Shown here: in pieces, positions 1 through 64,000 of the stretch | Position numbering within the stretch: position 1 is the first letter of the stretch | How the letters are laid out: every line of letters starts with the position of its first letter | NCBI GenBank assembly: GCA_964016885.1 | Contig: OZ024749.1 | Location: forward strand, 51,770,001 to 51,834,000 | Length of the DNA: 64,000 bases | Source of the DNA: Eledone cirrhosa | Lineage: Eukaryota | Direction: 5' to 3' | Notes under the pieces: model-generated | Databases searched by the model: none | What the model saw: only the letters and a program-made list of their open reading frames with translations | Told to the model about the DNA's origin: nothing | Program-made: the position numbers and the translations under genes

Positions 1-21
1 GTAACGCGTTTACCTCTCGTA

Positions 22-400
22 GGCAGGGAATTAGCAGAGTCGTTAGAATGTTGCATAGAATATTTATGGCACTCGTTCCGACTCTCTGCTCTCTGAGTTC
101 AAATCTCGCCGAAGTCAACTTTGCCTTTCATTATTCCGGGATCGATAGAATATACTATCAGTCATCTACTGCGTCGATTTAGTTGTATGATATTTACACC
201 AAGGAGTCGTTAGAATGTCGGATAGAATGCTTTGCGCTATTTCGTTCCGTCTCTCTGCTCAATGAGCTCAAATCTCATTAAGATCAACTTTGCCTTTTAG
301 CCATTTATGATCGATATTAAAAAAAGGTGCCATTCTAGTACTGGGGTCCATTCTTCCTCTATATCTCTATAATGTTCAAAAGGTTACATCTGCAATCCGA
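22..400 (+). mobile_element. Dimeric tRNA-derived SINE (two head+body units in tandem)
   Basis: B-box-like GAGTTCAAATC followed by the body GTCAACTTTGCCTTTCAT..GTCGAT, occurring twice. The linker (145-230) recurs inverted at 45780-45900. Confidence 0.75.
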
Positions 401-439
401 AACAGAAACGTAGTAAATTATTATGTCATGCTTTGAGGT

Positions 440-590
440 ATAGAGTTACAGCCCTTTACGTTCTGATTTCAAATCCCGCTGAGGTTAGCTTTGCCTTTCA
501 TCCTTACAAGGGCCAATTTAATCGACTTACCCCGTCCTGCTTCGTTCAAAATACTGGCTTTATGCCTCAAGTAGAAACGATCATTATTAA
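440..590 (+). mobile_element. tRNA-derived SINE, partial
   Basis: TTCAAATCCCGCTGAGGTTAGCTTTGCCTTTCATCC and family 3' end GTGCCT..GTAGAAAC..ATTATT. Confidence 0.7.
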
Positions 591-1101
591 ATTTATATGA
601 TTGATGATATAACGTTAATTCAAACAATTGTAACAAAGACAAAGGAAGGTTAATACAGAGGAATTTTAGCAGCTTACGTGAAGAGCAATTATACGACTGG
701 TGAAATCCATCCAGATTTAAAACCTAATAAAAATCCACAAATAAAAGACATGGAAATCCACAAATAAAAGACATGGAAAACACACGAACACGAGTGTGGT
801 AATATATTGTCCTTGTTAAAAATAATGTAATTAACGCAATGTTTTTTAATTGTGAGGGTAAAACTGAAGTTAATTGATGTAGTAGAAAGGAATTGGAGAT
901 TGCTACCTCCCTGCTGCTCTGCTCCCCCCCCCCCATCACTATAAACACAGACACAGACACGGGCACCCGGACACATGCGTACTCTCTCACATACACGCAC
1001 GCACACCCACACGCATGCACTCACAGTTACAGACATATACGTTCACACGCACCCCCCCCCCCCCACCACACACACACATACACCACACACATACACCACA
1101 C

Positions 1102-1135
<34 letters not shown>

Positions 1136-1671
1136 CATATAAAGGGTGAATCTTTTCAGTTTTCGTCTACTAAATACCCAAATTCTACATTGCAACCCGT
1201 CGCCTGATTTAAAACCCTCTTCGATTGGTCATTGGGTGCCTTTAGCAATAGGCCCAGGTCCCAGATTTGGAGATACTTTTCTCCCTTCCACCAGTCTTGG
1301 CGGCCTTCGAAAGGATCCTGAACACTAACCTTCTATCCCTGACGAAACAAAACAAAAACCAAACAAACATTTGAGTGCTCTACATTTTCTATACGCATCA
1401 CATGCAGATACCAGCGCAGTCTTCTCTTTTACACACTTCTTCCGATTCCTTTCATATCCAGTATTTTTCTCTCTGTTTATTTGGGCTTCGTCGTTCATAT
1501 AGATTAACATTTATTCTGTTACAAAAGTATGTTAACTTCATAACTTTCTAGTTTTATTCCCCAAAAACTCAATATACAAAGTTCACTTTTCCCTACCAGG
1601 CAACATTAGATCAGACTTCGTAACAAAGCACCACAAAATTTGCTTTTCGCTTTAAGGGAGAGAAACATTTT

Positions 1672-1723
<52 letters not shown>

Positions 1724-2398
1724 TTTCTTTATTATCTATTTATTTGTTTATTTTGTTACCAAAAGAGAATAATGGCTTCCCGTTCGTTTTCTTACACCTA
1801 CCTTCACTACATATGTAAGGAAAAGCTGTTGGGTTTTTCTAGGAAGCTGTCTGTGTATATCGAGAATATATTGATATGATATTTCTCGTATGTTCTTAGT
1901 TATTGCTATTCCTCTATATCTGTCGTATACAAGGTCAACACCCTCTTTCTTCAACCTACCGAAAATCCCACTACATCTAACTTTACTTTCATAGTTCACA
2001 CAGAATATGCTACATTAAATCCCAACTTGTTACTTTTCGGTATCTCGATCAAGGTAAGTTCCCTGGAGGGTGAGCAGTGTTGAGAAGCAAGCTCACCCGT
2101 CTTCTTTCTTTCCTATTTACTAAAATCTTAGACTTTACTAAATTGACGTCGAAGAATTTAGGTTTCAGATTCTCAGTCCATGTTTGAAATTTCCGCTATG
2201 ATAATTCCTACAGAATTAGCTATATGAAGTAGGTTAGCAATGCATAAGGGTTCACGCTGGCAGTCTGTTTTAACCCCCACCCTTGTTATGACCTGGAGGT
2301 CAGCGGAATACGATATATTCAAGGGTGGGTGTCAGTGCAGTGTACTGTTATGACAATTCTCATATGACTAGAGTTATGATAAATGAAATAAACCTATG

Positions 2399-2509
<111 letters not shown>

Positions 2510-2640
2510 ATATATGTATATACGTGTCTGTATATGTATGTATGTATATATAAAAACTTGGCGGAGGAATTAATAATTCCACATATGAGCATACACCAAT
2601 GTGCAAGCCAGCAGAAAATATTGTGACACACACATGGATA

Positions 2641-2673
<33 letters not shown>

Positions 2674-2753
2674 CCATGTGTGTGCGTTGAATTTAAAAGA
2701 AAAAAGAAAAGTTTATGAATATATATACTTATATGTATACACTTACACATGGA

Positions 2754-2799
<46 letters not shown>

Positions 2800-2861
2800 C
2801 GAGAGAGAGACTTGTGTATACTTACATATATAAAATCTGTTATCTATATACGTATATTTAT

Positions 2862-2915
<54 letters not shown>

Positions 2916-3005
2916 GTACATACATATATATATATACGTACATACATATATATATATATATATATACGTACATACACATATATATATATATATATACACG
3001 TACAT

Positions 3006-3091
<86 letters not shown>

Positions 3092-3098
<7 letters not shown>

Positions 3099-3145
3099 TA
3101 ACAGATTAAAGTTTAAGCAAAGAATCGCTGCTTTCACCCTTAACG
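3092..3145 (-). mobile_element. (TA)n-embedded short element, family L (3' part)
   Basis: Near-identical to 23185-23236 (+), 55290-55335 (+) and 58243-58293 (-); all are flanked by (TA)n. Confidence 0.8.
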
Positions 3146-3206
3146 TATATATATATACGAACATACATATATATATATATATACATATATATATACATAT
3201 ATACAT

Positions 3207-3239
<33 letters not shown>

Positions 3240-3639
3240 ACACGTCCACATACATACATACATACATACATACATACATACATACATACATACACGTGTA
3301 GTGTTCATAGTAAACATTCATGCATGCATATGTATATTCATATAGTTTGAGACGATCTCATGCATGGTCACGTATGCGTGCATAAATGTGTATGCAAATG
3401 ATTATAACTGTATGCAAATGAATGCAAGTGGGGGGGTGGAGTACGCATGAATACGCGAGTGTACACCACGGCCTGGGAAGAAAATATACTTAAAAAATAA
3501 GAACAAAAACTTGATATATAAAATATAAAATTATGGAATTATATGAAGAACAGATCTAAATATATGGATGTTCACAAAGTTGTACAAATGGTTGGATGTT
3601 TCAGATATATCGGTATATAAATATATAACTATATAATAG

Positions 3640-4075
3640 ACTTGTGCGTATGTGTATATGTATATATATATGTGTGTGTGTGTGTGTGAATGTGTGTTTG
3701 TGTATGTGTGTGTATATATGTGTGTGTGTGAATATATACATATATATATATATATATGTTTGTGTGTATGTGTGTGTGTATGAATTTATATATATATACA
3801 CACATACACATATATACATGCACATATGTGTGTGTGTGTATGTGTGTGTGTGTGAATATATATATATATATATATATATATGTTTGTGTGCATGTGTGTG
3901 TGTATGAATTTATATATATATATATACACACATACACATATATACATGCACATATGTGTGTGTGTGTGTGTATGTGTGTGTGTGTGAATATATATATGTT
4001 TGTGTGCATGTGTGTGTGTATGAATTTATATATATATATATATATATACACACACATACACATATATACATGCAC

Positions 4076-4116
<41 letters not shown>

Positions 4117-4144
4117 TGTGTGTGTGTGTATATATGTGTGTGTG

Positions 4145-4188
<44 letters not shown>

Positions 4189-4265
4189 TGTGTGCATGTG
4201 TGTGTGTATGAATTTATATATATATACACACATACACATATATATACATGCACATATGTGTGTGT
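3640..4265. repeat. Higher-order tandem repeat of a ~120-bp compound microsatellite unit (about 4 copies)
   Basis: Recurring anchors GTGAATATA, TGTTTGTGTGCATG, ATGAATTTATA, CATGCACATATG. Confidence 0.8.
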
Positions 4266-4677
4266 GTGTGTGCTGGTCCTCCGTCGGTTAAAATGACAGC
4301 TTGAAATTCGTGAATACATAGTTATGAAAATGATGGAATCAATACAAAAATAAATAAAAAGGTGTAATTATGAAAGAAGAAATATATTTGAAAATTATAA
4401 AAAATTCAATCTGTTGTGTTGGTTGTGTGTGTGACAATGGTTGTTGATATGATGGATTATTGTTGACGTATGAGAGTGTGAGAGAGAGGGCGGCGGTGGG
4501 GGAGATTTGGATAGGGGTAGCGTGAGAGAGCAGGGGAGGGGGATGAGAGTGGGGTTTAGGGATGAGAGTGGGGAGATAAGGTTGTTGAACTTGAGATAGT
4601 GAAAGAGAGTGAGCGAAAGAGAGACGTAGAGTGAGAGAGATAGAGAGATTGAAAGAGAGACGCGGCAAAGTGGGGAA

Positions 4678-4738
<61 letters not shown>

Positions 4739-5284
4739 AAGAGAAAGCGAGAGAGAGAAGATGAGCGAAAGAGAGAAGGGTCGGAAGAAATAATTATAAC
4801 AAAGCTGGAATAACGTTAACTAGAGAATTTGTAACAACCATAATGGAAGTAACGTCTAAACCAGTCTTAAAGATCTCGTTGAGATGAGATCACCAAAGTG
4901 TTGGACGATAATAATTAAATCATCTGTTTGAAATCGTCTTTTAGGCCGTTTACTTCTTGTATGGTTTATAACAACAATGTGGTTTGGCTATGACTTACAT
5001 GTCTTACAACTTTGCTATATTTTACATTGATAAATATGTAAGTTTTATAGCTTACCAACAAGACACCAACAGGATTCTTTCACATCGAAACGAACAAGAG
5101 GTTAGAAAAACTAAGAATATGTATATCTTTTCTAAAACATACTCCAGGCTTGTTTGACGGCGATATCTGTTGCTTTACTCGTTAGTAAGCTTCAGTTTAG
5201 GTCATGCAGCTACAATTAGATGAGACCAACCATGTTAGTCAGCCATAACCGTTCTCTTGAACAGCATATCCAGCAACTTTGTAA

Positions 5285-5392
5285 GGATTAAAGGGGTAAA
5301 ATTGACCTCGGTGGGTTTTGAACTCAGAAGGAATGGAGCCGATATGAATACCGCAAAGCATCCTATCTATCTAAAGACTCTGCCAATCCGGC
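5285..5392 (-). mobile_element. tRNA-derived SINE, partial
   Basis: Reverse complement of SINE head/body (TTGACCTCGGTGGGTTTTGAACTCAG). Confidence 0.65.
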
Positions 5393-5408
5393 ATTATTTA
5401 ATGAGATA

Positions 5409-5646
5409 AGGGCGGTGGATTGGCAGTATCCGTAGAGGGTCGGACGTCATGCTAGGGCGGTGGATTGGCAGTATCGGTAGAGGGTCGTACGCCATGCTTT
5501 CCAGCATAGTTACGTCCCTTTACGATCTGAGTTCAAATCCCGCCGAGGTTGACTTTGCCTTTCATCCTTACGGGGTCGATAAAATAAAAGTACCAGTAAT
5601 GCACTGGGTAATTGCTGGCCTTGTGCCTAAAGTAGAAACAATTATT
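5409..5646 (+). mobile_element. tRNA-derived SINE with duplicated 5' head
   Basis: GGCGGTGGATTGGCAGTATC occurs twice (~5411, ~5456), followed by B box GAGTTCAAATCCC, body GACTTTGCCTTTCATCCTTACGGGGTCGATAAAATAAAGTACC (resembles the Meta-SINE central domain) and an ATT tail. Confidence 0.85.
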
Positions 5647-6274
5647 TAATGAGATATGTAGCAGTTATTTGTGTAAAGTATTATACTAATTACTATCCCA
5701 CTCCGGGGGATGAATTTTACACGTTCGTTTTGTTTTTGAAGATATTCAAAAACTCACAAGCAATTTATTCTGGTTTAGAAGTTATAATTGTGAGTAGAAA
5801 ATCAATTGAAAAACCTTCTGAAAGTCAGTTACATCTTTATATATCCAAAATAGAAATAATTATTTAGGCAATTTGAATTAGAATGGAAATTTTTCGAATT
5901 TCTTTGAAAAAAAGTTGTCAGTTTTGTTTTTGTTTTCAACATTTAATGGAGGAGATATGTTTTTACTGAATGGGAAATATGAAACAACATTTCTTCATTC
6001 ATGAAGAATGAACAAATATATGTAACATATTCTAATGAGCATTGACGAGTGAAATCCATTAACATCCGTAAGTAAAGTGAAAGCAACATAAATATTCATT
6101 AATTTGTGAAGATTTCCCTATTAATTCCTGGGAAGAAGGTTATGATGTTTATGTTAAACAAACACACACACATATATATATATGTGCGTGTGTGTGTGTG
6201 TGTGTACGTTAAGGCTTTTCCTACTATATTAAGCGTGAAACTAATATATATCATCATTGAAATTCATCGTCTGT

Positions 6275-6316
<42 letters not shown>

Positions 6317-6407
6317 TAGAGAGAGAGAGAGAAGGGGGGGGGCTGGTCGATATCGAAACAATTGTAATATACAAAAAAGTTTGTACACATGAGGCAACAC
6401 TAACTTC

Positions 6408-6812
<405 letters not shown>

Positions 6813-7442
6813 AGAAACATATATATATATATGGTATATGCTATAAAGTAGTAGCTGCCATACAGTATCATACCAGTATCATAGAAACATATATATATAT
6901 ATGGTAAATGCTATAAAGTTGTAGCTGCCATACAGTATCATACCAGTATCATAGAAACATATATATATATATGGTAAATGCTATAAAGTAGTAGCTGCCA
7001 TACAGTATCATACCAGTATCATAGAAACATATATATATATATGGTAAATGCTATAAAGTTGTAGCTGCCATACAGTATCATACCAGTATCATAGAAACAT
7101 ATATATATATATGGTATATGCTATAAAGTAGTAGCTGCCATACAGTATCATACCAGTATCATAGAAACATATATATATATATGGTAAATGCTATAAAGTA
7201 GTAGCTGCCATACAGTATCATACCAGTATCATAGAAACATATATATATATATGGTAAATGCTATAAAGTTGTAGCTGCCATACAGTATCATACCAGTATC
7301 ATAGAAACATATATATATATATGGTAAATGCTATAAAGTTGTAGCTGCCATACAGTATCATACCAGTATCATAGAAACATATATATATATATGGTAAATG
7401 CTATAAAGTTGTAGCTGCCATACAGTATCATACCAGTATCAT
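6813..7442. repeat. 70-bp minisatellite, about 9 near-identical copies
   Basis: Unit AGAAACAT(AT)nGGTAAATGCTATAAAGTWGTAGCTGCCATACAGTATCATACCAGTATCAT with period 70. Confidence 0.95.
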
Positions 7443-8047
7443 ATATATAATAAATCACTGATAAAAAGTCAATATTTTATGTTTTCTTGGTGAAACTGTG
7501 GTTCCAGCTGGAGTTGATATGATCGAGATAAACTCTGAAAGTTAAATTACTTTTTGTTTTGTTTGTTTTCTGTTGTTTTATTTTAAAGGAATATACTGAC
7601 AAATTGTTTACATGACATAACCTAAAGTCACAGCAGAACACATCTGTAATCAATAAAAGAAAATATCTCCAATCAGTAATTAGTGAAAGAAGGACGTATA
7701 TAGTTATTAGTCAGAGAAAGACAATTAACACGAAGGGTACTAATTTCTAGCCTGTCAGCACCTCATTAAGGCAACTAAATTAGATTACAAACGGAACTAC
7801 AAGAAAACTATTCTTGTTTATTTCATATTTACTCACCGTCACTTTCTTCTTCTTCTTCTTCTTCTTCTTCTATTATTATTACTATTATTTTTATTATTAT
7901 TATTATTTTGTTATGTTTAGCGTTATTTTCGTTTGAGAATTTCAAGAAGTCGAAATAATGACAAAAAAATAAAGAAAAACATTGGTAATCTATGAATGAA
8001 GACAGTGATACCAGCTTCACACTATCGATACTCTAATCAACAATAAT

Positions 8048-8236
8048 TGTTTCTACTTTGGGCACAAGGCCAGCAATTACCCAGTGTATTACTGGTACTT
8101 TATTTTATCGACCCTGTAAGGATGAAAGGCAAAGTTAACCTCGGCGGGATTTGAACTGAGAATGGCAAGGGCCGTAACTCAATGCGTCAAAGCATGGCGT
8201 CCGACCCTCTACCGATACTGCCAATCCACCGCCCTT
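8048..8236 (-). mobile_element. Full-length tRNA-derived SINE with 16-bp TSD
   Basis: TCTAATCAACAATAAT at 8032-8047 and 8237-8252 flanks a complete copy. Confidence 0.9.
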
Positions 8237-8316
8237 TCTAATCAACAATAATAATAGACAAGTGTTAGTCTCATCATGTTTTATGTGAATCTCCTTGCGC
8301 CATGTCTAAATGTATA

Positions 8317-8377
<61 letters not shown>

Positions 8378-8403
8378 TGTAATAAACAACATAAGGCAAT
8401 TAT

Positions 8404-8461
8404 TCCATTTACCAGTGGTTTCTTAAAAGCAAAAAATGTTGCTTTCAATCATCAGAATGAA
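8404..8461 (-). ncRNA. Type I hammerhead ribozyme (intact core) within a ~125-bp insert (8373-8497) in (TA)n
   Basis: Minus strand: TTCATT-CTGATGA-TTGAAAGCAA catttt TTGCTTTTAA-GAAA-CC act GG-TA-AATGGA. Stem I 6 bp, stem II 10 bp, helix III 3 bp, GUA cleavage triplet. Confidence 0.85.
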
Positions 8462-8494
8462 AAAATCCTGGTCTATTTATTGACATTGGATTCT

Positions 8495-9341
<847 letters not shown>

Positions 9342-9542
9342 ACAGAACAAAAAACTGATCCTCAACCACGTAATAAAAGTAACAAACCTTTTATATATAT
9401 ATTATGCTAGTTAATCATTCTGTTAGCTAACGTATAATAGAAGAATCATTTATTGGCACCCAAGAATAATTCTTGAGGTCCTTTAGTGCAGATGAAAAAT
9501 TGGATATGAAGAATTCTGAGATTTATAGTTTGGTATAAGAGT

Positions 9543-9650
9543 GAAGGCGCGTGGCTTAGTGGTTAGAGAATTGGATTCGCAATCGAGAGGTTGTGAGTAT
9601 GAATCCTGGACCGGTCGATGCGTTATGTCCTTGGGAAAGACATTTTATAT
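9543..9650 (+). mobile_element. tRNA-derived CORE-like SINE, partial
   Basis: A box GGCTTAGTGG, degenerate B box, CORE-like TGTCCTTGGGAAAGACA; related to 41340-41557. Confidence 0.65.
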
Positions 9651-9654
9651 ATGC

Positions 9655-9742
9655 TTTCCAGGGACTTTGTGAAAAGTAAACCTCATTTGGTCAATCCATG
9701 AGAGTATCTTGATCACTCTATAAACTTTTCACTCGACCCTTG
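9655..9742 (+). mobile_element. Mariner-type MITE, terminal fragment
   Basis: Matches the end of the family at 11075-11305. Confidence 0.6.
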
Positions 9743-9835
9743 TGTACATATATATATATATATTTAAAACAAACAGCGAAGGACGCGTTCCGGATTTGTC
9801 CGACAGACAACCTTTTCCCCCACACCGGAAAAAAA

Positions 9836-9871
9836 CCCCAGTTGATGGATGTGAATCCGAAATATATAGGG
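9836..9871 (+). ncRNA. Degenerate minimal hammerhead in (TA)n-flanked insert 9765-10112
   Basis: CCC-CAGTTGA-T-GGAT gtga ATCC-GAAA-TATA-TA-GGG; the core has 2 substitutions. A donor-like AAG/GTAACT follows. Confidence 0.55.
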
Positions 9872-10126
9872 ACTATTAAATCTCTCCCAAGGTAACTCTC
9901 TCTTGTGTTGTTATTTTTATTTTATCCTTTATACTCTTCCCTTCATTCTACACAGCTCACACATCTTATACACACCACGCATCTCAACGTACACCCACTT
10001 ACATCTCTCTCTCCACCATCGGACCTTGTTACCCGGAGATTTACCCATTTGCAAACGACTTAAAGATATTTACTTATTGTTCCACAATGCTTCAAGCAAA
10101 CTTCAATACTCTCATATATATATATA

Positions 10127-10165
<39 letters not shown>

Positions 10166-10252
10166 TTTCCAGGGACTATGTTGAAAAATAAACCTCATTT
10201 GGTCATTTCATGAGACTTGATCAGCCTGTAAACCTTTCAGTCCACCCTCGTA
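10166..10252 (+). mobile_element. Mariner-type MITE, terminal fragment
   Basis: Ends CAGTCCACCCTCG-TA. Confidence 0.65.
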
Positions 10253-10654
10253 ATTCTCTCTTCTTTTTCTTTCCTGAGAAAAAAACAAACAAACAAAAAA
10301 AATCTTTTTACGTTCAAAATAATTCTAATTTTTCTCGCCCTTGTGCACTTTCTTTATTGCTCAAGGGTTGGAAATCTCGCGAACCAAACGAAAGATAATT
10401 GAAGAATGAGCAGAAGCTAATCCCGATAGGCAGATTTTCTATTTTAAAGTCTCAGCGGCAAAAGATTAACATAAGATGCATAATGCAACAAAACCGTGTT
10501 TAATTATCGATTGCGTTAATAAAATGGCTTTGTGTATTGTGAAAGAAACCAATAATCTAATCAGAAACACAGCATAATAATGGTTGATTAAACGATATTA
10601 TATTTGAAATTTGAAAATGAAGTCGTCCCGACGCAGATAACTATTACTAAGGGT

Positions 10655-10876
10655 TGGTTTCTGATTTGGGTACAAGGCCAACAATTTTGGAATTTTGGAG
10701 AGAAGAGTGGGGAAAGTTGATTAAATCGACCACAGTGGGTGACTGGTGCTTTATTTTATCAACCCCGTAAGGATGAAAGGCAAAGTTAACCTAGGCGGAA
10801 TTTGAACTCCGAATGGCAAGGGCCGTAACTCTATGCGCCAAAGCATGGTGTCCGACCCTCTACCGATACTGCCAAT
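10655..10876 (-). mobile_element. tRNA-derived SINE
   Basis: Reverse complement of family body and head. Confidence 0.8.
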
Positions 10877-11074
10877 AATGGACTATAATAATGCTTGCAG
10901 TAATAAATCGAATAAGAGAGGTACCTAACTAATATTGGTTTCTGATTTAGGCACAAGGCCAACAATTTTGTAATGAGAGGCAGGTGATTATAACGCCCCC
11001 AGTGCGTTACTGGTACTGTAAAATGTAATTCATTATAATAAATAATTTTCTCTCTGATGACTTTTTAAAGTTAT

Positions 11075-11305
11075 TACAATGGTTTGCTGAATAGTTCATA
11101 GGCTGACTATGAAGGAGTGATGCTAGAGCTGTGAAATCTTGCATGCATTAATTTCAACTCTTCATTATAAATAACTGCATTGTTTTTTTACTCTTATTAA
11201 TAACTGCATTTCTTCTTTCCACGGATTATGTTGAAAAATAAACCTCGTTTGGTTATTCCATGAGAGTATCTTAGTCAGCTTATGAACTTTCAGCCGATTC
11301 TCGTA
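11075..11305. mobile_element. Mariner-type MITE, near full length
   Basis: Degenerate TIRs TACRAGGGT..GCTGAAAAGTTCATAGGCTGAC / GTCAGC..ATGAACTTTCAGCCGA..CTCGTA with TA ends. Confidence 0.8.
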
Positions 11306-11696
11306 TATTAGAAGACTAAATAAAATGCATTCAAATAGAGATGGAGAAGAATTATTAATCGGGAATTTATCGCCATATTCTCTGTACACTTCTTGAATGG
11401 AACAAATGGAATGAAACATGGATTCCATGTTTTACGATCTGTGATCAGCACCATTAATTATTTCTGTTGACTTTAAGAAGGGATTACGATATTTATGAGG
11501 CCCTACCCCACCACCACTAACACCACCAACGTCGCCACCACTACTATCACCACCACCACCACCACCAGCACCACCACCACCACGACAAACACCACCACCA
11601 CCACCACCGCCACCACCACCACCATTAACAGCACCAACAACCATCAACACCAGCACCTTTAAGACATCCTTTAAGCATATTGGTGTATATTAATTC

Positions 11697-11806
11697 ATAT
11701 ATAAACATATATACATAAGTTTATATACAAAGAAAATATGGGCAGCTTCGCAACGAGGCTGCCCATATTTTTATTGTACATAAACTTATTATATATGTTT
11801 ATATAT
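11697..11806. repeat. Fold-back palindrome, ~50-bp imperfect arms, 3-nt loop (11751-11753), abutting (TA)n
   Basis: AAATATGGGCAGCTTCG caa CGAGGCTGCCCATATTT with extended AT-rich pairing. Confidence 0.85.
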
Positions 11807-11825
11807 TTATGTATGAATGTGTATG

Positions 11826-11899
<74 letters not shown>

Positions 11900-11900
11900 A

Positions 11901-11969
<69 letters not shown>

Positions 11970-11971
11970 TG

Positions 11972-12003
<32 letters not shown>

Positions 12004-12009
12004 AATATG

Positions 12010-12105
<96 letters not shown>

Positions 12106-12114
12106 AATATGTAT

Positions 12115-12863
12115 ATATATAAATATGTATATATATGTATAAGTATGTACACGTACATACATATATGTATACAGACGTACAGTAGTATGTATATATATAT
12201 ACATACATGCACACATATATATATGTACGTATGGATTCACCGAACATTTATTTTAATGCTCGGTGTGTTTGTAAACAAACATCCCGTATTAAGCCGTAGT
12301 GTTCAGCAACCATCGTTGCTCGTTTGTTCAACACTGACAAAGGAACGCTGTACTAGTTTCAAGCTTATTAGCTATCGTCAGCAACGTATACTTTCCTGCC
12401 AGATTGTTGAACGTATATACTTACCTTATGCATATTAACGGCTGAGTAGTCCAATTTGCATATCGAGTGGGTTAATCGGCCGGGTGCACCGAAAACGATA
12501 AACGGAAAAAATGAAACGAAATTTCATTTTCCACTCTTAGTACGGCTGTTACTTAAATATAAATATGTACACGTACATACATATATGTATACACACGTAC
12601 AGTAGTATGTATATATATATACATACATGCACACATATATATATGTACGTATGGAGTCACCGAACATTTATTATAAACCGAGCATTATAATAAATGTTCG
12701 GTGAATCCATACGTACATATATATATGTGTGCATGTATGTATATATATATATATACATACTACTGTACGTCTGTATACATATATGTATGTACGTGTACAT
12801 ACTTATATTTAAGTAACAGCCGTACTAAGAGTGGGAAATGAAATTTCGTTTCATTTTTTCCGT
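12115..12863 (-). mobile_element. Hammerhead-bearing element: 420-nt partial tandem repeat plus inverted copy (PLE pLTR / retrozyme-like)
   Basis: Direct repeat with period 420 (CGAACATTTA at 12241 and 12661); inverted arms 12502-12676 / 12685-12863; HHR at 12345-12387; AAG/GTAAGT and AATAAA on the minus strand; (TA)-rich flanks. Confidence 0.75.
12345..12387 (-). ncRNA. Minimal type I hammerhead ribozyme
   Basis: ACGTTG-CTGACGA-T-AGCT aata AGCT-T-GAAA-CTAG-TA-CAGCGT; palindromic CTAG helix III loop and GUA triplet. Confidence 0.85.
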
Positions 12864-13404
12864 GTATATATATGTATATATATAAATATGTATATATATA
12901 TATATGTATATATATAAATATGTATATATATATATGTGTATATATATATGTGTGTAAATATAAATAAGTATATATATATATGTATATATATATAAATATG
13001 TATATATATATGTGTATATATAAATATGTATATATATATATGTATATATATATAAATATGTATATATATGTGTAAATATAAATATAAATATATATATATA
13101 TATAACACGCGTATTGTTATTGTTTCGTTTATCATAGAAGCCAGAGGCTAGAATACGCATGTGAATCTCAGAAAATTACTCTCTATATTATTAACCTTCT
13201 ATAAAAATGATGGTGGCGTTTAAAGACATAATTTAATTAGTTCACAAACTTTTGTGTGATTCCTGCCTCCGGTTATGAAGGAGAGGACGTCACGTGATTT
13301 AAACGGAAGTCCTTAAAGATCAAAATTCTTCAGTTATTAATTCGCTACAGGTAAAAATTACCGTACAGTGTTACTGAGTCAGAATTTCCGCTATGGAATT
13401 ATGC

Positions 13405-13740
13405 GATGAGTGTCGTTTTGTCCGATCAACGTAACGACGGCCGGCTGGGCTGCTCGTGAAACCAACGTTTAAAAATGACTGAGCATCACACCAATATGTG
13501 TATAACACATAATGTAATTCTCAGGAAGAAGATTCAGCATGACGCATCACGTGACATAGTTAACCCTTTTGTATTACAGTTACTGTCCATCTGATGAGCT
13601 TCCAAACAGTCTGTCTACTCGATTTCACTCAGAATGCGAGGGTCGAGTAAAAGACACTTATTTCAGATGTCTCTTGGTGTGATCGAACCTGAGACATAAC
13701 GATTACGAATCAAACTCTTTAACCATTCGGCCATACTACG
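13405..13740 (-). mobile_element. tRNA-derived SINE, second family (diverged)
   Basis: Reverse-complement head (TGGCCGAATGGTTAAAGAG..CAGGTTCGATC) and a 3' part similar to 46700-46912. Confidence 0.55.
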
Positions 13741-14549
13741 TCTAGATTTCCACAATATTATAATTTCAATTGCAATGGGAAGTGTAATTTATTTTTTATT
13801 TATTTAAGAAGTAAAGCAAATCCTAACTATGTAGATATTTTAATCAAAAATACGACTAAGGCATCAATAATTTATAACATTGCTGAAATGTTGAAATCCC
13901 AGAAATCCCACGAGTCAAATAAAAACACAAAACAAGATTGAGCAGAAAGTAATCTAGCAAAACAGGTTTATAAATATTTTAAAATGTCTCAGTAGCCAAG
14001 GGATTAACAGAGGATGCATAATCAAACAAACCGTTGATTAATCATCAACTGTATCAAAAATATATTTAAACAGCAACAAATAGTCTCAAATCGTATTAAT
14101 CTCAATTGGAATTGTATGTTTGTAAGACGTGGCTGTGTACTGCCCGATATATTAAGGTTTCCCTTCCATCGTTGTAAATTTTTAAGACTTGGCAGTGTAC
14201 TGCTTGAAACAATCAGTTTCATAAGTATAAACGCAAACAAACACTTGCAGCAGGATCACAAATATAAACACACACAAATACACAAACGCCTGCTCGCACC
14301 CCACCCATATATATATATATTTATATATGTACAGGTGGTGGCTGAAACCCTATTACAGGTCTCACATGTCAGGTCAGGCCGTCTGTCAGTGCCTTCGGGA
14401 AGGTCAACATGGATCCCTTTTATATACATACATACATACATACATACATCAATACATACGTACATACATACATACATACATACATACATACATACATACA
14501 TACATACATACATACATACATACATACATACATACATACATACATACAT

Positions 14550-14756
14550 CTGTAGATACTCCACTCTGATTACACCTTCAGATTTATGCCTGCGATTATT
14601 GGGGCACTGGGATATGTTAGTAACTGCCTCAATACAAATATTGAGAAGCTAGGCTTCACAGGAACAGAAAGAACACAACTAGTTAGGAAACTACAAGTAC
14701 AATCCATTTATGGAACAGTAAAAATATGTAAAACATTCCAAAAAATTTGCATCTAA
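14550..14756 (+). pseudogene. C-terminal fragment of an RLE-type non-LTR retrotransposon ORF (R4/NeSL-like), 3' UTR to ~14985, inside (CATA)n
   Basis: Manual translation L*ILHSDYTFRFMPAIIGALGYVSNCLNTNIEKLGFTGTERTQLVRKLQVQSIYGTVKICKTFQKICI*; the P-I-I-GALG..LQ...GT motif is typical of RLE LINE ends. Confidence 0.75.
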
Positions 14757-15062
14757 TAACGGCATATACACATGTACAGATACAAAGCATATACACATGC
14801 ACACATACAACTCAAAACATACACATCCACACATACAATAACATCCATATCTACACGTGCATGCATACATACATATCTACCTAGTTGATGTTGTGTAAAT
14901 TCCAATGAGAGAGTCTTGTGTCTATGTTAGAAACCGACTCTCTCTCTATTGGTAAAACTTTGTGAAATTATAAAACCAGAAGAACATACATACATGTATG
15001 TATATATGTATATGTGTATATATATATATATCCAGTGAATTTCGAATATATATATATATATG

Positions 15063-15162
<100 letters not shown>

Positions 15163-17379
15163 CGAGAGAGAATTTTCCACGAGTTATTTTTTGTCAGAAA
15201 AGAAGGTTAAGCTATAGTAACAACTTTTAAACAAACTTTATTCTTCAAATAATCTTAAATAAGCTTTTTTAACTTCAAATAATATTAATACGAATAATAA
15301 TAACAATAAAAATAATAATAATAATAATAACAACAATTATTATTAATATTTCTTTTGGGTTGGACTTAGAAAAGAAAAGAAAGTCAGATTAAACTGTTTA
15401 AATCCGATGGGATCAGAGAAAGTCGAAATTTTGAAAATACAACAAAAAAAAACTCATCTAAAACATGAACAAAATGGCTCTTCAATTTTACAGTTACATA
15501 CATATTTTTCACCGAGCGATTTCGAATAAGATATTAAAATATTTTAATTAACATTCTGCACAAGCACCACTTTGTGTCTTGGGTAAATGGGTCCTTTTTT
15601 CCTATAGATTTTGGTTTTCTTATGAGTAGAATTTTGTAAATGGAAATCACACGGAAGCCAGTAATTTGTGTGTGTGTGTGTGTACATCCATTCTTATTTG
15701 TACCGTTTGATTCTAAAATATGGTTTTATTTAACTGTCAATATAGTTGTATTTTTTCCTAAGAAAAGAAAATACGACAAACGCCTTTGAATCAGAAAAGA
15801 TAAACTCCCTGTGATCGAAATACTCGACACAGTTCAATATCTTATACTAGGAGTAATGTTTACATTATTTACAGAGAATTCATGTGATTAAGAAAGGTAT
15901 GAACTTCACCAAAATTCATTTTCACTTCCTTATTAATAAAAAGCTTTGTTTTTATGCAGTCGATCAATACAGACTAATGCATTCGATTGAACAGCATGCA
16001 ATATGTCATTCTATTGGTAGTTTTGAAAACTAATTCCCAAGACTGTGAATTATCTAACAAGACCTATCCTGCCGTTCGGTATTCACCACGAAATACTAAA
16101 AAGAAAACATACGACAAAAGAAAATGACAGAATCATTATGTGATTATCTCCCCAAAATGGCTTCCAAAGTAAATCTACATTGTTTGTTCTCATGGGTAAT
16201 GTATTTCTCCATTATTTGTCTATTATGTATACTGGTTTTAGTTTTCATTGCAAACGCAAATGTCTTCATATGAAGCAGAAAAATGTTCAACGAGGGACTG
16301 ATGGATATTCACAAAGAACGGTAACGTTAGAGGATATAATATATAGATCTTGAAGAAAAGAATAGGTTCGAGGTTAAGTCTATGTTGTATAAAAGACTAG
16401 ATGCTGGTTGGCTGGTTGGTTGGTTTGGCAACAAAAACTGAAAAGATTCTTCAATGGAATCAGGATCAGTTACAAGAAAGCGGTCTCGACATAGGATTTG
16501 TGTGTGTGTGTGTATAAATAAACACATATATGTATGTGTGAATATGTGTGTGTTTATGTGTGTGTGCGTGTGTTTGTGAGTTTGTGTGTGTTTCCGTCTA
16601 AATAAACGCACACATACTTGTATGTGTATGCCTTTGTTCTTGTATACACAGAGCTTCCACAATCACAATGTGTGTATGTCTCAATCTGTATAAACACATA
16701 CATATGTGTGTGTGGATGTATGTTTGTGTGTATATGCGTGTATATATGTGTATGCATATATGTACGTGTGCATGCGTGTATGTGCCGACTTCCTTGCGTG
16801 AGTGCGTGCAAGTATTGATACGAATATCGTTTCTTGAATGAATAATGTTTATATGTAAGTGTATCTTGTGAGTGTATGTATGTATCTATGTTTGTATATA
16901 AGTGTATGTATGTATCTATGTTTGTATGTAAGTGTATGTATGTGTATGTGTGTGTATTTGCATTTGTACTGCGTACAAATATGTTTAATTATTGTATGAC
17001 TACACACACATATATATTTCTACGCGCATACATACATACATACATACATACATACATACATACATACATACATACATACATACATACATACATACATACA
17101 TACATACATACATGTATGTATTATATATGCATGTATGTACATGTCTGTAATAGGTATTTATGCGGTAGCATAGAATATACTTGAAAATTTAAGGTCAACG
17201 TTTTAAAGTAGACCTTCAAAATAAATTAAAAACCGTTTATTTTTTTAATTAAAACCCACGTAATATGAAGAAGCAAGATATTATACAGCCTAAAACTGTC
17301 TTACAATTGAACTTCCAGCATGAACAAATATTAGAACACGCAAAACAACGAACTTTAATGGCGCCAACGACACATGCAG

Positions 17380-17720
17380 ACGACAAATTGTCGGAGTCGT
17401 TAGAATGTCGGATAGAATGCTTTGTAGTATTCGTTTCGGCTCTTTGCTCTCTGAGTTCAAATCCCGCCGAGGTTAATTTTGCCTTTCATCCATTCAAGGT
17501 CGATAACAAAATGTACCTGACTAGTACTGGAGTCTATTCTTCCTCTATGTCTCTTTCTCACTTCCTCTCTCTCTATCTCTCTCACTCTGTGTCTGTCTCT
17601 CTCTCTCTCTATCTCTCTCAATCTCTGTCCTTCTCTGGAAGAAATCTGCTGTACTCAGACCTAGAAAGAAGACGGGCTCCGGCAGTTTTAAAAATGCCCA
17701 AGAAGCGCCGTATATCAATA
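17380..17720 (+). mobile_element. tRNA-derived SINE, long-tailed subfamily ((CT)n plus GAAGAAATCTGCTG tail)
   Basis: Head/body as in the main family; the tail recurs at 20235, 25750, 42400, 45540, 51530. Confidence 0.75.
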
Positions 17721-17739
17721 CATGCATACATACACACAT

Positions 17740-17975
<236 letters not shown>

Positions 17976-18044
17976 TTCATACATATATACACACAACAAT
18001 GATACATAAAAGCATACACACACTCACACACATACACACACACG

Positions 18045-18075
<31 letters not shown>

Positions 18076-18493
18076 ATTTACAGATATACACATACAATCT
18101 TCACGTTTCAAAGAAGTCTTGCCGTAGCAGCCGACACATATTCGGACACACAGACAGTTTTAACATTAATATAAAATAAAAGCTCAATTGACTATTGAAC
18201 AACTTACTCTGAAACGCCGAAACTTTATCAGCACGTTGGAATCCACCTTATATCATTATGAAGGTTTTATGTCATCGTTGCGTGCTGACAACTAACTTTG
18301 AACAACTCTGTATGTGTGAGTGTATGTGGGGGAAGGTCTCTCTGTGTGTGTATGGGGTGCTGTGTGTGTGTGTGTGTCAGTGTATATATGTAAGAATGTA
18401 TGATTTTACTTGATTGTGGATGTGAATACGTATGTATGTAAGCCAGACCTGTATTCATTGGTGTGTATATACACGTACGTACGTGTGCGCGCG

Positions 18494-18525
<32 letters not shown>

Positions 18526-18581
18526 CATATATATGCATATGTATACATATATATACATATCTATATATGTATATATATAGG

Positions 18582-18621
<40 letters not shown>

Positions 18622-18666
18622 AATATATATATATATATATATACACATATATATACATATATGTAC

Positions 18667-18713
<47 letters not shown>

Positions 18714-18725
18714 TATACGTATATA

Positions 18726-18801
<76 letters not shown>

Positions 18802-18822
18802 CATATATATATATATATATAA

Positions 18823-18903
<81 letters not shown>

Positions 18904-18907
18904 CACG

Positions 18908-18998
<91 letters not shown>

Positions 18999-19059
18999 GT
19001 ATGTATCTGTGCATATACAAACACAATCTCACACATATACTCGTATAGACTTATGTGAG

Positions 19060-19096
<37 letters not shown>

Positions 19097-19734
19097 GTGA
19101 GTGTGCGTGTATGTGTGTGTACCTGTGCATTTGTCTGCATTCACGTCTGATTGTATTATCTATATCTATGAGTGTATTTACAGACGCGACTACAACCGTA
19201 TTTATACGTGTCGAATATCAAGACACCGCTAAATTCTCAGCTAGAGAAAGATACGACATCTTAGAAGTTCTCGAACAACACAAAATATTTGATTAACAGC
19301 TAATTCTGTCTTGACCCAGTTTAAATTTTACAAAAATACTTTTGCTGAGGTTTATCTTTCAACATATATCATCTAAATATTTTGAAAATATACTTCAGAT
19401 AAAATATGAAGTCCGCCATTTTAAAGCTTAGTATATTATATCGAATCTCAGGTGTCGAAAATGATATGAAAGTTGTCGAGTCTCTTTATTTGATCCACTC
19501 TTGTCTTATTTACAGTTAGATTTTCCTCCCGTTTCAAAAGCTTTCAGCAAACTACTTAACGCCAAATAAATTCTATATTGATGAATGTTGACTAGACATG
19601 GTAAGGTAACGTAATGGATGGTTATTTTAGTATTGCACAAACACGAAACATAACATACATGTATATACACACACGAGAGAGAGAGGGGTAGAGAGAAAGA
19701 GGGTAGAGAGGGGGGTAGAGAGGGGGGTAGAGAG

Positions 19735-20310
<576 letters not shown>

Positions 20311-20368
20311 ATGTATATATATATATGTAATGGATTCACACACACACACAGATAGACACACACAGACT

Positions 20369-21435
<1,067 letters not shown>

Positions 21436-22223
21436 ATATATATATATATATATGCTTCTAAGTTACATCAACATATTTTGTTTTTCCGTTAGGCTCTCTT
21501 TGTGTTGACTTTTATATCTTTCCACTGAATCAACATGGTTTGTAGCAATTGTGTGTTCAAAACTAGATATGTAATATATTTCTAATTGAATGAGTTTTAC
21601 AATTCACATTCACGTTCTCTAATATTAAGAGAAAATTAAGCAAATAAAACCAATTATATACACATATATATATTAAGTCCATAAATTTCGTTCATAATAT
21701 ACTTTTCATTGAAAGAATCAGAATTAATATTAAACTAGCTACTTACACGAAGTGAATTTAAATTTGAATAGTGGAAAATAAAATATACAAAAAATAGAGC
21801 TAATATATATTTATATAAAAAAAAATCTCCAAAAACATCTTCTGCAAATCAGCTAGTTATTTTGTAAAGAAATAAATATAATAAATTCACACATATATAA
21901 TGAACTTAATAAAGAGATATTTAAATAGTTAATCAGCAAGTGCAGATTAGATATGAATAATTCATTGCCTTATTACATCTTTAGCTCAGTAGATCAGTTT
22001 TAACGGAGATCATTAGTAAAATGTAAATGCCATTCTTATTAGGATAGACTAATAAAATCAGAAAAATCTAGAACTGATGAACATTGTCATATTAAATGAC
22101 CAACGTTAATAAAATTATTTCACAAATGATATATATATATATATATGTGTGTGTATGTATATGTCTGTATATATATGTATATATGTATATATGTATATAT
22201 ATTTCTGTGTGTAGACATATATG

Positions 22224-22365
<142 letters not shown>

Positions 22366-22415
22366 TATGCACACACAAAGACTTATACCACTTATACATA
22401 TACACACAAACACAT

Positions 22416-22455
<40 letters not shown>

Positions 22456-22743
22456 GTATACACTTACAAACACTTACACATATACACACACAAATACACC
22501 CATAGAAAAGGACATGTATAATGGGGAGACTGCCCACTCTATACATATGCAGATGTAATACATTAATAAACAGATTATTAGAAACCAAAAACCATCTACA
22601 ACTGATAGACTCTGCTAATAACGTTATTTAGTAAAACATATTTCTGTTGTATTCTTGGAAAGTTTACGGTTTCCAAGAATGTGGTTGAAAATGTGAAATA
22701 GCGTTGTCATGTATGTATGTATATATATACACACACACACTCT

Positions 22744-22816
<73 letters not shown>

Positions 22817-22962
22817 CACATATATATATATATATATATATATAAGCATTCATGCATATATATAAACATTCATACATATATATATATTTATATATATGTA
22901 TATGTATACACACACACACACACACATATATACACACACACACACACATATATATAAACATT

Positions 22963-23010
<48 letters not shown>

Positions 23011-23068
23011 AACACACACACACATATATATATATATATAGACATATATGAACTTTTCATTCGACCTC

Positions 23069-23128
<60 letters not shown>

Positions 23129-23129
<1 letters not shown>

Positions 23130-23236
23130 GTAATAATAATAATAAAATTGAAGACTAAAATCCAAAGTTTCAGAAGATCCCGTTCAGGGTGAAAGCAGCG
23201 ATTCTTTGCTTAAACTTTAATCTGTTATTTTAATAA
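23129..23236 (+). mobile_element. Family L element with variant hammerhead core
   Basis: CAGAAGA-T-CCC gttca GGG-T-GAAA at 23171-23194; AATAAA at the end; (TA)n on both sides. Confidence 0.65.
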
Positions 23237-23240
23237 ATAA

Positions 23241-23292
<52 letters not shown>

Positions 23293-23297
23293 CCATA

Positions 23298-23429
23298 ATT
23301 TCAACTTTTCTTAATGGTAACTGCATTGTTTCCTTACAGAGACTATGTTGAAGAAAAAAAACCCTCATTTGGTCACATTCCATGAGAGTATCTTGATCAG
23401 TCAATAAACCTTTCAACCGACCCTCGTAC
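23298..23429 (+). mobile_element. Mariner-type MITE, partial
   Basis: Ends CAACCGACCCTCG-TA. Confidence 0.7.
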
Positions 23430-24089
23430 AACAATATTCAACATTTATACCATCACCTTGGACACTCCTACACATTCTTGCATCTAGTGTTGATATCTAA
23501 TGTGTCGTAAAAACAAAATAGATAACAATTATCTACAATATTTGTACCACCACACGAACGACGTCAGAAATAAATGTGATTTTATCTATAACAGTAATTG
23601 CGCCTCTTGAACGAGTTCCAGTCAGCAACACACATTTTTGCGACAAGTAGCAAATATATCAACATTGCAAAATTCGACACGAGTTTATGGAAACTAGAAT
23701 AGCACTAGAATGAAATACTTGTAATATTTACACGGTGAAAGGAACATAAAGTGAAAAAGTATTATCACTAAAAGCGGTTTGATATATAAGAGGTGTGATT
23801 GACACGTGAGTGATGCATTGTGGGTTTTATGTTTGCTACAAGGAATGGTATGAATGACTATCAGCAATGGTGAATGATGAAAACAGAAGCGCAGAGGTTG
23901 AAAACCTAATGCGTAAATTTTCTCGCGTTAACTTTTCTCTGTGTATTTGGCTGGAATTTTCGGTTACACTTCGAAGAGTTATCTTTAACGATTCATGGCA
24001 GATATATAAGCAGGCAGTGAAAGACACGCACACACACACACACATATATATATACACAAGCACACATGTGCATACATACATTGATACAT

Positions 24090-24197
<108 letters not shown>

Positions 24198-24609
24198 ATA
24201 TAAATACATACACGCTCCAACACATGAAACTAATATAATTCGGTGTGAGATATATCAGGTGTAGAACGTCCATGAAACAATGGCTGCCCACTGTTAATTA
24301 GTTGATATTTAAAAGATCAAATCATTCTGTCGACCTAATTTTGTTATAGAACTTTGTATTCTAACTTTAATTACACCAAAATATACCAACTAAATCTGTA
24401 AATTAACATATTTATCGGAAAATGCACGACTGAGATCTCTTGAAAAGTATTGATAACGTGTTTGTATAGCTATATGATATATAAACAAACCTACGGACCT
24501 TAGCCTCTAGTACTCAACAGCCATAGAAGCAGGTCCCCTGTTGCTAAACCTGTGATTGGTAGGAATACTTGGGTAAAAAAATAAATCCCTAAAAGAAAGT
24601 TATATGGAA

Positions 24610-24775
24610 GTAGAATCGATCCCTGTACCTGACTGGTACTTTTTTTATCAACCTCGAAAGGATGAAATGCAAAGTTAACCTCAGTGAGATTTGAACTCAG
24701 AGAGCAGAGGGTCAGAACCAATACTGCAAAGCATTCTATCCGACTTTCTAACGATTCTGCCAATTCACTGCCATG
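24610..24775 (-). mobile_element. tRNA-derived SINE
   Basis: Reverse complement of family head/body. Confidence 0.75.
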
Positions 24776-25749
24776 CTGGTATATAAAAGGTTATAACTTC
24801 ATGAGTCGAGCTAGAACTTACAATTGTAAAACGTACAGAGTTGCGATTTTCTACAACACAAACAGAGGTTCTCATATTTTGTTAATAGAAAGGCAATATC
24901 AATTTATATGCTGTGAATGAATGCATTGGATAAGCCAAAGTAGCAGGTGATAAAGCTGAAAATATACTGTAGATAAACGATCTGGTATTGACATCAAAAG
25001 CTTCAAATAGAACAATTTACGTAAGATATTGATTAATAAGATATTGATAAACCACTTTAAAGAGAAACAGTGGTTAACATCAGGGAAATTAATCTTAAAG
25101 TAAGCAAGAATAGTTCTGCAATTGAATTTAGAAAGCTACGAAGAAGGGACTTTCGTTGTTGTCTCTGCAGAACCTATTTCTTAGAATGGTATTATATCTG
25201 ACTATTGACGTTTTTCATACATTTATCTTCAGCCAATCTACTAACACGGAATACAAGAGGCATTTGAAGATGTCACCATTACCTAAAGGCTGAGAAATAT
25301 ATTATATTCCAGATAGCGAAATTTGGTTATAGTAATTAATTTTATTCTAAATTTCTGTGACTCTGACTCTGACTCTTTATTTGAAAGTAACAGATCTATT
25401 TATCATATTTATCATTCTTTCTCTTCTACTTATCAGCTTACTTCAACAAACTTTCATAAAACCTAATAATTGCTTAAACCTGTTTACTCTACTAATGTAC
25501 AGCTCTCTCGTACGTTACAGGAATGGTGGAGCATAGAGTAAAAACAATAAGAGGATGTCTGGTGTATGAAGTATATTTGTTCGGAAATTCAAGATGTTCT
25601 GGTACGTGGGATATAGCATAGAATGACATCGCTAGAAGAATGGCAACATTGTTTGTTGTTGATTTAGGTTTTAAAGACTTTCCGGTGTAATTTTACGAGG
25701 GTCAGTCAAAAAGTAATGCCTTTTGTTTCATTGCAAGAAAAATAAAATG

Positions 25750-26012
25750 CCTGGAGGAGCTCATAAGCTCTCCATGTCTGAATACAGCAGATTTCTTCCA
25801 GAGAAGGATAAAGAGTAAGAGAATGGAAGTGAGGAAGATATATAGAGGAAGAATCGATCCCAGTATTAGACTGGCACTTTTTTATCGACCTTCAATGGAT
25901 GAAAGGCAAAGTTGACCTCGGTGTGATTTGAACTCAGAAAGCAGAGAGTCGAAACGAATACCACAAAGCATTTTATCCAACATCGTTACGAATCTGACAA
26001 TTTGTCGCCTGA
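25750..26012 (-). mobile_element. Long-tailed tRNA-derived SINE
   Basis: CAGCAGATTTCTTCC tail plus body GATGAAAGGCAAAGTTGACCTCGG. Confidence 0.75.
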
Positions 26013-26124
26013 CCATTAATATAACCTCGTCTAAATTTCCAAAATTGACAATAAACACATTATGACCTAACTTTCTATTCCACGTACCTTTGCTATAACG
26101 ACTTACTTCTTCCAGCACGAAATA

Positions 26125-26445
26125 AATGAGTATATTTCATATAGTATTTCGTAGCTTTTCTATAGAAACAAAACGTTTTGGCGGGAGGGCCTGAAGTGAC
26201 TAGAATAGTTATCATACAAACACCAACGCATGACCTCTCTAACAGTTTTAATATTTCTAAACTTCCTTTGAAAATATGAGATATATCTATCTTTATATAC
26301 CGTTTTGTAGCTTTTATTTGGAAACAAAACGTTTTGACGGGAGGGCCTGAAGTCACTAGAATAATTATCGTACAAACACCAACGCATGACCGCTATAAAA
26401 GTTTTAATATTTCTAAACTTGCTGTGAAAATATGGAATATATCTT
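26125..26445. repeat. ~160-bp diverged tandem duplication
   Basis: GAAACAAAACGTTTTGRCGGGAGGGCCTGAAGT..TACAAACACCAACGCATGACC occurs twice. Confidence 0.85.
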
Positions 26446-27064
26446 TACCTCTGATGGTGTTCTTTAAGTAATTTACGTCATGAAAATTGCTTTTTAATGT
26501 CGGTTCATGAATGCGTGCAAATGGATTCCAACTAATATCGATTCAAGTCCACTCGACAAGCAAAATGTGATTTTCGTTACTTCAATAGAAACATGTTTCT
26601 CAATATTAGAAGATATTCCAATTATAGTTCTTCCGGTTGTAATATCATGGCAGAAAATTTGGGGCAATTTTTGGTTCGGCTTCATTACCAAACATTGTTC
26701 TAAGAATCAATTTTTATGACTAGCAATCAATTGACACGCTGACAAAATAACTATGAAGTTCCATTTGATTTTCCATCATTTCTACATTGTATTTTCTATT
26801 TGTTGCTCCAATAACCTTGTAAAATACTTCAGATTTTGAAATTTAGCAGAAATAAGTTGGAAATTCGAACATAGCGAACAGATGTTCAGATGATCAAACA
26901 GCCGAATGCTGTCAATGACATAAGGGGTATTTCTTTTTACAAATTTGCTGATATTGCACCTAAATTAGAAACCAGTATAGTTACTACTAGAGACAACACA
27001 GTGGCAAGGAACAAGGTACGACTGGTGTATGGTTACTTAGTTAAACCATCATAAAACTTTAGCT

Positions 27065-27222
27065 TACGAGGGTCGCCTGGAAAGTTAATAGGCTGACCAA
27101 GCTACTCTTATGGAATGACCAAATGAGGTTTATTATTTCAACATAGTCCCTGGAAAGAAATAATACAGTTATTATTAATAAGAAGAATTGAAATTAATGC
27201 ATGCAAGATTTCACCGCTCTAG
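27065..27222 (-). mobile_element. Mariner-type MITE, partial
   Basis: Starts TACGAGGGTCGCCTGGAAAGTTAATAGGCTGACC. Confidence 0.75.
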
Positions 27223-28224
27223 GTCTCCTGCCGATTGGTTTTGCCCGTTAAATCTGACCCGCGATTCTTTCCTGAAACATTCTAACCACATGTCCATGGT
27301 ATCGGAGCTGTGATCTCTCAATTCGTAGAATTAGCGGCTCTACCTGGAGTGACTCTCTGATCTATAAATTTCAAATATACTCACACTTCGTTTCGATAAT
27401 TTTGCGAAACACGCAATGTTTATTCAATTCTGACTGTATTTTGTAATTCGTAGGTGGATAAATGCTGTTTCTAACGCTAACCCTGACCATAAACCCTAAC
27501 CTTAAACCCTGATATCATTTATAAGATCTTTGCTTCAACAGCATATAGTGTCAGAGAGCTGCTTTTATTGATGATTTTTGTAGGTTTCTTCCACCTTTTC
27601 CTCTCATACAGATCACTGTTGGGAGGATCTTTATGTTTGGTGTTCAGTGTGTTTCTTGACCAAATTTTCTACATTTTCTAAAATATTACCATTATTTTTC
27701 TGATTAGGCATTTGACATGGGATTCATTCAACGTTTTAATCATCGCATAGAAATCTGAAAACGTCATCGAATTGGTTCACATTTTTTTTTTTTTTATTTT
27801 TAATCTTATCATTTATTTCAGTAGCCGTGTATAAAATTAAAATATAAAAGAAGGTGCATAAACAAGTATGATACATTATTTACAAAGAAGAGAATAAAAA
27901 GTTCTTAGAAATGGAATGAAGTGGTTCATTATTGAGAATGTGCTAATCAAGCTAGTGAAGCCATCGAGAAGGATTATAGTAGAAAATAAAACTATCGTCC
28001 TTTTCATGACGGCCTGACAATCAATCTACGACGGTCTGATCTTCAACCATCAATGTGACGGCCTTTCTTCAAGGACCGATCCCTGTGACCTTTGCCTTCA
28101 CAGTCCGATATCCTTGGTTCCTTGGTCCTTTCACTCAGTCGGTGAGTCAGTTCTTGAAGTGTGTCTCTTAGATAATCTACCAGCAATGTAATATCCTCAA
28201 GGAAACCAACTGGCCTTAATCTTT

Positions 28225-28800
28225 ATACTGCGATAATACACTTCTACACTGCGATAATACACTTCTACACTGCGATAATACACTTCTACACTACGATACA
28301 CTGCTATACCATGATACTAAACACGTTTATATTACTAATGAATACAGCTGTATAATTAAAGATCTGTCTTACTATACCCTGCAATATTACATAACAACGT
28401 CTATATACAACTATACTATAAATACTAAAAGACTAAACCTATACACTATTATTGAATACAGCGTTATAACAAATCTCCGCCTTACTACAGAACACGTCTA
28501 TATACAGCTTTACTATAAATATTAATCTAAACTTCTATATTACTTATGAATACAGCTATATAATAAAGATCTGCCCTACTATACTCTACAGTATTACATA
28601 CCGTCTCTAGACAACTACACTATAAATACTAGACTACACTTCTACACTACAACACAGTAGTATATATAACTATACTATAACTACTAAAAAAATATACACT
28701 TATACATTACTAATGAATACAGTTTTATAACAAGGATCTGCAGTTTTACGTAACACAACTCTATACATCTATACTATAAATACTAAAAAACTACACTTAT
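28225..28800. repeat. 21-bp repeat x3.5 followed by 4 diverged ~90-170-bp units
   Basis: ACTGCGATAATACACTTCTAC x3; anchor ATTACTAATGAATACAG at ~28331, 28448, 28539, 28706. Confidence 0.75.
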
Positions 28801-29213
28801 TTACCACTGACCTATGTTACTACGTAATTAGTATATTATACTTCCACAAGACTGCACTATAAGGCAATTAATTACCTTATCCAGTGTTATTAAATATTAA
28901 AAACCAGTATAACAAAAATACCTGCATCAGCATTAGTTGCAGAAAACTGCAGAAAACTGCAGAAAACTGCAGTATTTGTTGCAACAACGGCAGCAAGAGT
29001 GGTTTACTGAACACGCTAACTGCATTATATTACATAGAGAAAGATTGATTGCCGGAAAATTGTTAAAACAAAAAAGATAAGAAGTGAATTGTTTAAGAGT
29101 TACTGTACGTTAATAGCATGTTAGTAAATATCAATATGGCGGAATGTTGACGTTAGTTATATGTTATTTCATTTCAGGAGTTATTGTATATTCCAGAACT
29201 TTATCCCGTGACT

Positions 29214-29244
<31 letters not shown>

Positions 29245-29245
29245 G

Positions 29246-29285
<40 letters not shown>

Positions 29286-29428
29286 CATAAACACACAAAC
29301 ACGAACACACACACACATATATATATACATATACACACACACACGAACACACACACACATATATATATATATACATATATATACATATATATATATACAT
29401 ATACACATACACACACATACACACACAT

Positions 29429-29465
<37 letters not shown>

Positions 29466-29555
29466 GTCTGTGTGGGTGGGTGTGTTTCCGTAAAGGTATG
29501 TATGTGATTGTATGCATGGGTTTATGTGTATCATAAGACTCTGGTTGTGTGTTTG

Positions 29556-29598
<43 letters not shown>

Positions 29599-30000
29599 AA
29601 TTGTGTATGTATATATGTGTGTGTTTGTGTGTGTGTTGGAAATAAACATATCATAGATCAGCACAACACCATGACTGTAATCAAAAAACAATCAAGCCGA
29701 AGAGCTGAACGACGGCTTTACGACTCCCAAGACAAAGATGTGGTTCTTGAGTAAACAGCCGACTTCTAAATCTACAGAAAATGTTGGTAATAAAAAAAAT
29801 TTCAAGGAAAACGAGAGAGAAGTTATCGAATAAAGTAAAGAGGTATTATAGACATTTTTACTTTAATGTTTACATGTAGCTTATTTTATGCATTGCTTAT
29901 GTAACTTCAGTTGAAGATGAACTTGGAATATGGAGGCTTTTTGGCGTCAATTACTTCTCGAATTATATACGCTTAAATATATATATAAATGTATGTATAA

Positions 30001-30116
<116 letters not shown>

Positions 30117-30236
30117 ATATATAGATATATAGATATATAGATATATATGATATATATGTGTACATACATATAGGTATACATGATATATATATATGTGTAT
30201 ATACATATATGTATATATGATATATAAGTGTATATG

Positions 30237-30275
<39 letters not shown>

Positions 30276-30315
30276 ATATTATATTATATATATATATATA
30301 AATATATATGTAATA

Positions 30316-30369
<54 letters not shown>

Positions 30370-30386
30370 TATATATAATATTATAT

Positions 30387-30454
<68 letters not shown>

Positions 30455-30592
30455 TTCTCTGTCCTCTTTTCGAATCTATAAGTAATCGTTTGAAAAAGTA
30501 TCGCAATAAAATATAGTAGGTAATCTATCTATCTATCCACACATACAGACACACACACACACACGCACACACACATATACGCACACACACAT

Positions 30593-30660
<68 letters not shown>

Positions 30661-32255
30661 ATATATATGTGTGTGTGAGTGTGTAGACATATATATATAT
30701 ATACACATATGTGTGTGTGTGTGTTGTTTGTGTTTTGTGTGTGTATGATGTTGTGTTGTGTATGTGTACTTGTGTGTGTATGTGTATTATGTTGTGCTGT
30801 GTGTGTGTATTTGTGTGTTGTATTGAATGTGTGTATTCGCTTCCTAACGAACTCTTCACGGAAACAGAAGAAGCTTCGTGGATCACATCTCCCAATAAAG
30901 TGATAAGTCCCCTTTCTATTTTGATATATTGAGAAACTTACTTTCATTGTGGTTCCCTTGCAAAACTCCTCTTTATTCTGTTCTTAATAGTGCGACAGAG
31001 TTGAATGGTAATGAAAGGTAAAGTTGAGTCCACCTGGACTGGACGAACGTAGAGGGACCTAGGTGGTCCATTAATCCGTTGATCATATCAACTGGAACAC
31101 TACGTCGTCGTAACCGACGTAGTGTTCAAATCTGAGTTCAAATCTGAGTTCAAATCCTGGCTTTTCGATCTCTATTATATACATTCTTTTAAAATCATCA
31201 ATTTTGAAAAGAGAAGAAGCTGAAAGCAGACATTTAAATATAACGAAGTGCAGGTACGGGCAACAAGCAGATGTGCTTTTTTTTATTGTTTTTCAATACT
31301 TAATTGTCGCCATTTTATTTTGTTGCTGCTCAGACTGATAATTCCTTTGAGCAAATCATAGGTGTTGATGGAATAATCATCATTGATAAATTTCTGTCTG
31401 TTCAAATGACTATAGCCATTCCTCAGCAATATCTTGTGTTATCATTACTTCGTTGAGCGGTAGAAATCAATTCTTCAGGCGCCAGTCTGCTAACCTAAAT
31501 TTAGTCCCTTTTTATATGAATACATCGTACTGGAATTAATAAATATTGATATTGAAGATGACGAAAAAAAAAGAAGTTTATAGAATAATATGTGTCCCTC
31601 CAAGCCACCAGATCAAGAAAATAGAATTTGACAACATATATCTTTCTTTTTTTTTCCAAGCTCGGCCTGTCTATGGTGGAATACCAACTGTAAAAGACAA
31701 TGTCTGATAATTTTTGGAATCTATTTTCAGTAGCAAGTTAAGTATCGGGTTTTTCTCTCAATACTGGAAGTAGTTTGGAGTCATTTACAGGAAGCGATTT
31801 AGAGAAAGACATAAATTTAATCAGGGTAGATACCCCAACCCGCACCCCACCTCACCCCAACGATTCAGTTACAAATTAAACGTAATCAATATTTTCCATT
31901 AACTAGAATAGTCTGTTTTCTTTGTTAACATATTTATATTATTGAACAGAATATTTTCTTCATAGACCTTCATAGAAAATGTTAAAAACAGACATGAATA
32001 GATTCCATTTGCAAGTAAGTTTTGGTGTTGCTTAAATTGTATATCATTCAATTTTGATTGAAATTTGTTGCAGCACAGTATTTTCCATACATACATACAT
32101 ACATATATATGTGTGTACGTATATATGTATATATATATATATATATATGTGTGTGGTATACGTTATATATATATATATATATATAAGTAAAGTTTATCCG
32201 CAATATACTAAACATCTCGATAAAAATGGTTCCTAAAAGAAACTTAATTCAGAGC

Positions 32256-32312
32256 CCTGGCCTGATGATTTCTCCCGAATGAAACAGTTCTAGTCCTGTA
32301 GAAGCCGTTGCT
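32256..32312 (+). ncRNA. Family D hammerhead-like motif ending at (TA)n
   Basis: CTGATGA-T-TTC tccc GAA-T-GAAA-CAGT-TC-TAGTCCTGTAGAAG. Confidence 0.65.
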
Positions 32313-32322
32313 ATATATATAT

Positions 32323-32367
<45 letters not shown>

Positions 32368-32508
32368 ATCTTAAAACAAAAATACAGAATCACCAACGAG
32401 TAGATTTCAGTAAAATAATCTAAAATAAGAAAAACTTCAGAAACACCTTACCATAGGAGTTGAGTCTTAGTTAAGCAGCCTAAAGCTAGAGGGCTCAACA
32501 AAAACTTC

Positions 32509-32589
32509 CCTTACTGCAGTTTCATGAGCAAAAGCAAAAGAACAGCACTGACCATCTCAATATATTAAGGTGATCAATTCTGCCAGAGG
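32509..32589 (-). ncRNA. Degenerate hammerhead
   Basis: Minus strand CCT-CTGGCAGA-(long stem II region)-GAAA-CTGCAG-TA-AGG; donor-like GGTAAGG downstream. Confidence 0.45.
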
Positions 32590-32751
32590 ACTCTGATTAT
32601 TTTTTTTTATTTTATTTATCTTGTTCTATGTTCATACGAGTTATCACCAAGTCACAACCTGTGACCCCAAGAGACAACAAGGTCCGCCATGTTCAAGAAA
32701 GAACACACATACACACACATGCACCTTTAGATGTTTAAACTTGTGATGTAA

Positions 32752-32869
32752 TTATATTGACAGAATCTTCCTTAGTATTTGGGCAGTTCCCATTAGTACG
32801 ATCGTTTGTATTTCTTCTATACGCGGGTTTCCTGGGATGGATTTGGGATAAGTAATCATTAAACCCCTT
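32752..32869 (-). pseudogene. R4/Dong-like non-LTR retrotransposon C-terminal fragment (3' UTR to ~32600)
   Basis: KGFNDYLSQ/IPGNPRIEEIQTIVLMGTAQILRKILSI* with a 4-bp frameshift duplication. Confidence 0.75.
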
Positions 32870-32953
32870 ATTATTATTATCATTATTATTGTTCTTTGAT
32901 GTTATTTAACTGGAAAGTTTGTTGAAATGAATATCAAGCCGCTACTTGCAGCC

Positions 32954-33290
32954 TCAGATATTCAGGACGTATCGGAGGGTTCTTGCTGTTCCCAGCAAGC
33001 ATGCATTTTGAAGTGTTCCAAAAAGCGGGGCTGGACTAATCTTCTTTAACCATCCTTGGAAACTCTTTGAGATAGTACCTAGTGCGCCTATAACAATCGG
33101 GACGACCTTGATTTCATGGCAGTTCCAAATCCTTTTTAACTCCCACTTTAAGTCCTGGTATCGGTTAATTTTCTCCCTCTCCTTTTCTTGCACTCTCGTG
33201 TCAAATGGGCAGGCTACATCTACAATCAGGCACGATCTTTTTTCCTTGTCCAAAACCACCAGGCCAGGCCTATTGTGTTCTAATTTCTTG
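32954..33290 (-). pseudogene. R4/Dong-like non-LTR retrotransposon RLE endonuclease fragment, 3' UTR ending in (TAA)n at ~32870
   Basis: RPGLVVLDKEKRSCLIVDVACPFD..EKINRYQDLKWELKRIW..VVPIVIGALG..LQNACLLGTARTLRYVL. Confidence 0.9.
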
Positions 33291-33828
33291 TTCTAATCTC
33301 TAAATTCAGTTTTCTTAAAGAAGGTACTATGAAGAGATTTTTCATGACGGTTGCTCTTCCTCATTTAATCTTGCTACTTTGTGGTAACTCTAAACTTTGC
33401 TATATTATAACACTGAATATATGTTTATATATTACATACAAACGTAATATAAAGGTCATTATCTGTATTGTTCGATACTTGGTCATTTGATTATATTCAT
33501 CATGTAAACATTATTTATTCAAAGAATTTCCAGAAACACGAATGAAAAATTACTTTGAGACTAATTTTAGAAGAAATAATTCTGAAAGAAATTAAATACT
33601 AATCTATTATTTAGATTCTTTTATCCTCATAAAAATGTCGTCTGATGTTATCTCTTATGTTTATTTAGTTTTCATGTAGATTAGCCTTTCAAACAAGACA
33701 TAAATACGCATGCGTAGACTCACATAACCACGAACCACACACACACACAAATGCACTCTCCCTCTCTCTCTCTCACTTACACACATGCATTCTCTCTCAC
33801 ACACACACACACTCTCTCCCCTCCTCTC

Positions 33829-33882
<54 letters not shown>

Positions 33883-33982
33883 CTGTTCACTCCAAACCAT
33901 TCTACAGTGTATTTCAATGAGGTACTCTTAGAGTTTTAATATATAATCTGGGAATTTTAATGACAATATTACTACTAATAAT

Positions 33983-34167
33983 AATTGTTTCTACTTTTGG
34001 CACAAGGCCAGCAATTACCCAGTGCATTACTGGTACTTTATTTTATCGACCCCGTAAGGATGAAAGGCAAAGTTAACCTCGGCGGGATTTGAACTCAGAA
34101 TGGGAAGGGCCGTAACTTTGCGTCAAAGCATGGCGTCCGACCCTCTACTGATACTGCCAATCCACCT
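33983..34167 (-). mobile_element. tRNA-derived SINE
   Basis: Complete reverse-complement copy. Confidence 0.85.
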
Positions 34168-34174
34168 TTCTTAT

Positions 34175-34510
34175 ATAGGCACAAGGCCAGCAATTTGGGG
34201 GAAGGGAAAGTCGATTAAATCGACCCCAGTGCGTTACTGGTACTATATGTTATCGGCCCCCGTAAGGATGAAAGGCAAAGCTAACCCCGGCGGGATTTGA
34301 ACTCAGATCTGAGAACGTTAAAAGACGTAACCATATGCCGCAAAGCATATTGTCCGAATCTATACCGATACAGCCAACCCACGTCAACTTTGCCTTTCAT
34401 CGCCCCGGGATCGATATAATAAAGTACTATTCAAGTACTGGGGTTGATTGGAACAAGTTTGCCCTTCCCACAAATTTGCTGATCTTGTGTCTAAATCAGA
34501 AATCGCTATT
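34175..34510. mobile_element. Two further SINE pieces (minus 34175-34375, plus 34380-34510)
   Basis: Family body in both orientations. Confidence 0.7.
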
Positions 34511-35182
34511 TCTTAATGTCTCCGCCAACTCGTGCTGACACGGAGGAGGAGAAGAAGAAGAAGAAGAAGAAGCTCTACCTGGTACGACTCTCTCATCTCC
34601 CAGCTACCCTCTCTGTATTTAATGCAGGAGCGTTAATTACAATGTATGAACAAAGCCAAAAAATCTTTTCTTTTTGTCTTCAAGGAAGCCATCAAGTGCA
34701 AAACAGAAACTCAATTGACAGATTGACAGAAAATGAGGAGAAAAAAGTATAAAATAAATGTTCGAAAAGATTAAAATCTAAACTGTTTTCAGTTTAGATT
34801 TCCGAAATGTCATGCTATAATGACACGAAAAACTTGTAAATGATCAGTAACCTAAAAGGCTGAATTAGAAAAGGAAATATTCACAACAATGGCTACAAAA
34901 TGCTGGAATCATAGCCGAGTTAAAAAGTTTCTTAATTGCAGCCCACACCATTTTCTTTTTCTTTTTCTTGTTTGTCTTTTAATTTTTTTTATTGAGACAT
35001 AAATCAGAGTAAATTATAAAATATATGTACAGTAATGCACAATAATCATACGATCCAGCATCTAAGAGTAGACAGCAGCGTTTCTCAACCATTTTACCCT
35101 TGTGGAACTCATAAAATAACTTTCATGTCTCGGGGAATACATGCAGAAAACATTATTCTATACTATTATTAATATCAATCTC

Positions 35183-35365
35183 ATAGGGTGGTGGATTGGC
35201 AGTATCGGTAGAGGATCGGACGCCATGCTTTACAGAGTTACGGTCTTTTACGGTCTGAGTTCAATAAAATAAAGTCGATAAAATAAAGTACCAGTACAGC
35301 ACTGGGTCGATTCAATCGACTTTCCCCTTCCCTCAATTTCTGGCCTTGTGCCTATACTAGAAATC
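35183..35365 (+). mobile_element. Internally deleted tRNA-derived SINE with 18-bp TSD
   Basis: ATTATTAATATCAATCTC at 35165-35182 and 35366-35383. Confidence 0.85.
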
Positions 35366-35419
35366 ATTATTAATATCAATCTCTTTTATAATAACCAAAG
35401 ATTTTCCAACAATTTGTCG

Positions 35420-35790
35420 TACGATCGTAATGTCGTCGGTTCGATTCCTGGAGAAACTGCTGTGTTATATTCTTGAGCAAAGCACTTTATTTCACGTTGC
35501 TCCAATATAATCAACTGAGAGTGAGTATCAGCAGTAGCTGAGGAGTTAATCCTGTGATAGACCGACGTCCTATCCAGGAGGGGTCTTGTACTCTCAGTCG
35601 CTTAACGCCAAGGAAACCGGAGATAAGCACCAGCCTGCTCTCGTATAGTCAGCTAAGAGTGATTACCAGCAGTAGCTGGGGAGTTAATCCTGTGATAGAC
35701 CGGCGTCCTATCCAAGAAGGGTCTTGTACTCTCAGTCGCTTAACGCCAAGGAAACAACGGATGAACACCAGCCTGATAAGCCTTCAGCTT
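35420..35790 (+). mobile_element. CORE-like SINE with duplicated 3' module
   Basis: B box GGTTCGATTCC; TTCTTGAGCAAAGCACTTTATTTCAC; GAGTTAATCCTGTGATAGACC..AAGGAAAC occurs twice. Confidence 0.7.
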
Positions 35791-36582
35791 AGAATAAACT
35801 TTAACTTAACTAACTTAAGGTGCAGATAAAAGGGAAGTAATCAGCAGTTAAAACTACATCGCAATCATGACTTGGCGAGAATTAATCATATTTTGGTTTA
35901 AAGTACACACAAAAAAATAATATATATTATATCATGAAAAGATTAGTTGAGAAAACATTGTAATACACAGTCATATGGAGAAAGCGATCACCAAGTCAGA
36001 CTTTTATAAATGAGTATCACATGCTTACACAGTATTTGAACACTGAATAAATAATACTTACAAGCTATTGTAAATATGTTTGCAGATTTTTAAGATTGCA
36101 AAGTGCTACAATCAGGAAATCGATGTTTAAGCGAGAGATTGATATCTCTATACCATTTCCCTCATCAGGAAGACATATGTACACATCTGCGTCGCCTTGT
36201 AAAACAATTTGTCACTCATTAATACAACTCATTTGTTCTTAAAACGAAGGTATTTTGTTTAGGTTTTTTTTTTGGGGGGGGGGGGGTTGTATGGGTTTCA
36301 CTTAACTCGTAAAACATGGTGTTATTATTAAATCCAACGAGACTTCATTTCTTCATCTCAGCAAACTTCCTGTCAACGCGACGTTTTATATCTAAATAAG
36401 ATATTATATATGACATTATTATTACTACCGGACATTATCAGATATGTGAAAGTATTCCTAATCATCGTATTTTGAAATTGTAACAATTCTACATTAGAAC
36501 TTCACTTTCTTTCGAGTAATTCCGTCACAAAGGTTTTAATGTTTCTCAGAGAAAAATTAGATAAAAGGTATAACCCCTTTCT

Positions 36583-36658
<76 letters not shown>

Positions 36659-36899
36659 GTATCATAATATATTATATTATATCATATTATACTGTATTAT
36701 ATTATACTGTATTATATTATACTGTATTATATTATACTGTATTATATTATGGTGTATTATATTATGGTGTATTATATTATACATATATAAGAAGAAGAAG
36801 AAGTAGAAGATTTATATATTTAATCAATAACAGCATTTGCCAAGACGAAATAATCTTGCCTATTTAATATAATACACGCTTCAACAAGGAACAGTGGTC

Positions 36900-36949
<50 letters not shown>

Positions 36950-37635
36950 ATATATATACATAAACACATTCACACACACACACACGTGTGTATATATATA
37001 TATGTATATATAGATATTAAATGTCGAAAAGAAACGACATCATAGAGGCTAGATACAATAAAGTGAGGGCGGTAGCTAGTAGCTATTTGCATGAAAGAGC
37101 TGTGTATAGTTATTATGTGAATAAGGAGGGGGAAATAATTGTAGGAAATTATAAGGAATTATTGAAATGTTCTATGTTAATACATTTTAATCAGTCAGGC
37201 CTGACAGGAAAGATTTAGATACATTTGATTGAATTTAGCAATTGTATTCTTGTTTCAAAAAGATGATTCTATTTTGCATGTCTAACTCTATCTCAGTATA
37301 AAGCTGTCTATCAAAGTATCGGTCTCGCGAGACCAAGTGTATTTATGCTGTGATATCAACAACCGACTATTTTGAAGGTTTTGCGGTGGGGGGGGGGGGG
37401 TTAATCAGTACAAATGTTTTGAGATCATCGAATTTCATTATTTATCAAATTATAAAATTAAAATTCAAGATCAATTTTTTTTTTTTTCTATAGATTTATT
37501 AAATTCAGTATCCAATTCTTCAACTCTTCATTTTAACTGTCGAAATATTGATATAGCAGCTTTCTATTGTGGTATCATATTCATCCAAATTAATTTGAAT
37601 TAACTAAAGAAAAGAAATATATTTTAGATGTGAGA

Positions 37636-37831
37636 AAAACCACAGACCCTCCATCTCAACTCTATTTTGAAAAGCAGAAGAACTGCGAAACCGGTAAAGG
37701 AACCAAATAATATTTTTTTTTTTTAAATAAGACTCCAGTTGCATTTTCGATTTCATCTTTTTTTCTTTATACTTTCACTCGTGTAGGACACCTCGGTTAT
37801 TTTTTATTTTGTAAAAAAACCTCACTTTCTA

Positions 37832-37832
<1 letters not shown>
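37636..37832 (+). mobile_element. Family M element with variant hammerhead, 3' end at (TA)n
   Basis: TTGAAAA-GCAG aagaa CTGC-GAAA-CCGG-TA-AAGG (37667-37700); inverted copy at 43622-43823. Confidence 0.7.
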
Positions 37833-37899
<67 letters not shown>

Positions 37900-38008
37900 C
37901 AATAAGTAAATCGGACAACAGGTATATTTCATCTTTCGAACTGAGGATTTTATCTTCTTTTAACTTCTTTCACCTTACCAAAAATAATAGTAGACTGCTC
38001 CATTATAA

Positions 38009-38093
<85 letters not shown>

Positions 38094-38513
38094 CTCTAAA
38101 GTATGTCCATAGAATCATTTGATAATATATATACACCATTTCCTCTCCCAATTAGCATAATTAACCACACAAAAAATCAATTAGACCAGGCTATAAGATT
38201 AAAAGGCACCTATGAAGAAATAGTAAATAAATAAACGACAGCAATCTCTTCGCGGCCAACCGCCATAGAATATTTACCCAACATTTCAACAGCACGTGGA
38301 AATCGATTAAATATACGGTCAACCATACACAATTAGGTATAAAATTAAAGTTAGAAATGCTTATATACATACCCGGATTATATATATGTATATAAGAGAG
38401 AGAGAGATAAAAATATATTTATTAATCATTATTTTTCTGGTTAAGAAATTTGCTGACTACCCACAGTTCAATCTCATTTCACAACTCTTTTAACAACGTT
38501 TTTAAGTCTCTCA

Positions 38514-38753
38514 TAACTATCTATCATGCCTTCGGTTGACCTTTTGGTACAGATCTAAGATTTTTTATTAGAGAAACAAACCAAAGCAATCCAAGCTCTT
38601 GATCTTTCAGGTTGCTCAATCAGCTGATTGTGCGGATCAAACTGTGATCTTTCGGCCTCTCCGCATTACATATGTCTTATATCAAAGGTCCTCATGCGCA
38701 ATTCTTCCGGTAGTGTGTCTTGAAACCTTGAGCTCCTTAGCAATAACACTAAT
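38514..38753 (-). pseudogene. Decayed Tc1/mariner-superfamily transposase fragment (HTH to first catalytic Asp region)
   Basis: Manual translation across frameshifts: ISVIAKELKVSRHTTGRIAHEDL*YKTYVMRRG / LIRTIS*LSNLKDQELGLLWF-FSNKK / DLYQKVNRRHDR*L. Confidence 0.75.
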
Positions 38754-38847
38754 TGATTTATCGTTTATGTGTGTATGTATGTGTGTATGTATTTATGTAT
38801 ACACGTGTCCTTGAATATGGTTTGCTTATTTGTTGTGAACTAACTCC

Positions 38848-38926
<79 letters not shown>

Positions 38927-38973
38927 TATAACATTTCATTTAGAGTTAACTAACTATATAGAATGACACCCCC

Positions 38974-39025
38974 TGCCTGACGACGTCATAAAATATATTG
39001 TGGTAGAACCAGTGGGCCCAAGGCA
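38974..39025 (+). ncRNA. Degenerate hammerhead near (TA)n
   Basis: TGC-CTGACGA-C-GTCATAA aatata TTGTGGT-A-GAA-CC agt GG..GGCA; one A of GAAA missing. Confidence 0.4.
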
Positions 39026-39209
39026 ATATAACTAAAGTACTTGCTTTTAGCTGTGTTCTATTAACAAATGTTATAAACAATATCAACAATATATTCCAAA
39101 GATATCATATAATGAGACTGGGTGACAAATATTGTTGGCCAGCAGCCAATTACTGGCATATAAAGTTGAAACACTTGTCATAAAATAAATTTTTAATATT
39201 CATGTGAAA

Positions 39210-39366
39210 TTGTTAGTTGTTGCTGTTGATGTTGTTGTTGTTGTGGCTGGAATTGTTGTTGTTGCTGTTGTTGTGGTTGTAGTTGTTGCTGTTGTTGTTG
39301 CTGTTGTTGTGGTTGTAGTTGTTGCTGGAGTTGTTGTTGTTGTTGGTGGTGGTGGTGGTGGTTGGA

Positions 39367-39398
<32 letters not shown>

Positions 39399-39662
39399 TG
39401 GTGGTGGTGGTGGTTGTAGTTGGTGTTGTTGGTGGTGGTGATGGTGGTTGTGGTGGTTGTAGTTGGTGTTGTTGGTGGTGGTGATGGTGGTTGTGGTGGT
39501 TGTTGCTGGAGTTGTTGTTGTTGTTGTGGTTGTAGTAGTTGTGGTTTTTATTGGAGTTGTTGCTGTAGTTGAAGTTGTTGTTGTTGTTGTTGTTACTATT
39601 GTTGTTCTGGTTGTTGCTGTTGCTGCTATTTCTGTTGTGGTTGTTGTTACTGTTGCTGCTGC

Positions 39663-39705
<43 letters not shown>

Positions 39706-39895
39706 GGTATTGCTGCTGTTGTTGCTGTTGTTGTAGTTGTTGTTGTTATTGTTACTGTTGCTGCTGCTGCTGTTGTAGTAGTAGTTGTTGTTGTTGTTGT
39801 TGTTGTTGTTGGTATCGCTGCTGTTGTTGCTGTTGTTGTAGTTGTTGTTGTTATTGTTACTGTTGCTGCTGCTGCTATTGTAGTAGTAGTAGTAG

Positions 39896-39927
<32 letters not shown>

Positions 39928-40137
39928 GCTGTTGTTGTAGCTACTACTGTAGTTGTTGTGTTTGTTACTGTCGTTGTCGTTGTTGTTGTTGTTACTACTG
40001 TTGTTGTTGTAGTTGTTTGCGTTATTGCTGTTGTTGTTGATGATGATGATGTTGCTGTTGTTGTAACTGTTGATGTTTTAGTTGTTGTTCGTGTAGTTGT
40101 TTTAGTTGTTGTGATTGCTGTTGTTGATGTTTTTGTT

Positions 40138-40189
<52 letters not shown>

Positions 40190-40201
40190 CTGTTGTTGCT
40201 T

Positions 40202-40249
<48 letters not shown>

Positions 40250-40250
40250 T
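39210..40250. repeat. (GTT/GCT/GGT/GTA)n trinucleotide field
   Basis: Seen directly. Confidence 0.95.
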
Positions 40251-40608
40251 CTCCAAAACCTCGAAGTGCGGGGGGCGGTTGGCGAGGATGATGACGACGA
40301 GAAGAAGAAAAGGACAGATGGAGTTGGCGAAGATATTTACTACACTGCTCATAAAAGAAGCGCATCTTGGTATGAAAAGGAACGAGATGATATGACTTGC
40401 TATTTCATAATTACCTTCCATAGTCCAACATATATAATATTTGGTTAGTTAAGTTATTATATAAACTATAAGAGAATAGTCAGAAACAGTAGCACTTAAG
40501 TACAATTATGATATCTATATATTCTTGTTTACATATGTAGATAAATATTCTTGTCTATGAGCAATATGTTATGTACAGAAGTATACATATATACATGTAT
40601 ATATATAT

Positions 40609-40665
<57 letters not shown>

Positions 40666-40750
40666 ATATGCGTGTATCTCTATCTGTTTGTATGTATATT
40701 TGTATGCATGCATGTGTATATATATATATATATATATATATGTACTTTCT

Positions 40751-40790
40751 CAGAGTTCTTTCGTCACACATCTGTGACATCATCAGATGT
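40751..40790 (-). ncRNA. Type I hammerhead motif in an ~80-bp insert within microsatellite
   Basis: CAT-CTGATGA-T-GTCACA gatg TGTGAC-GAAA-GAAC-TC-TG; stem I is short. Confidence 0.7.
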
Positions 40791-40842
40791 CACAGGTGAA
40801 TATTATCACTTGCCAGAAATATATGTATATTTGTATGCATGC

Positions 40843-40884
<42 letters not shown>

Positions 40885-40886
<2 letters not shown>

Positions 40887-41075
40887 CGAAGGAAATGTGG
40901 TAAGGAACCAGGTGGACCATAACGCACCAAAGTACTCAATACTTGGGGTAGTAGAGTGGGTAATAGGAACCAGTAAGACCCCGACGGCTGAGCTCAAGCC
41001 GTTTCGACGGCTAATTCTCAGAATTAGCCGTCGAAACGGCTTGAGCTCAGCCGTCGGGGTCTTACTGGTTCCTAT
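40885..41075 (-). mobile_element. Family E fold-back element: perfect 56-bp arms (40963-41018 / 41020-41075) plus tail
   Basis: Palindrome with 1-nt loop, (TA)n on both sides; five copies in the window. Confidence 0.9.
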
Positions 41076-41107
41076 ATATATATATATATATATATACATG
41101 CATGCAA

Positions 41108-41147
<40 letters not shown>

Positions 41148-41339
41148 GCATGCAAATATACATACAAACAGACAGACAGACACGCATATATACATATATA
41201 CGTACATATATACACGCATATACACATACGTATATACACACAAGCATGCATACATCATACGTATATGTATATATATATACATCCAAATACACACACACAC
41301 ACACGCATATATATATATATATGTATATATATATGTTCT

Positions 41340-41557
41340 AGTCGATCGACTTTCGTCAAATCGGACCGAGGAAACTATGTTTCAGTTGGTCTTTCCAATT
41401 GCTAATACTATCTATCGGTCGCAACTCCAGGTAGAAGGAGCAACGTGAAATAAAGTGTCTTGCTCAAGGACATAACGCATCGCCTGGTTCAGGAATCGAA
41501 CTCACAACCTCACGATTGTGAATCCAATACTCTAACCACTCAGCCACACGCCTTCAC
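41340..41557 (-). mobile_element. CORE-like tRNA-derived SINE
   Basis: Reverse complement GGCTGAGTGGTTAGAG..GAGTTCGATTCC..TGTCCTTGAGCAAGACAC. Confidence 0.75.
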
Positions 41558-41558
41558 A

Positions 41559-41589
<31 letters not shown>

Positions 41590-41799
41590 TCACGCATACC
41601 CACATATGTGCTCTTATCAATTACCTTAAATCTATAAGATTTATTAATCAATATCCATTAATATTATGTTTTATATAACTACACACACATACACATACAT
41701 ACGCAAACACATCACTCACACACACACACATACACCGCCCCCACACCACCACCATCACAAACACACATAGACACACACTCCATCTACACTACAAACACA

Positions 41800-42180
41800 C
41801 ACACCACCACCACCACCACCACCACCACCACCACCATCACCACCCCTCCATCACCACCACCACCACCACCATCACCACCACCATCACCACCACCAACGCC
41901 ATCACCACCATCATCACCACCACCATCACCACCATCACCACCACCACCATCACCACCACCTCCATCACCACCACCATCACCATCACCACCATCACCACCA
42001 CCTCCATTACCACCTCGACCACCATCACCACCATCACCACCACCACCACCACCATCACCACCACCTCCATCACCACCACCACCACCATCACCACCATCAC
42101 CATCACCACCACCACCACCATCACCACCATCACCACCACCATCACCACTACCGCCATCACCACCACCATCACCACCAACA
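41800..42180. repeat. (CAC/CAT)n trinucleotide field
   Basis: Seen directly. Confidence 0.95.
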
Positions 42181-42389
42181 CACACAGAATGACAGAACTA
42201 CACATTTCTATCTATTTTTCTGAAAGGTTTAGCTCTGAGGCATAAAGAAGTCATTTATTTATTTACTTATTTTGTTTTATCTTTGTATGTTACCGAATCT
42301 GTGCTATTACTAATTCTGGGACTTCTGTGATGTTAATATATTAAGACACATACATACATGTATGTGTCTCAGAACTCGTGAATGAGTCG

Positions 42390-42620
42390 TAGGGGCGCCG
42401 TGTTGCCATACGGAGTTTCTATGGCATTTTTCTTCTTTTATAACTTGTCGGAGCCCATCTCCTCTCCAAGCCTGAATACAGCAGATTTTCTTTTTCAAAG
42501 AAGGATAGAGAGAGTGAGAAAAAGATGTGATGTAAACATCGATCCCAGTACTAGACTGGTACTTGTTTATTGACCGCGAATGGACGACAGGCAAATTTGA
42601 CCTCAACGGGATTTAAACCG
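42390..42620 (-). mobile_element. Long-tailed SINE, partial
   Basis: Tail CAGCAGATTTTC and body GGCAAATTTGACCTC. Confidence 0.6.
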
Positions 42621-42624
42621 GAAT

Positions 42625-42813
42625 CTTTCATGGCTGACCATGAAAGAGTGATGCTAGGGATGTAAAAATCTTGCTGCATTCATTAATTTCAACTCTTTTT
42701 TTTTATTAATAAATGTATAGTTTCTTTCCATACTGTGTTGAAAAATAAACTGCATTTGGTCATTGAATTAAAGTATCTTGGTCAGCCTACGAACTTTTCA
42801 GTCGACCCTCGTA
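42625..42813 (+). mobile_element. Mariner-type MITE
   Basis: Ends GAACTTTTCAGTCGACCCTCG-TA. Confidence 0.75.
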
Positions 42814-43347
42814 CTAGGAAGCAACACACATTTATAATATGATGTCTATCGAATTTCCTTGTGCGACTTGAGTGTCTTATCCAATGTACTGTAAATATCC
42901 TCATTTCATGACAAATTCAAAAAAGACATACTATTACATTTACACAGTGTAAAACATAAGAGTTCGTAGAAATGAAAAAAATTTATAGCATTCTTGAAAT
43001 TATTTTTAAAAAGCCAGCAAGAAACCTGGTGCATATTCTCAATAAGTATATATTACTTATACATGTCAGTTTTATATATAGGAATTATTTATTGGCTTTA
43101 TTTGTTAGAGAAACGTTTAAGTCGTACATTTCTTTTCATAAGAGAAGTTTCCATTTTCAAATTAGTATTTTGTTTCACAAACACACACACACAGACACAC
43201 GCATATATATATATATATATATACATACATACATACACACACACGTATATATATACATACACACATACATATATATATATATATACACACATACTTAAAC
43301 GAGAACAACCTAATAACCCATAACCCTGTATTGACATATATACATAC

Positions 43348-43375
<28 letters not shown>

Positions 43376-43378
<3 letters not shown>

Positions 43379-43568
43379 GGAAAAAGTATGACCTCGACGG
43401 CAGAGCTCAAGCCGTTTCGACGGCTATTTCTGGACACAGAAATAGGTGTCGAAACGGCTTGAGCTCTGCCGTCAGGATCGTACTTTTTCCCATTTCCCAC
43501 TCTACTACCCTAAGTATTGAGTACTCTGGTGCGTTATGGTCCATCTGTTTCCTTATCACAACTCCTTC

Positions 43569-43572
<4 letters not shown>
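43376..43572 (+). mobile_element. Family E fold-back element (diverged arms, tail to the right)
   Basis: Arms ~43379-43432 / 43437-43490 with several mismatches; tail with TTGAGTAC. Confidence 0.9.
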
Positions 43573-43621
<49 letters not shown>

Positions 43622-43629
<8 letters not shown>

Positions 43630-43823
43630 GTGAGGGTTTTTTTACAAAATGAAAAATAACCGAGGTGTCCTACACGAGTGAAAGTATAAAGAAAAACAGA
43701 TGAAATCGAAAATGCAACAGGAGTCTTATTTTAAAAAAAATATATTTATTTATTTGGTTCCTTTACCAGTTTCGCAGTTCTTCTGCTTTTCAAAAGGTGA
43801 GTTGAGATGGAGGGCCTGTGGTT
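43622..43823 (-). mobile_element. Family M element between (TA)n tracts
   Basis: Minus strand CCTT-TTGAAAA-GCAG aagaa CTGC-GAAA-CTGG-TA-AAGG (43760-43797). Confidence 0.7.
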
Positions 43824-43880
43824 TATATATATATATATATACTTCATATATATATATATACTTCATATATATATATACTT

Positions 43881-44064
43881 CGGTGAATTGGCAGTATCGG
43901 TGGAGGGTCGGACGCCATGCTTTCCAGCATAGTTACGTCCCTTTACGATCTGAGTTCAAATCCCGCCGAGGTTGACTTTGCCTTTCATCCTTACGGGGTC
44001 GATAAAATAAAGTACCAGTAATGCACTGGGTAATTGCTGGCCTTGTGCCTAAAGTAGAAACAAA
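43881..44064 (+). mobile_element. tRNA-derived SINE with ~13-bp TSD (ATATATATACTTC)
   Basis: Nearly identical to 5456-5646. Confidence 0.85.
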
Positions 44065-44601
44065 TATATATACTTCATATATATATAAAGAGTAAAGGGT
44101 AAGGACACTCTTCATGGGATTTGTACCTAGAAAGTTCCCCTTCCGAGGCACAAGTCCGGACAATGTGTTTTTGTGGAAGACCAGTAGTCGTCTATGCATA
44201 CCAATCACCTTTATCCACGCCACGATGGTCTTCTTACACTCGTTCATTACATATCACTTATTTGGCAGAGTTAGATTATACTTTGTTGCGACGTAAAGTA
44301 GTATTTGGGGGGGGGGGGGTTCAGGGAAACATTGACATCGAAACATTTAAACTCCCCGCAGTATAAATGTCATGTCATGCCAAATTAAAGATGAGAAACG
44401 CGAGTTCTTAACTGGATTTGATGCAATTTTGTCAAATAAAACCTTAGAGGAAAACATGGCGGAATCATAGAAGTGCCATAAAGAAGAAACATGTTTTGTT
44501 TCCTTTGACGTATTTGGATAGCTCCGTCGTAAGCATCAGAATTCATTCGATGGAACTTCACTTTCTCTTTGATGATATATATATATATAGAAATATATAT
44601 A

Positions 44602-44669
<68 letters not shown>

Positions 44670-45529
44670 TACATACGTGACTTAGATATCAGAGAAAAAA
44701 TACGAAGTGAAAACACGTTGAGTTAAAAATTTGTGTACAAAAGTCTATAAAGACTGTAAGACTTTCGTAGTCTTATTTGTATTACGGACAAAGAAAGCGA
44801 CTGAGAATGTTATCTTATAATAATTAACAACTATATTTAAAATTTTCTTGCCAACATATATTGTCAGACCTTGTTGAAGAAATATTATTCAGCAATTTCT
44901 CTTCATAAGTAGAGAACGCAACATTTTATTTTACAAAGCTGTCTATCCAAAAACAAACAGGGAATAGAAAAGACAGAAGACAAAACTTTGTGAAAATCAT
45001 ATAGAATTGATTTTATGTTTTTATTAGTATAACTCAAACGACACTTATTAAGCTTGGTTTGCACTGTTTCACATACTCCTAATGCTAACTGTATCAATAT
45101 TTTCATACACTAAACAAGTTTTTTCCCTATTGTTTTGTCTTTCTTTCACAGTAGTAATCAACACCAGGGAATACAATGACAATATAATAATCACACTACA
45201 AACAGAACATAATGATTAAAAAAACTAAGTAAAGAACCGATCTATTGCAGTTTCTAAAGATTGTTAAAGAAAATGTTCCAAATTGAATTAATTACCAATG
45301 TTTCTTTGTTAATAAAGAATGAAGTTATATAATCGAAGTCGTGTGAAATTGTGACTTAGTGAAAGATATATTGCTTGTTATCGATTAATCTCAATTATCC
45401 AAAATTGATATTTATTTAAAATAAGAGATAACCCTTAAATCAAATAAAATTTACTTTCAAAGGGTCAGGCCAAGGTGCACATACACATACACATGCACAT
45501 GCATATACACTGTTCCGTAAATCTTGAGG

Positions 45530-46452
45530 GAGTTGTAGGGGCATCATATTGACATACGGCGTTTCTAGAGTATTTTTTAAAACATGGAGAACCCCATCTC
45601 CTCATCGGGTCGAAATACTGCAGATTTCTTCCAGACAAGGATAGAAAGAGAGAGAAAGGACTTGAGAATGAGATATAGAAGAAGAATTGACCCCAGTACT
45701 AGACTGGTACTTTTTTTTATCTACTCCGAATGGTTGAAAGGCAAAGTTGATCTCGGAGGTATTTGAACTCAGAGAGCAGAGAACTGAAAGGAATGCTATA
45801 AAGCATTCTATCCGACATTCTAACGATTCTGACGATTCCCCTCCTCGGTGTAAATATCAGACAACTAAATCGACGCAGTAGATGACTGGTACTATATTCT
45901 ATTTGTTATGTAAGCACAGAACAACTAACAAGATTTTCAAAGACACACCCGTTGAATATTTAACTGGGTCATGTCTAAAAACATGTGACTGATAAAATGA
46001 CAAGTCAGTTAATCATATTGGTGACCTCCCCACAGCCCCGGCGGACAGAATGGAGAAGGCGTTTCCCCGGAGGACGGCAAGGGAGACGCGCTGGAAAAGC
46101 CGTTCCAGCTCGCGAGGCTCACACCTGCGGCTGGCCAGCTCAGCGCCTATGGTGGTGCGTAGAGAGGTAGCCCTAGGGCCGAGGACACCAGAAGTCTCCA
46201 CTGACAAGAGTACAACCGCAAACCTGTCGGAGAGCGACCGGTATTTGAATAGTTTAACCCCTCAGCCCGACGTGCAGCAGAACCTGGGTTAGTCGCAGAC
46301 TGCACCAGGTTGCGGCTGCAGAAAATATATTCTATCGATCTCTGAATGATGAGAGGCAAAGTTGACCTCGATGGTATTTGAACTCAGAGAACAGATAGAC
46401 GAAACGAATACCGCAAATCCGACATTCTAACGACTTTGCTAATTCGTCGACT
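45530..46452 (-). mobile_element. Dimeric long-tailed SINE interrupted by a CRE-like LINE fragment
   Basis: 45530-45902 and 46326-46452 together match the reverse complement of 22-400. Confidence 0.75.
45903..46325 (-). pseudogene. CRE-clade-like non-LTR retrotransposon 3' fragment with 10-bp TSD
   Basis: FCSRNLVQSATNPGSAARRAE / KYRSLSDRFAVVLLSVETSGVLGP..FQRVSLAVLRGNAFSIL; TATATTCTAT at 45893-45902 and 46326-46335. Confidence 0.8.
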
Positions 46453-46458
46453 GAACTA

Positions 46459-46675
46459 CAGGGTGGGCCAGAATTCATGACTCACTTGATCATTTATAGA
46501 TCTATTAGCACAAAATGTTATAAAACAAGTTAAGGAATGTAATGGAATATAAATTAAGAAACCTGCTAAGCATATTAAGAAATAAAATAATAAATTAAAA
46601 CATTACAATAACAATAAAAATAAGCATGTTAATAAATATAACTAACAAGCGAGTCATGAATTCTGGTGCACCCTG
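46459..46675. mobile_element. Tc1/mariner-type MITE (217 bp), ~30-bp TIRs, TA TSD
   Basis: TA-CAGGGTGGGCCAGAATTCATGACTCACTTG ... CAAGCGAGTCATGAATTCTGGTGCACCCTG-TA. Confidence 0.9.
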
Positions 46676-46699
46676 TATATATGTGAATAGGTGTGTAGG

Positions 46700-46912
46700 C
46701 GTGACTGTAATTCAAAGGGTCAGCTTTATCACACATTGGGTCACACTGAATCTCCCTGAGGATTACGCTGAATCTCCCTGAGGTACAGTACACGTGTGTG
46801 TGAAATGCTCAGCCACTTACACGTTTAGTAATTTCCTGACTGAGCAGGCTGACTGTTCCGTTGATCGAACAACCAAAACATTCATCGTCGTAACCAACGG
46901 AGATCCAGTCTA
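46700..46912 (+). mobile_element. 3' part of second SINE family
   Basis: Similar to the reverse complement of 13405-13580 and to 31070-31125. Confidence 0.55.
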
Positions 46913-47238
46913 GTAACAAAAAAAAAAATTAAATAAACGAACAAACAAACAAGCAAAGAAAGAAACAAACAACACGAGACATGTAAAATAAACCATAAAA
47001 TCTAGCTGGGATATCACTATTGCGTAATTATAAATCTGTTGTTGAAGATTTGATCAGGTTCAATAATTCTTCCCATGATTCCTTGTAACCCTATTGCGAA
47101 ACGCGCGAAGCACAAGACAATAAATGTTAACATTTCAGTGAGATGATAAAACACTGAGAATCCGTCCTAAGACGTTAATGGACTTAAGACTAATGGATTT
47201 AGGAATCCTACAGCTCTAAATTATACATAAAATAATGA

Positions 47239-47308
<70 letters not shown>

Positions 47309-47399
47309 GGTGGTGGTGGTGGTGGTGGTGGTGGTGGTGGTGGTGGTGGTGGTAGTAATGGGGATGATTATAATGATGATGATGATGATGATGATATGG

Positions 47400-47518
47400 A
47401 AAAATAATTGTTTCTACGTTAGGCACAAGGCCAGCAAATACCCAGTGTATTACTGGTACTTTATTTTATCGACCCCGTAAGGATGAAAGGAAAAGTTAAC
47501 CTCGGCGGGATTTGAAAA
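47400..47518 (-). mobile_element. tRNA-derived SINE, 5'-truncated
   Basis: Family body reverse complement. Confidence 0.75.
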
Positions 47519-47619
47519 TGATATGGAAAAATAATGAATAACAAAACTTAAACTCAAAGTTTGAAAGAAAGCTCTTTTCTGTTTGTATAATGTTAAGGTC
47601 ACCCTGCCACTTTATATAG

Positions 47620-47655
<36 letters not shown>

Positions 47656-47738
47656 TCCTCTCCCCCCCTTTTTTCTAAATGTCTCTCCCCCACTCCCCTA
47701 CACACCCTCGCCCTCGGAACTCTATTCCCACACACTTT

Positions 47739-47772
47739 CGCCTGAAGAAGGGCTTATGCCCGAAACGTGGTC
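47739..47772 (+). ncRNA. PLE-type minimal hammerhead in a 200-bp (TA)n-flanked insert (47655-47855)
   Basis: CTGAAGA-A-GGGC ttat GCCC-GAAACGT; AATAAA at 47802-47807; helix III/stem I imperfect. Confidence 0.75.
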
Positions 47773-47850
47773 CCCCCCCCCACTCTCAAGAGCGTGAAAC
47801 TAATAAACCTTTGTTCGTACTGCTTCTCTGTTTTGTTCCCGTTCCATTTT

Positions 47851-47888
<38 letters not shown>

Positions 47889-47918
47889 TGAGAGGAGGGG
47901 ATATATATATATATATAT

Positions 47919-47988
<70 letters not shown>

Positions 47989-48017
47989 GAGAAGGGGATA
48001 TATACATATATTTATAT

Positions 48018-48240
48018 AACAAAGAAAGTGTGGTAGGAAACCAGGTGGACCATAACGCACCAGAGTACTCAATACTTAGGGTAGTAGAGTGGGTAATAGG
48101 AAGAGAGTCAGGACCCCGACGGCTGAGCTCCGGCCGTTTCGACAGCTAGATCACACCTGGTTCCTTACCACACTTTCTTTGTTGATGATTTCTCCCCAAT
48201 GAAACAGTTCTAGTCCTGTAGAAGCCATTTCTATATTATA
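48018..48240. mobile_element. Chimeric insert: family E (minus) + inverted E terminus + family D (plus)
   Basis: E 48018-48150, CACCTGGTTCCTTACCACACTTTCTTTGTT 48154-48183, GATGATTTCTCCCCAATGAAACAGTTCTAGTCC from 48184. Confidence 0.8.
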
Positions 48241-48250
48241 TATAGACGCC

Positions 48251-48327
<77 letters not shown>

Positions 48328-48360
48328 GTATTTTATATGTGAGTGTATTAGTAATATATA

Positions 48361-48395
<35 letters not shown>

Positions 48396-48540
48396 CCATA
48401 ACGCACCAGAGTACTCGATACTTAGGGTAGTAGAGTGGGTAATAGGAAAAAGTAGAGCTCAAGCCGTTTCGACGGCTATTTCTATGTCCAGAAATAGCCG
48501 TCGAAGCGGCTTGAGCTCTGCCGTCGGGGTCATACTTTTT

Positions 48541-48546
<6 letters not shown>
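48396..48546 (-). mobile_element. Family E fold-back element
   Basis: GAGCTCAAGCCGTTTCGACGGCTATTTCT..AGAAATAGCCGTCGAAGCGGCTTGAGCTC. Confidence 0.85.
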
Positions 48547-48592
<46 letters not shown>

Positions 48593-48973
48593 GTATATTT
48601 ATTATATGTATATTATATGTGAGTGTATTAATAATATAATATAATATATATATATATAACTTAATACAGATGACCATAGGTTATTTATTTAACTAATGTT
48701 ATCACCAGTTTTATATTAGCTCAGTTTATTAGTAGACTAAAGGCTACAAGGTCTTCCTTCTCTTTATTAATGTCATCATCATCATCAGACCCTAGTGGCC
48801 AGTAAAGAAATTATTATCATCATCATCATTATTGTTGTTGTTGTTGTTGTTGTTCTTCTTCTTCTTCTTCTTCTTCTTCTTCTTCTTCTTCTTCTTCTTC
48901 TTCTTCTCCCTCTCCTAATCCTCATCACCGTCCCACATCATTAGACATCATAATCATCATCATCATCATCCCA

Positions 48974-49023
<50 letters not shown>

Positions 49024-49119
49024 ACCTCTTTCTTTCTCCTCCTCTACATTCTTCATTTCATTCAATAACCATAGCGACAATATTTCTACAATATTTCTAT
49101 TGTTTGGCTAATAAATTGA

Positions 49120-49640
49120 ATGTGGTGGGGGAGTGTGATGGTGGTGGTGGTGGGAGTGTGCTGGTGGTGGGGGAGTGTGATGGTGGTGGGGGCGGTGATG
49201 GGGGGGTGGCGATGGTGGTGGTGGTGGTGGTGGTGGTGGAGGGGGAGGGGGTGATTGTGATGGTGGCAATGGCGGTGGTGGTGGTGGTGGTGGTGTGTGA
49301 CAGTGGTGGTGTGACAATGGTGGTGTGACAGTGGTGGTGTGACAATGGTGGTGTGACAATGGTGGTGTGATGGTCATGGTGGTGTAATAATAGTGATGGT
49401 GGTGGTGGTGGTGGTGGTGGTGGTGGTGATGGTGGTGTGGTGGTGGTGGTGGTGGTGGTGGTGATGGTGGTGTGATGATGGTGGTGTGATGAAGGTGATG
49501 TGATGCTGCTGCTGCTGGTGGTGGTGGTGGTGGTGGTGGTGGTGGTGTGATGCGGTGATGCGGTGATGATTGAGCTGTCATGGAGGTGATATGATTATGG
49601 CGATGATGGTGGTGGTGGTGGTGGTGGTGGTGGTGGTATG
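49120..49640. repeat. (GGT/GAT)n field
   Basis: Seen directly. Confidence 0.9.
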
Positions 49641-49990
49641 ATAATGGTGAGGTGAGGTAAGGAGAGAAGTTTCTTGATTAGTTAGTAACTTACAAACTTG
49701 TTCACTGTTGCTCCGATACGACTGATGGCTTAGAGGAAAATGAAATGAAACTAAAATGAGAGCGAGAACGAGAACGAGAAGAAGTAACGTAACACAACAG
49801 TAACACAACAGTATGACTAGCCTATTGCTAAGCTCTGGCCTCTGAAGAATTTATTGCTGGATATATTTGCAATGCTGTGAATAAATAAATAGTTCAAAGG
49901 GAAGATAATTTATGTTGCAGATTGCAAGACATCACGATTTATGTACATATCAGCCATCATATGGACTAGTCTATTTTTATTTTATTATTC

Positions 49991-50106
<116 letters not shown>

Positions 50107-50236
50107 GTAATATATGTATGTATATATATATGTATATATATATGTGTGTGTATGTATGTATGTATATATATATATATATATGTATGTATAAATATATATA
50201 TGTATGTATAAATATATATATGTATAAATATATATG

Positions 50237-50271
<35 letters not shown>

Positions 50272-50301
50272 TTATATATATATATATACATATAGATATA
50301 T

Positions 50302-50332
<31 letters not shown>

Positions 50333-50351
50333 TACATATATATAGATATAT

Positions 50352-50396
<45 letters not shown>

Positions 50397-50403
50397 TATA
50401 TAC

Positions 50404-50481
<78 letters not shown>

Positions 50482-50821
50482 CATTTTTTTCTCATAAATG
50501 TTTTCTTCATTTTTTTTTCTTAGTAAATATGTACTTCATTTTTTTTTTACTAGCAGTGGGCGGTTAGAATCGATATTTTGACAACATTCATATTTATGAA
50601 TATTTGATAAGCATGGCATTGTTTTGTTGTTTTTAAAGATGGAAGTCTTGTTGTGTCACCTCGGTCTGTTAAACTCAAATTGATGCCGCAAGCGTGGATA
50701 ATTCCTATAACTAAGAAATTCCATTAAGGTCTTATTTTCAACAATCACAGCAACCATTTTAGATTATGTTTTGTGTCTTTTTAAAACTAAAGTATAAATT
50801 TTAGTTTTTAAAAGAAACAAA

Positions 50822-51080
50822 GAGAATGTGTCGCTGCATGTAGCATTTCAGATGAGGGGTTTACCAACGTGGAACGGGAAGATAGTCATACCATCTGGTC
50901 TTTTGCCATCTCCTCAGTCTAGCCCCTCAGGCACGAGTTGGGAGGTGACGGCTGCAGCATCCAAGCCATGCTTTATAACTACGTTAAGAACAGAATGGCG
51001 TGGAAGGCAGTCGGCGGCGCTGTAGCGACAGGACAGCAGGTGGAGGCCCAAAAAAGTGTACGGTGGATCCACAACGACAT
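50822..51080 (-). pseudogene. CRE-clade-like LINE fragment: zinc-knuckle end plus RLE PD..D motif
   Basis: GLHLLSCRYSAADCLPRHSVLNVVIKHGLDAAAVTSQLVPEGLD*GDGKRPDGMTIFPFHVGKPLI*NATCSDTFS. Confidence 0.8.
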
Positions 51081-51299
51081 TTGTGTGGCTGGCAGATCCG
51101 AGCCTAAACGAAACCTCGATTCTCAGGCTAAGTCCGCGGTTCCAACCCTCATCCAAAATACTCCTACCCCCTGTTAAAATATATTTTTTAGTATATTAGT
51201 TTGCAGGATATTCTGGTGGACATTATAATAAAATTAAAAGCACTGTCAATTAATATTACAACCGATTAGTTGTGCAATTTTCTATTGAAGTTAATAAAT

Positions 51300-51475
51300 T
51301 CTAATTTAGGCAGAAAGGCCAGAAATTTTTAAGGAAGGGAAAGTCTATTAAATGGACCCCAGTGCGTCACTGGTGTTTTATTTTATCGACTCTAAAAGAA
51401 TGAAAGACAAAGCTAACCTTGGCAGGATTTGAACTCAGAATGTAAAAAGAAACAGAATATATCCGACGCTCTACC

Positions 51476-51480
<5 letters not shown>
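51300..51480 (-). mobile_element. tRNA-derived SINE
   Basis: Family body reverse complement. Confidence 0.7.
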
Positions 51481-51515
<35 letters not shown>

Positions 51516-51789
51516 CTCTCTCTTTCTCTTAAATCGGCTGTTTTCCAACCTGGAGATGGGTTGTGTGTTCCGCTTGGTTTTAAAATGCACAAGACAAGTC
51601 GTACGTCACCATGGCGCCCCTAAAACTTTAACAGAAGTTAAGTGACAATATCTTTTCAATAGTTAGACAATAACATTGTATTGTTTAAGTTTTAAATAAT
51701 ATAATCTTATAAATATTGTTATCTCCATATATACACATACGTACATATTCGTACATACATACATATAATCATACATATATACATACATA

Positions 51790-52385
51790 TATGGTGGCTG
51801 CCAACTCGTTTTCGAGTACGGCCACTACTTTATATCCATGTAGGAGAACCCCTACCGATGCGCTGAACGAGTGTGACTTTTTAGTCCAGCCAGCGACTTG
51901 AAAACTCTGCTACAATCACTACACTTGTGACAATTATTGACACATAGTGCTGGGCCCATGGTACCATGTGACGACAAATGCAGAGAGATCTCCAGATATA
52001 AAGCAATGCCTGTGCTGTGAAGCTTTTATAGTGAGCAAAGGCACTGCACAAAGCCAGTCACACTCTCTTAACCAAGATGATATTTACCAAAAAGAAGAAC
52101 AAGTCAACATCATTGGATACCATCAGGGTTGCAGGTGTTATATCAGAGTTTTCCTTCTCCTAGAATTCTGCCTTGAGAAAGGCTAAGGGGTCATCTCTCC
52201 CGGTGATTTTGGATGGCCATTGACTCTTAAGAGCTCCTTTGCCCTTTGAGTCCTGCAGGATGTCCAAAGTCACCCTCCTCACCAAGAAACCTTGGTGGGT
52301 TGCCAGTTTAGTCGCCAACGACCCGACCATGAGACAGGTTGTACTGGGATACATGTTCCCAGTAGCACCAACTGGTGACCTGACA
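51790..52385 (-). mobile_element. Unclassified retroposon fragment in (CATA)n, possibly an RTE-like 5' UTR
   Basis: GC-richer island with minus-strand CTAGGAGAAGGAAAACTCTG and GGCGACTAAACTGGCAACCC, reminiscent of RTE-type 5' ends (recalled, not searched). Confidence 0.35.
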
Positions 52386-52404
52386 TACATATATACATAC
52401 ATAT

Positions 52405-52565
<161 letters not shown>

Positions 52566-52818
52566 CCATCTAACAACAATAATATGTGTTCCACTGAGTT
52601 TGATAATCATGAAATGTCAACTTAGGTAATGTTCTATTCTTATTCATTAACAATCATTAATTAAAAACCATTAATTACTGGGCCAACATATAAATTGAGG
52701 TAGATTTGAAGTTTTTCAATTAGCTAGACGCCACATATTTAAATACCAGCATGTCATATATTTCCAAATGGTTTCATTTTATTCTCATCAATAGCTTCAA
52801 ATCTGTATTTGAAGTATG

Positions 52819-53298
52819 TACGAAGGTAGACAGAAAAATTCATAGGCTGACTATACTAGAGCTTGGAAATCTGGAATGCATTCTTTTCAACTGTTCTTAT
52901 TAATAACTGCCTTATTTCTTTCCAGACTATGTTGAAAATATATACCTCATTAGATTAGCCAATAATTTCAACAAACGAGGTTGGGAACAAAGGTTAATAT
53001 GAAGTAGCTGTGAAATCTTGCATGCAATAATTTCAACACACAAGGGTAGGAACAAAAGTTCATAGGCTGACTATGAAGGAGTGGTGCTAGAGCTGTGAAA
53101 TCTTGCATGCAATAATTTCAACTCACGAGGGTGGGAACAAAAGTTCGTAGGCTGACAATGAAAGAGTGATGCTAGAGCTGTGAAATCTTGCATGCATTAA
53201 TTTCAACTCTTCTTAATAATAACTGCATTGTTTCTTTCTAGAGACTATGTTAAAAAATAATCTTGGTCAGTCTATGAACTTTTCAGCTGACCCTCGTA
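52819..53298. mobile_element. Mariner-type MITE with internal tandem expansion of its left part
   Basis: TA-CGAAGG..TTCATAGGCTGAC start; ~85-bp unit GAGGGTGGGAACAAAAGTTC..GCATGCAATAATTTCAAC repeated; ends GACCCTCG-TA. Confidence 0.8.
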
Positions 53299-53394
53299 TG
53301 TGTGTGTGTATATTTATGTATGTATGCATATATGTAAGTATGTGTGTAAGTATGTATGTGAGAAAGAGATAGAAAAGAAGCATCAAGCACAATA

Positions 53395-53716
53395 TTACGT
53401 TGGTACCTTTTTGTTATCATCCTCGAAAGGATGAAAGGCAAAGTTGACCTCGGCGGGATTTAAACTCAGAAATCACAGAACTGAAACGTATACCGCAGAA
53501 CATTCTATCCGACATTCTAACGTCTGCGGTGAATTGGCAGTATCGGTAGAGGGTCGGACGCCATGCTTTCCAGCATAGTTACGTCCCTTTACCATCTGAG
53601 TTCAAATCCGGCCGAGGTTAACTTTGCCTTTCATCCTTACGGGGTCGATAAAATAAAGTACCAGTAATGTACTGGGGGTAATTGCTGGCCTTGTGCCTAA
53701 AATAGAAACAATTATT
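53395..53716. mobile_element. Head-to-head pair of tRNA-derived SINEs (minus 53395-53525, plus 53526-53716)
   Basis: Family body in both orientations, diverging from ~53525. Confidence 0.8.
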
Positions 53717-53804
53717 ACATCTCTGACAACTCGGCACCTAATAATTTATATACGAGTATCAATATTTCTAAACAATTGGATGTGTGTGTGTATGTGTGTG
53801 TGTA

Positions 53805-53846
<42 letters not shown>

Positions 53847-53960
53847 TCGTAGAAAGTAAGAAAAACATTAACACATCGTTTGAATTACAGGTATTTTTAT
53901 GGTTCAACAATAAATGTGATTACATCGAGTCACACACAACAATATACATATATATATATA

Positions 53961-54286
53961 TACGATATTAAATAAATGGAAACTATATTTATAAAACCAT
54001 ATTTATTTCATTATATATATTTCAAGGATATCATATTAAAAATATGGTATGCCTTCATCAGACAAAATACAATATATATAATTATTGTATTTTGTATTTT
54101 GTCTGATGAAGGCATACCATATTTTTAATATGATATCCCTGAAATATATATAATGAAATAAATATGGTTTTATAAATATAGTTTCCATTTATTTAATATC
54201 GTAAATATACTCCAAATACTTGTTGAGTGCTTTTATATCAGTTATAAATATTTACTCGTTGTAACCCAACAATTTAAATAAAACTT

Positions 54287-54290
<4 letters not shown>
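53961..54290 (+). mobile_element. Fold-back element with a hammerhead in both 112-bp arms, plus tail
   Basis: Arms 53961-54072 / 54092-54203; tail 54204-54290 with TTGAGTGC; (TA)n on both sides. Confidence 0.85.
54100..54153 (+). ncRNA. Minimal type I hammerhead motif
   Basis: CTGATGA(54103-54109)-AGG..CATATT ttt AATATG..CCT-GAAA(54141-54144)-TATA-TA; AATAAA at 54157-54162. Confidence 0.75.
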
Positions 54291-54347
<57 letters not shown>

Positions 54348-54349
<2 letters not shown>

Positions 54350-54580
54350 GAGCTTCTACAGGACTAGAACTGTTTCATTCGTGAGAAATCATCAGGAATG
54401 AATCAGTTCTAGTCCTGTAGAAGCTCTTTTATATCAAAACTTTATACTCTGCTATGTATTAAGTACCTTACTTACTGTGGTTACCTCCGATTCAACCCGG
54501 AATAACTAAGAATTAAGAATTCCAGATTTCGAATCCACTCAGAAACCTTTCTTCAAAGGTTAATATATAAACCTTAATGC
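54348..54580. mobile_element. Family D fold-back element
   Basis: Palindrome 54348-54428 with CTGATGA on the minus strand at 54389-54395; tail with TTAAGTAC. Confidence 0.85.
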
Positions 54581-54717
54581 CTATATAAATATATGTGTTG
54601 TGAATAATAAAATGGCCGTGTTTATAGTTTATATGTGTAGGCTGATGTATATATATTTGTGTGTGTGTTTCAATGCTTCTGTGTGTGTGTATGAGTGTGT
54701 GTCAGGGTGTGTGTGCA

Positions 54718-54817
<100 letters not shown>

Positions 54818-55133
54818 TACATATATATATATACATATATATATACACACAGACACAAACAGATATACACACGCCTGCATTCACATGCACACAATCATAC
54901 ATACACAGACACGTGTATCCAGAGAAAGAATATAAATGTAGAAATATATCATTTACTTATTGCATCTTATTTCATGTCTCGTTTGGGAGTAATATAGGTG
55001 AAAATAAAATGAACTTAAATTAATTATATATATATATACTACATACACATATATATACACATACACACATGTATATATATACACACATGTATATATATAT
55101 ATATATATACACACATATATATATATATATTTA

Positions 55134-55233
<100 letters not shown>

Positions 55234-55257
55234 TATGCATATATATATATATATATA

Positions 55258-55335
55258 GTAATAATAATAAATTTGAAGACTAAAATCCAAAAGCAGCGAT
55301 TCTTTGCTTAAACTTTAATCTGTTATTTTAATAAA
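55258..55335 (+). mobile_element. Family L element with the hammerhead core deleted
   Basis: Same as 23129-23236 but lacking the CAGAAGA..GGGTG segment. Confidence 0.75.
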
Positions 55336-55385
55336 TATATATATATATTTATGCATATATATATATATATTTATGCGGACTCACG

Positions 55386-55438
<53 letters not shown>

Positions 55439-55579
55439 ACTAGAAATTGATTAACATATAAATAAACATGAATAATCACAGGAGATAATTTTTACAAGTG
55501 TGTAAGCACACATAGCTAGGTAGGTAACTAAATAAAGTTAACCAGAACTTCAAAAATAGATACTTAATTTTGGATATAG

Positions 55580-55610
<31 letters not shown>

Positions 55611-56177
55611 TATTAACACAGTTCTATATTAACATATAGATTCACAATAAGATATATATATATATAAAGTTATTTTATCTGATATTACTTTTCAGCGTCT
55701 CTAATGCTACTGACAGCGCTCTAAGTAACATAGATTGAAATGGCTTCAGGCAGAACAGAGCAGAACAGAGCATATCCACACCTAACAGAATATAAAACAA
55801 CAACAGCAACAACAGCAACAACAACAACAACAACAACAACAACACAAAGAACAATAACAACAGGATGACATAACAGGTATTTAATATCGATTTGTGATGT
55901 AATATTCCCTCTTTTTACCTTAGAACCCTGGTTAGAACTTCAGCGATTTTACACCAACTATCTCTGACAACATTGCCTCTTCAACTCTAGTTCATGCATA
56001 GCCAGATAATCGATTGAGTGAAAATCAATGTTTCTACTTATAAATATATATATCCTTCACAATTCCTTACAAAATCGAAATCAGGTATTTCCAAACAAAA
56101 CTTCATTGGCTGGAAGATGTAACTGTAAAAAAGATACCTGGGGGGAACGGATAGGGTGGGTTATGTAGTTTGCGGGA

Positions 56178-56378
56178 ATCACCTCTGATGATGTGTACAC
56201 CTTACATTGTCTACAATACCTGGTGGGAGGGGGAGAAGGCACATCTGATGACGTGTACACCTTACATTGTCTACAATATCTGGTGGGAGGGGGGAGGCAC
56301 ATCTGATGATGTGTACACCTTACATTGTCTACCAATATCTGGGGGGGAGGGCACATCTGATGGAATGTACACCTTACA
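56178..56378. repeat. ~58-bp tandem repeat x3.5
   Basis: CACATCTGATGATGTGTACACCTTACATTGTCTACAATATCTGGTGGGAGGGG. Confidence 0.9.
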
Positions 56379-56493
56379 AAATCAAGGTCCGGCATTTCCA
56401 AACAGCTAAAACAAAAAGATGGCGATGACCATCTAAAAAAAAAATGAGGTAGTTTGCTTGCAAACGAATTGAATATTATTATTATTCGATATA

Positions 56494-56682
56494 GAGGGCG
56501 GGGGATTGGCAGTATCGGTAGAGGGTCGGACGCCATGCTTTGCAGCATAGAGTTACACCCCTTTATGATCTGAGTTCAAATCCCGCCGAGATTAACTTTG
56601 CATTTCGTCCTTACGAGGTCGATAAAATAAAGTACCAGTAATGCACTGGGTAATTGCTGGCCTTGTGCCTAAAGTAGAAACA
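56494..56682 (+). mobile_element. tRNA-derived SINE with 16-bp TSD
   Basis: ATTATTATTCGATATA at 56478-56493 and 56683-56698. Confidence 0.9.
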
Positions 56683-57572
56683 ATTATTATTCGATATAAA
56701 ACTCACGAAATTGATATTGTTGTTAGTGATATCAGCAAATCCTTGTCAGGAAACCACCCATAAAAAAAGCTGTTTGTTTTGGGGCCCTTGTAAATCTGAT
56801 ACTAAACCTTTCTGAGAAAGTGAGAGAATAAAGGTAACTAACAAACTTTAAACCCTGTTTGTATATGTCGTATACCTTCTTTTACCAAATATATGCAGAT
56901 TGTTGTCGTGGATACCTGGAGAAGGATGGGATCTGTCAGATTTAAAACGCCCAAGACACATCACGTGTCATGACGACGGTGGCACCTATAAGACACCATC
57001 AGAAAATACGGTTAAAAGATAAGATAAGTCGTGTATATGTATAACAGATACTAAACATTTCTTTTTTAATGTTTAAAACTTAATATACCTAAGGTGTGAA
57101 AAACTTTCGTTTCTCAAACTGTGAAGCTCGGCGGAGGGGAGAAAAAGTAAACTATATATAAAACATTAAAATATATATATCAATATACCTACTTTATAAC
57201 AGCTTCGTTCATCTGAAGGTTTCTTGAATGAATATGGTAATTAGCAGTTCTAAGTGATAGGAACAAGAAAACTGAAATAAATCGATAGAAACTTCTTGGA
57301 ATGTAAAGGAATTTTAATCCCTTTTTATTTATGTTTCTAGAATATTCTTCAGATAACTCTGTACAGACAAACATAAACACAAACACACACAAACAACACA
57401 GAATCACACTCGCAAACACACTAACAAACACAAACACACCTACACATACACATACATATATACATAGATACATACATAAATATATACATATATATATACA
57501 TACATATATACATATATACATACATACATACAATACAGACATATATATGATTATATTTATACATCCATATAG

Positions 57573-57603
<31 letters not shown>

Positions 57604-57628
57604 CATACAGACAAATAGACATACATAC

Positions 57629-57712
<84 letters not shown>

Positions 57713-57954
57713 TTACATACAAATGTATGATGATGTGTGGGGAGGGATAAAATTTCATTGATTTGGGAGGAAGTGTTGAAAAGCTTCAAAGCTCCAAAGA
57801 ATATCCCTTATAACTCTATCGAATCTTAGGCTTATCTCAAATGTCATCGAATGTTCAACTAAAATTACATGATCGAATAAAGTCACAAAATCGATGGTTT
57901 CATTTGAAAATAAAAATGATTTCCATCTATTTTATTTGATAAGTATTTTTTAAA

Positions 57955-58038
<84 letters not shown>

Positions 58039-58086
58039 ATATATTTGTATATATATATATACATATGGGTGTAGATATATATATAC

Positions 58087-58293
<207 letters not shown>

Positions 58294-58306
58294 TATATAT
58301 ATTTCA

Positions 58307-58654
<348 letters not shown>

Positions 58655-58990
58655 GTTATTCCGGGTTATATATATATATATAAGATTGTGATTCTATTTA
58701 CAAAGTGTATACAGATACATACAAACACAAAACGCTCACTCGCATAAATACATAAATACAAGGAGCGGGCTTCCACACAAATTCAATCTACCAAATATCA
58801 CTCACAAGGTATTTCTCTGGTTGCCAATTTATGGGATTGAACACGAAACTCCGTGGATAGGAAGCGACATTTTTATTCTCACGGCCATACCTCATTTATA
58901 TATGTAGATGATGAAGGTTTGGTTTTGGTGAAACGGGCGTCCTCGAACATGGTTTGGTAATTTGTTGCGGAACTATAGATATATGTATAC

Positions 58991-59062
<72 letters not shown>

Positions 59063-59316
59063 TACATACATATATATGCATATTGAATCAGATTGAGAGT
59101 AATTGGGGGAAAATATCACTTGTGACTATATCGCTAACAGATAGAGAGAGAGATAGATAGATAGAAATTAGAAAACATAAAATACTCACATTTTAGACTG
59201 TATAGTTTCTACTACGGTAATTGTTAATGAATAAATAGATACAGAAGAAAATGGCGGAAAAGTGAAGCATATTTTTAACGTGTGATGTCTATTGTAAAGT
59301 GTTTCACTTATATATA

Positions 59317-59473
<157 letters not shown>

Positions 59474-59518
59474 CAATATATGTATATATATTTATATATA
59501 AAGAAACCCTACCAACAC

Positions 59519-60127
59519 CAATGCGTTGCAAATAAGCATTGAAAGAGTCAATGATTAATTTGATTATAAAGAATACTTACTTGATTTTTTTTTCTGAATA
59601 GATGTTAGTACATGTAGTTTGCAAGTAATAGAAGTGGAAAAGTAGATCGTTTATAATTATAGAAGTATGGGGAAATATGAATATAGAAGAAATGGTGTAA
59701 TAGATTGCAATAATTGTGGCAATAGAATGAAGAGAATATAGGAATGAAGAGAATATAGGATTGCATAGAATCAGTTCGGAAAGAATATAGTGAAAACTAT
59801 CATTCATATATATATATATATATATATACTTTTCCACTTCTATTACTTGCAAACTACATATTCTTTCCGAACTGATTCTATGCAATCCTATATTCTCTTC
59901 ATTCCTATATTCTCTTCATTCTATTGCCACAATTATTGCAATCTATTACACCATTTCTTCTATATTCATATTTCCCCATACTTCTATAATTATAAACGAT
60001 CTACTTTTCCACTTCTATTACTTGCAAACTACATGTACTAACATCTATTCAGAAAAAAAAATCAAGTAAGTATTCTTTATAATCAAATTAATCGTTGACT
60101 CTTTCAATGCTTATTTGCAACGCATTG
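59519..60127. repeat. Inverted repeat with 270-bp near-identical arms and a (TA)n-containing spacer
   Basis: Arms 59519-59788 / 59858-60127. Confidence 0.9.
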
Positions 60128-60249
60128 ATATATATGCACACATACACACACACATATATATATACACACATACACTCCTCTAGGTTTAATGATCTACTCA
60201 ACCAACAACTTCAATATTTCAGATAGTGATCAATTATTATAAATATATG

Positions 60250-60301
<52 letters not shown>

Positions 60302-60617
60302 TAATATATATATAATATATTTAATATATATAATATATATATATAATATATAATATATATATATAATATATATATATTATATATATTTATAATAAATGAG
60401 GAATTGATCACTATCTGAAATATTGAAGTTGTTGATTGAGTAGATCATTAAACCTAGAGGAGTGTATGTGTGTATATATATATGTGTGTGTGTATGTGTG
60501 TATATATATATATGTGTGTGTGTGTGTGTATGTGTGCATATATATATGTTTATATATACCCAAAGTATCGAGTACTCTGTTGAGTAATGGACTAACCAGT
60601 TTCAAACTCTATCCATC

Positions 60618-60620
<3 letters not shown>
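60128..60620. mobile_element. Fold-back element with AT-microsatellite spacer and tail
   Basis: Arms ~60128-60235 / 60402-60545 (CACTCCTCTAGGTTTAATGATCTACTCAA..); tail with TCGAGTAC/TTGAGTAA. Confidence 0.75.
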
Positions 60621-60656
<36 letters not shown>

Positions 60657-60658
<2 letters not shown>

Positions 60659-60852
60659 CGAAGGAAATGTGGTAAGGAACCAGGTGGACCATAACGCACC
60701 AAAGTACTCAATACTTGAGGTAGTAGAGTGGGTAATAGGAACCAGTAAGACCCCGACAGCTGAGCTCAAGCCGTTTCGACGGCTAATTCTGGTAAGAGTC
60801 CAGAATTAGCCGTCGAAACGGCTTGAGCTCAGCTGTCGGGGTCTTACTGGTT

Positions 60853-60857
<5 letters not shown>
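60657..60857 (-). mobile_element. Family E fold-back element, perfect 58-bp arms
   Basis: Arms 60735-60792 / 60800-60857, 7-nt loop. Confidence 0.9.
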
Positions 60858-60902
<45 letters not shown>

Positions 60903-60904
60903 CA

Positions 60905-61040
60905 TGTTACGTCCCTTTATGGTCTGCGTTCAAATCTCGCCGAGGTTCACTTTGCCTTTCATCCTTATGAGGTCGATAAAATAAAGTACCAGTAATACAC
61001 TGGGATAATTGCTGGCCTTGTGCCAAAAGTAGAAACAATT
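60905..61040 (+). mobile_element. tRNA-derived SINE, 5'-truncated
   Basis: Family body and 3' end. Confidence 0.8.
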
Positions 61041-61424
61041 ATATATATATATATATATATACATACATACAGAGTGTGAGAGAGAGATGTAAACATGTGG
61101 GAACAATATGGATATATTGAAAGTACTGTTAGATAATTTATTGGAAGCTAAAACAACTTCCAATATATCGATCTATGTGTTACCGAGGCAGAGCGGGAAA
61201 ACCATTGGAAACTTCGATTCGTTTTTTGTTGTTGTTGTTTTTATACAATCTGAATAAACTACATATAGTTCCATTTTAAATATTCATAAATATGAATATA
61301 TTATATGTGAGATATCAGATGTTTATCATTGTCTGACTTTCTAAATAAATCTTAAACCGAGTTAGTTTCTCAAAATATTTCATATATTTTTATATTTTTA
61401 CTTTCCATTTTCGCAGAAGTTGTC

Positions 61425-61504
<80 letters not shown>

Positions 61505-61516
<12 letters not shown>

Positions 61517-61669
61517 AATATATACTGTCCTAATATATACATGCATATATATATATATATATACTGTCCTAAAATATACATACATATATATATATATATA
61601 CTGTCCTAAAATATATATACATATATATATATATATAATGAAAATCTAAAGAATACATTTCTTATGATA

Positions 61670-61722
<53 letters not shown>

Positions 61723-61869
61723 AATATATACTGTCCTAATATATACATGCATATATATATATATATACTGTCCTAAAATATACATACATATATATATATA
61801 TACTGTCCTAAAATATATATACATATATATATATATAATGAAAATCTAAAGAATACATTTCTTATGATA

Positions 61870-61921
<52 letters not shown>

Positions 61922-61955
61922 TATCATAAGAAATATATTCTTTAGATTTTCATTT
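61505..61955. repeat. ~200-bp tandem duplication ending in a (TA)n-loop hairpin
   Basis: ATGAAAATCTAAAGAATACATTTCTTATGATAGAA at ~61638 and ~61838; inverted copy at 61919-61953. Confidence 0.8.
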
Positions 61956-62172
61956 ATGCGTTACTTTTCCCTAAATGTTGTTCAATAGAAAATTTCCGTA
62001 AATAGTTTGGGTTTTTTTTAAATGTCGATATCAGAGTAATATTGTAATATTTAGGACCATTACAAATTCAAATGTATGCATTATATTCGATATATTGGAT
62101 ACGTAAAAGAACAAAAGATTTATTATTAGCCCTCCCTTTTATATTCCCCACATCTTTATTGTCCTCTTCATG

Positions 62173-62293
<121 letters not shown>

Positions 62294-62344
62294 CTGTGTG
62301 TCTATGTATATATATGTACCTATGTATATATATATATATTCTGT

Positions 62345-62530
62345 TAAGCAGTATCGGTAGAGGGTCGAACGCCGTGCTTTGCAACATGGAGTTACGCCTC
62401 TTTGCGGTCTGAGTTCAAATGCCACCGAGGTTAACTTTCCCTTTCATCCTTACGGGGTCGATAAAATAAAGCACCAGTAATGCACTGGGATAATTGCCGG
62501 CCTTGTGCCAAAAGTAGAAAAATTATTATT
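62345..62530 (+). mobile_element. tRNA-derived SINE
   Basis: Family head/body/3' end. Confidence 0.8.
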
Positions 62531-62739
62531 ACTATTAATCTTTATCATAATGAACTTTCATAAACAGAGATAGTTAAATATAGGTTTAATTATTCGTGGC
62601 CACACATCCATACAATATGGCGTCCATTCAAATATTTCGTTCACTTTGTGCGGCACTCATTTTCCAAGCTTCTTTGACTTTACAATTTGGTTGAACTGTT
62701 CAGAAACTCTTCCAATGGTTACTATCTCTCTACTCACAC

Positions 62740-62950
62740 TGACACGTGCACCCTTAACGTTGTTCTGAGATATGCAGTGTGGCAGCGTGGTTAACAAGTC
62801 TGGCCATTTGTATTACTGGTACAATTCATTTTTCTTTTAGCGAGCTTAATGGACTGGAGAAAAATAAAATAAAATATCTATAACGCACCACCGAGAATCG
62901 AACTCGTAACCTTAGGATCGTGAGTCGAACACCCTAACCACTAAGCCACC
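62740..62950 (-). mobile_element. Diverged CORE-like/second-family SINE
   Basis: Reverse complement GTGGCTTAGTGGTTAGGGTGTTCGAC..GAGTTCGATTC. Confidence 0.55.
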
Positions 62951-63099
62951 TGCTGTCCACGGGTGACCGTTACTAACTTTATACTGTGAATGTGAAATCA
63001 CAATATTGACCACCAATACATGATCAATCAGAACTTATATCTATTCTCACTTACCCACAAGCAGAAAACGATAAGTAAAGTATGTGTGTGGGTTTGTGA

Positions 63100-63306
63100 A
63101 CGTGGTGTTGTTGTTGTCGTCGTTGTTGTTGCTGTTGTTGTTGTTGTTATCGTCGTCGTTGTTGTTGTTGGTGTTGCTGTTGTTGTTGTTGTTGCTGTTG
63201 TTGCTGTTGTTGCTGTTGTTATCGTCGTCGTTGTTGTTGTTGTTGCTGTTGTTATCGTCGTCGTTGTTGTTGTTGTTATCCTCGTCGTCATTGTTGTTGT
63301 TGTTGC

Positions 63307-63346
<40 letters not shown>

Positions 63347-63580
63347 GCTGCAGTTAGTATTGTTGTTGTTAGTATTGTCAATTGTTGCTGTTGTTATCGT
63401 CGTCGTCGTCGCTGCTGTTGTTGTTGCTGTTGTTGTTGTTACTGTTGTCATTGTTGTTGGTGGTGGTGGTGGTGGTGGTGTCGTTGTTGTCGTTGTTGTT
63501 GTTATTGCTGTTGTTGGTGGTGGTGGTGGTGGTGTCGTTGTCGTCGTCGACGTCGTCGTTGTTGTTGTTGTCATTGTTGT

Positions 63581-63610
<30 letters not shown>
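63100..63610. repeat. (GTT/GTC/GGT)n field
   Basis: Seen directly. Confidence 0.95.
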
Positions 63611-63611
<1 letters not shown>

Positions 63612-64000
63612 TTGTTTTTATTTTCCCGCCACCACTTACCTTGCATCATACTTAATTGAAAATACCTCTCATGTAAAGAGCTTTATCCGTGACCAGCCTA
63701 TTGTTCTCCGGTTAAAATCTATTTTATCGAATATGTTCTTCCTTTTCTAAGTGTGATTAGTTAGAAATGTGACTGCTATGTGAAATTTATGAGGTGTTTG
63801 TTGGTCAACAAATTTATACTCCGGCCAAATACCTTTTATATCTATTCCAATGTTTCGCAGATTATAACAACAACCAATGGAAATATATATATTACTTTAC
63901 ATTTAAGTAACGGAACATCCAAATGTATTTTATGATAGTTCAGGCAACGAAACATCGAATTATTTGATACTATAGTTTAGTTGTTGTTGTTGTTGTTGTT

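What the first reader, a model, noticed from the sequence alone, without database searches (positions are those of the whole stretch)
12115..12863. 420-nt monomer with one hammerhead, in partial tandem plus an inverted copy
The minus strand reads as 3' part + full 420-nt unit, with donor-like AAG/GTAAGT, a minimal hammerhead (CUAG loop) and AAUAAA. A ~175-bp inverted copy is joined at 12676/12685. A greater-than-unit-length tandem is what reverse transcription of a circular or multimeric RNA, or a PLE partial-tandem pLTR, would leave. The palindromic CUAG loop fits dimer-dependent cleavage.
Basis: partly seen in the sequence, partly recalled or inferred. Interest (0 to 1): 0.75.

Follow-up and report, generated by a model that had tools for sequence, protein, structure and literature searches.

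The report
Hammerhead retrozyme insertion with Penelope ends
This is one copy of a 420-base non-coding repeat, present thousands of times in this animal genome, that carries a predicted self-cutting RNA motif and sits as two back-to-back arms with fixed ends in a TA repeat, likely because a Penelope-type jumping gene copied it; this kind of element is already known.

Summary
Minus arm 12676-12138 is 1.28 units of a 420-nt repeat. An inverted arm of 191 nt (12677-12867) abuts it with no spacer. The unit is far from single-copy: its 31-nt hammerhead core occurs 10,046 times. In 108 loci, 156 of 177 arm ends fall at two sites 59 nt apart, mostly in (TA)n. In 38 of 42 scorable head-to-head insertions one arm ends at each site, as here. 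This is the published Penelope-like element (PLE) footprint; an ORF-bearing PLE in this genome also has two fixed ends. The unit has no ORF, so it is a non-LTR retrozyme, likely moved by a PLE enzyme. Copies are not randomly permuted: 3' ends are fixed, 5' ends vary. Arms cross the predicted cut site, so the template was uncut multimer or circle; DNA-level duplication also occurs. The splice donor is limited to one subfamily. Cleavage, circles and the partner element are untested or not found. The scan described this system before on other DNA of this genome (e1-8665316, probably the same family).

The parts
12138..12676 (-). Main arm: q1-420 plus q1-119 (1.28 units), 5'-truncated, ending at the short fixed end (about q120)
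12257..12676 (-). One full 420-nt unit, no ORF; 97-98% identical to the best genomic copies over the 333-nt query
12346..12386 (-). Type I hammerhead motif with short palindromic helix III; predicted cut between 12351 and 12350; U.U in place of the usual G10.1-C11.1 pair
12419..12427 (-). AAG/GTAAGT donor-like motif; GT only in the young subfamily; splicing untested
12498..12556 (-). Internal copy of the 59-nt tail (q121-179), between the two fixed 3' end sites
   Evidence: TA loose ends at 12498 in runs X1, X4, X6
12667..12672 (-). AATAAA (q5-10; second copy at 12247-12252); kept in 211 segments, few variants; use untested
12677..12867 (+). Inverted arm: q413-420 plus q1-179, ending at the long fixed end; joined 5' to 5' with the main arm at 12676/12677
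12809..12867 (+). One-sided terminal tail (59 nt), present on this arm only
11830..12137 (.). Left (TA)n / compound AT microsatellite flank (target)
12868..13104 (.). Right compound AT microsatellite flank; a 30-nt direct repeat with the left flank is simple sequence, so a target-site duplication cannot be called

Best explanation
The stretch is one insertion of an abundant, ORF-less 420-nt hammerhead-bearing repeat (a non-LTR retrozyme) built as two head-to-head arms that end at two fixed sites 59 nt apart, and it was likely written into a TA microsatellite by a Penelope-like element's reverse transcriptase-endonuclease acting in trans. Shown: anatomy, copy number, fixed ends, one end of each kind per insertion, TA targets, arms that cross the predicted cut site, and matching subfamily letters in both arms. 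Inferred: the enzyme (probably a dimer) cuts both strands, each 3' end primes reverse transcription at one of the two internal start sites, both cDNAs stop at variable points, and they are joined by end-joining with little or no overlap. Inferred, less firmly: the template is longer than one unit in effect, either a circle made by hammerhead cleavage and ligation or an uncut multimeric transcript (about 50:50; I lean to the circle for short homogeneous arrays). Predicted: the hammerhead cleaves only as a dimer or with protein help.
For: Copy number: 10,046 exact 31-nt cores; 27,625 matches to a looser core pattern; 24,634 to a 15-nt tail word. Ends: 73 short, 83 long, 21 other of 177. Pairing: 38 of 42 scorable head-to-head pairs are short+long (binomial p 2.8e-8; 54 pairs in all, 12 with one unscorable end); 25 of 26 in the position-ordered subset; 13 of 14 in tail-selected loci, several of which are local duplicates. 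TA run follows 57 of 67 long and 46 of 55 short ends (narrow classes); one locus in unique DNA, L014, has a 12-bp direct repeat. Independent contigs show TA loose ends at 12498 in X1, X4 and X6. Positive control: a PLE with a 713-aa RT/GIY-YIG-like frame has two fixed ends 88 nt apart into TA (32 and 26 hits at the two peaks). Both arms agree at 1330 of 1403 diagnostic cells against 61% between loci. 148 of 179 arms span the cut site, 27 span two or more (loci were chosen for the hammerhead), 46 of 88 in tail-selected loci. 5' ends do not pile at the cut (2 of 108, expected 5.4; 4 of 88). Stem I pair 293:329 is U-G 123, A-U 31, G-U 13, other 8; a sister family at 71-77% identity keeps stem I and core. 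Literature: partial tandem, inverted 5'-truncated copy, one-sided tail (PMC8557442, PMC3846280); two internal RT starts define the tail, both strands cut and extended, AT-rich target, predicted dimer (PMC11167929); retrozymes as non-autonomous PLE derivatives (10.64898/2026.07.22.740005, PMC7229834).
Against: No autonomous partner: none of three ORF-bearing PLE families sampled (30 loci each) shares termini with the unit. No RNA evidence of expression, cleavage or circles. The motif has U.U instead of G10.1-C11.1 and an average folding energy; 8 of 9 predicted Xenopus retrozymes did not cleave in vitro (10.64898/2026.07.22.740005) and hammerhead mutants did not impair PAc insertion in vitro (PMC11167929). 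The tail is 59 nt against the 30-40 nt in the papers read. In the young subfamily, opposite arms are no closer than unrelated copies (3.1% against 3.3%, p 0.22), so a shared template is shown only at subfamily level and also fits one source locus active at a time. Four of 42 pairs break the end rule. The covariation reflects a few subfamily events, not independent changes.
Confidence: 0.85

Rival explanations
1. Same PLE-driven insertion, but the template is a linear, uncut multimeric transcript from a tandem source locus; no circle is needed and the hammerhead is an inherited, largely idle pLTR part.
For: Long arrays exist that could give such transcripts (131 units over about 55 kb). Units of one arm can differ in a shared way: alternating A/B units in L061, shared variants in L183. 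Unprocessed RNA was the main substrate for PAc (PMC11167929).
Against: Arrays such as L176 (11 segments, 0-3 private changes each, 11 fixed differences from the window unit) and L178 are nearly uniform, as repeated copying of one monomer would give; 120 of 166 within-locus variants are singletons. An A/B pattern also fits a dimeric circle. The hammerhead keeps its pairing across subfamilies.
Confidence: 0.45
2. The copies are 5'-truncated terminal stubs (pLTRs) of an autonomous PLE that has not been found.
For: Most insertions are 1-2 units long, as PLE stubs are; the anatomy (donor-like motif, hammerhead, tail) is that of a pLTR.
Against: Downstream of q179 the sequence either ends in TA or continues into q180 of the same unit in the tail-selected loci printed; arrays of 3 to 131 units contain no ORF. 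PLE ORFs near copies are separate insertions with other termini.
Confidence: 0.1
3. A satellite-like DNA repeat spread and rearranged at DNA level; the tandem and inversion in the window are local duplication and fold-back.
For: The 131-unit array shows block duplication (nearest neighbours 28 and 15 units apart, median distance 0); L177 holds whole insertions duplicated in tandem; the window's two 5' starts are only 8 nt apart.
Against: Fold-back would give two identical ends, yet 38 of 42 pairs have one end of each kind; near-equal 5' starts are no more frequent than chance (4 of 54, expected 4.0); even the 131-unit array ends at q123 and q179.
Confidence: 0.04

Closest known systems
Metazoan non-LTR retrozymes (Cervera and de la Pena 2020, PMC7229834, passages and Discussion read; Li, Clavereau and Pollet 2026, 10.64898/2026.07.22.740005, parts 1-3 of 5 read, supplements closed)
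   Same: Non-coding unit of 150-450 nt with one type I hammerhead per unit, low GC, dispersed as monomers, dimers and long arrays; PLE mobilisation proposed.
   Different: The hammerhead has the short palindromic helix III and lacks G10.1-C11.1; the window copy has only one hammerhead, so it fails the preprint's 'active' definition; the passages read do not describe two-armed insertions with fixed ends for retrozymes; circles are not shown here.
Insertions of endonuclease-bearing Penelope-like elements (Craig et al. 2021, PMC8557442; Arkhipova et al. 2013, PMC3846280; passages read)
   Same: Partial tandem, adjacent inverted 5'-truncated copy, tail on one end only, microsatellite targets; non-autonomous multi-copy derivatives are mentioned for Chlamys.
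   Different: No ORF; tail 59 nt rather than 30-40 nt.
Poseidon PAc of Anolis (Frangieh et al. 2024, PMC11167929, parts 1-2 of 4 read)
   Same: Two internal RT start sites bounding the tail; AT-rich target; both strands cut and extended; hammerhead upstream of the start sites.
   Different: PAc is autonomous and its start sites lie in the ORF; here they lie in a non-coding unit and no enzyme is identified.
[quoted passage not shown]
   Same: Short helix I, palindromic helix III/loop 3, predicted dimer-only folding; circle-templated more-than-unit copying was proposed there.
   Different: Helix II is 4 bp with a U.U base rather than 6-8 bp with G10.1-C11.1.

Membership tests
Non-LTR retrozyme | Head-to-tail non-coding unit of a few hundred nt, dispersed in many copies | tested here: met
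   420 nt; 10,046 core matches; no RT-like ORF in units
Non-LTR retrozyme | One type I hammerhead per unit | tested here: met
   Motif at q291-331; stem I covariation; kept in sister family; no Rfam hit
Non-LTR retrozyme | Loci with two or more consecutive hammerhead-bearing units | tested here: met
   Family level: 27 of 179 arms span two or more cut sites. The window copy itself has one.
Non-LTR retrozyme | Self-cleavage of the transcript | not testable with these tools
   Bench assay needed; U.U at the base of helix II is atypical
Non-LTR retrozyme | Expressed as monomeric circular RNA | not testable with these tools
   No RNA holder listed
Penelope-like element insertion footprint | Partial tandem plus inverted 5'-truncated copy | tested here: met
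   54 head-to-head junctions in 108 loci
Penelope-like element insertion footprint | Tail on one end only, from two fixed 3' ends | tested here: met
   38 of 42 pairs; length 59 nt, longer than the 30-40 nt published
Penelope-like element insertion footprint | AT-rich or (TA)n target with short TSD | tested here: inconclusive
   TA target met; TSD readable in 1 of 38 pairs (L014, 12 bp), the rest simple sequence or none
Autonomous Penelope-like element | RT plus GIY-YIG ORF between pLTRs | tested here: not met
   No ORF in or joined to the unit in the loci examined
Autonomous Penelope-like element | Spliceosomal intron in the pLTR / 5' UTR | tested here: inconclusive
   GT donor in 78 of 80 young and 5 of 78 older segments; no RNA to test splicing
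Non-autonomous derivative of a named PLE | Terminal sequence shared with an autonomous partner | tested here: inconclusive
   Three PLE families sampled, none matches; more families exist and were not examined

The most novel reading that the evidence does not exclude
A PLE dimer loads one small hammerhead-made RNA circle at two sites 59 nt apart and copies it round and round from both ends of a double-strand break. The family's thousands of insertions would then be a genomic record of rolling-circle, twin-primed retrotransposition, and the unit a ready 420-nt substrate for testing how PLE tails, inversions and tandems arise. Hints: one end of each kind per insertion; both arms of one subfamily type; near-uniform arrays; and 6 of about 50 short+long pairs in which the long-ended arm stops at q117-126, right at the second start site (L003, L038, L073, L248, L254, L255; suggestive only, as short arms are favoured anyway).
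Probability: 0.4. Interest if true: 0.55.

Novelty: new member of a known kind. Interest (0 to 1): 0.3.

Why it matters
The window copy itself is an ordinary, slightly decayed insertion. The family matters modestly: it gives direct footprint evidence that an animal retrozyme is moved by PLE machinery, which the papers read here propose from co-occurrence and pLTR similarity, and it puts numbers on the one-sided tail rule. If circles and twin priming are confirmed, it would help settle how PLE tandem and inverted insertions form.

Tried and rejected
Rfam: only low-complexity microRNA hits below gathering score in the window, and no hammerhead hit on the unit. RNA: no RNA holder listed; contigs of four runs of unknown kind were laid on 12230-12555 only, so the arm junction was not checked in reads. 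Autonomous partner: three protein searches and three tail-variant patterns found other PLE families and sister non-coding units of 449-589 nt, no partner. Pfam (6 proteins) and PDB (1 protein) did not recognise the PLE frames; their identity rests on motifs I read in the sequence (YRDD, GIY-YIG-like, cysteine linker) and on PMC8557442. Random circular permutation: rejected. Linear hammerhead-cut monomer as template: not supported, as 5' ends do not pile at q327; template jumps are not excluded. Fold-back at the junction: not enriched. A-to-I editing scars: A>G 104 against T>C 100 overall, 49 against 29 in the young set (p 0.023, one of 12 uncorrected tests), not claimed. High hammerhead conservation is not used, because most loci were selected on it. 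The pile of 5' ends at q25-34 is an alignment artefact of the internal TA tract. Rows dropped: 7 duplicate loci; low-complexity-only hits; 30 duplicate or array loci; columns q28-112 in distance counts (q28-60 or q28-62 in the array analyses). Scripts ended in errors after printing the results cited.

Full report
OBSERVATION. Positions in the unit (q) count from window 12676 downwards. The window holds a 539-nt minus-strand arm, 12676-12138 (q1-420, then q1-119), and a 191-nt plus-strand arm, 12677-12867 (q413-420, then q1-179), joined 5' to 5' with no extra base. Both flanks are AT microsatellite. Rfam does not recognise the hammerhead and its folding energy is average.

COPY NUMBER. The window lies in a 3.0-Gb assembly. 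The best copies are 97-98% identical. The exact 31-nt core occurs 10,046 times, control 0; a looser core pattern 27,625 times. There is a young subfamily (about 3% between copies) and older ones (about 8%), and a sister family at 71-77% identity.

ENDS. I mapped 179 arms in 108 loci: 29 best matches and 79 taken in order along one contig by exact core match, after dropping 7 duplicates. Of 177 complete 3' ends, 73 lie at q110-124 (peak q120) and 83 at q166-181 (peak q179); 21 lie elsewhere (the classes were widened, because older copies lose alignment a few bases early). Most are followed by TA runs. There are 54 head-to-head junctions. Of the 42 with both ends scorable, 38 have one short and one long end, 2 have two short and 2 have two long (p 2.8e-8). 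Tail-selected loci give 13 of 14, with some duplicates. The window follows the rule. 5' starts are spread over the unit and are not enriched at the cut site or at equal positions in the two arms. Contigs from runs X1, X4 and X6 show TA loose ends at 12498, which is q179.

WHAT MAKES SUCH ENDS. PLE insertions are described as partial tandems with an adjacent inverted 5'-truncated copy and a 30-40 bp tail often on one end only, with microsatellite targets (PMC8557442 and PMC3846280, passages). For PAc the tail is the stretch between two internal RT start sites, and the protein cuts and extends both strands of AT-rich DNA and is predicted to be a dimer (PMC11167929, parts 1-2 of 4). As a control, an abundant ORF-bearing PLE in this genome shows two fixed ends 88 nt apart running into TA. 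The 420-nt unit has no ORF and is followed by itself, so it needs an enzyme in trans. Three PLE families were sampled; none shares its termini.

TEMPLATE. The window's main arm starts, in RT terms, at q120 and runs 539 nt, through the predicted cut site at q326; a cut linear monomer would allow 214 nt (from the sequence). Across loci 148 of 179 arms span a cut site (biased by selection) and 46 of 88 in tail-selected loci. So the template was a circle or an uncut multimer, barring template jumps. Both arms of an insertion agree at 95% of subfamily-diagnostic cells against 61% between loci, and older insertions have arms 3.9% apart against 8.5% between loci; in the young subfamily there is no such difference (p 0.22). 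L176 and L178 are near-uniform arrays, whereas L061 alternates two unit types and L183 shares variants among units. A 131-unit array keeps both fixed ends but grew by block duplication. Tandem length alone therefore does not prove a circle.

RIBOZYME. The core is CUGACGA...GAAA...UA with a 5-bp stem I. One stem I pair switches between U-G, A-U and G-U across subfamilies (167 of 175 segments paired). The ACUAGU palindrome is predicted to pair between two copies (6 bp), as in dimeric metazoan hammerheads (PMC4209133, passages and Discussion). Helix II is closed by U.U, not G10.1-C11.1, so activity is uncertain. The window copy has a single hammerhead and could not form a cis dimer by itself (inference). 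The GT donor belongs to the young subfamily only.

KNOWN OR NEW. It fits metazoan non-LTR retrozymes (PMC7229834, passages and Discussion; preprint 10.64898/2026.07.22.740005, parts 1-3 of 5, supplements closed and possibly relevant to family lists). Four paper searches (listings only, apart from the six papers named) showed no description of this family, nor of two-armed fixed-end insertions for a retrozyme; the one-sided tail itself is in print for PLEs. I saw the two ends, before looking at earlier notes. Those notes report the same system several times in this genome; e1-8665316 gives 422 nt, 59 nt and a 4.2-kb array, which matches L176 in size, so it is probably this family. I reuse its reading of copying from both ends of a break, and tested it as above. 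A look-up by sequence and one near the window returned nothing.

VERDICT. A real feature and a new member of a known kind: a retrozyme insertion with a PLE footprint (0.85). Circle against multimer is open. Interest 0.3.

Noticed in passing
window 23131-23239 and 55255-55338 (single ends also at 3086-3145 and 58239-58295): Small head-to-head stubs of an ORF-bearing PLE family, one arm ending at each of its two fixed sites 88 nt apart.
   Followed up: partly
window 32257 (+), 54400 (-), 58370 (-), 47737 (+), 8460 (-), 40791 (-): Further hammerhead-like motifs of other sequence families found by a loose pattern.
   Followed up: no
window about 11690-11820 and 20980-21129: Near-perfect palindromes inside TA-rich DNA, possibly other two-armed stubs.
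   Followed up: no
L305-L310 (G000:C1, about 96.983-97.039 Mb): A 131-unit, 55-kb satellite of this family that still has the two-armed layout and both fixed ends; it grew by block duplication; 71 of 131 cores are intact.
   Followed up: yes
L061:1549-3473: Alternating A/B units with almost no private changes in one arm: a dimer period, from a dimeric template, local duplication or assembly.
   Followed up: partly
L187, L191, L199, L204: Sister family at 71-77% identity, units of 449-589 nt, same tail end and hammerhead with CUGAUGA core; 1,239 matches to its tail pattern.
   Followed up: partly
L316-L345: A very young PLE family (99% amino-acid identity among top copies, frames up to 927-928 aa) with its own minimal hammerhead after the ORF.
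   Followed up: partly
window:12230-12555, runs X5 and X6: Related sequence in contigs of two other coded organisms; X6 shows the same TA loose end at 12498, and one X5 contig keeps the hammerhead and tail with 134 other letters between.
   Followed up: partly
L177: Two two-armed insertions, each duplicated in tandem with its flanks.
   Followed up: no
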